The notes beneath the pieces were generated by a model. It saw nothing but the letters and a program-made list of their open reading frames with translations. It made no database searches and was not told where the DNA came from. The position numbers and the translations under genes are program-made. Below, one piece after another: positions 1 through 64,000 of a stretch of DNA of 64,000 nucleotides (its first letter is position 1; each line of letters opens with the position of its first letter). The DNA is taken from positions 109,182,001 through 109,246,000 of the forward strand of contig NC_043001.1 of the NCBI RefSeq assembly GCF_006345805.1. The letters run 5' to 3'. Source of the DNA: Octopus sinensis. Taxonomy: Eukaryota.

Positions 1-50
1 CGTGGTGCTTCAGAATGGCTGCATTCAAATGACTGAAACAAATAAAAGAA
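1..50 (+). mobile_element. SINE family A, 3' tail at window edge
   Basis: AATGACTGAAACAAATAAAAGAA. Confidence 0.6.
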
Positions 51-86
51 TATAATATTGTTGTTGTTGTTGTTATTGTTATTATT

Positions 87-222
87 AAGGCGATGAGCTG
101 GGAAAATCTTTAGCGCGCCGGACGAAATGCTTAGCGATATTTCACCCGTCGCTACCTTCTGAGTTCAAATTCAGCCGAGGTCGACTTTGCCTTTCATCGT
201 TTCGGGGTCGATAGACTAAGTA
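87..222 (+). mobile_element. SINE family B (AAGGCGGCGAGCTGGCAGAA head)
   Basis: Shared core TTCTGAGTTCAAATT...GAGGTCGACTTTGCCTTTCAT. Confidence 0.75.
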
Positions 223-233
223 TAGTAGAATGG

Positions 234-304
<71 letters not shown>

Positions 305-650
305 CATTATTATTATTATATTATTATTATTATATTATTATTATTATTATTTTATTATTATTATTATTATTATTATATTATTATTATCATCATCATCATC
401 ATCATTTATATTTATCGTCTTTGCACAAGTTCTGATGCTGGAGATGTACTACGGTGCCAGCTGTTCACTACAATTTTCAAGCACCTTCCGGAATATTCGA
501 GCGGTTCCAAGCAGTTCTGTTTTCTGCAAGTGCTTCACCCTTATTACAGCCCCTATTTGTTCCATCTACTTCTCAAGATTTTTACACAAATTTATTATTA
601 ATATTGTTTGTTGTTGTTGTTGTTTCTTGTTGTTTATTTTTGTTGTTGTT

Positions 651-860
651 AAGGCGACAAGCTTGCCGAATCGTTAGTACACCGGTCAAAATTCTTAGCG
701 ATATTTCGGACGTTTCCACGTTCTGGGTTCAAATTCCGACCACGTTCAGGTTCGATACAATAAGTACCACTCTAGTACTGAGGGAGATATGTTGGTCGAA
801 GTAAATGACTAGTTCCCTCCCCTGAAATTGCTGGCCTTGTATCAAAGTTTGAAACTATTA
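651..860 (+). mobile_element. SINE family B
   Basis: Head and tail match other copies, with an internal deletion. Confidence 0.7.
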
Positions 861-1331
861 TTCTTATTACTGTACCACATAAGCTAAGCTAATTACGACT
901 ACGGCTCAGTTTTCTAGCAGATGACTCTGTTGTGATGGTTATTTTTGCTTAAGATATTCTGGTATTTGTCTTCTCTATTCCCTCGCTCTTTATCTCTAAT
1001 TTCGTTCTTGATCTCACTTTCTCCTCTCCTCTATCTTTCTCTAAGATATATCTCTTTCTCCATCGCTCTCTTCCCCTCTCACTCTATCTATGTATCTATC
1101 TATTTATCCATAAATCTATCTCTCCTTCGGCTCTTTCTCTCTCTTTCGCCCTTTGTCTTTGTGGAAATTCAATTCAGGTTTATCTGTTAGGGTTGCAATT
1201 CCCCAAGGCAACTAGAAATGTGCATTTGTCTATTAGCTCCATTGGCCTGTAACTTACGTCCTTCGGTGAACGGTATATCAATTTTGATCAGCTCCAGATT
1301 TAATGATCATTGTGGATGGCACGGATATATT

Positions 1332-1384
<53 letters not shown>

Positions 1385-1564
1385 TATGCAGAAAACGAAG
1401 AACCTATTGCGTGTGTCGCCTACCTAAATTGTAAAATGGGAAAATATCCTGACAGACGATTTCAGTTATCTACATAACTATCCACAACAGATATACAATT
1501 TCTCTTTCTTAATAGATAAATTTCCTAACAAACAAGACTGCTATCATTCAATTAGTGTGTCCTC

Positions 1565-1567
1565 TTA

Positions 1568-1627
<60 letters not shown>

Positions 1628-1640
1628 TATTATATATATG

Positions 1641-1691
<51 letters not shown>

Positions 1692-1771
1692 ATATGTGTA
1701 TATGTATATATATATATATAATATATATACATGTGTATATGTATATATATACATGTACATGTATGTATATG

Positions 1772-1802
<31 letters not shown>

Positions 1803-1814
1803 GTACATGTATGC

Positions 1815-1856
<42 letters not shown>

Positions 1857-1932
1857 CACATTATATCAATGGTGCTATATATATCATATACCTTTAAATA
1901 AACAAATGTGTACGCATGTATATATACATACA

Positions 1933-1978
<46 letters not shown>

Positions 1979-2340
1979 ATATTATATATATATATATATG
2001 TATATATATACATGTGTATATGTATATATATATATATAAATGCTTATATAAGTATATTTATTACTTATACGGATATAGAAGATAATATTTGTATGTGAGT
2101 TTTTCGTGTGTACATATAGGTAAGTGCATATATACATATATAAACATGTATGTATGTATATGTGTATATATACACACACACACACATATATATATATATG
2201 CATATATACATTTATATATTAACATATGCATACATAAATATGTATCTTTAATATATATATAGATAGATAGATACACATATATATTTACATACTCATATCT
2301 ATATCTATTTATTTATCTACCTACCTATCTATGTGAGTGT
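1565..2340. repeat. Degenerate (TA)n/(TATG)n field; similar fields at ~2985-3780, 4470-4820, 31420-31900, 40525-40780, 48190-48365 and 60420-60700
   Basis: Direct reading; source of the IYIY ORFs. Confidence 0.9.
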
Positions 2341-3220
2341 GTATATGTCTGAGTGTATGTGTCCTTGTTTATGTATATACAAACTCACACCACACGCCTA
2401 CATCCTCTGCATCGCCACAGACTTGTAATTGTTAGTACCTGTATCTCTTAGATATTCCACCATCCATTCTTAATTGAATATTTCCATTTATCATTTTCCT
2501 TTTTATTTCTGTTGAAAATATAATTTTTTTTTGCTCTTTATTTTTAAAAAAATTATTTCATTCCCGTAAATGGCACCCCGCCTCATCACACCACCCCACC
2601 CCACCTCACCCCACCCCACACCATACCACGCTATTACTTCCTTCTCTATATCCTTGTATTCCTCCATAAACAGATTTAGCGAATATCGAATTTGCCAATT
2701 ATTATATGTCAAACGATGAGATCAACGACTTGACTGCCTTGAAGACGTTTGCCAGTATATTTCTTTGGTTGTGATTTAATATATGCCAAATTAACTGAAA
2801 AGGAACGTAGTATACAACTTTAATATGACATCTAATATAAGCAATAATCTTCAAGGGTATGTCGAGGAAAAAAGAAATGTCTAATGTTCAGCTGTCACTA
2901 TCATTATTTGATACTGTACGGCAGTAATTACTTTCTCATATGCTTTGACAGTATTTACGGCAATTATCTTATTGTTTACACGAACGCACACACAAACACA
3001 CACACAGACACAGACACACACACTCACACTCTCTCGCATGCACACGCACACACGCAAGCATGTACAGAGAGTCACATACTCATACAGGCATATACATGCA
3101 CATAAGCATACAGACAAATGCATACACTCCCACGAAAATAAGTGTGGGAGTATATATATGTAAATATGTAAGTATACATAAATACAAACAAACATACATA
3201 TATATATATATATATAGGTA

Positions 3221-3269
<49 letters not shown>

Positions 3270-3525
3270 TGCATATATATATATATATGTATATAAACAT
3301 ACATATATATACATATATATATATGTTTATATTCACATATTTATGTATCTGGTCACGTATATATATATATAATTATATAAGTGTATATAAGTAAATGTAT
3401 ATACATACACACACATACATATATATATACATATATATATATATAGATATATATATATATATACATATATGCATATATATATATATATATGTATATAAAT
3501 ATATATGCATATATATATGCATATA

Positions 3526-3585
<60 letters not shown>

Positions 3586-4517
3586 GTAAATAGATGTATA
3601 TTTATATACATGTATATATATATTTATATACAACTATGTAACTACATATATTCATTCGTACACATACACACAAACACACCAACACACAAACAGACACACA
3701 TATATATTCATACATTTCTGCATATATATATCTACAAATACACGCGCGCTCGCACACATGTATATAAGTACGTGTGTGTTTACAAAAATATGCGTTTGTG
3801 TATTTGTAAGTTTGCGTGGGATATTTCTTTTATCTAATGTGCTTTTACGTGTTTATTTCCAGTCTGACATCCTATAATTGACTTTCTCCTATAGCTTCCA
3901 CTTGAGTCTTCTGTAGTTGTTTCATATATTCTTTACATCGCCTGCCTGCGTCCGTTTATATCCTGTATGGACGGCTATATTACATATTGTATATATAAGT
4001 GTGTTTGCCTTTCTGAAAACGATATTTATATACTTCTGCCTATAACATATACATATCACTTGCTACATGCTACTCGCACAGAAGTACACATACGCCGGTT
4101 ACGAAAATACTCAGAGACTTATACATCATATGTGTATGTATATATATATGGAGAAAAAAGGTCAAGATGGAAAATGCTAAAGTAATTTTATAAAAAAAAC
4201 ATTTCAGTACCCGTTTCAGTCATTGAGACTTTCTTAACTATACGGAAAACAAATTTTGGAAAAATTAAAAGAAAAGTTTTTAAAAATTAAAAGAAAAGAA
4301 TATTTGCATAGTGTTCAAATACAAGTGGCATTTTCCTTGTTTCTGCCTGTCTCTGTCTCACTTGTTTACTCTTGTGGGTTCGAGAAGAAGAAGAATGTGG
4401 GAGTGCCATGACAGTAGTATGTTAAATGGTCAACTGCCCACTGTGTATGGTAGTAGAATGGTCAAGTGACCCATATATATATATATATAATAATATATTA
4501 TATATATATATATTATA

Positions 4518-4597
<80 letters not shown>

Positions 4598-4598
4598 G

Positions 4599-4645
<47 letters not shown>

Positions 4646-4663
4646 CATATACTATATATATAT

Positions 4664-4714
<51 letters not shown>

Positions 4715-4742
4715 ATATATAATAAATATATATATATATATA

Positions 4743-4787
<45 letters not shown>

Positions 4788-4821
4788 TATATATATGCAT
4801 ATCTACATACACACACACATA

Positions 4822-4998
4822 TCGTTAGCCACTACACACATTTTTTTTTCTCCTTGTTTTTTCTGTGAACCTTTCTGTAGAAGAGCGTAGGCTCGAAACG
4901 TAAAAGACTTTTTCTATTCCTGAGCGTTATACCAATACATCTGTATGTTTTGTACACCACCTGTCTTCGTCTTTTGTTTTTTTCGTAAACTTTCCCTA
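4822..4998 (+). mobile_element. Penelope-like pseudo-LTR remnant (family 1)
   Basis: Hammerhead-like CTTT-CTGTAGA-AGAGCGTAGGCTC-GAAACGTA-AAAG at 4871-4906, plus conserved flanks (AGCCACTACACAC...). Confidence 0.6.
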
Positions 4999-5025
4999 TA
5001 TATATATATATATAAATATATATAC

Positions 5026-5070
<45 letters not shown>

Positions 5071-5870
5071 AGGTAGGAATGAAAGGATGTCGAACCCGTT
5101 TTCAAATATAGATATTTTCGACTGAGCTCTCCCTCCCATAACAATGAACGTTTTCAGCCAGCAGTTTTAAAGACTGCAAGTTCTCTATACCGAAACCTAA
5201 CACCCGCCAAGGCAAGCGTCACCGTAAGGTCATTTGATACATAACTAAGTGGAAGCTCGTTGAATAGCCTTCGCCATACCTCAACGGAAACTGGATGACT
5301 GTTTCTGATGCGTTCTTCCATGCAGATGTGTCTAGTCAGGTGACTTTTCAAAAGATCCCTCGCTGAATAAAAAAAAAACTAACTGTATCCATTCCATGTC
5401 ATTCGAAACCACGAAAACCTTTATGCAACCAACTATAGGCAAATAACGAAATACATTCTAACCGTACCAGGCGAAACCGAGTTTATTGATCAAGGGACCG
5501 TTTGAAAACTCACCTGACTAGACACAACACCACCGAAGGATCAAGCACAAGTAGTCACTCAGAATCTCACTCGCGGGGGACCGGCGCATGATGAGTCGAA
5601 ACGATAGTTGTCATTAAGAAAGAATCTCGCAAATTTTTTCTTTTTTTTTTTCTCTATTTTGTTATAAACTCCACGGATACATTGGAATTCCTGAAGTAAA
5701 TCCAGTAACATTTTTAGGCACATCGTCAATGACATGAGGTACCCGCAGACAGTAAACGTGCTTTAATCAGCATACGACTAGGAGTATACCCAACTCTAAA
5801 ATAATCACTTACATCTACTTATGTATGTGTATATACACATACATAAATATATATCAACAATCATGTCTGT

Positions 5871-5901
<31 letters not shown>

Positions 5902-7794
5902 CACGCGCGCGCACACATACACACACACACATATATATATTATGAAGTCGTTGTTTATGGTCGATCAGAGAATTACTATTGATTTCACTTTTATTCTTGC
6001 ACTTCGCAATACAAGCTAGAAACAAAAAAAACAGCGAACCATCAACTATAAAGTCCAACTTCCATGCCACTTAAATTAATATCTGTAGAGAGCGGATGGA
6101 TACCTCACATTGTTTACTCAACTAACTACACTCATTTCCCAATGTAAATCTAATATAACTTCAGAGCTCTGCTACAGTTTTGGTATAAAATATTATGCTA
6201 TAAGTTGTCCGGCAGTGTCGTACTTTCCCGTTGCTTCCTTAACTCTCAAACATTGGGCGGTAGCTTCATAGATTCCACCGAATGTCGATGTGTAACAAAA
6301 AAAGCTGAAGCAGGTTATGCTTTGTGGTTAGAATCATTTCATTTAAAAAAACACAAATTCTGGAAAGTCAAGTGAATGTATTTACTTTCTTCCATTGAAA
6401 ATGCAGTGTATTTGTCATTTTTTTCCATTTTCAGTACAAATACCCAACGTGGATATTATAGAATCAATACAATATAAATCTCAAAGACAATTGCTCTTAG
6501 TTTCCAAATTGGTGTTCATGTATGCTGAAGACTCACCGAGCAAAAAGGGTTCTTATTGTGTAAACAGTACGCATAATACATTTCACGTTTCGAAAAAGTA
6601 CGTGATACTACAGGACTGAAATGAATATAGAAACATATACAAAAGAAAACGATCCACTTAAATGAACAAGATAACAATATCGTTTGTGTTGACTGCATTA
6701 GTGGATTTCTAAATTTCTAAAATTGCATATATTTGAGAAAAGAATAAAAGAAAAGTCTGATGCAACAATATTCCGCATAGATAATATAAACGCTAAACAA
6801 TGCAAAAGGCAATTGAAATTTTCATTTGTGTATTTGATCACTTATATTATTTTCTTTCTTAGTATTGAACTGTTCATATATTATGTTTGCTCGACAGCTT
6901 AATTCTAGTATTTTTAGAATCAAATTATTAAATCAAATTGAATTTCTTTGAATGTATTATATATATGGATGTAACGTTAATTTTTTTTTCAACATAACTT
7001 TTTAACTTAATCGTGTCATCAAATGATAATTGCTTGTAAACACAGAATTCCATACAATGCCGTTTAGGCTACTGGTTTCTAGTTTTTAACTAGATTTAAC
7101 TAATTTTGCTGCATATGAAACTGAGATAAAAATTGAATTTAGTATCATACGATTATCAGAAAATAAATTGAATGACGTACAAACGAAACAGTAAATTCAA
7201 GTTTTAATTATTTATAACACAGTGTTTAATGAAGCAGCTTGAAAAATGAAAGTTATTTCTCTGTTTTTAGTTGAGTCGTTTCAAATTAGAATTTTGTCAG
7301 ATTGGTCAATTGAAAAGATTTTGAAAGTGCCCTTGGGTATCTTGCAGTTTTCTGCTATAGATAAAACAAAACTAAGAGACTCAATATGGATTAATTTCTG
7401 CGTGTGAGTGTCACTATAGTCGTGCGTATATGCGTGGTTGTTTCTATTTCACACACTCTGATTCATATATAGCCACGGGCATTGTGTTATGTAGTTTATC
7501 AATGTGTATGCTTCTTTTTATTGTGCTTCAGTTTTAAAACTACTCCAGCTAGCTACGCGATAACAACTATGAATGTTTTGAATCGGCATCACTTAGCAGT
7601 AGTCTATTACTCTCTAAATATGGAATATAAATTCGTATTTTATTGCATAAGTCTGCTTGCAATATGAAATAATATTGCGTACTACAAGGTCTTTGGATGA
7701 AGTATATATAGCAGAATTCTAAAAATCTAATATATATATAAATACTATATATATATATATATATACATATACATACATGCATATATATATATAT

Positions 7795-7900
7795 GATAGA
7801 TCGGTAGCCACTACACACGTTTTTTTTCTCTCCTTGTTTCTTCCTGTGTTCCTTTCTGTAGAAGAGCGTAGGCTCGAAACGTAAAAGACTTTTTCAATTC
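7795..7900 (+). mobile_element. Penelope-like pseudo-LTR remnant (family 1), 3' truncated
   Basis: Same motif at 7852-7887. Confidence 0.55.
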
Positions 7901-8997
7901 TTTCTTCTCTCAAACAGTAGAACGGTTGTGTCGTCCTAATTATTCCTTTTGGCACTTATTCTTTATACCATGTATTTTGACTTCTTATTTGGTTAGGGAC
8001 GACCGTGTTGCATTTAAAAGGAGACATTTCCGTGACCAACTCCTTTCGTACGGTCGTTCCTCTACAGTGTCAAGCGTATAGTATGAACTTAGTTTTAGAC
8101 ACGGGGTATAATTTCCATTCTTCATCGTAGATTTCTGTGGAGTTGTTCAGGATCAGTTTATAAGACAATCATATATCATGTTCCGTGAATTCAAGCATTT
8201 ATTTGGATTTCATTAGCTTCGCACTTAGTTAAATTCATTATTGCTCTACGTAAGTGAGTCGTATAATTAATATTTTAATCGGATAATGCGATATAGTTTG
8301 TAAACAAATCCTTTAAACAAATGTGTGTTTAATCTGACTGAAGTGTATTTTCCAAGTGGGTGTATGTGTACAAATGTGCTAGCGTATATCTGAGTATGCA
8401 AGTATGCAGTAATGTAAACGAGAATATGCATAGTTAGGTGTATACATATGCAATACGAATGCGAGAATTACTATATATTGGTCTTCATGCAAGTGTGTAT
8501 CACAAGCGAATACATTTACCCATAAATGTGCATGAGCTTGTATAAGAATGCAAATGACTATTAGCTATGTGTGCACAATGAAACTCACACACATTGTTCA
8601 CAATTATACGCTTACAATAGAACTGCGTAGTTTCTTCGCTACGTATGGGAGTATATGGGTATGCGTGAGAGCACGCAAGAACATTCTGTAATTAAAGCGT
8701 TTCTGCTTGTGTACGTCTGTGCGCTATCCTCCGCAGTTACGCTATCGGCTCACAAGTATGTTTCTAATTATCTCCCTTTATTTTATATTTTTAATTTTGC
8801 GTAAGGGGTCTCTATTTGTGGCGTGTCATGTCATGTCATGTCAAAATCCTATGAACTCGATATCTTGTACTGACAGATCTTGATAAATAGAGTTGTACAT
8901 TTTGCACATCGCAATTTTCAACTGAAAAAACTTATTTTTACAGCGTTTAATGACGTTAAGCTAATTACAAAACAGTAATTAATGCATAATCATTCAT

Positions 8998-9135
8998 TCC
9001 AACTCTCTCCTCCCCCTCTCTCTCCTATCCCCCTCTCTCGTTTCCCTCTCTCTCGTTTCCCTCTCTCTCCTTTCCCCCTCTCTCCTTTTCCTCTCTCCCC
9101 TCCCCTCTCTCCTTTCTCTCTCTCTCTCTCCCCTT
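8998..9135. repeat. CT-rich ~15 bp degenerate minisatellite
   Basis: Repeated TTCCCCCTCTCTCTCC-like units. Confidence 0.75.
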
Positions 9136-9226
9136 TCTCCAACGCTAATTCTTCTTTGAGTGACTGTACACACAACTAGGAAAAAAATGGATATTCTAAG
9201 TTTAAATGTTCTCTCTTTCTCTCTGA

Positions 9227-9274
<48 letters not shown>

Positions 9275-9878
9275 TTATCTTTCTCTCCTATAATGATACT
9301 AATTATATCTAATATCTGTTTAATTTGACATTCACATCAATCCTTTTATTCGAATGACAAAAATGCACTTAGCTTGGAAACCTATCATCCAGAAATCACC
9401 GATATTGTGTTCCTGTTCTACGAAATAGCAATTATTGCATACCAAATGCAAATATTTACGTCCATAAGGCTACGGCGTTAGTTTACAATATTTCATTGCC
9501 ACAATCGTTTCACTAATGAAGTCTTTGTTCAGTATGCATAGAACTAAAGATTTCCGTGACTGTCAAACTACCCTATTACCTTATACACCTTACTTTCACT
9601 TGACTCCTAAACGAATGATCTCGTTGTCTCAGGTTTTACTGCTTCTTGTCTATTCCACAATGCTTCTCTATTCGTATCCTTTTTTGCCCAAGGGAAATGT
9701 CTTGTAACTACGAGATATGCATTTACTACAAGTAACAATATTTGTTATCTTTGAATGTAAACTTGCTGCGTGTCGTAAACAACAGATAGTTTTTGTTTTA
9801 TTCGTGTTGTTTTGTTGTACAACTTTCCCTTTGAATTGGGCACCTTTGACTACTATCACACACACACACACACACACA

Positions 9879-9909
<31 letters not shown>

Positions 9910-9964
9910 CGCAAACACACACACACATACCCATATATATATATATATATAATATATATATATA

Positions 9965-10210
9965 TAAGGCTTAGTGGTTAAGATGTTGCACTTACGATTG
10001 CGAGATCGTGAGTTCGATTTCCAGACCGGGCGTCGCGTTGTCTTCTTGAGCAAAGCACTCCATTTCACGTTGCTCTGCGATCATTTTGACATATGACACC
10101 CGTTGCACCTGCACATGTAATGTCGATGTTATGGAAGGAGTGAGCTTATGTCTACACAAACATTTGATCACTATAAACAAGTCATGTGTGTGGTTGTTCA
10201 GTAAGAAAGT
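9965..10210 (+). mobile_element. tRNA-derived SINE, another family
   Basis: GGCTTAGTGGTTAAG...GAGTTCGATTTCC A/B boxes followed by CTTGAGCAAAGCACT. Confidence 0.6.
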
Positions 10211-10746
10211 GTTGAATCCTCATACTTCATTTTGGGAGTTCTTTAGCATTATTTCCTTATTTCCCTTATTAAAATTTATTAGTTTCTATCTAAAGCCTCT
10301 TTTCAGCGTTAGCTTGCATCGACTGCAGACAATGTCTCCTTTCAACTCCTCTTGACTAATTTGATAATATGGTCATGGCCAACTAAGGCGGGAAAATTAT
10401 ATTCAGCTTCCAGTAACCAAGTCCCTGTTTGTGTGACTTATCTCAGTCGACTGTACACATCACAAATTTGTGGCCAACAACTTCAAATAGTAAACACCCT
10501 ACGATAACCTCATGTATTTGCCTATAGAATACTTTCTCTAGATAAGATCTAGATGAACCGATGATGCTTGCTCATGTCTTTATTGGGGGATCTTGGAAAC
10601 CTTGACGAATCGAGTCCGTCAGTAAGGAAAGACTTGAAAGGTTTGCGAAGATTTTGACACCACATTCGTATTAGCTAGCCCTCAACAATCCAGATGTGCG
10701 TCCAAAATGTCCCCAAGATCAGCCCTTTTATGACACCCTAGTATAT

Positions 10747-10862
10747 GCGGCAAGCTAGTTGAAGCGTTACAACGCTGTGTAAAATGCTTAGTGGTATTTC
10801 GTCCCGCTCTGCGTTCTGAGTTCAAATCCCGTCGTAGTCGACTTTGCCTTACATTCCTTCGA
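10747..10862 (+). mobile_element. SINE family B, 5' part
   Basis: Core motif TTCTGAGTTCAAAT...GTCGACTTTGCC. Confidence 0.65.
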
Positions 10863-11229
10863 GGTCTCTAATTTTGTGGCACCTTTAATCTGCTTCTCCC
10901 CAAAGACCCCAACCGCTGTTTTAATGTCTTCCTTTTGTGCGGTTAAACACAGACGTCTTTTGCCAGAATGATTGGGGTGGAATGGATTTTGTGGAGGATG
11001 TTGTGTTTTTGCGAGTTTTTTCTACTGGAGCTGCACCTGTCTGTATTTTAGTGTTGTTCTTGTTGCTATTGCGGTTACTGCTACCTCTGCTTCCTCTGCA
11101 GCAGTTGCTGTCGCTGCTGATGTTGTTACAATTGCTGGTATTTTTATGGTTGTTCTCAGGCAAATTCTCTCTCATGTGACGTAGTGTTACAGCAACTCCT
11201 CCTCATTGTTCTCTCCCCTCACCTCCTCC

Positions 11230-11538
11230 TCCTACTACTACTACTATTACTACTGCCGCTGAATGTACCACCACTACTACCACCACTACTACCACCACCA
11301 CCACCACCACCACCACCATCACAACCACCACCACCACCACCATCACAACCACCACCACCACCACTACCACGGCTACCGTATGCTGCTGCTGCTGCTACTA
11401 CTACCACTACCGCTAATTCCACCACCACCACCACCACCACCGCCGTCGCTGATACTACTACTGCAACTACTACCGCTGCTATTACTACCGCTGATTCTAC
11501 CACCACCACCACCACAACCTTCACCGCCTCCGATACCT

Positions 11539-11592
<54 letters not shown>

Positions 11593-11600
11593 TTACTACT
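11230..11600. repeat. Compound trinucleotide microsatellite (CTA/CCA/CTG)
   Basis: Direct reading; source of the poly-P/H/T ORFs. Confidence 0.9.
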
Positions 11601-12014
11601 CATTTAAATTACTTTGAACTAATAATTGCACCAGCAATTTCTTATGTTGGCAAACGATCAGAAAATTTTAGATTGGTTACAATCTATTAAAAAAAACGAT
11701 ATTTTATTTATGTAAATTTCATACAGCGTAACTCACTGATGTTTCAACGATATAAAATATATTGCCAGGGTTAAGCAAGTTAACATTTTCTTTGATACCT
11801 CGTCTTAATTCATTTAAGTGATGAGGGACAACGATAAAGATATGCTAAACTATGTTTCCCTCGTTCTGCTTCATTGAACATAGAGAACATAGAGAAGTTT
11901 TTGGAAACATATTAGGACAAGAAAATGTCAATAAAACAAAATTCAGTAAGATATATACGATTCTCGTTGAGATATAACATGTATATGTAGATATATATGT
12001 TACACATATATATC

Positions 12015-12219
12015 TTTTCTACTCTAGGCACAAGGCCAGAAATTTTCGGGGAGGGATGCAGTTGATTAGATCGATCCCAGTATGCAACTGGTACTTAATT
12101 GATCGACTCCGAAAGGTAAAGTCGACCTCGGCATAGTTTCAACTCAGAACAAAAAGACAGACGAAATACCACTAAGTATTTCGCCCGACGTGCTAACGTG
12201 TCTGCCAGCTCGCCGCCTT
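12015..12219 (-). mobile_element. SINE family B
   Basis: Reverse complement of a full copy. Confidence 0.75.
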
Positions 12220-12551
12220 GTGTTACACAGATATATATTATACCCATATAGGATATATGAATATGTGTAGACACTAACACACTCTCATACATACGTACCT
12301 ACACTAGGGGGTGGTGTTGAAAGGTTCCTGGCTTTGTGGAAAAGAAAATACAGGAGGATCATTTAATTATGAATTTATTCACCATATTCAGCTCACGGAT
12401 ACACACACTTATTGTAGCGGTCCTTCAGTCCTTTAAAGGAATTTGGTATATTGGACTTTTAATCAGGCCTTTGGCAATACTCTTAAAGCCAGAAACTTTT
12501 CAGTACACCCTAGTATATGCTAATGAGTATATTATAATTCCATGTAAGTAA

Positions 12552-12769
12552 CGCGGCAAGCTAGCTGAAGCGTTAGAACGCAGTGCAAAATGCTTAGTGG
12601 CATTTCGTCCGTCTCTACGTTCTAAGTTCAAATTCCGTCGAAGTTAACTTTGTCTTACATCCGTTCGTGGTCAATAAAATAAGCACCAGTGAAGCCGTGG
12701 GGTCGATGGAATCGACTAGCCCCCTCCTTCGAAACTGCTCGCTTTGCTCCAAATTTTGAAATCAATATT
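12552..12769 (+). mobile_element. SINE family B
   Basis: Full copy, diverged. Confidence 0.7.
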
Positions 12770-12844
12770 TCACACGTACGTGTGTAATATATCACTCCCA
12801 TACACGCACATGCTATTACCTCTAGATATTCTTGTTGCTTATTT

Positions 12845-12881
<37 letters not shown>

Positions 12882-13035
12882 TGTATACATACATATATAA
12901 ATATGTGTGTGTGTATGTATGTATGTATGTATGCATGTATGTATGTATATATATATATATATATTTGTAGACACACATAGATATATACGCACACACACAA
13001 ACACATACACACTCATATATTTATTTATATATATA

Positions 13036-13421
13036 TCTCTCTCTATATAAACGGCAGTTTGTCTGCGTGTTTCTGTGTGTCTGTTTGCTTGTACCCTCAC
13101 TCTGACCACGGCTTTCAACCGATTCTGATGAAACTTGACACACACATAGCCCAATGTCATAATTCAAAACTAACGCAGCGAAAATTTTGAAAAGTTCCCC
13201 CAGTTCTGAAAATAATCGATAAATTCGACATGGGGTCGAGAATCAAAAAAAATAAACCACAGACTGTCTAGGGGACGCAACTCAACCTTTTTTTACTCTC
13301 AAAAAAAAATTTACCATCATTTTTTTTCCCATTTTTTTGCTATTTTTTGGCTATAACTCTCTAAAAATGCTTTATAGTTATTTCCCTTACAAACCTGAGC
13401 AACGCCGGGCGATACTGCTAG
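13036..13421 (+). mobile_element. Non-autonomous Helitron (386 bp)
   Basis: 5' TC, 3' CTAG, inserted between A and T; subterminal hairpin CCTGAGCAACGCCGGG; internal GTCT/GT-rich tract. Confidence 0.75.
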
Positions 13422-14274
13422 TATATATATATATGAGTGTGTATGTGTTTGTTTGTGTTTGTGTGTGTGCGTATATATCTATGTGTGTGTATACATATAT
13501 ATTATGTCTATTCTGCAGAAATTGGTGTAGGACTGCTACTATTAAATTTAGAATCGCAGGTAGATTATTCTTATCTGGCCATCTTCAGCTGCAGTGGTTT
13601 AGGCATTGTTATACTTAGCAGTGTTACTATTTATGCTAGATAGTGCAGATGTAGGAGAAATAATGGCTGTAACTCTTTGTAACACAATGCAATAAAGTGT
13701 TTCCCGATGATCAGTTGCCGTTCGGATCCCATTGCACTCCTTGTAACATTCAACTCAGAGTTTCAACCAACCAGAATGATGAAGTCTACGAAGGAACAAA
13801 TGATAATTCATTGTCTCGCTGTAGACAGATAAGTATAAACACACGAGATAGTAGTTTTCTCTATCCAATCTAATTGGAAGCATGTATTTCGTGGTGGTTA
13901 TTTGCTCTTCAGCATCACAAACCAGAAATCAAATACCGGAAAACTGACATGAGACACAAATCTCTCTAATCGTATTAATTGTATTATAACCGGTTGCACT
14001 AAATAACGGCACACCGCAAATAAAACAAAGAGTGAAAACATTAGGCATTGTTACTACTTCATATACTTTGTGGCAACTGAACGAGTAAATCGACCATTTC
14101 TTCAACCCAGTTTGGTGGATATTTGGGATTTATTAGCTTTAATATGAAAGTGATCAATAGACGTCAAAATCTGCAGAGTGGGTTGCTACGTTTAACTTAT
14201 CATACCTCACGATCTGCTTTCGTAGCAGGTCATCACTTCCTATGATTTTTATTTGTCCAGTTGGTTACGATATG

Positions 14275-14516
14275 TATTCTTCTTGTTCTTCTTCTTGTCC
14301 TTGTTCTTGTTCTTCTCCTTCTTGTTCTTCTTGTTCTTGTTCTTGTTCTTCTTGTTCTTCTTGTTCTTGTTCTTCTTGTTCTTCTTCTTCTTCTTCTTCT
14401 TCTTCTTATTGTTCTTATTCTTGTTGTTGTTGTTGTTGTTGTTCTTCTTCTTCTTCTTCTTCTTCTTATTATCATTATTATTATTATCATTATTATTGTT
14501 ATTATTATTATTATTA

Positions 14517-14571
<55 letters not shown>
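14275..14571. repeat. Compound trinucleotide microsatellite (TTC/TTG/ATT)
   Basis: Direct reading. Confidence 0.9.
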
Positions 14572-14572
<1 letters not shown>

Positions 14573-14586
14573 CCTTTTTTCCCCTT

Positions 14587-14830
14587 GTGGAGCATAGTAT
14601 CTGTTCCCCACCTGGACGGGACGCCGGTCCGTCGCAGGTGAGCTGCACGACGCAGGAGGAAAGAGTGAGAGAAAGTTGTGGCGAAAGAGTCAGCAGAAGT
14701 TCGCCATCACCTTCTGCCGCAGCCGCGTGGAGATTAGGTGTTTCGCTCATAAACACACACATCGCCCGGTCTGAGATTCGAACCCGCGATCCTTCGACCG
14801 CGAATCCGCGAGCCTCCACTGGTTACAATA
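14587..14830 (-). mobile_element. SINE with a family C-like head and a different tail (CTGCGACGGACCGGCGTCCCGTCCAGG, V/Meta-domain-like)
   Basis: Minus strand has B-box GGTTCGAATC and a body similar to family C. Confidence 0.6.
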
Positions 14831-15896
14831 TGTGGAAGAGACATATTGATGTTTGATGCAAGCGGCTATTCTCTTCACATAAATTCTTAGTCACGTGCCC
14901 CTGCAAAAACTCAGCGCTATCAGAAAGAATTCCTGCTGTCACTGTCGCTACGGAATGCTTCATTTCATTTTGTCTTCTCCCTTCGCATTGTGTGATCCAA
15001 TGAAATCGATATATTGAAATCGATATATTGTCTACACGCCTTCCATGAAGGGAGTATCTTTATCGCTTTATTGTTGTTAGCTTTTCAACTGAAGTACTGT
15101 TTTATAGCTTCTCCTGGCAAAGAAATATTTGCTTTCTGAAGCATACCTAAGAATTGTTAATGTAATAACAAAGACACGAGCCTAATATCATATATCTTTC
15201 TTATTTAACGTTGGAGTCATTATTTCTAATTTTACGACAGAAAAAGATCCATATTTCTGTATAATTGCAGAGATAGTTCGTGTGGAGTCGTTGTTAGCGA
15301 GAGGAAAAGGAGCGTAAGTAATTACCAATTAGTCGTATTTACCAAGTAACTAGCGGGATCGATACTGATATGAACTTGTCGAAAATTGCACTATACTGTG
15401 CTCATGTGTTCTAAATTCACAGCGAGACTAATTTCATGTGTGAGTGACTGATTTTGTATCCATTTGATAAATAGCCAATGCTGTCATTTGGTAGAATCAT
15501 GAACTGCATTCGCCATACGAAAGAGCTAGTTGAAGAAAATACAGCCAAACTCTCTTCAAACTACAAACAAATCTTAAATGACAACAAAGATTTTTACTCA
15601 AATTATTTTAGAACCGACAGAATGGGTATTACGATAAAAAGCTTCGTTGCTAGGTCCGGTCAATGTGGGCAAGCTGGAGGCTAAGGTCCACAGCATTGAT
15701 ATTATTCTAAGCCACGACATTAAGGTAAAAAGCGAAAGAAGTATTGTGGTTATCTAATTAATGACTACAACAAATAGCAATTACAACCTTGATAAAATGG
15801 AAAAAAAATTGAAAACTTTACAAAATAACATGGAAAACGGACACGTTAAACGATGATGGTGTACCAAAATATTTGAACCCAATATTAAGATTTGGT

Positions 15897-16246
15897 ATAC
15901 TCTTTTACTTGTTTCAGTCATTTGACTGTGGCCATGCTGGAGAACCGCCTTTAGTCGAGCAAATCGACCCCAGGACTTATTCTTTGTAAGCTTAATACTT
16001 ATTCTATCGATCTCTTTTTGCCGAACAGCTAAACGCACCAGCATCAGTTGTCTAGCGATATTGGGGGAAAGGGGCAAAAACTGACACACAAACATATACA
16101 CACACACACACATACATATATGTATACTTTGGTTGGCTCGAGGCAATAGTAGAAGACACTCGCCCAAGGTGCCACGCAGTGGGACTGAACCCGGAGCCAT
16201 GTGGTTCGTAAGCAAGCTACATACAAAACAGCCACTCCTACGCCTA
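15897..16246 (-). mobile_element. SINE, family A
   Basis: Reverse complement of head and tail. Confidence 0.75.
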
Positions 16247-16430
16247 TGAAATTTTGAGAATTTCATGATTTTGAAAGTACAGTCGAATATAATTCGTCGA
16301 CAGTATATATTATAATTCGTCGACACTTCATCAACAGTTACGCATTTACAACTTCGGTTCATATCTCAGTTTCTGTTGAATACTGTATCTACGACTGGCA
16401 TTCGTGTTTTATCATCCTATGCTACACATT

Positions 16431-16794
16431 TGTGGAGGCGCAATGGCCCATGGTTAGGGCAGCGGACTCAAGGTCGTAGGATCGCAGTTTCGATTCCCAG
16501 ACCGGGCATTGTGAGTGTTTATTGAGCGAAAACACCCTGCAGGGGGTGGTGGTGAACCCTGCTGTACTCTTTCACCACAACTTTCTCTCACTCTTTCTTC
16601 CTGTTTCTGTTGTTCCTGTATTTCAAAGGGCCAGCCTTGTCACACTCTGTGTCACGCTGAATCTCCTCGAGAACTACGTTAAGGGTACACGTGTCTGTGG
16701 AGTGCTCAGCCACTTGCACGTTAATTCCACGAGCAAGCTGTTCCGTTGATCGTATCAGCTAGGACCCTCATCGTCGTAACCGACGGAGTGCTCC
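16431..16794 (+). mobile_element. tRNA-derived SINE, family C (GTGGAGGCGCAATGGCC head)
   Basis: Close match along its length to 22762-23148. Confidence 0.8.
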
Positions 16795-18186
16795 TACTAC
16801 TACTACACATTGAACTGTTTCTGTTTCAGCTTACACAAATGTTTCGTATTTGTCACTAAAAATAGTTTTTGCTTTAATGATCTGATGTAAAGCAGTTACA
16901 TTTTAAGGAATATATTTTCAATAACCAGATTCTGAAATCTAATCCTAGTGTCCATTCTGGTATCAATAATCTAAAGGTGGGTAAATCGGCAAAACCAATC
17001 TGCAGATTTCTTTACAGAGGCAATTCGGCCCACGCACTAGAGCGTGAGATATGCGCACTCCCAGTCAAGCAAAATAATGCGCTGAGTTGGAAGAGTTAAT
17101 GTTTTATTTGAAATATTGTTAGATGGTTTTCTGGGTTACTCATTAAATTGCGAAAATATGGCGGTATTTCTCTTCGACCAGGCAATATTCTTTACCTGTA
17201 TGACGGCAGTTATTGAATTTAGCTATTTCAGATTGCTAAAAACAATGTTTGGTTCATTTACAAAATTGGCAAAAAAGTTGATAGGCACACATGAACGACG
17301 CTGTTGATTTTCTTCTCAAAAGGTAATCTTGTCGAATCTTTTACTTTGAACTCTAACTTGTCTTCTTCCAATTTCAATAGTATTTGTATTCTGTTTATAC
17401 GCTTCCTTCACCGCCTTCACTAAATTACAGTTTTTGAGTTATTCGTCTTCTTTCTCGATTCTTTTGTTCCTTTTCGTGATTTCTTTCATCTTGTTTCAAT
17501 TATACTTATTTTTCTTTTGCCTCGAGCGTTACATCTGTATACTCTTCTGTTTCATTTAGTATTATAACAACTTTCCTCAGCTCACAGCGAGTATTGATTT
17601 TATTCAATAATATTCATCTTCTTTCTGCAGTTCGAAGTCATGCAGAGGTTTTAACCGGGGAGCTATTCGTCGTTTTCACTTTTAAACTTTTAACAAAAAT
17701 TCATGTTGTGCATTTAGGAGAAGTAATTTACTGGGATCCGTGTTTGGGTTACTTATCATCAAGACATTACGAGTCAATCTCTAAAGTCTTTCATCCAAAT
17801 CTTACTTGTGCGTTAAAAATTAACACTTCTGACACAGGATTTAATTGAAGACATCCGACTATGCATACTTCTGTTAAATGTATGTATGTATGTATGTATG
17901 TATATATGTATGTATGTATTTATGTATGTATGTATGTATGTATGTATGTGTGTATGTATGTATGTATGTATGTATGTGTGTATGTATGTGTGATTATTTA
18001 CGAATATTCTATAATTATAAACATAATTATAATCAGAGGTCAGCTAATTGCTTCACCACGCACCATTTAGAAATAGGAGTTAAATACTTTTCTACCAGTA
18101 TAAAGATTCTCCCAGACAATAATACGCTTTTTACGTAGGCAAAAAGAAATTGATTAATTAATTTTACCCTTTGATTATTACTGAAA

Positions 18187-18261
<75 letters not shown>

Positions 18262-18274
18262 CCTCCCCCCCACT

Positions 18275-19018
18275 TATGAAGGGAGGAAACTGACAAGAGC
18301 TTGGGTGTGTGGGCTGCCACCCGGTAGAGAGCCCGAATGGATAGAAGACACTATCCGTCGGGGTCTGAGTGGCAGCACTGCCAGTCTCTTGAATGTCGGA
18401 ATTCTCCCTGTGGCTGATTGAATGGGGGGTCAAAAAGAATTTTGATCCTATGGACCCAATCAGCCAATGATCTGGTTTTGCCAGGTTTTTTAACAATGGC
18501 CGGTTCCAGCTACCCAGTGATCCTTGAGAGATGCCCCCCACCCAAATGTCACCTGTGCCTGGAATTGGGCCATATAAAGAGAAACTATCTCCGGGACCAA
18601 GCAAAGGTCCTGGAGCAGTTAATAGAAGAGCCCTCTGCTCCCCCATTGGAGGGAGAGAGGGAGAGAGTCGAGGGGTGGCAACCCCCTCGAAAAAGAAAGG
18701 AAAAAAAGAAAGAAGGTGGGCGACAATGGTTGCCAACCTATGGATCCTGAGGCGGCGGGAGGGAAGGAAGAACTTCCTGACATGAAGGAGGAACTCCACC
18801 CTCCCGTCGTAAAGGAGAAGAGAAAGAGGAGAAAGAAAAAGAATGGGACATCACCGGCGGTTGATGGTGAACTGTCGGCATGCCCGGAAACTTTGTCGGT
18901 GGGAAGTGTACCACCGACAGAGGAAATTGAGGCCCCTCCCAGAAGGAGGAAAGATGATTTTGTCATCTTCTTCCAGAAGAGTGGAGCAATGCAGATTTCT
19001 TCAAGGAATACCAGATAA
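18275..19018 (+). pseudogene. LINE ORF1 (L1/Tx1-like) fragment with RRM-like segment and zinc knuckle
   Basis: GRKLTRAWVCGLPP..., then CHLCLELGHIKRNY (Cx2Cx4Hx4C with the last C changed to Y, 18547-18588), then a Lys/Arg-rich region; GC-rich relative to flanks; interrupted by a stop and frameshifts. Confidence 0.55.
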
Positions 19019-19055
19019 TACTCACTCAACGAGAACTCACTACTTGAATGGACCC

Positions 19056-19158
19056 GAGGCTATAGTAGAAGACACTTGCCCAAGGAGTCAAGCAGTGGGA
19101 CTTAACCCGGAACCATGTGGTTCGTAAGCAAGCTACTTACCACACAGCCACTCCTATG
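19056..19158 (-). mobile_element. SINE family A head fragment
   Basis: Reverse complement of the tRNA-like head. Confidence 0.7.
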
Positions 19159-19402
19159 CTTATATATATATATTAAAACTGGAATTGAAATAATAAATTT
19201 ATGAAAATATTAAAGACTCACCTGTACATCGACTGAAGTAATTTGATATATAATTTACGCAAAGCAGAATTAATTATTGAATTGATGGTGTATCTTAATT
19301 CACCTGCCGGGAAGATAGGGAGACAGTAAGGCCCAAATTGATATCAGGTAAACTGAAAGTAAAGTTAATAACTTTGTCTCTGAATTAGACACTTACTTAC
19401 AT

Positions 19403-19404
<2 letters not shown>

Positions 19405-19489
<85 letters not shown>

Positions 19490-19625
19490 GTCTGTCTGTG
19501 TGTGTGTTTGTCTGTCTGGCTGTCAGTCTGTCTGTCTGTCTGTCTGTCTGACTGTCTGTCTGCCTATCTGTTTGTTTGTCTCTCTGTCTGTTTATATGAT
19601 ATTTCACACACACACACACACGGAC
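19405..19625. repeat. (CTAT)n/(GTCT)n/(CA)n compound microsatellite
   Basis: Direct reading. Confidence 0.9.
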
Positions 19626-19925
19626 GTATACATACACACGCTCACATATGCAGACACACAGACACACGCACACACATGCTCACGCACACACGCTCTGCCT
19701 ATTTGTCTTCGTATCAAAACGCTGGCCTCTTCCTTTCCAATATATATTTATATTTATCTAGCCAATAAATCAACAATACTTTATTATTTATTTAGAACGC
19801 AATCTATCGTATTTATGTAATTGTAAAAGCATGTATAACTGCCAACTTGCATGTGTGCCTATATAAATATATGCAGAAATTCATGCAGGTATATAAGTAC
19901 ATATCTAAACTTGTATTGCTGTGTA

Positions 19926-20092
19926 TAGGCGCAGGCTTGGCTGTGTGGTAAGAAGCTTGCTTCTCAACCACATGGTTCCGTATTCAGTCCCACAGCATGG
20001 CACCTCGGGCATGTGTCTCCTGCTATAGCTTCGAGCTGATGAAAGGCTTGTGAGTAGATTTGGTAAACGGAAACTGAAATAAGCCCGTTGTA
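19926..20092 (+). mobile_element. SINE family A, 5' half
   Basis: GGCGCAGGCTTGGCTGTGTGGTAAG...GGAAACTGAAATAAGCCCG. Confidence 0.75.
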
Positions 20093-20135
<43 letters not shown>

Positions 20136-20152
20136 ATAAAAATGGTAAGACA

Positions 20153-20189
<37 letters not shown>

Positions 20190-20260
20190 ATCTTTCTATG
20201 TATCTCCTTCACACACTCTCTATTTCTCTCTCTATATATATGTATATACGTATGTATGCA

Positions 20261-20355
<95 letters not shown>

Positions 20356-21712
20356 CGCCACTAAAGTGAACAAGGGCGCTAATCAGCACCAGTATTGCTA
20401 GAAATAAGAGTCAAAACAATTCAACAGCCAACAGAAGCACTATCTTAATGAGCTGACAAGGGAGACAATCTCCCAGTCGTCGTATGTAGAGCTTGTTCCT
20501 CCTTGTCATCTCATTAAAATGGTGAGTTGGATATCTGCGATTAATTTGGCTGTCAAAACTTAATCACCTTTCCATTATTTACTCTCACCGAGTATTTTTC
20601 AGCCGATTTTTAATCCTTGTCGTTTGAAGTTACAATCTCGCAGAGTGTAATGAACTTGCCATTTATCTGAGTTGTCAGGAGAACCGTTAGAAATGAAATT
20701 CATTTTTTCAATCAGCGCATATATTTTCCGAAAGCGATCGATCAATCGATTGCGAAGAGCACAAGCTCATGCACGGGGCATGCATGCTTTCCTTCGGCTA
20801 ACGAGACAGCAACGGAGACCGAGCTTCCATAAAGTGCCTGCGAGCGGGTGGGTAGACGAGGTCGCCGGAAGGCGAGGACGGGCGAAGTGATGACGATGTC
20901 GTCGAGACAGATGCGAGGATTCCAAGCGTGCGAAAGAGCGAACGAACCAGATGCTGTCGGTGATGTGTACAGAAGTGACAGACGGGTACGCACCCGATGC
21001 AAAATATGAATTTACTTTTCACATTTCTCTTCGTTCTATTTTCTACCAGGTATTATATATTTTATAACCTCTTTTATGCCTTTACTCTTTTACTTATGTA
21101 TCTGTTGTGTGTTATCGGAAAACCACAAATGATAGTTATTCGTGTAAATTTAAGAGGATAAAACATCCTCCGTTCACGAACACATCACATAAGTTTCAGC
21201 TATGTTAAATCACTGGCAACTTCAACCTCTCTGCCATTCGGCTTTTTAAGATGACTAACTGTCATTATAGAAAGATTTAGCTGTTATTTCTAATAGGCAA
21301 GCATCCGTGTAGTGGCCATATTTAATTGCTCGATTTCTCTTTCGCAGTGTATAGCATCTGCTTACCTGCTTATACAAAATACTATTTGTTTAGCAAAGAA
21401 TTGTCCAACTATATAATAATGTATGAAACAGTATCTAATTATTGTCTAAAATTTCCATGTCTAGACTAGTTATAAAATGATGGATTAGCTATTTTCAGCT
21501 GTTTCACTGTATTTCGGTATGTTAATGAATTAACTGATAGTATTTGAAAGATAGAATTTAATTAAATACAACTTTCTAGAAAATTTTCGATGTAACTGTC
21601 ACTTTTTTGAAATTTAGTACATTACACGCAATATTAAAGTTTATTACTGAGTAAGATGAGATAATGGAAGCCCGTATACTATACGAACTATATTGTAATA
21701 ATTTATAGTAAA

Positions 21713-21926
21713 AATAATCTATTTTAATAATTTATTATTAATAATCTATTTTAATAATTTATTATTAATAATCTATTTTAATAATTTATTATTAATAATC
21801 TATTTTAATAATTTATTATTAATAATCTATTTTAATAATTCATTATTAATAATCTATTTTAATAATTTATTATTAATATTCTATTTTAATAATTTATTAT
21901 TAATAATCTATTTTAATAATTTATTA
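21713..21926. repeat. 27 bp AT-rich minisatellite, ~8 copies (AATAATCTATTTTAATAATTTATTATT)
   Basis: Unit starts at 21713, 21740, 21767 ... 21902. Confidence 0.9.
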
Positions 21927-22199
21927 GTTTGCATATTACTATCCTTCATCTAGTATCGTTGTTTTGTTTAGTTACAAGGTCAGACTTGGTGGTATAGATC
22001 CACCATCTAATGCCTACATCATGTGTGCTTTTTTCAGTCATGATATATACATAGACATGCAGGAAGTAAATAGACACCTTTAATTTTCAAAATTTCTGAT
22101 CTAAGCGTCTTGAAATGTTGTCAGCAGTGTAGAATTTACAATGTAATTATTCATTTTCATTCCAGGTGCCAGTATATTAAACATTTGCGAAGAGCAACA

Positions 22200-22358
22200 A
22201 TGCTACGCACAAAGAATTCAGTAGAACTGTCAGATTTTCAAAGAGGTCGTATTGTTGGGTAATCTGAGGCTGGTCTTAGCCAGCGAAAAATTGCCGACAA
22301 TCTTGAAATTCCTCTTGCTACTGTTACTAGAAGGCTTCTGGCATTGCAAAACAGCTAG
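22200..22358 (+). pseudogene. Tc1-like transposase N-terminal HTH fragment
   Basis: [43 protein letters not shown] resembles the Tc1 ELSDFERGRIVG motif; in-frame TAA at 22260-62. Confidence 0.7.
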
Positions 22359-22524
22359 AAGTTAGTCCAAGTACGTGTGTTACGTAACTGCATAAGCTTG
22401 GGTATTATGGACGAGCAGCTAGAAGAAAATCTCTCCTTCAACCAATTAATATCAAATAAAAGATTTTGAAAATTCAAGGTGTCTATTTCCTTCTTGCATG
22501 TCTGTGCATATATATATTCGCCTT

Positions 22525-22728
22525 GTTGATTCGCTAGCTTCTGCACGCATTTTTTTTTCTCTTCTTGTTTCTCTCCGTGTTTCTTTTCTGTGACTCTTTC
22601 TGATGAAGAGCGTAGGCTCGAAACGTAAAATACTTGTGTTATTTATATTCCTGAGCGCCATACTAATACAATTGTTTGTTTGTATTCCACCTGCCTTCGT
22701 CTTTTGTTTATTTTCATAAAGCTTCCCG

Positions 22729-22730
<2 letters not shown>
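22525..22730 (+). mobile_element. Penelope-like pseudo-LTR remnant (family 1)
   Basis: Shares GAAGAGCGTAGGCTCGAAACGT and flanks with copies at ~4822, ~7795, ~56395 and ~56915. Minimal hammerheads are a known hallmark of Penelope pLTRs. Confidence 0.6.
22597..22630 (+). ncRNA. Minimal type I hammerhead motif in a Penelope-like terminal repeat (family 1)
   Basis: UUU-CUGAUGA-A-GAGC GUAG GCUC-GAAAC GUA/AAA: canonical core, one extra A before a 4-bp helix II, palindromic ACGU helix III, only 3 bp of helix I. Confidence 0.6.
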
Positions 22731-22761
<31 letters not shown>

Positions 22762-23148
22762 TGTGGAGGCGCAATGGCCCAGTGGTTAGGGCAGCGGACT
22801 CGCGGTCATAGGATCGCGGTTTCGATTCCCAGACCGGGCTTTGTGAGTGTTTATTGAGCGAAAACACCTAAAAGCTCCACGAGGCTCCGGCAGGGGATGG
22901 TGGTGATCCCTGCTGTACTCTTTCACCACAGCTTTCTCTCACTCTTACTTCCTGTTTCTGTTGTACCTGTATTTCAAAGGGCCGGCCTTGTCACTCTCTG
23001 TGTCACGCTGAATATCCCCGAGAACTACGTTAAGGGTACACGTGTCTGTGGAGTGTTCAGCCACTTACACGTTAATTTCACGAGCAGGCTGTTCCGTTGA
23101 TTCGGATCAACCGGAACCTTCATCGTCGTAACCGACGGAGTGCTTCCA
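22762..23148 (+). mobile_element. tRNA-derived SINE, family C
   Basis: A-box TGGCCCAGTGG, B-box-like GTTTCGATTCC; close match to the 16431 copy. Confidence 0.8.
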
Positions 23149-23696
23149 TATATGATTATATTATTGTATGCATAGGTTATAAAACTGTAGTGTAATATAC
23201 GACGAGGATTTCATTGTTCATTTCTAGCAATTCTAGAGACTAGATGGTGGTTATCTGGTTGACTGTATGGTGTCGTCGTAGTTTTGCCATACTTATTTCC
23301 CATTTGGTGGACTAACTGAAATTATTTTATCTAATTCATCTTTAGATATTATTCTCATGATACCTATTACTTAGTTGCACACTTCCATTATGTTCTACGA
23401 TTTTTTTCAAATGGTGTAATGTTTTCATTAATCAATTAATGGAGTTACTTGAAACGGCCGTAGGGAATCGACACCCGTGCATCTTTGTTAGTCATTTATA
23501 TTTTATTCACCTAACAAGGAATCTGCCATTCGGAAATACTCTAGAAAGTACCTTCATAAAAAGTACAGATCAGAATTACCAAGAACGGATATATTCATTT
23601 AGCTGGGATGCGTTGTCTGCACACACTACAAGAATATCAGGTACAAGCACCCCTACATAAAGCCTTGATATTCAATATTCAATTAATATTCAATAT

Positions 23697-23823
23697 TTAC
23701 ATTATTTACATCTGACGGATAATTGTCCACATCTTGTTTGTTGTTAACACAATGTTTCGGCTGATATCCAACAAATGTAAATAATGTAAATAATGTTCAT
23801 AATTCCTCATCTCTTAAATATAG
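23697..23823. mobile_element. Penelope-like pLTR family 2 fragments in inverted arrangement
   Basis: TTTGTTGTTAACACAATGTTTCGGCTGATA matches the 46240 copy; CATAATTCCTCATCTCTTAAATATAG matches the reverse complement of ~46204-46229. Confidence 0.55.
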
Positions 23824-24048
23824 GATCAGTTAATGTAGTTTGGGAGTACAGATTATACCAATCTAGTAAGGCAATTAATATACTTGAATTAGTATGCTGA
23901 TGTGTTGAGTAAAGCACTAGCACAGTTTGGGCTACCTGGTGTAATCGGCACTCGGAGTATATTTCTTTTGGCTCTACTCCAGGAATTCTGAAGTGTTAGT
24001 TGATGTAATAATAAGTAAACAGAAGATGGAATTGCAATAACTCTTTAT

Positions 24049-24153
24049 TTTCTTACTGATGAATCTAAGGGCCTATGGTAGATTGGCTTGATTTAATTTA
24101 ATCAGGTTAGTTTACCATTAAACAGTAGATGAAACGGTGCATCGTATAAGAAA
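24049..24153 (+). ncRNA. Type I hammerhead ribozyme, unit 1 (predicted cleavage after A24146)
   Basis: Helix I UUUCUUA (24049-55)/UAAGAAA (24147-53); core CUGAUGA (24056-62); helix II base AUCUA (24063-67)/UAGAU (24126-30) enclosing a 19-bp hairpin; GAAA (24131-34); helix III ACGG/UCGU with UGCA loop; GUA triplet (24144-46). Confidence 0.9.
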
Positions 24154-24539
24154 TTACAGGGTAAATGTTTTTTTAATTTTCTCCTGGTTTACGGAATTGA
24201 TGTTATTTTGCGGTTGAAGCTTTTGGCTGTTATTTCTAGTGGGTGAATGGCCTATTATGGCCGTTCTTTGATTGTGATGTTGAACTTAAAAATGGTCTAT
24301 GACTATTTAATTTTTCTCCCACTAGGCCGCTGGTGGCAAAAAAATTCTACAAAATTTTTTGCCACCCTATATTGATTAATTATGAATTTTCTGGTTAATT
24401 CCGTAATGGAATCGGCGGCTTATATTTATTTGCTGCCGATAAATTTGGCGCGTGTGCGATGATTTGAAAATTTTAGGTCAGATATTGCCGAGGCAGGGAC
24501 GGGAATGCCTCGTGAAAAATATCTGTTCCGACTTGGCTA

Positions 24540-24644
24540 TTTCTTACTGATGAATCTAAGGGCCTATGGTAGATTGGCTTGATTTAATTTAATCAGGTTA
24601 GTTTACCATTAAACAGTAGATGAAACGGTGCATCGTATAAGAAA
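24540..24644 (+). ncRNA. Type I hammerhead ribozyme, unit 2 (cleavage after A24637)
   Basis: Same motif as unit 1; helix I extends to 8 bp (AUUUCUUA/UAAGAAAU). Confidence 0.9.
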
Positions 24645-25031
24645 TTACAGGGTAAATGTTTTTTTAATTTTCTCCTGGTTTACGGAATTGATGTTATTTT
24701 GCGGTTGAAGCTTTTGGCTGTTATTTCTAGTGGGTGAATGGCCTATTATGGCCGTTCCTTGATTGTGATGTTGAACTTAAAAATGGTCTATGAATATTTA
24801 ATTTTTTCCCACTAGGCCGCTGGTGGCAAAAAAAAATTCTACAAAATTTTTTGCCACCCTATATTGATTAATTATGAATTTTCTGGTTAATTCCGTAATG
24901 GAATCGGCGGCTTATATTTATTTGCTGCCGATAAATTTGGCGCGAGTGCGATGATTTGAAAATTTTAGGTCAGATATTGCCGAGGCAGGGACGGGAATGC
25001 CTCGTGAAAAATATCTGTTCCGACTTGGCTA

Positions 25032-25136
25032 TTTCTTACTGATGAATCTAAGGGCCTATGGTAGATTGGCTTGATTTAATTTAATCAGGTTAGTTTACCA
25101 TTAAACAGTAGATGAAACGGTGCATCGTATAAGAAA
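25032..25136 (+). ncRNA. Type I hammerhead ribozyme, unit 3
   Basis: Core and helices intact. Confidence 0.9.
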
Positions 25137-25524
25137 TTACAGGGTAAATGTTTTTTAATTTTCTCCTGGTTTACGGAATTGATGTTATTTTGCGGTTGAA
25201 GCTTTTGGCTGTTATTTCTAGTGGGTGAATGGCCTATTATGGCCGTTCCTTGATTGTGATGTTGAACTTAAAAATGGTCTATGACTATTTAATTTTTTCC
25301 CACTAGGCCGCTGGTGGCAAAAAAATTCTACAAAATTTTTTGCCACCCTATATTGATTAATTATGAATTTTCTGGTTAATTCCGTAATGGAATCGGCGGC
25401 TTATATTTATTTGCTGCCGATAAATTTGGCGCGAGTGCGATGATTTGAAAATTTTAGGTCAGATATTGCCGAGCAGGGACGGGACGGGAATGCCTCGTGA
25501 AAAATATCTGTTCCGACTTGGCTA

Positions 25525-25629
25525 TTTCTTACTGATGAATCTAAGGGCCTATGGTAGATTGGCTTGATTTAATTTAATCAGGTTAGTTTACCATTAAACA
25601 GTAGATGAAACGGTGCATCGTATAAGAAA
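25525..25629 (+). ncRNA. Type I hammerhead ribozyme, unit 4
   Basis: Core and helices intact. Confidence 0.9.
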
Positions 25630-26016
25630 TTACAGGGTAAATGTTTTTTTAATTTTCTCCTGGTTTACGGAATTGATGTTATTTTGCGGTGTTGAAGCTT
25701 TTGGCTGTTATTTCTAGTGGGTGAATGGCCTATTATGGCCGTTCCTTGATTGTGATGTTGAACTTAAAAATGGTCTATGAATATTTAATTTTTTCCCACT
25801 AGGCCGCTGGTGGCAAAAAAAATTCTACAAAATTTTTTGCCACCCTATATTGATTAATTATGAATTTTCTGGTTAATTCCGTAATGGAATCGGCGGCTTA
25901 TATTATTTGCTGCCGATAAATTTGGCGCGAGTGCGATGATTTGAAAATTTTAGGTCAGATATTGCCGAGGCAGGGACGGGAATGCCTCGTGAAAAATATC
26001 TGTTCCGACTTGGCTA

Positions 26017-26120
26017 TTTCTTACTGATGAATCTAAGGCCTATGGTAGATTGGCTTGATTTAATTTAATCAGGTTAGTTTACCATTAAACAGTAGATGAA
26101 ACGGTGCATCGTATAAGAAA
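26017..26120 (+). ncRNA. Type I hammerhead ribozyme, unit 5
   Basis: Core intact; one G fewer in the helix II internal loop. Confidence 0.88.
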
Positions 26121-26506
26121 TTACAGGGTAAATGTTTTTTTAATTTTCTCCTGGTTTACGGAATTGATGTTATTTTGCGGTTGAAGCTTTTGGCTGTTAT
26201 TTCTAGTGGGTGAATGGCCTATTATGGCCGTTCCTTGATTGTGATGTTGAACTTAAAAATGGTCTATGACTATTTAATTTTTTTCCCACTAGGCCGCTGG
26301 TGGCAAAAAAATTCTACAAAATTTTTTGCCACCCTATATTGATTAATTATGAATTTTCTGGTTAATTCCGTAATGGAATCGGCGGCTTATATTTATTTGC
26401 TGCCGATAAATTTGGCGCGAGTGCGATGATTTGAAAATTTTAGGTCAGATATTGCCGAGGCAGGGACGGGAATGCCTCGTGAAAAATATCTGTTCCGACT
26501 TGGCTA

Positions 26507-26611
26507 TTTCTTACTGATGAATCTAAGGGCCTATGGTAGATTGGCTTGATTTAATTTAATCAGGTTAGTTTACCATTAAACAGTAGATGAAACGGTGCAT
26601 CGTATAAGAAA
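26507..26611 (+). ncRNA. Type I hammerhead ribozyme, unit 6
   Basis: Core and helices intact. Confidence 0.9.
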
Positions 26612-26997
26612 TTACAGGGTAAATGTTTTTTTAATTTTCTCTGGTTTACGGAATTGATGTTATTTTGCGGTTGAAGCTTTTGGCTGTTATTTCTAGTGGG
26701 TGAATGGCCTATTATGGCCGTTCCTTGATTGTGATGTTGAACTTAAAAATGGTCTATGATATTTAATTTTTTCCCACTAGGCCGCTGGTGGCAAAAAAAA
26801 ATTCTACAAAAATTTTTTGCCACCCTATATTGATTAATTATGAATTTTCTGGTTAATTCCGTAATGGAATCGGCGGCTTATATTTATTTGCTGCCGATAA
26901 ATTTGGCGCGAGTGCGATGATTTGAAAATTTTAGGTCAGATATTGCCGAGGCAGGGACGGGAATGCCTCGTGAAAAATATCTGTTCCGACTTGGCTA

Positions 26998-27102
26998 TTT
27001 CTTACTGATGAATCTAAGGGCCTATGGTAGATTGGCTTGATTTAATTTAATCAGGTTAGTTTACCATTAAACAGTAGATGAAACGGTGCATCGTATAAGA
27101 AA
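26998..27102 (+). ncRNA. Type I hammerhead ribozyme, unit 7
   Basis: Core and helices intact. Confidence 0.9.
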
Positions 27103-27489
27103 TTACAGGGTAAATGTTTTTTTAATTTTCTCCTGGTTTACGGAATTGATGTTATTTTGCGGTTGAAGCTTTTGGCTGTTATTTCTAGTGGGTGAATGGC
27201 CTATTATGGCCGTTCCTTGATTGTGATGTTGAACTTAAAAATGGTCTATGACTATTTAATTTTTCCCACTAGGCCGCTGGTGGCAAAAAAATTCTACAAA
27301 ATTTTTTGCCACCCTATATTGATTAATTATGAATTTTCTGGTTAATTCCGTAATGGAATCGGCGGCTTATATTTATTTGCTGCCGATAAATTTGGCGCGA
27401 GTGCGATGATGATTTGAAAATTTTAGGTCAGATATTGCCGAGGCAGGGACGGGAATGCCTCGTGAAAAATATCTGTTCCGACTTGGCTA

Positions 27490-27595
27490 TTTCTTACTGA
27501 TGAATCTAAGGGCCTATGGTAGATTGGCTTGATTTAATTTAATCAGGTTAGTTTACCATTAAACAGTAGATGAAACGTGTGCATCGTATAAGAAA
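27490..27595 (+). ncRNA. Type I hammerhead ribozyme, unit 8
   Basis: Core intact; an extra T in helix III (GAAACGTGTGCATCGTA), possibly a sequencing error. Confidence 0.82.
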
Positions 27596-27980
27596 TTACA
27601 GGGTAAATTTTTTTTAATTTTACTGGTTTACGGAATTGATGTTATTTTGCGGTTGAAGCTTTTGGCTGTTATTTCTAGTGGGTGAATGGCCTATTATGGC
27701 CGTTCCTTGATTGTGATGTTGAACTTAAAAATGGTCTATGATATTTAATTTTTTCCCACTAGGCCGCTGGTGGCAAAAAAAAATTCTACAAAATTTTTTG
27801 CCACCCTATATTGATTAATTATGAATTTTCTGGTTAATTCCGTAATGGAATCGGCGGCTTATATTTATTTGCTGCCGATAAATTTGCGGCGCGAGTGCGA
27901 TGATTTGAAAATTTTAGGTCAGATATTGCCGAGGCAGGGACGGGAATGCCTCGTGAAAAATATCTGTTCCGACTTGGCTA

Positions 27981-28085
27981 TTTCTTACTGATGAATCTAA
28001 GGGCCTATGGTAGATTGGCTTGATTTAATTTAATCAGGTTAGTTTACCATTAAACAGTAGATGAAACGGTGCATCGTATAAGAAA
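27981..28085 (+). ncRNA. Type I hammerhead ribozyme, unit 9
   Basis: Core and helices intact. Confidence 0.9.
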
Positions 28086-28473
28086 TTACAGGGTAAATGT
28101 TTTTTTAATTTTCTCCTGGTTTACGGAATTGATGTTATTTTGCGGTTGAAGCTTTTGGCTGTTATTTCTAGTGGGTGAATGGCCTATTATGGCGTTCCTT
28201 GATTGTGTGATGTTGAACTTAAAAATGGTCTATGAATATTTAATTTTTTCCCACTAGGCCGCTGGTGGCAAAAAAAAATTCTACAAAATTTTTTGCCACC
28301 CTATATTGATTAATTATGAATTTTCTGGTTAATTCCGTAATGGAATCGGCGGCTTATATTTATTTGCTGCCGATAAATTTGGCGCGAGTGCGATGATTTG
28401 AAAATTTTAGGTCAGATATTGCCGAGGCAGGGACGGGAATGCCTCGTGAAAAATATCTGTTCCGACTTGGCTA

Positions 28474-28577
28474 TTTCTTACTGATGAATCTAAGGGCCTA
28501 TGGTAGATTGGCTTGATTTAATTTAATCAGGTTAGTTTACCATTAACAGTAGATGAAACGGTGCATCGTATAAGAAA
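28474..28577 (+). ncRNA. Type I hammerhead ribozyme, unit 10
   Basis: Core intact; one A fewer in the helix II internal loop. Confidence 0.88.
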
Positions 28578-28962
28578 TTACAGGGTAAATGTTTTTTTAA
28601 TTTCTCTCCTGGTTTACGGAATTGATGTTATTTTGCGGTTGAAGCTTTTGGCTGTTTTTCTAGTGGGTGAATGGCCTATTATGGCCGTTCCTTGATTGTG
28701 ATGTTGAACTTAAAAATGGTCTATGACTATTTAATTTTTTCCCACTAGGCTGCTGGTGGCAAAAAAATTCTACAAAATTTTTTGCCACCCTATATTGATT
28801 AATTATGAATTTTCTGGTTAATTCCGTAATGGAATCGGCGGCTTATATTTATTTGCTGCCGATAAATTTGGCGCGAGTGCGATGATTTGAAAATTTTAGG
28901 TCAGATATTGCCGAGGCAGGGACGGGAATGCCTCGTGAAAAATATCTGTTCCGACTTGGCTA

Positions 28963-29067
28963 TTTCTTACTGATGAATCTAAGGGCCTATGGTAGATTGG
29001 CTTGATTTAATTTAATCAGGTTAGTTTACCATTAAACAGTAGATGAAACGGTGCATCGTATAAGAAA
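28963..29067 (+). ncRNA. Type I hammerhead ribozyme, unit 11
   Basis: Core and helices intact. Confidence 0.9.
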
Positions 29068-29451
29068 TTACAGGTAAATGTTTTTTTAATTTTCTCCTGG
29101 TTTACGGAATTGATGTTATTTTGCGGTTGAAGCTTTTGGCTGTTATTTCTAGTGGGTGAATGGCCTATTATGGCCGTTCCTTGATTGTGCTGTTGAACTT
29201 AAAAATGGTCTATGACTATTTAATTTTTTTCCCACTAGGCCGCTGGTGGCAAAAAAATTCTACAAAATTTTTTGCCACCCTATATTGATTAATTATGAAT
29301 TTTCTGGTTAATTCCGCAATGGAATCGGCGGCTTATATTTATTTGCTGCCGATAAATTTGGCGCGAGTGCGATGATTTGAAAATTTTAGGTCAGATATTG
29401 CCGAGGCAGGGACGGGAATGCCTCGTGAAAAAATCTGTTCCGACTTGGCTA

Positions 29452-29554
29452 TTTCTTACTGATGAATCTAAGGGCCTATGGTAGATTGGCTTGATTTAAT
29501 TTAATCAGGTTAGTTACCATTAACAGTAGATGAAACGGTGCATCGTATAAGAAA
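29452..29554 (+). ncRNA. Type I hammerhead ribozyme, unit 12
   Basis: Core intact; two single-base homopolymer losses in the helix II extension. Confidence 0.85.
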
Positions 29555-29942
29555 TTACAGGGTAAATGTTTTTTTAATTTTCTCCTGGTTTACGGAATTG
29601 ATGTTATTTTGCGGTTGAAGCTTTTGGCTGTTATTTCTAGTGGGTGAATGGCCTATTATGGCCGTTCCGTTCTGATTGTGATGTTGAACTTAAAAATGGT
29701 CTATGACTATTTAATTTTTTCCCACTAGGCCGCTGGTGGCAAAAAAATTCTACAAAATTTTTTGCCACCCTATATTGATTAATTATGAATTTTCTGGTTA
29801 ATTCCGTAATGGAATCGGCGGCTTATATTTATTTCCTGCCGATAAATTTGGCGCGAGTGCGATGATTTGAAAATTTTAGGTCAGATATTGCCGAGGCAGG
29901 GACGGGAATGCCTCGTGAAAAATATCTGTTCCGACTTGGCTA

Positions 29943-30047
29943 TTTCTTACTGATGAATCTAAGGGCCTATGGTAGATTGGCTTGATTTAATTTAATCAGG
30001 TTAGTTTACCATTAAACAGTAGATGAAACGGTGCATCGTATAAGAAA
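29943..30047 (+). ncRNA. Type I hammerhead ribozyme, unit 13 (last, partial unit)
   Basis: Core and helices intact; the unit is truncated at 30275 by a (TA)n tract. Confidence 0.9.
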
Positions 30048-30272
30048 TTACAGGGTAAATGTTTTTTTAATTTTCTCCTGGTTTACGGATTGATGTTATT
30101 TTGCGGTTGAAGCTTTTGGCTGTTATTTCTAGTGGGTGAATGGCCTATTATGGCCGTTCCTTGATTGTGATGTTGAACTTAAAAATGGTCTATGACTATT
30201 TAATTTTTTCCCACTAGGCCGCTGGTGGCAAAAAAATTCTACAAAATTTTTTGCCACCCTATATTGATTAAT

Positions 30273-30365
<93 letters not shown>

Positions 30366-30908
30366 AAGAGAGGGGGAGAAAGAAATGGATATATATAAAA
30401 TGAGAGTGACATATACATACACATATACATGTGTCCATGTATGAGTGTGTGTGTGTGTGTGTGTGTGCATAGGTCTATATGTGCGCATATGTGTATATGC
30501 GTTCGTATGTTTGATATCGATGATTGATTTAACAGTAGCAAATTTTACACTCAGGAAGCGATTTAAAAGTCATAACCATCAATTTAACATTGAAATCTCT
30601 CCTCTTTATTATTCTATATCTTTTATCATCTCTTATGTATTGCTTAGTGACTGATTGCTGGTTACCATATATATATTAGTTTTGATAAACTATAAGTACG
30701 CTGTTATTAATGTACGTCCTCTTAATATGCCATTGAAATATAATATTCGTGCTATTAATGATAATATCGTACGAGTATTCATATCTTCATTATAAAATCG
30801 AAGAACACATATGTTCTTGCTTCGTGGTGAATCTTACGCTTTGATTCTATGTATCTATCTATCACCCTCTTTCTCCCTTCCTCACTCCTCTCTCTCTCTC
30901 TCTCTCTC

Positions 30909-30945
<37 letters not shown>

Positions 30946-31460
30946 GTGTGTGTGTGCGTGTGTGTTTGAGTGTGTGTGTGTGTGTGTGTGTGTGTGCGTT
31001 TGTGTGTGTGTGTAAAACGTTAAGTAATGCGTGCGTTACATAAATATCATTTTCAGGATTAAATAAATAAGATAACAAACGGAAAATTAGACATACCTAC
31101 ATATGTATAATTAAGAATAAACGTGTAGTAAATAAACAAACGAACATATGCTAAATACACAGAAAACACAGGAGGCCATCAACTCCTCATCAGCTATCGA
31201 CCAGAGGGTCAAACGCAATTTCGGCCATTATCGACAATATTGCTTCCACTATGGAGGCACCGGCGACAAACTTGCTGAGAATGGGATCAAAATATAACAA
31301 AACAAGACAAACTCGAGATGAGACCGTCAATGGACGGACGAAGGACAAAAAGACAAAAATAAAAACAAAACAAAAGAGAATAAAGGCTTAGGGCCAGACG
31401 AAGACAACAATTAATGATAATAATATTAATAATAATAATGATATTATTATTATTATTATT

Positions 31461-31494
<34 letters not shown>

Positions 31495-31558
31495 GTGATA
31501 AAGAGTCAAAAGAATTAGAGAAACGGCGGAAGGTAACATGTATGTATATATATATATG

Positions 31559-31589
<31 letters not shown>

Positions 31590-31742
31590 GGAGAGAGAGA
31601 GAGAGAGAGCCATGTCTATGTATGTATGCATCTATGTATGCATGCATGTATGTATGTATATATATATGTATATATATATACATATATATATATTTATTTA
31701 TGTATGTATGTATATGTGTATGTATGCATGCATGTATGTATG

Positions 31743-31778
<36 letters not shown>

Positions 31779-31788
31779 TATATGTATA

Positions 31789-31835
<47 letters not shown>

Positions 31836-32889
31836 TATATGTATATATATATGTATATATATATTTATTTATGTATGTATGCTTATATATTTGTATGTAT
31901 AAAAGTGCGCGTGTATTCATATTTGTTTTTATGTCGTGGAGAACAGTCTTACATTAATCTGGAGGATAAACCAACACTTTTTAAAGTGTATATTTTTATT
32001 ATCCTTTCACGAGAAATCTGTGGACAGTGTCCTTCAAATTTTGGCTTCCATCATAATTCGAAGTCACTGTCAACAAAATTCTTGTAAAAGAATAATTGTG
32101 ATATATTTATTTGATGTAAAGTATTGACTACAATTATCTGCTATTTCTAAATCTAGTTAGCATGTTGCGGTCTCAGTTACATAACATCTTATGAGAGTAT
32201 CGATAATATTTAAGTGCCCAAATGTCTGACGCAGATATATATTATAGTTTTCCTCTAATCTTTTATACATTGGGGTTGCTTATGTTATTTCATACCATGC
32301 GCACTGCAGATATCTCGTAGCTTGATTTTTCGGAATGATAGTTGCTATATATATATATATGTACAAATATTGATAGTCTTCTTCATGTTACGGCATATTT
32401 CCATATGTTCTTCAACAATATCGTCAATATCGTTTAACATGTGCTTAGTTGTTGCTTCCACTATTCTTGTTAAAAATAGCAAGTTATTGAACAATACTTT
32501 AGCGGTATTGGAAAAGATATTTCCAAATCGTGGTTGTAAATTGTTTACTAGATATCTATATATTCCACAGACGTTTCTGTCAGATACGTTCAGTTGGAGA
32601 TATATGAGTTGAATGATGCTGACAGCAGGTTTTATGCTTCTATGCTAGATATTGACTTGTGCTGAGTACCATTAGATACGAACGTTATAGAAGGTGGTAC
32701 AAAATGTGCGATCAGGAGTAGCCAATGTCTAACATGTTCCGGCATAAAATATTTAAAATTAGTATATACTTCGTACCAATAATTTTCAAGAAAGTCGAAG
32801 GAAGATTTTTATGGGGATTTTGATAGCCGAACCGCTAAGTTACGGGAACGTAAACATAACCAGCATATATATATATATATATTATATAT

Positions 32890-32923
<34 letters not shown>

Positions 32924-32925
32924 CA

Positions 32926-33170
32926 TCTATTATATAAAATCCGTTCTGTCTGTGTGTGTGTCTTCTAGGATCTCGGGCATGCTCCATCCAATTGTGCTCA
33001 AATTTGATATGTAGATACCGACGGTATCAGGGCGTTTATATGTCTTGAAAAAATTACAAAAATCGATTCCAAGTGAGAAAGCGATCGATAAAGCCGTGGG
33101 AGCGTGCATTTGTACGCGCAAGTAGATCAGCTGTTGCGATCGATACAACGCGTACACGAGAAAAAGTCTA
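32926..33170 (+). mobile_element. Helitron-like 5' end, 3' truncated
   Basis: A|TCTATTATATAAAATCCGTTCTGTCTGTGTGTG start resembles the two other Helitrons; no CTAG end seen. Confidence 0.45.
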
Positions 33171-33245
33171 TCTTTATTTCTTCTTTTGCTGGTGTCTCAA
33201 ATTTAGGCTAAATCAGTGTTTCTCAAAGGGATGGCCTATGAGACA

Positions 33246-33408
33246 GGTTTCTTTTCATTTTCCGTCTACCAAATCCACTCACAAGGCTTTGGTCGGCCCG
33301 AGGCTAAAGTAGAAGATACTTGTCCAAGGTGCCACTCAGTTGAACTGAACCCGGAACCATGTGCTTGGTAAGCAAGCTACTTACCACACAACCATTCCTG
33401 CGCCTATG
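33246..33408 (-). mobile_element. SINE family A, 5' half
   Basis: Reverse complement of the head. Confidence 0.7.
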
Positions 33409-33577
33409 TCAGTTAATATTTTCTCTTTATCTTTTACTTGTTTCAGTCATTGAATTGTGGCTATGCTGCGCAAGCCCTGAAGGGTTTTAGCCAAAAAAGT
33501 AATCCTTAGTGGTTATTTATTTTTTTAAAGTCCCGTACTTTAAGGCTTCATTTGCCCAAGTGTTAATCCTTTCTACT

Positions 33578-33853
33578 ATAGGCACAAGGCAGGAATTTTT
33601 TTAGGGGAGAGGGCCAGTCGATTAGATTGATCCTAGTACGCAACTCGTACTTAATTTATCGATCTCGAAAAGGATGAAAGGCAAAGTCGACCTCTCCGGA
33701 ATTTGAACTCAGCGGGAGAAATACCGCTGAGTTCAAATTCCGCCGAGGTCTGCTTTATCTTTCATCATTTCAGGGTCGGTTGTGCACTGGGTTAGATCTA
33801 ATCGACTGGCCACCTCCCCACAAATTTCGGGCATTGTACTTAGAGTAGAAAAG
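33578..33853. mobile_element. Two family B SINE halves fused head-to-head (fold-back)
   Basis: Perfect 18 bp inverted repeat at 33698-33715/33724-33741, with family B sequence continuing outward on both arms. Confidence 0.75.
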
Positions 33854-34068
33854 AATATTGAGGGTAAATAAGCAGCCTAACAGCTGTCGTTAGGCGGAAT
33901 GGGTGGGGATGGGGGAACAAACAGACCCAAGCACACACATTAACACACACACATACACACGCACATATACACAGAAAATCACGCATACACACATATAGGC
34001 GACAAGATTCTATAGAGTGGAAGGCAGCTAACAAGGGTGCCGCGCAATTGGACTGAATTCAAAGACAA

Positions 34069-34275
34069 GTGGTTTACCATCAGAAAGTATACGAATCCAT
34101 TAAAGAACTTCTGCATGCAAATGCTTCATTTGTTAAAAGCCAACTACGGAAATGCCACACTGGAGACTTCAGTGTTTCTATTAAAGCAGCGGAACGAAAT
34201 ACTGGGAGCATGAGAATAGAAGGAGCTATCTTAATTAGCAGGCTCAACTCCCAATGCTATATATTCTTTTCTTGA
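34069..34275 (+). pseudogene. Possible Penelope GIY-YIG C-terminal relic
   Basis: SIKELL...DFSVSIKA...MRIEGAILISRL loosely resembles the PLE endonuclease tail (SAIxEH...DF.IL...L.IKEA+LI..L); highly degenerate. Confidence 0.25.
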
Positions 34276-35898
34276 GTTTACATACAGTCGTGGTTTGCCG
34301 TTGTGTTCTATTGGTTTACTTACCAAAGGCAGCAAAAAATGGGTGACACTCTAACAGTTTCTCTACTAGACGAAATCCACACTGTTTGACTGAACATCTG
34401 ATTTGTATTTACGAAGCTCTGTGAACAATGTTCAACGAACCATTCAGCACATCTGATATCTAAATGGCTTCTCGAATTGCAAACAATATTTTATAAAACA
34501 ATAACGCCGGAGCCTGTCCAAAAATGTCTTTATTACTTCTACATCTGTAATATCCAAAGTTTATAACGATTTTATTTGTCGTCCTTGAAAGTAACAATTT
34601 AGTCTAGCATGTTAAATGCTATACTCTCATATATGGCTGCAAAAGGTGACCACTGAAAAAGCGGGATACGATAACAAACAGCAAGAGAGGACAACTAATT
34701 TTAACATGACAATCATTAATCACTGAACAGAGTTGAATAGCGTACTGCACAATTAAATACTTCAGGTAAACAAAGCAACTGAAAATTCTGATGTGACACA
34801 TAATATATTTAATTAAAATAAAAATCATATTGCAATAAATTGGTAATAAACAGCAACTTTGGCATAAGTTAAAAGTAATGAACATTTCGGATATTAAACA
34901 AAAAAATAATAATAATAACGAACGGTAAGCTGGTAGCGTCATTGTAAATCTTCTATTATATATATACCGGATGCATATTGAAGATGGAGTTAGTACAAAG
35001 AGAGAACCACTCTGAAGTATTAGCAGTAGGAATGGGAAATGTTTAGAAAGAGCAAAACTGGTTATTGTAGTGTGCAAACAAAAAAAAGGGCTTTTCTGGT
35101 ATATGAGGAAAGAATAAATTAACAACAACATATTTATATATATAAACATTTAAAAAATGGTTTCGTACAAGGATAAACCGATAAAAATGATTAAACAAGG
35201 GAAATAAAAAGTGAAATCTGTATTACGAAATGAGAAACGCAGAGGGAATTCCTCGGTTGTCAACAACCGGCATCATTCGACAGAGAGAAAATAAGCAAGT
35301 TTTAAAGCCAACAATGGCAGACTGACTCTGTAATAGAAGTAGAGAGGAATGTCTAGCTACACAATGCTACGAGAAGATAATGAAGACGAAGCTGATATCA
35401 AAGTCAGACTTTTCTGCTAGTTCAATGAATCTATTGAATACATCATTTCCGGTTACAAAGTCCTTACAAAGTCTAATTGTAACCAAAAACACGACCGAAC
35501 CGATAGTAATTACCATTGCGGTACATGGTGACTCCTCTGCATAAAAGAGGATAAGAAATAGTATAATCGTGCTCCAAATTCAATATATAATAATGACCTG
35601 GCCATACTGAACCAGGACATGCGGACTGGCAAGATCAAGTCAAACATTCTAGATATAATTATTAACGATGGAAGCTAAAATTGAGGGTCATCTTGAAACT
35701 TTTATTGAAATTGATGTGAAGAAAACCGTCAAAAATCTGCCAAAATCGAACCATCTTGACAAGGAAATAAGCAACACAGAGCAAGATAGTAACAATGGTA
35801 AAAATGATAAGTAGCACTCGAGGTACGATAAACAGCCTAAAATCACATTGTGCAATTCACAAATCACAGAACTTACTTTCTTAGTTGCTTTCAATATA

Positions 35899-36074
35899 CC
35901 GTATTTTAACGTGTATAAGAAACCCATTTTTGTCAAAAATTACGTTAAAAAAATATGGGAGTTTCTTATACATAGATAGTATTATAATCTTTTACAAAAC
36001 CTTTTTTAATCCCCCACCAAAAAAATTAGGAGGCTCCTTATGCACGAGGGTTCTTTATACACGTTAAAATACAG
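35899..36074. mobile_element. 176 bp MITE with 27 bp TIRs and TA target duplication (pogo/Tc1-mariner type)
   Basis: CCGTATTTTAACGTGTATAAGAAACCC versus the right-end reverse complement CTGTATTTTAACGTGTATAAAGAACCC; TA at 35897-98 and 36075-76. Confidence 0.75.
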
Positions 36075-36349
36075 TAATTCATTGCGCAAATCACAAACTT
36101 TAGACGATCATCTAATTCCGAAAAACACAACAAAATGTACATAATCTATACAAAATACTGTACACAACTTGTATTGCACTTGTTGTCCACCACACACGAA
36201 CGAAATGAAGAAAGAACAGCATAGACTATAGAAACCCTAACACAAAGCAAAATCGCTTTCTATAAACTGCGTATGTTTATACATGAAATGGTTGTAATCC
36301 TTTAAAATTCTCTATCGGTGGTATTAGTTCGGACAAAAAATTTTGACGT

Positions 36350-36503
36350 GACCCCGCTGGCTAAGCGAGCAGGCCAATATTCCTTCCTGATTGAGCAACA
36401 TGAAATGAAGTGTTTTGCTCAAGAATACAGCGCACCACCCAGTCTGGAGATCGAACCCGCGATCTAGCGACCATAGATGTAACAGTCCAAACACCATGCC
36501 ACG
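36350..36503 (-). mobile_element. tRNA-derived SINE head
   Basis: Minus strand GGTTCGATCTCC B-box and CTTGAGCAAAACACT, similar to the 9965 copy. Confidence 0.55.
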
Positions 36504-36519
36504 CACATTATGCTTATAA

Positions 36520-36751
36520 ATCTTTCTTTACTACTCACAAGGGACTACACAGAGGGAACAAACAAGGACAGACAAACGGATTAAGTCGATTACATCGACT
36601 CCAGTGCGTAACTGGTACTTAATTTATCGACCACGAAAGGATGAAAGGCAAAGTCGACCTCCGCGGAATTTGAACTCAGAACGAAACGGCAGACGAAATA
36701 CGGCTACGCATTTCGCCCGGCGTGCTAACGTTTCTGCCAGCTCGCCACCTT
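36520..36751 (-). mobile_element. SINE family B, long-tail variant
   Basis: Reverse complement of the head plus the ACAAACAAGGACAGACAAACGGATT tail. Confidence 0.75.
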
Positions 36752-39700
36752 CTTATGCTTATAGATATGCTAGTATATTAGAGTCTTCCTTACCTTGATT
36801 TTTGCAGATATAGTATATCCGGGATTATATTTTTTGTAGTTCTTGCAAAAAATATACAGGCTCCATTCTTAGCTCAAACGTTAACATGATTTACATAAGT
36901 CGATGGATGGCTCATGTTAAACTAATTTTACTTTTCTTTAAAAAGAAATATTTATCTCATCTTTCACTAGACATACATCTTATGTAAGTCACTTATTATT
37001 TAGATTTGTTTTTTGTTAAAAATAATATGAAACAGCATTTGTATTTTATTTTAACTTTGTTTTTCGTATGTGTAAAAAAAAACTTTACTGACTTACTCAT
37101 CAGATATCTTTAAAATGTGATTAAATAAGTGGATATTTTCGAAGCCTCTAAATATGTTGCTTCACGAAATACAGTCCTCGAGGAAACACAATATTTTAGA
37201 TACTGACTGGCGACGTCTTGATAGTTTGACAAAATTAAGCGATGGGAATGGTGGTGCAGATTTCAAAATTTAATGAAAATATTAGAAAAGACGCTTGTAC
37301 AGAAAAATCTTTCCCTCTTCGTTGACTAAAAAGATGGTAATTATTTCTTTCATCTAATAAGGAGAGTACAGGAGCCAGCTTCTATAAATGGCTGAAGCGG
37401 GAAGACCAAAAATGGCTTGAAAGTCATAACATGCCGGCAGTAAAATAACATCACTAGGTGAGACAAGCTGACTGACAGACGACGGTCTCGATTAGATAAT
37501 GCGTGGGCTAAGACGACGTGCCTTCATTGGTCAGTTAAAGTTGAGACAGTATCACGTGACAACTTGCTGGGGCTTCCTGCTGGAGCCTAGCAGCAGGTAT
37601 TTAAAGGGAAAAAATTTGACAAGGCAGTGAATCGCCCGCTGACACTCGTTGACGCTACATCGAAGAGGCCAGAGAACAGAAGAAAGAAGAAGAAGAAGAC
37701 ATATACCCAAAACCAGAGCTGAAGAAACCTCCGAAAGGGGCGGGGGAGGTGCCACGTCAAAACGGTAGAGGAGTAGGGGCCGAAACCGGACGTGGTTCCT
37801 CCTGATGATGTCTTGAGCTAACTGGATCCTATAAAGGAGCTGCTGCGGTAGCAGACCACGAAACACGGTTGAAATTCCTCAGTTAGGAAAGTATTCTTAC
37901 TATAGGACTGCTACAAATATGATTGATACTCAGTGGCAAAAATATGATTACATTCGTATCCTGGAAATGTGTTATCTTAAAATGCTACTGAAATATGTCT
38001 GCAATACAAAGAATATAATTTTGTTTTGTATCGAATCCTGTATATTCAAAGATACCGAGGAATTTTCGAGAAAAAATTAAATAAAGAAATTCGATGGCAG
38101 TAATTAGTCAAAAAGTTCATATGAGAGCTTCTGGCAATTGCTACGAATTAAATTAGATTGCTGAAGTTTTGCATTTATTTCTGGTGCTGACAAAGATGTG
38201 CAAGAAGTGAGAGAGAGGATTATTGTTGCGCATCTTCCACCACATATAGATATATACATAACATACACACACAGACATTTACACTCAATCACATACATAT
38301 ACACATAAACATTGCACAAATACACACACATACATATGGGAATTAGGCTGCGAGGTAATTAAAACATGGAAAAAATGATCTGTAATGGAATTGTAGAAAG
38401 GGCCCATGTTTTCTGAAGGTGCAAGGCAACGATGAGAAGATCATACAAAGAAAGCGGAATGTGGTAACTAGCATGAGCTGGAAACAAAATGCAACACAAC
38501 TTAAATATCTTAGATTGTTGACAGTATAGAATTTTCTAAATTTTGAATGAACAAAATCTTTGCTCCGTCGTAAATAACATTAGACGCAAGTTCATAGAGC
38601 TACGCCTATGTTTATGCGCATGTCCATACATACATCTGTGTCCTTATCCAAATTACAGAGGTGCACACAAAGCGATTATCAAAACGTACTATCTGCGTTA
38701 CCAGTGTGAATACATTTCTGAGCATGAGGTACGCACAATTATAAGAGATTCAGGATGAAAGCCAAAATCTTTGAACTATGAACAAAAAGGGCCCCATCTA
38801 AATACTGAGTAAAGGTTTCCCAATACTCTCATGATACTGCCATAAAAAACCCTCGTTGCAGTGATTAACTAACATGATTTATAAGTAATCCAGATTATTG
38901 TAATTTAATGAAGATGTTACGAGAGGTATTGAAGTATGCGAAGTAAAACGACAGCAAAACATTCGTGGATTGCTGAATAATTTAAGATTAAATTGATTGA
39001 TTCAAATTATTCTTCGCGAGTGAGCTGGAGTGACTTGAATAATGGGACAATAATATTTTATTTGCCTTCTTTGTTAAGTTACATGCAAGGCTAGGTTCTG
39101 GAAATATCCTCACAGATATAAAAAAGAAAAGTTTCCCTCATCTACAACTAATATAATGCTACTTAATCTACGACTACTAAACTCGGAATAATATATCCTG
39201 TAGGAATAATCTCTCCTATAGTACAGCAGTGAAGGAGATTACTAACTGTTTAATCCAATCTACGTACAAATTTCAGTTTTTACAATGGATTACCAGTATC
39301 TTTTATCAGTTTGCGTGTGTAAAGTCACGCTCATTTAGGATACTTGCTCAGCTATCGCCGATACGTTCCGTTCAGACATTCATCTCTTGCCTCCCGTGAG
39401 GAAGAAATCAATGGAATTTGATTCCTGCAATTTTGAAACAAGTCTACCAAAAAATTAAAAGGAAGGAAATATTTACTTAACGTAGCATTTTCTTTGCGAA
39501 ACAACGAAAACCCAGAAGCTTAATATCTAGTGAAATATATCAGCTATATATGGTAAGCTCAGCAGAATAAAAACGAAAAAGGCTGTGTTTAAATAGTTTT
39601 GATTGAAAAATGATACACCAAAATCTATGCATTTCTAAAATTCTGTTACAATCTGATTAATCTATGAAGGCAGTTTATGGAGAAGGATAGACGCCATTTC

Positions 39701-40045
39701 GTCTAAAGTTGGATGTCTTGTCATCTCATTTAGTAGTAGATTGCAGAAAACAAAAACAAAAGTTGTTTCATTTTGGGTTTGCAGCGGCAGAAATGGAAGA
39801 AAAATATGTGTTTACTTTATAACCTCGAGTTATTTCTGTTACCAGCAAATATAGTGTAAAAATACCACGGAGAATTAATACTTGTAGCTACGCAAGTGTT
39901 TATATAATAAGTACTTAATAAAATACTTCAGGAATAAACGATTAGAAAAGGAAGCATTCAGCTTAAAGGCTCTCAATATATATACATGCATACATACAAA
40001 CGCCCGCACGCCCGCACAGAAACACACACGGACACACACACTTAC

Positions 40046-40091
<46 letters not shown>

Positions 40092-40529
40092 TGAGAGACA
40101 AACAGTAAATAGGGTATTCTATATAAACAAATAAGAAAATATGTCTTGTCATAAGGGAGTCTTTGCTGTTTTTCGAAATGAAAAGAAAGGAAAGCTAAAA
40201 GAATTATCAAACGATTTACGTTTCAGAAAGAGGAAAACAAAATCGCGTCAAACTAGCAATTTCATATTTCTCTTCTAAATTATTCCATCTCTAAATATTG
40301 GTTTCAAATTTGGCGCAATGCCAGCATTTTAGGAGGAGGGATTAGGTTGATTACTTCGAGTCTCGTCTGAGAAAAGCCAAAGCACCTTCGGTTGGGGGCG
40401 GATGCTTGGGTTTGTTCAAAAGCTTCGTAGATCAGGGTCGATGAATTAAGTACTAGTTACGTACTGGGGTCTATCTAATCGACTGGCCCCTCCCCACAAT
40501 TTTGGGGTATGTGCTTAAAGTAGAAATGA

Positions 40530-40597
<68 letters not shown>

Positions 40598-40646
40598 ATA
40601 TATATATATATATATATTATATATTATATATATATATATATAAATG

Positions 40647-40733
<87 letters not shown>

Positions 40734-40736
40734 ATA

Positions 40737-40779
<43 letters not shown>

Positions 40780-40780
<1 letters not shown>

Positions 40781-42058
40781 TGCCGCCATTTTATATTTAT
40801 AATTTCACGCGTTCTCATTGTTTGTTTTTGATTTTGTCAACTACACAGTATTGTAGCGTCAGTTGCGCATCGTCAGTGAAAAAAAAAAACAGCACCATGA
40901 CGCAATTCAATCTGCCAGAAATTTGGAAACGACATGCTGTACTTCTTGGCATTCCCGCTGGAAGCTCCAATACGAACGTTTCAGAGGCTTTGTGTGTCAA
41001 TCGGAGGACAGTGCAGAGGATTCGGAAAAAGTTGGATGAGTCTAATTGGATGAGCTTAATTGTGATTACGAAGGCACGGCTGCTCAGAAAAAAACTCATT
41101 CTGATTGTTCTGATAAGAAAAGAACTCGTGAATTTGTTGGTGAGATCCAGGCCAGGATGGACAACGATCCCGCCAAATCAATCAGATATTTCGCTAAGGA
41201 TAAGAGGGTGTTCGATTTCTACATTGGGGCGGTAGTGCATGACGACATTCGGTATTCCTCATACAATATGAGAAAGGGTCAAGTTTTATCGCAAGCCATC
41301 AAAGGCAAGAGGAAAGACCGCACTACGAAGCTTTTGAACAAACCCAAGCATCCGCCCCCAACCGAACGTTCTTTGGTTTTCCTCAGACGAGAAAAATTTC
41401 TGTCAGGATCAGAACACACAGAACAACCGTTGGCTTGCTGTGTACCCAAAATATGTACCCAAAATGATACAAATCAAACATCTAGTCAACATCATGGTGT
41501 TTGGAGTGATCACTAGTGATGGCAACGTTATACCTCCATTCATTTTCCCACGCGGCCTCAGACACAACACTGAGGGCTAGATCAAGTGCTTGGAGGTCAA
41601 GAGGGTGGCTGCTGGAAACCGTATGTCTGGCAACGAGACTACACAGTTCCACGCAAACAGGAAAAATGCAGTCATGCCTGACAGATAATTTCTGCGACTA
41701 CAGCACCCCTAACATATAGTCACCTAACTCCCCAGTCTTCAACCCCCTTGCTTATTGTGTGTGGGGGCAGTTACACGAGAGACCAACAAAGCTCCTTGTA
41801 ACACTAAAGATGAAGGCAAAGATTACGGCAGCATTCACGAACTTAAACAAGGAGACCGTCAAGAAGAGTTGCAGAAGATTCGGGAGTCTTCCCGAGGCCG
41901 TGGTTGAAGGCAATGGCGATTTCATTGAATATGTTTACTCTTTCGTATTTCAAAATATTTTTATGTAATTTTTAGTAAATATATCTGTAAAAATAAGATG
42001 TTAATGTCATTTCCATTTTTGTGTAATTTAGACGATAATTTATTCACCGCACCCAGTG
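40780..42058 (+). mobile_element. Defective maT-like DNA transposon
   Basis: Contains the pseudogene above; TIR-like right end TAATTTATTCACCGCACCCAGTG at ~42036-42058; left TIR not found (replaced by (TA)n). Confidence 0.65.
40897..41968 (+). pseudogene. Tc1/mariner-superfamily transposase pseudogene, DD37D (maT-like)
   Basis: HTH region (VNRRTVQRIRKKL), WFSSDEKNF, NTQNNRW, IMVFGVITSDG, VWQRD, SPNSPVFNPLAY, EAVVEGNGDFIE. D2-to-D3 distance is 113 nt versus 114 expected for DD37D. Several frameshifts and stops. Confidence 0.82.
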
Positions 42059-43623
42059 CATGCACACACACATACACACACCCATATATATATATATATA
42101 TATATGAAACGAAAGCGAGCTACAAAGCTTGCATGCAGATTTGTAAAGAAAGCAATATACGATCAAGAATAGGTTAATGACTTTATTTTAAGCGGTTATT
42201 GTGACTATAAATAAGTTCTCGTTTTTCCGATTCTCGTGCAATCACATAAATGAAATAATGAATCCAGACACGGAAAAAATATTTCTTTTAAATATTGTAT
42301 TTTCGTGCTATCAATCTGGAATCTTTTGATGCAGTGAGAACGTGATATATTATTGTATAATACAGTCTGTTGTTCACACGCTAGTTTGTTTGATATACAC
42401 CGACATAAAGATCGAAAATTTGATGCACGATAGCAAAGCTTTTTTAAAACGGTTTTTAGATTGTGTGCCAATGCATTACGCATCTATTTGTCTTTTATCC
42501 AATAAGTAATCCTTGATACATTTGTCCTATTAAGAGGTATCAAAAACAGAATAAGACACCTGAATATGCATTTTCGTTTTAATTTGTTTCAAGAAAAAAA
42601 AGTATCGTGTATTTATGATGGAAACTTTATGAAATATTATTGTGTTATGCTCTGCTAAGCGAAGATCACAGCTTTTGTAAACACAGTTTATGAGATTTGC
42701 CGTATTGTATACACATATATGTGTTTCAAATTTTATATAATTTCATATTTTGCTTATGTTCCTATATTTCTTATATTCAATATAATGCTATCCTAACCTA
42801 CGATCATGAAATTTAAAAAAAAGTTTCTAGCTTTCTTCTTATCATAAATTGCTATATTACAAATTACGTAACGTTTCGGTATTAGTGGTGCAGTGAAGCT
42901 ATGTATTGTATTAGTGTGAGGAGTTTTATTTTCTCGTTGATAGACACATATGTTCACAAAAATATTATTTTATTGTTGAGCACCTTTTGTACAATGAAAA
43001 TAGAGTGAAAATTATCAACCATTCATCTCCATGTTAATAAAAAAATATACAAACTCCCATCAGAAATTAAAATAATTAACGCTTTAATGAACAGACGGGA
43101 GATATAAAGAAAAAATTATACTAGAACGCATATTTTTCTACGAGAATTGTACATTTGAGAGACTAAAAAGCTAATATGGTTTCAAACCTCGGATGTGTAT
43201 CTTTTAATGATTGGTGAAGATATCTGGTATGATCTGTTTCGCATTATCAAGGCAGAAGGATTACTAAATCATATAGGTAGCTTTCAACTTTTTTACGTCT
43301 TTATGCATATTCAAAACTTCCCATTCGTCTGTGGACAAAATAAGCTAATAATTAAATAATAAAAATAAGCTCTGTTAAACCGACATTACTACGTATTCTA
43401 TGAATAGTACCTTCTCACATTCGAAACCAAAATTTATAGCTTTTATAGGAAAATGAATGCATTAGCAAATCGACCAAACTAAAACATAGAGTAAAATGGC
43501 TATGTCTTGTAAATCATATTGCTTATATAAGGAACTTTTTAGATGATCAAGTAATTGAGACAAGTAAACTCACAGAACGAAAAAGAAAGGGTTCATAACT
43601 ACATACTGTTTCCAACAACACCC

Positions 43624-43686
<63 letters not shown>

Positions 43687-43844
43687 GCATTCAAATATCT
43701 AAGTTATCCTTGTGTCTGACAAAATCAACTATATATTTAAGTTGATATAATAGAGCTTTATCCCTTCGGTTTCTGAGTGAGTTCTGCTTAAAGCCTTATC
43801 ATTCGTCACCACTTCTAAAATTATTTGGTCAAAGGGTCTAAGAT

Positions 43845-44062
43845 TTCTAGCTGGCAGAATCGTTAATCGTTAGTGCGCTGGGCAAAATGCTAAGCGGCAT
43901 TTCATCCGTCTTTACATTCCGAGTTCCAGAGCCTCCGAGGTAGACTTTTCCATCCGTCCTTTCGGGAATGACAAAATAAGAATCAATTGAGTGCTGCGAT
44001 CAATGCAATTGATTTAGGCCTCCCATGAAATTTCTGGCCTTGTACCAAAATTTGAAACCGAT
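43845..44062 (+). mobile_element. SINE family B
   Basis: Diverged full copy. Confidence 0.65.
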
Positions 44063-44397
44063 ATTATACATACGAGGATCTATGCTGTAAAGACCGCCCT
44101 TACTAGACTTATTGCTAATGTATTATTGGATGCACAAATGGGAAGCTGTACGGTCATAAATATTTATAATATGAAAGGAGTTTAGAAATATTTCCCACAT
44201 CTCAGATCTTACAGAGAAGATTGTTTGTGCCCCGTAAGTGGTCTCCATGAGAGAAATTTCAAAAATAATTTCAAGCATTTAAATTAACATTCAAGTCAAC
44301 ACCAGCGTTAGTATATTTGCATTTTATACACATTGCTTTAGACTTTAAACCTGGTGAATTATATATCGACATGTAACCGAATGAGATATTAATATTC

Positions 44398-44795
44398 ATT
44401 TCTACTCTGGACACAAGGCCCGAAATTTTATGGGAGGGGTGGCCAGTCGACTAGATCGACGCCAGTACGCAACTGGTACTTAATTTATCGACCCCAAAAG
44501 GATGAAAGGCAAAGTCGACCTCGGCGGAATTTGAACTTAGAACGTAAAGACAGACGAAATACCGCTAAGCATTTCACCCGGCCTTTCTAAGGTTTCTTAT
44601 TTCTTTACTGCCCACAAGGAATTACAAACAGAGGGGACAAACAAGGACAGGCAAACGGATTAGTCGATTATATCGACCCCAGTGCGTAACTAGTACTTAT
44701 TTAATCGACCCCGTCGGGCGAAAAGCTTAGCGGTATTTCGTCTGCCGCTACGTACTGAGTTTCAAATTCGGCCGAGGTCGACTTTGCCTTTCATC
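44398..44795. mobile_element. Cluster of family B SINE pieces (two minus, one plus)
   Basis: 44398-44590 (-), 44595-44712 (-), 44713-44795 (+). Confidence 0.7.
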
Positions 44796-45302
44796 TTGAT
44801 TATTTAGCAACAAAAGCAAAACAGCGAAATGAAAGTTCAATTGGATTAGTGAATTCTTGGGAAAAAATCACAATGAACAAAATGTCTGCATACGGACATC
44901 AACAAAGTCAAAATTAATCAGAACAGAGCGACCCACCCGGATTTCCCAAACAGAAGTATCGGCTTGCAAGTGAGATTCCAGACCAAAAATACTGAACTGT
45001 GAGTCAGTTTTCTCGTTACTGATGAGATGTATTATAAATGCTTTTAAGCCGTCTGATTCTATCTGAATTAGTCTTTTCAACCATTGATTAGCTGTGGTAT
45101 AACAACTATCATTGCGTTGTGTTATTGCAACCACTGGCAAATTATTTCAGCCACAATTCTGTTTCCTCATTGTAGCTACCATTTACCTGCTACAATGCAA
45201 CATGGCGGTCATCTAAAAACCAATACATTACTATTATCACCAATTTATTTCATTAATATCTCCACGAAGTTTTATTCTTAAATTTAACATCTTAAATTTA
45301 AC

Positions 45303-45718
45303 ATAGGCGTAGAAGTGGCTGTGTGGTAAGTTGCTTGCTTACGAGCCACATGGTTCCGGGTTCAGTCCCACTACGTGGCACCTTGGGCAAGTGTCTTCTA
45401 CTATAGCCTCGGGCCGACCAAAGCCTTGTGAGTGGATTTGGAAGACGGAAACTGAAAGAAGCCCGTTGTACATATGTATATATATGTATGTGTATGTATA
45501 TGTTTGCGTGACTGTTTGTACCTCCAACATCACTTGACAACCGATGCTGATATGTTTACGTGCCCGTAACGTAGCGGTTCGGTAAAAAGAGCCCGATAGA
45601 ATAAGTACTAGGCTTACAATGAATAAGTCCTGGGGTCGATTTGCTCGACTAAAGGTGGTGCTTCAGCATGGCCGCAGTGAAATGACTGAAACAAGTAAAA
45701 GAGTAAAAGAGTAAAAGA
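45303..45718 (+). mobile_element. Full-length tRNA-derived SINE, family A (octopus OK/OR-like)
   Basis: Head GGCGTAGAAGTGGCTGTGTGGTAAG...GGTTCAGTCCC (A/B boxes), central TA/TG tract, tail CAGCATGGCCGCAG...TGACTGAAACAAGTAAAAGAG. Confidence 0.8.
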
Positions 45719-45726
45719 GAGTATCT

Positions 45727-45940
45727 AGGCAGTGAGCTGGTAGAATCATTAGGACGCCAGACAAAATGCTCAGCGATATTTTATCCGACTTTACGCTCTG
45801 AGTTCACATTCCGCCGAGGTCAGTGTTTCTCGTCTTCCTTTTGAGGTCCATAAAATAAGTACCAATCAACATTGGGGCGAAGTAATCAACTAGCTCCTTC
45901 CGCCAAAATATCAGGCCCTGTGCCTATGGTAGAGAGGATT
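45727..45940 (+). mobile_element. SINE family B directly after a family A copy
   Basis: AGGCAGTGAGCTGGTAGAATC head. Confidence 0.7.
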
Positions 45941-46199
45941 ATAACCCTTAACATTAAGACGCTTCGTAATATAACCACCACTGATTTCTGATATTGAAAA
46001 TATTACACAGTCGTGTCATTAGAAAAGTTAAGATCTCGTTACATTTAAATTTGAACTCTTTTCAATGCAACTAAAAATTAGAGGTACCTAAGATTACCGG
46101 TTTAATTATGACCTTGGCCACCAGACTGATCTCGTTTTAAGTGTCTGATACGTCGGGTTACAGACAATGCTGATTTTCTTTTAAAAAAAAAACACTTCT

Positions 46200-46325
46200 G
46201 AGTTCTATATTTGAGAGATGAGGAATTATGTAGATTTTGTTTGTTGTTAACACAACATTTTGGCTGATATACTCTCCAGCCTTCATCAGGTGTGTTGGGG
46301 AAATTTCGAACCGGGGTATCATTTT
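46200..46325 (-). mobile_element. Penelope-like pLTR remnant (family 2) with a decayed minimal hammerhead at 46250-46293
   Basis: Minus strand reads ACAC-CUGAUGA-A-GGCUG GAGAGUAUAU CAGCC-AAAAU-GUU-GUGU; helices I and II are intact but GAAAC has become AAAAU. Confidence 0.6.
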
Positions 46326-48227
46326 ATTTTTTTTTCCTTCTTTCTTCAAATCTTCTTCCATTTCTCGCCGATTGTTTTCCGTACACCTAGGGCAGAGAAG
46401 CTCATTGTATGCATTCTCAGATTACACACGCAAATTCACAGGTACAATATGTTTTTTAAAAAATTAATAAATAAATATATTCATGAATGGATGTTGTTTT
46501 CACAGCGATAATACTTTTCTCAGTACATGAGTCATTCCAGTTACTGCTATTTAAATTAAATTTATTTTATAAATTATTGCTTTGTGGACAATGTGTAATT
46601 TCTCACAAAGACATAATTGACAATTGTTTGTCCCAGCCGAGTAGTGATTACGGAGGGGTCCTGTCAATGATAGACCTAATTCAATTTATCTTATAAATGA
46701 TTGATTACAAATATTTTCCCAACTTTTATTGTTGTCTTTGTATGATCTATTATTTAATTAGTTTATCTCCTTAAACGTCATTTAAATATACATTGGTTGC
46801 TCCATTTAACCCAGGAATTTCAATCAAGATATCTCGTAGATTCTTGACCTTAATTAAAAAACACTTCCGTAGAACCCACATGTATTATTAACTCTTCAAC
46901 CCCACCAGAAAGACAAAATGTCAGTTAGACCTGCTTGGGCAATATCGCTTTTAATATCTCACGCAACAATAGATGCGCACACACATACACACACATACAT
47001 ACACACACACACTCATACATCTACGTAGTTTCTAATGTATAACTCAGCCTGTACCAATCGAAATTCTCCCTACTGCTCACCAAGAGGATCCTGTTTCTCA
47101 AAAGCTGTGAAATATAGTGCTAGCTTCACACTTTTACAACGCACTACACAGACATGACAGTCGGTGATTGAAAGGAAGATATTCACAGCACATGCACTCC
47201 TTCAGGTGCAAGGATTGGGTAACCCCCACGCCCTTGTCTTATTTTATCTGGAGACTCTGTGACTTCCCAACATCGATTGGACCACCATTGATAGGGCCCC
47301 TCTACACTCACTACTTAGCTGGAATACGCAATCTTCACGTGAAATTACACATACACCAACCCGCTTTGTCCATTAGCAAGAAGAACGACAAAATCTATTG
47401 TTTGCACCAGAGATGCCTCTTGACATTTAAGCCACTGGCAGCCAACAATCCATATATACAACCTCAGCCTTGGCTTCTCCAACAACAAGGACACAGTATT
47501 TAACTCCTGCCGCCCATAGAAAGCTTAGCTACGTCCATGCTAACAATCCAACTTAGCACCACCAAATCTTAATCCAGCACCACAAGTTCTAGTTAATCCC
47601 TCGGAAAGGTTGTTGCAGCTACAGTATAAGTTGACCAGTAACTCGCGATAACACCCCATTCTGCCATGGGATGACACTAAATATACAATAGTGCAGACTA
47701 CAGACTTAACGGCAACAGATACCTACAAGGTATTTGTACCGTGAGTTGATTATTAGAAGTGTCACATTTGGACTGCCAACTTCAATTAGCCTCATGTCCT
47801 CTTAGTCGATGTCCAGAGGCTTGACCAGTTACGTTTGTTCTACGAGCCTAGGTAACACGTTGCATGGAGCTGAGTCGAACATTCATTAAATAATATATGT
47901 GTGTACGTATGCATGTTAAATATATGTATACATGTAAATATATGTGTGTGTGTGTGCATGTGTGTGTTAAGACTTAAATCTCGATTTCTGAGCCTTTCCC
48001 TAAGTCCGCGACGTAGAAAATCCACGATTTTGTCTTCGTATAGAGTCTGACGAGCTGTCCACAAGACTTTGGCTTTGTGGATACCAAACCTTTGGTAACT
48101 CTATGTCCAAAATTTAAATTTCTGTTGTAATAATCACTGCTCTGTTCTTTAGAATATGCTTCTTTTCTGATATATATTTTATTGATTATGTCTATATATG
48201 CATATATATATATATATATAAACACAT

Positions 48228-48277
<50 letters not shown>

Positions 48278-49221
48278 GTGTATATATATATATATATTAT
48301 ATATATATATATATATATAGATATATATATATATATATATAAACACATATACATATATATATAAATGTACTCTCAAAAAAACTCCCCTAAATAGGAGTTG
48401 GAAAACCATTAAAGTGAATTGATGATTGCGTGCTGAGATTGCGTTAGTCAAAAACTGGAAATGAAAATGATTTTGAAATATAAAATAAGTACATAAAAAT
48501 GTGAGCGCAAAAACAGTCATTAACAGACACGCATTCAGACAGATATTTGTCGCATAGTCATAGATTAGACTTAGAAATATACACACGCACACGATCAGGC
48601 ATCTAAAGCGGAGACAGACACGTTTATTGATAAAGGTAGAAAGAGAAATTCACAGCCGCATACACACACACACACACAGAGGAATTCTCACTTGAATATT
48701 AATTTAAAACAGAGCAAACAATGAAGCTTCCATGTAAGTAATACAGATGCACGTTCCGGTATATAAACACGCGATCTGACACACTTAGATGTATTTGCAC
48801 ACACACAGGAAACACAGGCGCGCAATCGAACACACACACACACACACACATATGAAGGTGTTTGAAACTCCTGTACAGGTGCCCGAAATACATATATTCT
48901 GACAAGGTTAGATATAATGCAGACTCAAACACATTCACACACATAGACACACACACATGCAAGCAGCCACGCATGAGAATATTTTTATATGCTCTCATGT
49001 GGAAGCGTAAGAACACAAATAGGCAAGCAGTTTAACCACACATTCAGGTCTACAGAAACACAAGAATACAGAGACAAATAAGTTTATAAAATCCATACGA
49101 ATGAAATGAAATTCTTTAGGGTTTTCTGATACGTGTCATTATAGATAATATTGAGTAAGCTAAGATGAAAAGAAGGCAGAGGGGAAAATTATGAAATTTA
49201 AGGAATATATAAGTTATAATC

Positions 49222-49980
49222 TTTTCTACTCTAGGCACAAAGTTCGAGATTTTGGGGAGGGGAGCCAGTCGATTAGATCGACACCAGTGCGCAACTGATA
49301 CTTATTTTATCGACACCGAAAGGATGAAAGGCAAAGTCGACCTCGGCGAAATTTGAACTCAGAACATAAACACGGGTGAAATACCGCTAAGCATTTCGTC
49401 CAGTGTGCAAACGATCGCGCCAGCTTGCCGCCTTCGCACACCCTCGTATAATAATAGATGTACAATCTTTCTCCTGATGGATCTAAGGAGAGGAGAAAAC
49501 CATGAATGAAACGGTTTATGGCATGAAGTTATATATGGTGGAAAGTAGGCCTATGATAAAAATTGCATGATTTTCCAAGAATTTTCAAACGTCTTCTGTG
49601 TCTACAACTTCGTTTTCCAAAACTGTAATCTAGTTGCATCGAATCCAGTGCTCAACTGGTACTTGATTTTTCGACGCAGAAGAATAAAAAGCAAAGTCGA
49701 TCTCGGTGGAATTTGAACTCAGAACATAAAGACGGACGAAATGCCGCTAAGCATTTTGCTCGGTGTGCTAACAATTCTGCCAGCTCGCAGACTTAAACTA
49801 CAGTATATTAATTTGAAATTTTGGCACAAGGCCAGCTATTTTGGAAGTGGGATTTATGTCAACCTCAATCCTCAGCTGGTACTTATTTTATCGACCCCAA
49901 AAAGATGAAAGGTAAAGTCGACCTCGGCGGACAATTAAACTCAGAACGTAAAACCGAACTCGATGTTGCTCAGCATTTTC
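49222..49980 (-). mobile_element. Three family B SINE copies in the same orientation (49222-49435, ~49640-49790, ~49818-49980)
   Basis: Repeated GCAAAGTCGACCTCGGCGG(A)ATTTGAACTCAGAAC-like motif. Confidence 0.7.
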
Positions 49981-50664
49981 GTCGGTGATTTTATGAGAAA
50001 TATTATCAGACGACATTTTTCATATAATTTCTAAAAGATTTTATCATATTTAATACCCTTAATTTTCATATTATTTGCTGATTGCTTCTTGCATATTAAT
50101 TAGTATTTCCGAAAACTAAAGTACCGACAGATTAGTAAGTGTATTGTTTATTAAGTTGCGGTCGTTTGCAGTCTGAGTTCAAACCCTCTGGGGTCAAACT
50201 TTCCCTTCTATCTTCGGGGCTCATTGAATAAACATAAAGTTGATTAAATGGATTTACCCTTCTTGAAATATGTAACTTTCTTCCAATTTGATAATTTAAT
50301 ATGTATTATCATGATTTGTGTATCAAGCAGTTTATTCTGTAAGCGTATACATAATTTGATTTTCAGGAGCAGTTGAAATTAAAGTCACGGAAAATGAATT
50401 AGTAAACATTTATGACGTAGTTGTGTCATTAGCAGAATATGGCAAACAAATCGTTTAGAGTTTGTGCGCATGGGGTTGGGTGTGTGTAGTACATGTAATA
50501 ATTATTCGGAATGCACTACAAACCTACGAAAATTACTAAATCACTAAAAATAATTAGGACGTTGATGGCGGCGGTGAGGAGGAGTTAAGAGAAATATAGG
50601 CCAGGATAAATTATTTGGGAAATTCCATTTTGTATTTCCAAGTTCAAGTTATGTAGGGAAACTG

Positions 50665-50919
50665 ATAGTGCTAAGAGTACTTAGTTCACAGTCAGGTGTG
50701 GTTATGGGTTCAGTCCCATTGCGTGGCGTCCTTGTTTGTCCTCTCTGTGTTTAGCCCCTTGTGGGTAGTAAAGAAATAGGAATAGGTATTTCGTCTGTCT
50801 TGATATTCTGAGTTGAAATCCCAACTTGGCCAAGTATCTTCTACTATTGCTACGAGTCAACCAACGCCTTGTGAGTGGATTTCGTAGACGGAAACTGAAA
50901 GAATCCCGTCGTATACATG

Positions 50920-51011
<92 letters not shown>

Positions 51012-51232
51012 TGTGTGTGTATGTGCGTGTGCGTGTGTGTTTGCGTCTGTGTTTTTCCCCGCCCTTTCCATCGTTTCACACCCGGTGCTAGTGTGTTTAC
51101 GTTCTCGTAACTTAGCAGTTCGGCTAAATTGGGTGAGATAAAAAGTACTGGGGTTGATACATTCGATTATACTTTCTTGCAAGCGTAGCCTCAACCTGTC
51201 CGCAATCGAATGACTGAAACAATTAAAAGGTA
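50665..51232 (+). mobile_element. SINE family A interrupted by family B fragments
   Basis: Family A head breaks at ~50727; ~95 bp of family B sequence follows; family A resumes at ~50825. Confidence 0.55.
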
Positions 51233-51708
51233 ATAAACAAGACATTATATAAAAAAAACTTAAAGCAAATTATTTGCAACTCGGTAAGTCTTCCATTATT
51301 AATGATCGAGAATTTGAATACAGAAAGTGCAGAGGTATTTATCAGAGTGGAAATCAAAGCACTTCGAAACACTAAATGTTCTACCCACCGGCACTCTGAG
51401 CGATTCCCGTGTTTTTAGCGTGCAAGTCTACGTCAGTAGAAGTAGTCCATTTCTACGTTACATACGTTATACATATGCGGGGTGACAGCGCTAAGCAGTG
51501 TTGCGTATAACTTCCAACTTGCTACCAGTTGAAATATCTTTATACTTGAGGATTTATTGAAAAGAAGAAGAAAAAAATCCTTCTGTAATAAGTAGATTTA
51601 CCCTCCTCCTGCTGTGTTTTTATAGTTTTTTTCTTCATATCTGCCACCAAGCCTAGTATGAGTACTCATTTTGAAATTGTTATGTTAGCTATCTCTGTAT
51701 CATTGTTT

Positions 51709-51746
<38 letters not shown>

Positions 51747-52788
51747 ATATCTCCAACTCACCGTACATAATTTTAAGCGTGACTAAACAATTTAATCAAC
51801 GAACCTACCAGCCAACCAACCAACCAACATATATATCGGCTATTATTAAATAGTGATTACCATCGATGTTGTTATTGTTCTTATTACATCGACGATTCAA
51901 ATGTATAGTGAACAATTCCATGACATTTTAACTTATAATACGACTTCAATTCTTATATAGATATATATATTCCGAAAGAGTGATTCCCGACTTGAATATA
52001 TTCCACACATGGGATTTTAAATTCATACCAGACATTGCATAATTCCTTCAAGTTATGAATTATGGAAATTCAATATTTTCATACTCTTTCCGGGTATGGC
52101 ATAATATTCATATCGACAAATGTGAATCTAGACGGTCAAAAGTTAGACTCTAAACAATCTAACGTAGGAACTAATCGACGGAAGGTCATCCTTTTAATTA
52201 TAGGATCCAAGTGGTCTCAAATTATACGCAAGGATCTTAAAAGGGCAAGCATCTTTGGGCCACCCAAATTATTCCACCCAACACACACAGAGCACAATAT
52301 CCCGTACTGTGTAGCCTGAAAAATGTGTGTTATAGTAGATGATCCAACTACCAGGAACATACGGCTTATAGAACTCAAAGGCATTCTAATCATGCAAAAT
52401 TACACTCTCCTACTTAGAGATCGATAAATTTAGTACCTGTTGCATACTGGATTCGATCTACTCGACTGGCTCCCCTCCCTCCCCCCAAAGTTTCGGGCCT
52501 GCTGCCTAGAGTAGAAAAGATTAGTTAGTCTATCTTTGTTTTCATCGATTTTCATTTTCGTTCCATCAACATTGCCCATTTAGTTAGATACGTCTACAGT
52601 TCTTCAGACAGAAGACAATTCAAGTAGTTTTGCTGATATACGGCATCAGTAACGGTTTGACGATGATAATGAGTATGTCTGAGACTTTATTATTGGTTGC
52701 TGCAAGAATCGCTTTCGCAATATTGCAGCGCAATTTTCATCGGGACGGATTTATAATAATACATCCTATTATCTGAACGAGAATGCTG

Positions 52789-52953
52789 CTTCTTCTTCTT
52801 CTTCTTCTTCTTCTTCTTCTTCTTCTTCTTCTTCTTCTTCTTCTTCTTCTTCTTCTTCTTCTTCTTCTTCTTCTTCTTCTTCTTCTTCTTCTTCTTCTTC
52901 TTCTTCTTCTTCTTCTTCTTCTTCTTCTTCTTCTTCTTCTTCTTCTTCTTCTT
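52789..52953. repeat. (CTT)55 microsatellite
   Basis: Perfect 165 bp run. Confidence 0.95.
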
Positions 52954-53406
52954 TTCATTTGCCAGAAGAACGAAGTGTGGGGGCTTACATATAATAATGA
53001 AATGATAAATATACATAAAAAAAAATATATATAGCTATAAAAAAAAAAAAAAGATAAAAAATGAAAATAAAAATAAAATATAGACCGTATAGAGTGGAAA
53101 AGATGGAATAATTGTGTTTCTGTGTTTCTCTGCTAATTTTTCTCTTTTCTGTTCTTGTTTCCTGTCTGTTTTTTTTCTCTTTTTATTGCTCTTTGTGCAG
53201 TTGATGGTAGGGTTTTATGCAATTGTAGTGGATTTGCTGTTGTTTGGTGTCGATGTGGTGTTCGTGTTGCCCTGTGCTTCATTTCTTTACATTTTTATTC
53301 TTTCGTTTTTCAGATTCTGTTTATTTTATCGGTCGCTCTTCTCATCCTAACTCAGATGGAGCGAACTGCATCATTTTTGTACGGACATTTCTGAGATTTT
53401 GCACCA

Positions 53407-53550
53407 TCGGCAAAAAAAGCCCGATAGAATAAGTACTAGGCTTACGAAGAATAAGACCTGGGGTCGATTTGTTCGACTAAAAGGCAGTGCTCCAGCATGG
53501 CCACAGTCAAATGACTGAAACAAGTAAAGGAATAAAAGAATAAAAGAAAA
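53407..53550 (+). mobile_element. SINE family A, 3' tail
   Basis: GATAGAATAAGTACTAGGC...TGACTGAAACAAGTAAAGGAATAAAAGAA. Confidence 0.75.
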
Positions 53551-54266
53551 GTATCTGCGAGAGATCTAACTTTGAGTGGGAGACTAGCACTGTTACATCT
53601 GTCACACTTTTTTCTTAGATATATGTGGGGTGAACATAATCTTCAGTGCGGCAAGCGACCACTGGACTTTGTACAGCTAGCATCGTAGTGATATACAGGA
53701 ACTCGTTCCCCTCCCCCAAATTGCCTTTCTCTAGATATATATCTCCAATGTTCTGAACCACTTTGAGAATGGTTCTTTCTACTTATAGAGTCTTTAGGCT
53801 CAGAAGTCTTCAGGTATAGAGAGACTGAATAATTTTCATATTAGACTACTCTAGTGAAGAAAGCCCTGTTATTCTTTCTGGTTTTCTTGCTGTTGTTGGT
53901 GTTATTGGTTCGTGTTTTGCTGTTATTGTTGCTTTGTTGCTGCTATCGGTGTTATTGTTGTTGTTGTTTTTCCTGTTCTTGTGACTATTACTGCTATTAT
54001 TTCTGCCTCTCTTACTGCTTCTGTCTCGATTGCTGCCATTGTCTCTGCCGCTACGAGTGTCTCTGCTGCTACCATTATCATTAAACCCAGATGCAGTACC
54101 AGGCAGTGGCTCTCATAGCTCTGTTCTTTACTGATTGGAAGTGTTATCATGTACATTGTTTTGTCTTGGTGTAAAAGATGGGCTACAGCAAATATTTTGT
54201 TCATTACCACAGATTTCCTTGTCAGTTGCCTGACCTTAACCATTTGAGCACATTCTTTAGTTACTG

Positions 54267-54305
<39 letters not shown>

Positions 54306-54384
54306 GTGTGTGTGTATACACATAATTCCATACATTCCTCTTGCGTTTGCTTTTTGAGCCAAAAAATTAACTTAACTTATATAT

Positions 54385-54446
<62 letters not shown>

Positions 54447-55856
54447 GTGTGTGTGTGTGTGTGCGTGCGTGTGAGTATATGTGTCTATTTACACGTAAAT
54501 GTGTGGGAATGTGTGACTATGTATCGAATTCAAGGGAGGTTCTTCTTATGCGTACGGGCTTCAATACCTATTTGATGGTCCGATGGTTTCTTTCATCTAA
54601 TTAAATCGCTTTCAAGTCTGTGAGCTTCACGTCAATGATACAATAACGATTGAAAACATATTTTTGTTGACGTAGACAAATGATTTGATGTGTGCACACT
54701 CTCATACAGCGATAACCCTCAAAAACCAGTAAGTAATGAAACAGCATGATGTTTTTTCAGAAAAGTATAAAAATTAAAACAATGTGAAATCCTAATATCT
54801 GATGAAGCGGACAAAAAACTATGTCCATTATCTGCAAACTTGAACAATCAAATCGTTTTCTATCTTAATGGGAGAATATAAGATTTAAATAAAGTTTGGC
54901 TGCATGATTCAACATTGTTAAATCATTTCGTTCTACTCAATAGGGAAATAATAAAGCCGATACAGCGGTTTGTATAATAGTTTAAAATTTGTTCTGCTCT
55001 CTAACATAATATGATAGGAAGTATCTATACAATACAAGCTGACATATGCTTTAGTCTAAGATCTCTTTCCGAACATTATTATTATTTTTTTTTTAAAGAT
55101 AAAATAAGAAGTGTCATCAATGCAATATAATGACGTCGAAGACCATAAAATTGATAGGCACATTCACAAAAACAAAAAGTGCTTAAAATATTTGAATTTA
55201 ACAGAAAAAAATATCTATTATAGAATGTTTTCAAAGATAAATTACAATGTCCTGGCGAATTTCAAAAACACTCAGTGCACCATCATTGGCATGTGCGTCA
55301 AATTCTATCGCAGTTTCAATTCAGATTTTTAAAATCGATATTTATTTTACACAACGACAAAACCTAATTATAACAACATATCCATTTTCACTGATTTTTA
55401 TTTTCTGCTTTAGTAGAAATACACAAGGGTAAATGATTCATAAGTTACATTAAAGAATTAGACTACGTGCAATAGTATATATATGTGTATAGGGAAATAT
55501 TACTTTTAATCAGCTAACAATTATGTCCCTTATTTTAAATCATTATATCCTTGACATGCTCATAAATCCCTTCCATTTAGCTCGTAAATCTGTTATGGCT
55601 CATTGATTGAAACCTGCAGCATATCCCTGAAATATTGTGCTACGTATTTCTCATCATTTGCAGGATACTTTTCAGGCGTTTTCCTTTTATTAGCGCCATT
55701 GCATTTCCTGTAATATTATACTGCTATGACACTCAATAATTAACATCTGACAATATGGAAATTATAAATTGGTTGAAATTATATCTTAAATTAAATGGAA
55801 AGGAAGCACACTATATATATATTTGATAAATTCGCTTACAGCCCATCATCTGCAGC

Positions 55857-56099
55857 CTAATCCAGCTTTATTACACTATATATTATATTGTAATATACTG
55901 CAAGCCCTTCCTTCTCCCTTCGTTGTTTATATGTATTGGTCATCTCAAAATATTTTACCCCCGATATGACATTGTTGACTGTCTCCAAACTCGATTTGCA
56001 TGGGTGACAATATTCTCTGGGACAGTTTGGGTCAATAACAATTGATGGAGCAGTTCGCTGGATATACAACAGGACGCTCACCTCGCTGCCTAGGAACAA
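55857..56099 (-). pseudogene. RLE-type non-LTR element (R4/Dong-like) zinc-finger region relic
   Basis: CHPCKSSLETVNNVISG...TYKQRREKEGLAVYYNI resembles the CxxC...ETxxHxxSxC...YxxRH motif, with H and C residues mutated. Confidence 0.45.
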
Positions 56100-56288
56100 A
56101 TTTCAGCAATGTCAAAAGCATTACCGATTCGAAATAAAATGTACAAACGGAGATGAAGGCATATCCAAGATTAATATATGCATATGCAGAATAGTCTGTT
56201 CATAGCACTTACTCAACACTATACCTGACACCTTTGGGTCTTCTAGACACCATTACCTCTCATAATACGTGGACATCCTTGTTATTTG

Positions 56289-56380
<92 letters not shown>

Positions 56381-56394
56381 TATATACATATATA

Positions 56395-57252
<858 letters not shown>

Positions 57253-58031
57253 ATGTATATATATTTATATATCAGATTACATGCATTACTGCACTGACTG
57301 TTATACGTATAAAAACGTCGTAAATATGAGAGATAATGGTGCATCAAAGCTATGAAAATATTATAAAGAAAGGCCACTGAGTGATATTGGACACATCAAA
57401 CCGAAAATACTGAAACATCATTACTGCCCTTAAATATATAATTTATCACAAAAATTATTTATGATGTTATCAAAAACACCTGCCAAATCGAATGTATTTA
57501 TCAAAGTTACAAGTTGAGTATTAATTTATAAATGTTCCTATTCTATTTACTGAATTCTCTAATTAAGCTTTTAAGATATGTTTCTATAAACTCATTTAAA
57601 TATTGTTCGGAAAATCTCTTGCTAATATTTGTCGTGTGTCGCTCAGCATTTCGCTTATATAAACTGGGTCCGACCAAAATACTGAGAATGGCTTTCAAAT
57701 GCGGAAACTGAAAGAAGCCCATCGTATACATTCATAAATAGACAAACACACGTACACACACACATACACAAACACACGTACACACACACATACACACAGA
57801 CACGCACATTCAGTCTGGTATAAAGAATCCAATTACACATATAGAATATCCAGTGGTGCATCTTTTTCCCTGTGACAATATTATGCTCAGATCATATAAA
57901 TTTAATATTTACTTAATATTTACTGAGTATTAATTGAAATAGCTGTAAGTGATGAGGATCAGTTTGCTGTTAATAATAAACAATAATTAACTACTCAATC
58001 TCCATTTTCATTTTCTTCTTTTATATGAATA

Positions 58032-58421
58032 CTAGCAGTATCGCCTGGCGTTGCACGGGTTTGTAAGGGAAATAACTATAAAGCATTTTTAGAGTTATAG
58101 CCAAAAATTAGCAAAAAATGCATTAAAAATGGAAAAAATTATGGTAAATTTTTTGAAAAATCGTTGACCTATCGTAGATATTTTTAGAGAGTTACTTCCC
58201 TTATATTTAAAAAAAATATGCATTAAAATGGAAAAAATGATGGTAAATTATTTAAAAAATCGTAGACTCATCGTAGACGCGCACTTATACCCAGAAGGGC
58301 TCGATATGAATCACGACTATAAGATACCCGGTTTTGGTTAAACTGCACCGCAAAATGTGAGAGTAGTTAGGAATCTAAATCGGAGTAGACAGACACACAA
58401 CCTTTCTTTTATATATAAAGA
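58032..58421 (-). mobile_element. Non-autonomous Helitron (390 bp)
   Basis: Minus strand reads A|TCTTTATATATAAAAG...CCCGTGCAACGCCAGGCGATACTGCTAG|T; last ~120 bp match the 13036 element. Confidence 0.75.
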
Positions 58422-58568
58422 TAAAGTATATACTTTTATATCTACACCTATCATTTTAAGGAAATTAATTCTCATAAGATTCTAGGTATTGAACCGGTAT
58501 GTTTTGGATGAAACCATCACATTATGAAGATAACATAACCTCAAATCGAATATATATATATAATATAT

Positions 58569-58761
58569 ATAATTTTAAATTAATAATAAAAGGGTAAAAT
58601 TTATTAATTAGATTAATTAATTAATTAATCAATTACTTAACAATTTTACCAAGTAGATCGGTACGTCATAGAGATTATTATAGTTGTAGAAAAGGAATTT
58701 TTAACTCTTTTTTCTAATTTCGGTATGTGGTGAAGCAGTTAACTGAACTCTAATTATAATC

Positions 58762-58796
<35 letters not shown>

Positions 58797-58930
58797 GCGC
58801 GTATGTTGAGCTTTTTTTGTCCCTCATAACCATTTGACTACAGTTTTTTTAAAGGTCGCTGTAAGTTAGCGGCAAAACAAAAGGGACCCGATTGGCTAGA
58901 TACCGGGATGTTTGAAAACGAGTACTCGGG

Positions 58931-58987
<57 letters not shown>

Positions 58988-59221
58988 GACGTTACCATTC
59001 AAGGCGATGCTCCAGCATGGCAATAGTTCAATGAGTGAAACAGGTAAAAGATATATATGTCAGTACATATGATATATATGCGTACATCTTTATTTTCTCT
59101 CTCTATACACACACACACACACACACACTCACTACTACTTGGTAAAATTGTTAAGTAATTGATTAATTAATTAATTAATCTAATTAATAAATTTTCCCTT
59201 TTATTATTAATTTAAAATTAT
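58569..59221. repeat. Near-perfect 88/87 bp inverted repeat (58569-58656 / 59135-59221)
   Basis: Arms differ by a single-base indel. Confidence 0.9.
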
Positions 59222-59945
59222 ATATATATATATATATTATATATATTATAGATAAGAAAGTTTGTTTGGTAAAGCACGTGGGTGAAATATAAGAAATAGT
59301 AAAGTGTGAAAAAACGACAGAGGTCTTAAATGTTAAAAAATATATATATTTGTGTCAAAATGTCTGGAGAATATTGAAAAATTTTTTTCCTTCCTTAAAA
59401 TGACATAATTTAAAATTTTTAAAGAAATTACCGGTTTCGCGTGTAGCTTTCAAATTTCTTGTGACGTTATGTTTATATTGCATGGAATTATCGTTGTTTT
59501 TATTTCCAGGAGATTTCTAAATAAGGGAGGTAGTGAGTGATTTTTTCCGGTGTAGGGGAGATAATCGTTAAAAATTTTTTTTTTTTTTTTTTTTTCCTTT
59601 TCCTTGTTAATTTCTCTTGTGTCAGTATGTTCGGATGGTTGAGTCTGGGTTTGTACTTTTCAATGAAGAATGTTTCCTTGTTCAGTTCTCATTTGTGTTG
59701 ATGATCCGAAAGCACATTGGTAAAAATGCGAAGATTAAAAATTGTGGCAGTAGTTGCTTTGCGCATTTCTCAATGTGCTCACTAATATATATATATATAT
59801 ATATTCGACGTTACCATTCAAGGCGGTGCTCCAGCATGGCCATAGTTCAATGAGTGAAACAGGTAAAAGATATATATATGTCAGTACATATGAATATATA
59901 TGCGTACATCTTTATTTTCTCTCTATATACACACACACACACTCA
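58981..59945 (+). repeat. ~150 bp direct duplication (58981-59132 / ~59800-59945)
   Basis: TATTCGACGTTACCATTCAAGGCG...GTCAGTACATATGA...CACTCAC occurs twice. Confidence 0.85.
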
Positions 59946-60431
59946 CATATATATATATAATAACTAATTATATATTATTTTTTACAATAATTAAAGAGAT
60001 TAATTCTAAACAAGTGACTGAAATAAGATAGCCCAAACCACCGGGAATTGAACACAGCATTTGCACTTACTTGGCTCCGTACGCACCCAAATCAACCACA
60101 TAGCTCACCCATCAATTGCTTTCAAATTCAACGTATAGATATTTTATATGTATATAAATTAACATGTATGGAAATTTGAAATGATTTTCTCACCAGGTGG
60201 TGTTTTAAATTTGAAATTCAAACAGCTCATTATCTTTACAGATAAAAATTCTGACACATAAATTAATGAACGAATTTATTGAGTTAGGTTCAAACATTAC
60301 AATTTACAAAAATTATGTAATGGATAAATATTCAACAGACTCTAAATATTTGAAAAAAGCACTTTCTTTCATGTAGACTGGCAGAGACCAAAACAGCCAC
60401 AAGTTTTATACTTGTCTGTTAGGTATGTATA

Positions 60432-60465
<34 letters not shown>

Positions 60466-60483
60466 GATCTATCTATCTCTTAT

Positions 60484-60514
<31 letters not shown>

Positions 60515-60612
60515 TATATATGTATGTGTGTGGGTATATACTATGTGTATATATATATATATAATATATATACCTATAGATATATATATATATATATACA
60601 TACACAATACAT

Positions 60613-60643
<31 letters not shown>

Positions 60644-60708
60644 GATATATATACACCGACATATATACAATACAAACATATATACTAACATTCATATATA
60701 TAGGTATG

Positions 60709-60867
60709 GGCGCAGGCGTGGCTGTGAGGTAAGAAGCCTGCTTCCCGACAACATGGTTCTGGTTTCAGACTGCCTCCGTGGCACATTCGTTACATGTCTT
60801 TTAATATACCCTCGGGCCAACCCTAGCCTTGTGAATGGATTCGGTAGACGGAAACTGAAGGGAGCCC

Positions 60868-60916
<49 letters not shown>

Positions 60917-61128
60917 TGTATGTATATGTAGTTGTTATTTGTGTTTGTCTCCAGACCCTCGCTTGACAACCGATGATGGTGTGTTTAAGTCTCCGTCACT
61001 TAACGGTTCGGCAGGTGCTACCGATAGAATAAGTACTAGGCTTACAAAGAATGAGTCCTGGAGTCGATTTGTTCGACTAATGGTGGTGCTCCAGCATGGC
61101 AGCATTCAAATGACAGAAGCAAGTAAAA
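60709..61128 (+). mobile_element. Full-length SINE, family A
   Basis: Same head, body and tail as the 45303 copy. Confidence 0.8.
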
Positions 61129-61164
61129 GTATATATTTATAACTTGTTTCATTCATTTGAATGC

Positions 61165-61756
61165 GGCCTTGGGTTTCAAGGGCCCACACCTTTTCAATTT
61201 CCTTGTAGATCTAGTTTTGTTTTCAAAATCCTACATCCACGCCGTGCATGTCTCTCAGTTTTTGTGCAGATATATTGAAGAGATCTGGGCCATTGAAATC
61301 CAAGCTGTTGTGGTATCTGGGCCTTCATCACAATAACAATGTTGAGAACTTTGGTACCATGCAGTAGTATGCTGTCCTGCTGCCTGTGTAAGTAACAATG
61401 TCTAAGTTTGGAACAAGTTTTTCTAGGATTTTCAAGATGTATATTAGTGCATATCTTTCCCTCCTTCGCTCAAGGGAGTAGAGTCTTTCAGCCTCTCAGT
61501 AGATGATACGTCGCATTGTATCGATCTTCCTTGTGTAGCTTCGCTGGATCACCACGAGTTCCGTCGTTATTTTACACTGGTGACCACAGTTGGGACCAAT
61601 AATCCAGACGGCTGAGAATAACCAAGAGGACTACCATGGTTACTTTTTATCTTGTTTTGAAAGTTCGAAGGATCCACCCGGCCAGACATCTGCATTTTAT
61701 TGCTGACTTAGTAATGTGCACCTGGAAAGATGCATCATTACTCATATCGATGCATA
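61165..61756 (-). pseudogene. CR1/L2-like LINE ORF2 C-terminal fragment
   Basis: Translates to AGWILRTFKTR...SRLDYWSQLWSP...LYSLERRRERYALIYILKIL...GPDLFN, typical post-RT motifs; stops and frameshifts. Confidence 0.7.
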
Positions 61757-61758
61757 TA

Positions 61759-63064
61759 TTGGATCATCCCATAAATAATGCGTTTTTTATACTTCTTTTA
61801 TTTATCAAAATTAAGATAAAAGTCTCTTTAAATCTTATATATATTCTCTATCATTTTCTATTATGCTCTTCAATCTAGCTGGTATATCTTTCTTTATGAG
61901 TTCAGTAGATGCTCCTCTTCCAAAATTCACTTGTCCGTGACAAAAAATACTCCACCAGTACTGTTCTCACCTCGTCTATAGAATTCATATTTTTTCCGTA
62001 CAAATGATTATGAAGACTGCGGAACAAATGACAAAGAGATGAGGCAATGTCCGGTGAATATTGTGGGTGGGGCATCGTTTCCCATTGGAAAGCACCAGCC
62101 ATTGGAATGTCATCCTTGCTGTATGTGGCCAAGCATTATCCTGATGGAAGAATACCTTTCGTCTTGAAACCAAAGATGGTCGTTTTTCTTCTAGCTCTGA
62201 CTTAAGCTGCTCAAACTGCTCGCATGAGATCTCCTTTGTTATCGTTTGGTTTAGGTTTTAAAGTTCAAAGTAGACTAAATCTTTCATATCCCACCAAACA
62301 GATAATAACAATTTACGTGGGTGAAGACCATCTTTAGCCTGGGTTGCCAGTGTTTCTCCTTTACTTACCCGCTGGTTTCAGTGCTTGACATTTTGTATAG
62401 AGAACCTATTTCTCGTCACCAGACACTATTCGATCCCCAAAATGTTCATTCGTGAGACAAGGCAACAAAGAACACAATTTCACACTCTGTGTGCAATTAG
62501 ACTGGGAAAGTTTGTGAAGAATCCATTGACGCAATTTGCTGACTTTTCCGATGGCACCCGGGTGTCGATAAATGGCTGAAAGACCGAATCCAAGCTTCTC
62601 TGCTAGTTTCTCAACAGTTACGACGAGATTTTGTCCCGCCAGGGTTTGCAGGATGTCCTCGTCGAGTTCTATAGATCTTCTAGGACGATGCTCGTCTTTT
62701 AGGCTATAGTTTCCGGCTCGGAATTTCTGGAACCACCGTTAACATTGGCTTACACTTATTGTCATATCCCCATATACTACATTAATATTCCTTGCACTTT
62801 CCGTTGCATTATTGCATTTTTATAACTCATAAAGCAATATATACCGAATATGCTCCTGAATTACTTCTATTGCAGCTTTGAAAAAATATCTGCTAAAATC
62901 GAACTGCACTCTTTAAAACTTGCACTAAGAATAAATACAAAGTAAAATTACTACCTGCTTTTATAGCAAATTGATGCAGGTATTTTGTCCCCTCCCGCTC
63001 CGACTTTTACCTTTAGTTAGTGCATGAAAAAAAAAAAAAAACCGTATTATTTTGGGATGACCTT
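61759..63064 (-). mobile_element. Full-length (~1.3 kb) defective mariner transposon, DD34D class
   Basis: Imperfect ~30 bp TIRs (TTGGATCATCCCATAAATAATGCG / CCGTATTATTTTGGGATGACCTT) flanked by TA; encloses a mariner transposase pseudogene. Confidence 0.88.
61830..62870 (-). pseudogene. Mariner transposase pseudogene
   Basis: Motifs WFQKFRAG, WILHKL (WVPHEL-like), VSGDEK, FHQDNA, YSPDIASS. D2-to-D3 distance is 104 nt versus 105 expected for DD34D. Start codon mutated to ATA; stops and frameshifts present. Confidence 0.88.
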
Positions 63065-63078
63065 ATATATATATATAG

Positions 63079-63110
<32 letters not shown>

Positions 63111-63710
63111 CTATATATTATACATGTGTGTGTAAGCAAATATGTATATGTATATAAATATATGCATTACCCATTTCAACGTTTTTGAGTATAGTCCATT
63201 ACATATTAATATCTATTTTGATGTGGTGTATTAATTATTTTTCCGTTTGTTTTGTTACATATTGAGCGTACGAACACTGACAAAGCTTGAGATAAATAAG
63301 GAGCTACATGGTAAGCACTCAGGCATTATAAAGAGTTGAACTTCATGTGGCTTTGTTATGAGTCCCCGGCGCAAAATATCTTACAGGGGCTGAAACTGAG
63401 TAGGGGAAAAGAATATCTAAGATTATTCTAAGTAAAAGCTGTTAGCTTCAATTAAGTGATTGTATAAATTTGCAGTATTTCTTTGGATACTCTTCAGAGT
63501 GGCGACAACTGGTCAAGAAATGTGATCTGGCATTTAGTAGTCCATTCATTGTTGTAACATTCTTGAGGACGACAAAAGATTTAGATATATACGCTCCCAA
63601 TTTTCTGCACCACTTCTAAATTTTCTGCTCTATTGAGAATATTTCACTTTCATAGCCAATGTTGTAGCCTGTAATTTCAATAACAAGACATATTCAAACT
63701 CTTTATTTTG

Positions 63711-63842
63711 ATGTGGCGTGAAAGAAAGAAAGTTGTAAATATAGTCGAGCTAACGGTTCCTCATGAAGATAATATGGACGCCGCTCGGGCTCGAAAATTG
63801 AACCGTTATGTTAACCTCCTCGAGGAATGTGAAGACGCATGA
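63711..63842 (+). pseudogene. RLE-type non-LTR endonuclease relic (HERO/NeSL-like)
   Basis: MWRERKKVVNIVELTVPHEDNMDAARARKLNRYVNLLEECEDA* matches the ELTVPxExN...K..KY motif. Confidence 0.55.
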
Positions 63843-64000
63843 GCGATGGCTAGAAGGATATTGAGTTTAACTTTATAACCAGCTGATCTAGCAAGCGGGG
63901 TCTCATATCAGTGAGGGGGGGGGAGGCGGTGCGCATTGATGCTGTCGAGAGGTAGGCCCCAAAACGGCGCGCATTCTCTCCCGATGACCCTATACACTTG

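What the first reader, a model, noticed from the sequence alone, without database searches (positions are those of the whole stretch)
24049..30275. Tandem array of 13 hammerhead ribozymes: a candidate cephalopod retrozyme / self-cleaving satellite
Seen: what looks like a plain 491 bp satellite carries in every unit all elements of a type I hammerhead: a 7-8 bp helix I, CUGAUGA, a closed helix II, GAAA, helix III and a GUA site. All 13 copies keep the core. Established: hammerhead-bearing tandem repeats (newt satellite 2, schistosome Sm-alpha, Dolichopoda pDo500, metazoan non-LTR retrozymes) are transcribed as multimers, self-cleave to monomers and can circularise; they are thought to be mobilised by autonomous retroelements such as Penelope-like elements. 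Inference: a + strand transcript would be cut after A24146, A24637 and so on into ~491 nt non-coding monomers, larger than the roughly 170-400 nt I recall as typical for animal retrozymes. I cannot confirm whether this family has been reported in cephalopods.
Basis: partly seen in the sequence, partly recalled or inferred. Interest (0 to 1): 0.96.

Follow-up and report, generated by a model that had tools for sequence, protein, structure and literature searches.

The report
Hammerhead-ribozyme tandem repeat (retrozyme-like satellite)
A 6.2-kb stretch of non-coding DNA repeats a 491-base unit 13 times, and each unit carries a complete self-cutting "hammerhead" RNA motif, so it looks like one more member of the known animal family of self-cleaving satellites (retrozymes), with cutting and circular RNA still untested.

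Summary
Window 24049-30279 is a 491-bp tandem array (12.7 copies, 98% identical). Every unit carries, on the + strand only, a full type I hammerhead: 7-8 bp helix I, CUGAUGA, a closed 68-nt helix II, GAAA, a 4-bp helix III and a GUA site. My descriptor finds exactly these 13 sites in the window. Random sequence of the same composition gives 1.2e-3 such motifs per Mb, or about 1e-6 per repeat unit.

The unit is non-coding, 36-37% GC and strongly self-paired, which matches published metazoan non-LTR retrozymes and hammerhead satellites. Two domains are predicted to fold into a double hammerhead with a 12-bp shared helix III, as in newt satellite 2.

Against it:
- The 10.1-11.1 pair is A-U instead of G-C.
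- I found no relatives, transcripts or Penelope-like element.
- A cephalopod origin could not be verified.
- 491 nt is not exceptional (pDo500 is about 500 bp; published consensus lengths run 51-972 bp).

Verdict: a new member of a known kind, of moderate interest.

The parts
24049..30279 (+). Tandem array of the 491-bp non-coding unit: 12 full units of 489-493 bp plus a 3'-truncated 13th unit
   Evidence: TRF gives period 491, 12.7 copies, 98% matches. GC is 0.36-0.37 with GC skew +0.2.
24049..24153 (+). Hammerhead 1. Helix I is 7 bp because its 5' neighbour is flank DNA. Predicted cut 3' of A24146.
   Evidence: Descriptor hit, stems 7/5/4 bp; sequence.
24539..24645 (+). Hammerhead 2, the reference copy. 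Helix I 24539-24546 / 24638-24645; CUGAUGA 24547-24553; helix II 24554-24621; GAAA 24622-24625; helix III 24625-24636; cut 3' of A24637.
   Evidence: The canonical hammerhead fold is -31.9 kcal/mol against an MFE of -33.8.
25031..25137 (+). Hammerhead 3, cut 3' of A25129
25524..25630 (+). Hammerhead 4, cut 3' of A25622
26016..26121 (+). Hammerhead 5, cut 3' of A26113. One G is deleted in the helix II internal loop.
26506..26612 (+). Hammerhead 6, cut 3' of A26604
26997..27103 (+). Hammerhead 7, cut 3' of A27095
27489..27596 (+). Hammerhead 8, cut 3' of A27588. A T insertion in helix III (ACGUGUGCAUCGU) leaves 3 bp there.
27980..28086 (+). Hammerhead 9, cut 3' of A28078
28473..28578 (+). Hammerhead 10, cut 3' of A28570. 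One A is deleted in the helix II internal loop.
28962..29068 (+). Hammerhead 11, cut 3' of A29060
29451..29555 (+). Hammerhead 12, cut 3' of A29547. Two 1-nt deletions in helix II.
29942..30048 (+). Hammerhead 13, in the truncated last unit; cut 3' of A30040
24566..24609 (+). Distal extension of helix II in the reference unit: a 19-bp hairpin with 5 G-U pairs and a 6-nt loop. This is the part that makes helix II unusually long.
   Evidence: Fold (25 pairs in helix II, 5 of them G-U).
24625..24636 (+). Quasi-palindromic helix III segment ACGGUGCAUCGU. It is a marginal hairpin on its own (-0.1 kcal/mol) but forms a 12-bp duplex with the same segment of another unit (-17.5 kcal/mol), giving a double hammerhead.
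30273..30318 (.). (TA)23 microsatellite abutting the truncated 3' end of the array, followed by (GA)n at 30321-30383
   Evidence: junction read.

Best explanation
The locus is a tandem array of a 491-bp non-coding repeat of the hammerhead-satellite / metazoan non-LTR retrozyme kind.

Shown by sequence: each unit encodes, on the + strand only, a complete type I hammerhead with an unusually long helix II (68 nt).

Inferred mechanism:
1. The array is transcribed as a + strand multimer. RNA polymerase III is unlikely, because T7 and T6 runs sit inside each unit.
2. Neighbouring hammerheads pair through their quasi-palindromic helix III segments into double hammerheads, or each folds singly.
3. Each hammerhead cuts 3' of the A of GUA (A24146, A24637 and so on). 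This releases 487-493-nt monomers with 5'-OH and 2',3'-cyclic phosphate ends.
4. The released monomer refolds into a compact, branched structure. Part of the catalytic core (UGAUG) is then paired with CAUCG, which switches the ribozyme off.
5. By analogy with characterised retrozymes, a host tRNA ligase would circularise the monomer. A reverse transcriptase supplied in trans, proposed in the literature to come from Penelope-like elements, could copy the circle into new tandem DNA.

Steps 1 to 5 are inference. Only the motif, the array and the predicted folds are shown.
For: - Array: period 491, 12.7 copies, 98% identical.
- Motif: all conserved core positions are present in all 13 units (C3 U4 G5 A6 U7 G8 A9, G12 A13 A14, A15.1-U16.1, A17), with helices of 7-8, 5 (+20 distal) and 4 bp in type I topology, on the + strand only.
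- Chance: 1.2e-3 motifs of this quality per Mb of composition-matched random sequence, about 1e-6 per unit. None occurs elsewhere in the window.
- Single fold: the canonical hammerhead fold is within 1.9 kcal/mol of the MFE of the isolated domain.
- Double hammerhead: two domains co-fold into a textbook double hammerhead with a 12-bp intermolecular helix III and unpaired cores, at -81.1 against 2 x -33.8 kcal/mol. The MFE of a 599-nt cis dimer pairs the two helix III segments in the same way.
- Monomer RNA: strongly structured, -155.8 kcal/mol, z = -6.5, 62% paired as a circle.
- Coding capacity: no stop-free stretch longer than 60 aa in any frame, and no protein homologue.
- Composition: GC 36-37%.
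- Copy variation: 0 of 16 substitutions between copies fall in the 106-nt hammerhead domain (P=0.02). The 5 indels there lie only in helices II and III, never in the core or helix I.
- Literature match: type I hammerheads in 150-450-bp, <45-50% GC tandem repeats are expressed as highly self-paired circular RNAs, including in a mollusc (PMC7229834, PMC7761336). Roughly 500-bp pDo500 hammerhead repeats are known (PMC2837043). Palindromic stem/loop III allowing dimeric hammerheads occurs in repeat-type hammerheads (PMC3088659, Fig. S8 legend; PMC6155905).
Against: - No Rfam hammerhead model (type I, II, III, HH9, HH10) matches, at gathering score or at E<=10, even when only the 116-nt domain is searched.
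- The 10.1-11.1 pair is A-U. G-C there is the most conserved pair after 15.1-16.1 (PMC3088659), so catalysis may be slow.
- Helix III alone is only marginally stable (-0.1 kcal/mol), and the MFE of the isolated domain sequesters UGAUG of the core.
- No archetypal loop-loop tertiary motif could be recognised.
- There is no evidence of transcription, cleavage or circles.
- Only this one locus is available and no related sequence was found anywhere, so covariation cannot be tested.
- The 98% identity of the copies says nothing about selection.
- No target-site duplication was seen and no reverse transcriptase or Penelope-like element ORF lies in the window.
Confidence: 0.6

Rival explanations
1. 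Fossil motif. The repeat descends from a hammerhead-bearing element, but this array is now an ordinary, silent or non-cleaving satellite. It would have been amplified by unequal crossing-over, with the motif kept only because the copies are young.
For: Copies are 98% identical, so an intact core in all 13 is expected without selection. The A10.1-U11.1 pair, the marginal helix III and the competing core-sequestering fold could all lower activity. No Rfam hit. No expression data. One end of the array is truncated at a microsatellite, and no target-site duplication was seen.
Against: Every conserved core position and all three helices are intact. No substitution between copies falls in the hammerhead domain (weak). 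The predicted double hammerhead is very favourable. Natural hammerheads with non-G-C 10.1-11.1 pairs are active (PMC3088659, PMC2837043).
Confidence: 0.25
2. Chance resemblance. This is an ordinary AT-rich satellite whose unit happens to contain CUGAUGA, GAAA and complementary flanks.
For: A genome of several Gb would hold a handful of chance motifs of this quality: 1.2e-3 per Mb per strand is roughly 7-12 in 3-5 Gb. Rfam does not recognise the motif.
Against: The expected number in a given 491-bp unit is about 1e-6, and 1.5e-4 per window. The motif sits in the genomic context, a low-GC tandem repeat of a few hundred bp, where real animal hammerheads are found. The quasi-palindromic helix III and the internal loop 5 bp into helix II match known hammerhead features that the descriptor did not ask for.
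Confidence: 0.04
3. Part of an autonomous Penelope-like element. The array would be a run of pseudo-LTR / terminal repeats of such an element, not a separate non-autonomous element.
For: Penelope-like elements carry hammerheads in their pseudo-LTRs, form partial tandems and insert preferentially into microsatellites such as (TA)n (PMC8557442). The array ends at a (TA)23 run. A 2026 preprint relates retrozymes to these pseudo-LTRs (10.64898/2026.07.22.740005).
Against: No reverse transcriptase or GIY-YIG reading frame was seen among the stop-free segments of the window. Hammerheads of Penelope-like elements are usually minimal and lack helix III (PMC6155905), whereas this one has a 4-bp helix III and a long helix II. 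The 12 uniform 491-bp units contain no ORF.
Confidence: 0.06

Closest known systems
Metazoan non-LTR retrozymes (Cervera & de la Pena 2020, PMC7229834), e.g. the Mytilus galloprovincialis 350-390-bp repeats
   Same: Both have a type I hammerhead once per unit of a head-to-tail tandem repeat of a few hundred bp. Both have low GC (<45-50%), no LTR, PBS, PPT or ORF, and a predicted highly self-paired monomer RNA. The mussel hammerheads also lack the archetypal loop 1 / loop 2 nucleotides.
   Different: The unit is 491 bp, against ~170-400 nt in that paper, although it lies within the 51-972 bp of the 2026 preprint. Helix II is 68 nt instead of a short capped stem. The 10.1-11.1 pair is A-U. Expression, circular RNA and genome-wide copy number are unknown here. 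No sequence similarity could be tested.
Newt / salamander satellite 2 and axolotl retrozymes (about 330-350 bp)
   Same: Both are tandem satellites with a type I hammerhead whose weak helix III is capped by a palindromic tetraloop, so two motifs in a multimer form a double hammerhead with an extended helix III (PMC6155905, PMC7229834). Here UGCA caps a 4-bp stem, and the predicted dimer has a 12-bp helix III.
   Different: Helix III here is 4 bp, against 1-2 bp in amphibians, so single-motif cleavage is also plausible. Helix II is much longer. The host is different.
Dolichopoda cave-cricket pDo500 satellite (PMC2837043)
   Same: Both are roughly 500-bp satellite units with one embedded hammerhead. 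Single and double hammerhead models have been proposed for pDo500. Variation at the 10.1/11.1 pair is tolerated there through compensatory changes.
   Different: For pDo500, conservation and compensatory changes were shown across 12 species and self-cleavage was shown in vitro. Nothing comparable is available here. The pDo500 hammerhead is compact (49-68 nt) against 105-107 nt here.
Schistosoma Sm-alpha hammerhead repeat
   Same: Both are type I hammerheads in a repeated, non-coding, SINE-like or satellite element of an invertebrate.
   Different: Sm-alpha has a short helix II whose loop contacts an internal loop in helix I, and it cleaves very fast as a monomer (PMC6155905). No such contact can be recognised here.
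Minimal hammerheads of Penelope-like elements and Terminons
   Same: These are type I topology hammerheads associated with retroelements. Some act as dimers. They are the proposed helpers of retrozymes (PMC7761336).
   Different: Those motifs usually lack helix III and tertiary contacts, and they sit next to an RT-GIY-YIG ORF. Neither applies here.

Membership tests
Hammerhead ribozyme, type I | Conserved core C3-U4-G5-A6-N7-G8-A9 and G12-A13-A14 | tested here: met
   CUGAUGA and GAA are present and correctly placed in all 13 units.
Hammerhead ribozyme, type I | A15.1-U16.1 pair followed by a non-G position 17 (the cleavage site) | tested here: met
   GAAA...GUA|U: A15.1 pairs with U16.1, and position 17 is A in all 13 units.
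Hammerhead ribozyme, type I | Three helices radiating from the core, with helix I open and helices II and III closed | tested here: met
   Helix I is 7-8 bp. Helix II is 5 bp plus a 20-bp distal part. Helix III is 4 bp (3 in unit 8). The fold is 1.9 kcal/mol above the MFE.
Hammerhead ribozyme, type I | G10.1-C11.1 closing pair of helix II (highly conserved, not absolute) | tested here: not met
   The pair is A10.1-U11.1 in all copies. Published natural variants at this pair are active (PMC3088659, PMC2837043).
Hammerhead ribozyme, type I | Match to the Rfam hammerhead covariance models (a diagnostic, not a definition) | tested here: not met
   No hit at gathering score, nor at E<=10 on 1.3 kb or on the 116-nt domain. 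My untested explanation is the ~60-nt extension of helix II plus the A-U 10.1-11.1 pair.
Hammerhead ribozyme, type I | Tertiary contact between helix I and helix II peripheral elements | tested here: inconclusive
   An internal loop lies 5 bp into helix II and helix I ends after 8 bp, which is compatible geometry. A 4-bp GGCC/GGCU pairing with the 5' tail is possible by eye but not significant.
Hammerhead ribozyme, type I | Covariation that maintains helices I-III among homologues | tested here: inconclusive
   No homologues were found. The 13 copies differ too little: 0 substitutions in the domain.
Hammerhead ribozyme, type I | Mg2+-dependent self-cleavage 3' of position 17 | not testable with these tools
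   Needs in vitro transcription.
Metazoan non-LTR retrozyme / hammerhead satellite | Type I hammerhead once per unit of a short head-to-tail tandem repeat (150-450 bp in PMC7229834; 51-972 bp in 10.64898/2026.07.22.740005) | tested here: met
   Period 491, with 13 hammerheads in register.
Metazoan non-LTR retrozyme / hammerhead satellite | Low GC content (<45-50%) | tested here: met
   GC is 0.36-0.37.
Metazoan non-LTR retrozyme / hammerhead satellite | Non-coding, with no LTR | tested here: met
   The longest stop-free stretch is 60 aa and there is no protein homologue. The unit is a simple head-to-tail repeat with no terminal repeats. PBS and PPT motifs were not scanned for specifically.
Metazoan non-LTR retrozyme / hammerhead satellite | Monomer RNA predicted to be highly self-paired | tested here: met
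   MFE is -155.8 kcal/mol with z = -6.5. As a circle it is -150.0 kcal/mol and 62% paired. The - strand has the same z-score, so this is not strand-specific evidence.
Metazoan non-LTR retrozyme / hammerhead satellite | Expressed as linear and circular monomer RNA | not testable with these tools
   No transcriptome of the source organism is reachable.
Metazoan non-LTR retrozyme / hammerhead satellite | Dispersed in several loci, with co-occurring Penelope-like elements in the genome | tested here: inconclusive
   There is no other copy of the unit in the 64-kb window. No RT/GIY-YIG frame was seen. Two hammerhead look-alikes in the window fail the core test. The rest of the genome is not available.
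Pseudo-LTR hammerhead of a Penelope-like element | Located in the terminal repeat of an element that encodes RT and GIY-YIG endonuclease | tested here: not met
   No such ORF lies in or beside the array, or anywhere in the window's stop-free segments. Those segments were read by eye and not scanned against Pfam.
Plant LTR retrozyme | Type III hammerheads in two LTRs, with PBS, PPT and GC >55% | tested here: not met
   The topology is type I, the structure is a 13-mer tandem, and GC is 36%.

The most novel reading that the evidence does not exclude
Its hammerhead carries a ~60-nt G-U-rich hairpin extension of helix II, which hides it from the Rfam models. The family would then stand for a class of self-cleaving circular-RNA elements that standard annotation misses systematically. 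The long hairpin might have a second role, such as a double-stranded RNA-binding protein or editing substrate, or a small-RNA source.
Probability: 0.2. Interest if true: 0.6.

Novelty: new member of a known kind. Interest (0 to 1): 0.4.

Why it matters
If the RNA cleaves and circularises, the locus adds a new host lineage and an unusually large helix II to the animal retrozymes. These elements can make up a sizeable share of cellular RNA in some animals, reportedly up to about 1% of total RNA in mussel tissues (PMC7229834). Their origin from Penelope-like elements is under current debate.

There is also a practical point. All five Rfam hammerhead models miss a motif whose core is perfect. Genome surveys based on Rfam will therefore undercount hammerhead satellites that have long peripheral helices, and descriptor-based searches are needed as well.

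If the RNA does not cleave, this is simply a young 491-bp satellite carrying a ribozyme relic.

Tried and rejected
1. Rfam scans found no hammerhead family: the whole window at gathering score and at E<=10, the first units, the domain alone, and the look-alike at 22450-22750. The many mir-297 / mir-3149 / mir-1277 sub-threshold hits are microsatellite artefacts.

2. I looked for relatives through translated ORFs. Seven stop-free pieces of the unit, joined into a 338-aa query against 5.8 billion proteins, gave no hit at E<=0.01.

3. I looked for relatives by DNA pattern. The 19-mer GATGAAACGGTGCATCGTA had 7 metagenome matches, none of them preceded by CTGATGA, and none in viral contigs. The bacterial/archaeal genome collection was not scanned because it is irrelevant here.

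4. Local BLAST of the unit against the rest of the window found nothing significant.

5. Organism identification failed. A mariner-like transposase query gave only two unnamed metagenome proteins. Exact look-ups of two window ORFs found nothing on record. ARAGORN found no tRNA. 'Cephalopod' remains unverified.

6. Literature searches found no paper in the library on hammerheads or retrozymes in cephalopods. Searches for the motif's own sequence found nothing.

7. I first took the motif at 22600 (CTGATGA-A-GAGCGTAGGCTC-GAAAC-GTA) for a minimal hammerhead of a Penelope-like element beside the array, and rejected that. It belongs to a 5-copy dispersed repeat whose consensus reads CTGTAGA, so A6 is lost. 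Helix I would be 3 bp, and Rfam does not match it.

8. I considered strand-specific structure as evidence for the + strand and rejected it. The + strand folds 44 kcal/mol better than the - strand, but its shuffles do too, and z = -6.5 on both strands.

9. I looked for a target-site duplication at the array ends by eye and found none.

Full report
**1. The observation**

Tandem Repeats Finder reports a single long-period array in the window: 24049-30279, period 491, 12.7 copies, 98% matches, 1% indels. Cutting at TTTCTTACTGATGA gives 12 complete units of 489-493 bp. A 13th unit breaks off about 330 bp in, where a (TA)23 and then a (GA)n microsatellite begin. On the left, the array starts within a few bases of the first TTTCTTA, against unrelated sequence.

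Every unit reads, on the + strand: (A)UUUCUUA - CUGAUGA - 68 nt closed by AUCUA/UAGAU - GAAA - CGG UGCA UCG - UA | UAAGAAA(U). In hammerhead numbering this gives:
- helix I of 7-8 bp
- C3-A9 (N7 = U)
- helix II
- G12 A13 A14
- A15.1-U16.1 closing a 4-bp helix III with a UGCA loop
- A17
- the 3' strand of helix I

The ends lie in helix I, so the topology is type I. A descriptor I wrote finds exactly 13 hits in the 64-kb window. All are in the array and on the + strand, and this holds even when the stems are relaxed to 3/3/1 bp. Position 17 falls at 24146, 24637, 25129, 25622, 26113, 26604, 27095, 27588, 28078, 28570, 29060, 29547 and 30040.

**2. Is it chance?**

In 3.3 Gb of random sequence with the unit's base composition, the descriptor found 4 motifs with stems >=7/5/4 bp. 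That is 1.2e-3 per Mb per strand. 12 Mb of first-order Markov sequence gave none with stems >=6/4/3 bp. The expectation is about 1.5e-4 for the window and about 1e-6 for one 491-bp unit on both strands.

A genome of several Gb would hold a handful of such chance motifs. Finding one inside the unit of a low-GC tandem repeat of a few hundred bp, the classic home of animal hammerheads, is not plausibly chance. The statement that all 13 copies keep the core adds little, since the copies are 98% identical.

**3. The proposed Rfam check fails**

No Rfam 15 family reaches its gathering score anywhere in the window. With permissive filters and E<=10, no hammerhead family appears on 23900-25200 or on the 116-nt domain alone.

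My explanation is inferred and not tested. The Rfam hammerhead models expect a short capped helix II, whereas this one carries a ~60-nt extension. The highly conserved G10.1-C11.1 pair is A-U here. I therefore file the motif as a hammerhead by descriptor, not by covariance model, and record the failed diagnostic in the membership table.

Published work shows that 10.1-11.1 is the most conserved pair after 15.1-16.1. It also shows that natural variants, even a U-U mismatch, are active (PMC3088659). Compensatory changes occur at this pair in the pDo500 satellite (PMC2837043).

**4. Predicted RNA behaviour**

For the isolated 107-nt domain:
- The canonical hammerhead fold costs -31.9 kcal/mol against an MFE of -33.8 kcal/mol.
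- The MFE keeps helices I and II but pairs UGAUG of the core with CAUCG of helix III. This is an 'off' state.
- Helix III is marginal as a hairpin (-0.1 kcal/mol).
- Its 12-nt segment ACGGUGCAUCGU is quasi-palindromic, and two copies form a 12-bp duplex of -17.5 kcal/mol.

Two domains co-fold into a textbook double hammerhead, with a shared 12-bp helix III, swapped helix I strands and both cores unpaired. The energy is -81.1 kcal/mol against 2 x -33.8. The MFE of a 599-nt transcript holding two consecutive hammerheads pairs the two helix III segments in the same way.

This is the behaviour described for newt satellite 2, axolotl retrozymes and other repeat-type hammerheads with palindromic stem/loop III (PMC6155905, PMC7229834, PMC3088659 Fig. 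S8 legend). The palindromic tetraloop alone is weak evidence, at roughly 1 in 7 by chance.

The full monomer is strongly structured: -155.8 kcal/mol, z = -6.5, and 62% paired as a circle. The - strand has the same z-score. The + strand's 44 kcal/mol advantage is explained by its G+U-rich composition, so I do not count it as strand-specific evidence.

**5. Other properties of the unit**

- No frame has a stop-free stretch above 60 aa, and the translated pieces have no homologue among 5.8 billion proteins.
- GC is 36-37%.
- T7 and T6 runs on the + strand would stop RNA polymerase III. This rests on established knowledge of Pol III termination. Multimeric transcripts would therefore need Pol II or read-through.
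- Among the 12 full copies there are 16 substitutions and 32 short indels, many of them in homopolymers and possibly sequencing errors. None of the substitutions falls in the 106-nt hammerhead domain (P=0.02). Five indels do, all in helices II or III. This is a weak hint of constraint at best.

**6. Surroundings**

The window is AT-rich eukaryotic DNA full of microsatellites, tRNA-derived SINE copies and Tc1/mariner remnants. I saw no reverse transcriptase or GIY-YIG frame among the stop-free segments.

Two hammerhead look-alikes outside the array do not hold up:
- The one at 22600 belongs to a 5-copy dispersed repeat whose consensus core is CUGUAGA.
- The one at 46283 (- strand) has A in place of G12.

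The array's truncated 3' end lies in the most TA-like part of the unit and abuts (TA)23. Penelope-like elements are reported to insert preferentially into microsatellites, including (TA)n (PMC8557442). The junction is therefore compatible with target-primed reverse transcription at a TA repeat, but this is only a suggestion. No target-site duplication was seen.

**7. Relatives and organism**

I could find no related sequence. The 19-mer hits in metagenomes are not preceded by CTGATGA, viral contigs have none, and the rest of the window has none. Covariation, the strongest computational test, therefore could not be done.

The source organism could not be identified, so 'cephalopod' is unverified. 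In the searchable library no paper reports hammerhead repeats or retrozymes in cephalopods, and none contains the motif's sequence.

**8. Comparison with what is known**

The locus matches the published description of metazoan non-LTR retrozymes. Those are type I hammerheads in 150-450-bp tandem repeats with GC below 45-50%, no LTR/PBS/PPT, and expression as highly self-paired linear and circular RNAs that a tRNA ligase circularises. Examples are known from a coral, a mussel and the axolotl, with Penelope-like elements as suspected helpers (PMC7229834, PMC7761336).

The size is not exceptional. pDo500 units are roughly 500 bp (PMC2837043), and a 2026 preprint gives consensus lengths of 51-972 bp (10.64898/2026.07.22.740005).

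What is unusual is the 68-nt helix II, the A-U 10.1-11.1 pair, and the resulting invisibility to Rfam.

**9. Verdict**

I put 0.6 on a genuine hammerhead repeat that self-cleaves (retrozyme-like). The alternatives are 0.25 for a relic motif in a now-ordinary satellite, about 0.06 for a pseudo-LTR array of a Penelope-like element, and 0.04 for chance.

It is a new member of a known kind, with interest 0.4.

Noticed in passing
window 4880-4900(+), 7861-7881(+), 22605-22625(+), 56493-56513(-), 56977-56997(+); roughly 170 bp conserved around each: A dispersed repeat family with 5 copies shares the exact 21-mer GAAGAGCGTAGGCTCGAAACG, which is the hairpin GAGC-GUAG-GCUC followed by GAAAC. Several copies (4880, 7861, 22605) directly follow a TA-rich microsatellite. 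The copy at 22600 reads like a minimal hammerhead (CTGATGA...GAAAC-GTA), but the family consensus is CTGTAGA and helix I would be only 3 bp. It is a look-alike, perhaps a SINE/LINE tail stem-loop.
   Followed up: partly
window 46225-46295(-) and 23735-23768(-): A second hammerhead look-alike reads CCCAACACAC-CTGATGA-AGGCTG...CAGCC-AAAA-TGTTGTGTT, with A where G12 should be. A related fragment, ATATCAGCCGAAACATTGTGTTAACAACAAACAA, lies about 280 bp left of the array. About 30 bp to its right lies a stretch that matches the same element in the opposite relative orientation, so the two pieces form an inverted arrangement. This could be a decayed retroelement terminus.
   Followed up: partly
window 22760-23140(+), 16430-16788(+), 14653-14822(-): A tRNA-derived SINE with Pol III A- and B-box-like head (GGCCCAGTGGTTAGGG ... 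GGTTTCGATTCCC) is present in three copies, 81-88% identical. ARAGORN calls none of them a tRNA.
   Followed up: partly
window 22043-22513; 40770-42000(+); 61905-62738(-): Tc1/mariner remnants. The first is a MITE-like piece with 58-nt inverted terminal repeats (86% complementary) enclosing a transposase N-terminal fragment. The other two are frameshifted transposase genes. The mariner-like one found only two unnamed metagenome proteins (53% and 71% identity).
   Followed up: partly
window 21691-21926: A separate AT-rich minisatellite has a 27-bp unit (TATTTTAATAATTTATTATTAATAATC), 8.7 copies, 95% matches. It lies 2.1 kb upstream of the array.
   Followed up: no
window 18418-18747(+): A 110-aa ORF carries a degenerate gag-type zinc knuckle (KCHLCLELGHIKRNY) and a basic tail. 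It overlaps a 211-aa ORF on the other strand and is probably a retroelement gag remnant.
   Followed up: no
whole window, e.g. 12911-12981, 31626-31774, 20244-20314: Dozens of sub-threshold Rfam 'microRNA' matches (mir-297, mir-3149, mir-1277, mir-466; 25-60 bits against gathering scores of 81-100) all sit on (TA)n/(CA)n-type microsatellites. They are low-complexity artefacts.
   Followed up: yes
window 24332-24366 and the same place in every unit: A perfect 12-bp hairpin, GGUGGCAAAAAA-loop-UUUUUUGCCACC, lies in the non-hammerhead part of the unit. Its A-run varies from 7 to 9 between copies. It scored weakly against unrelated Rfam hairpin families only.
   Followed up: no
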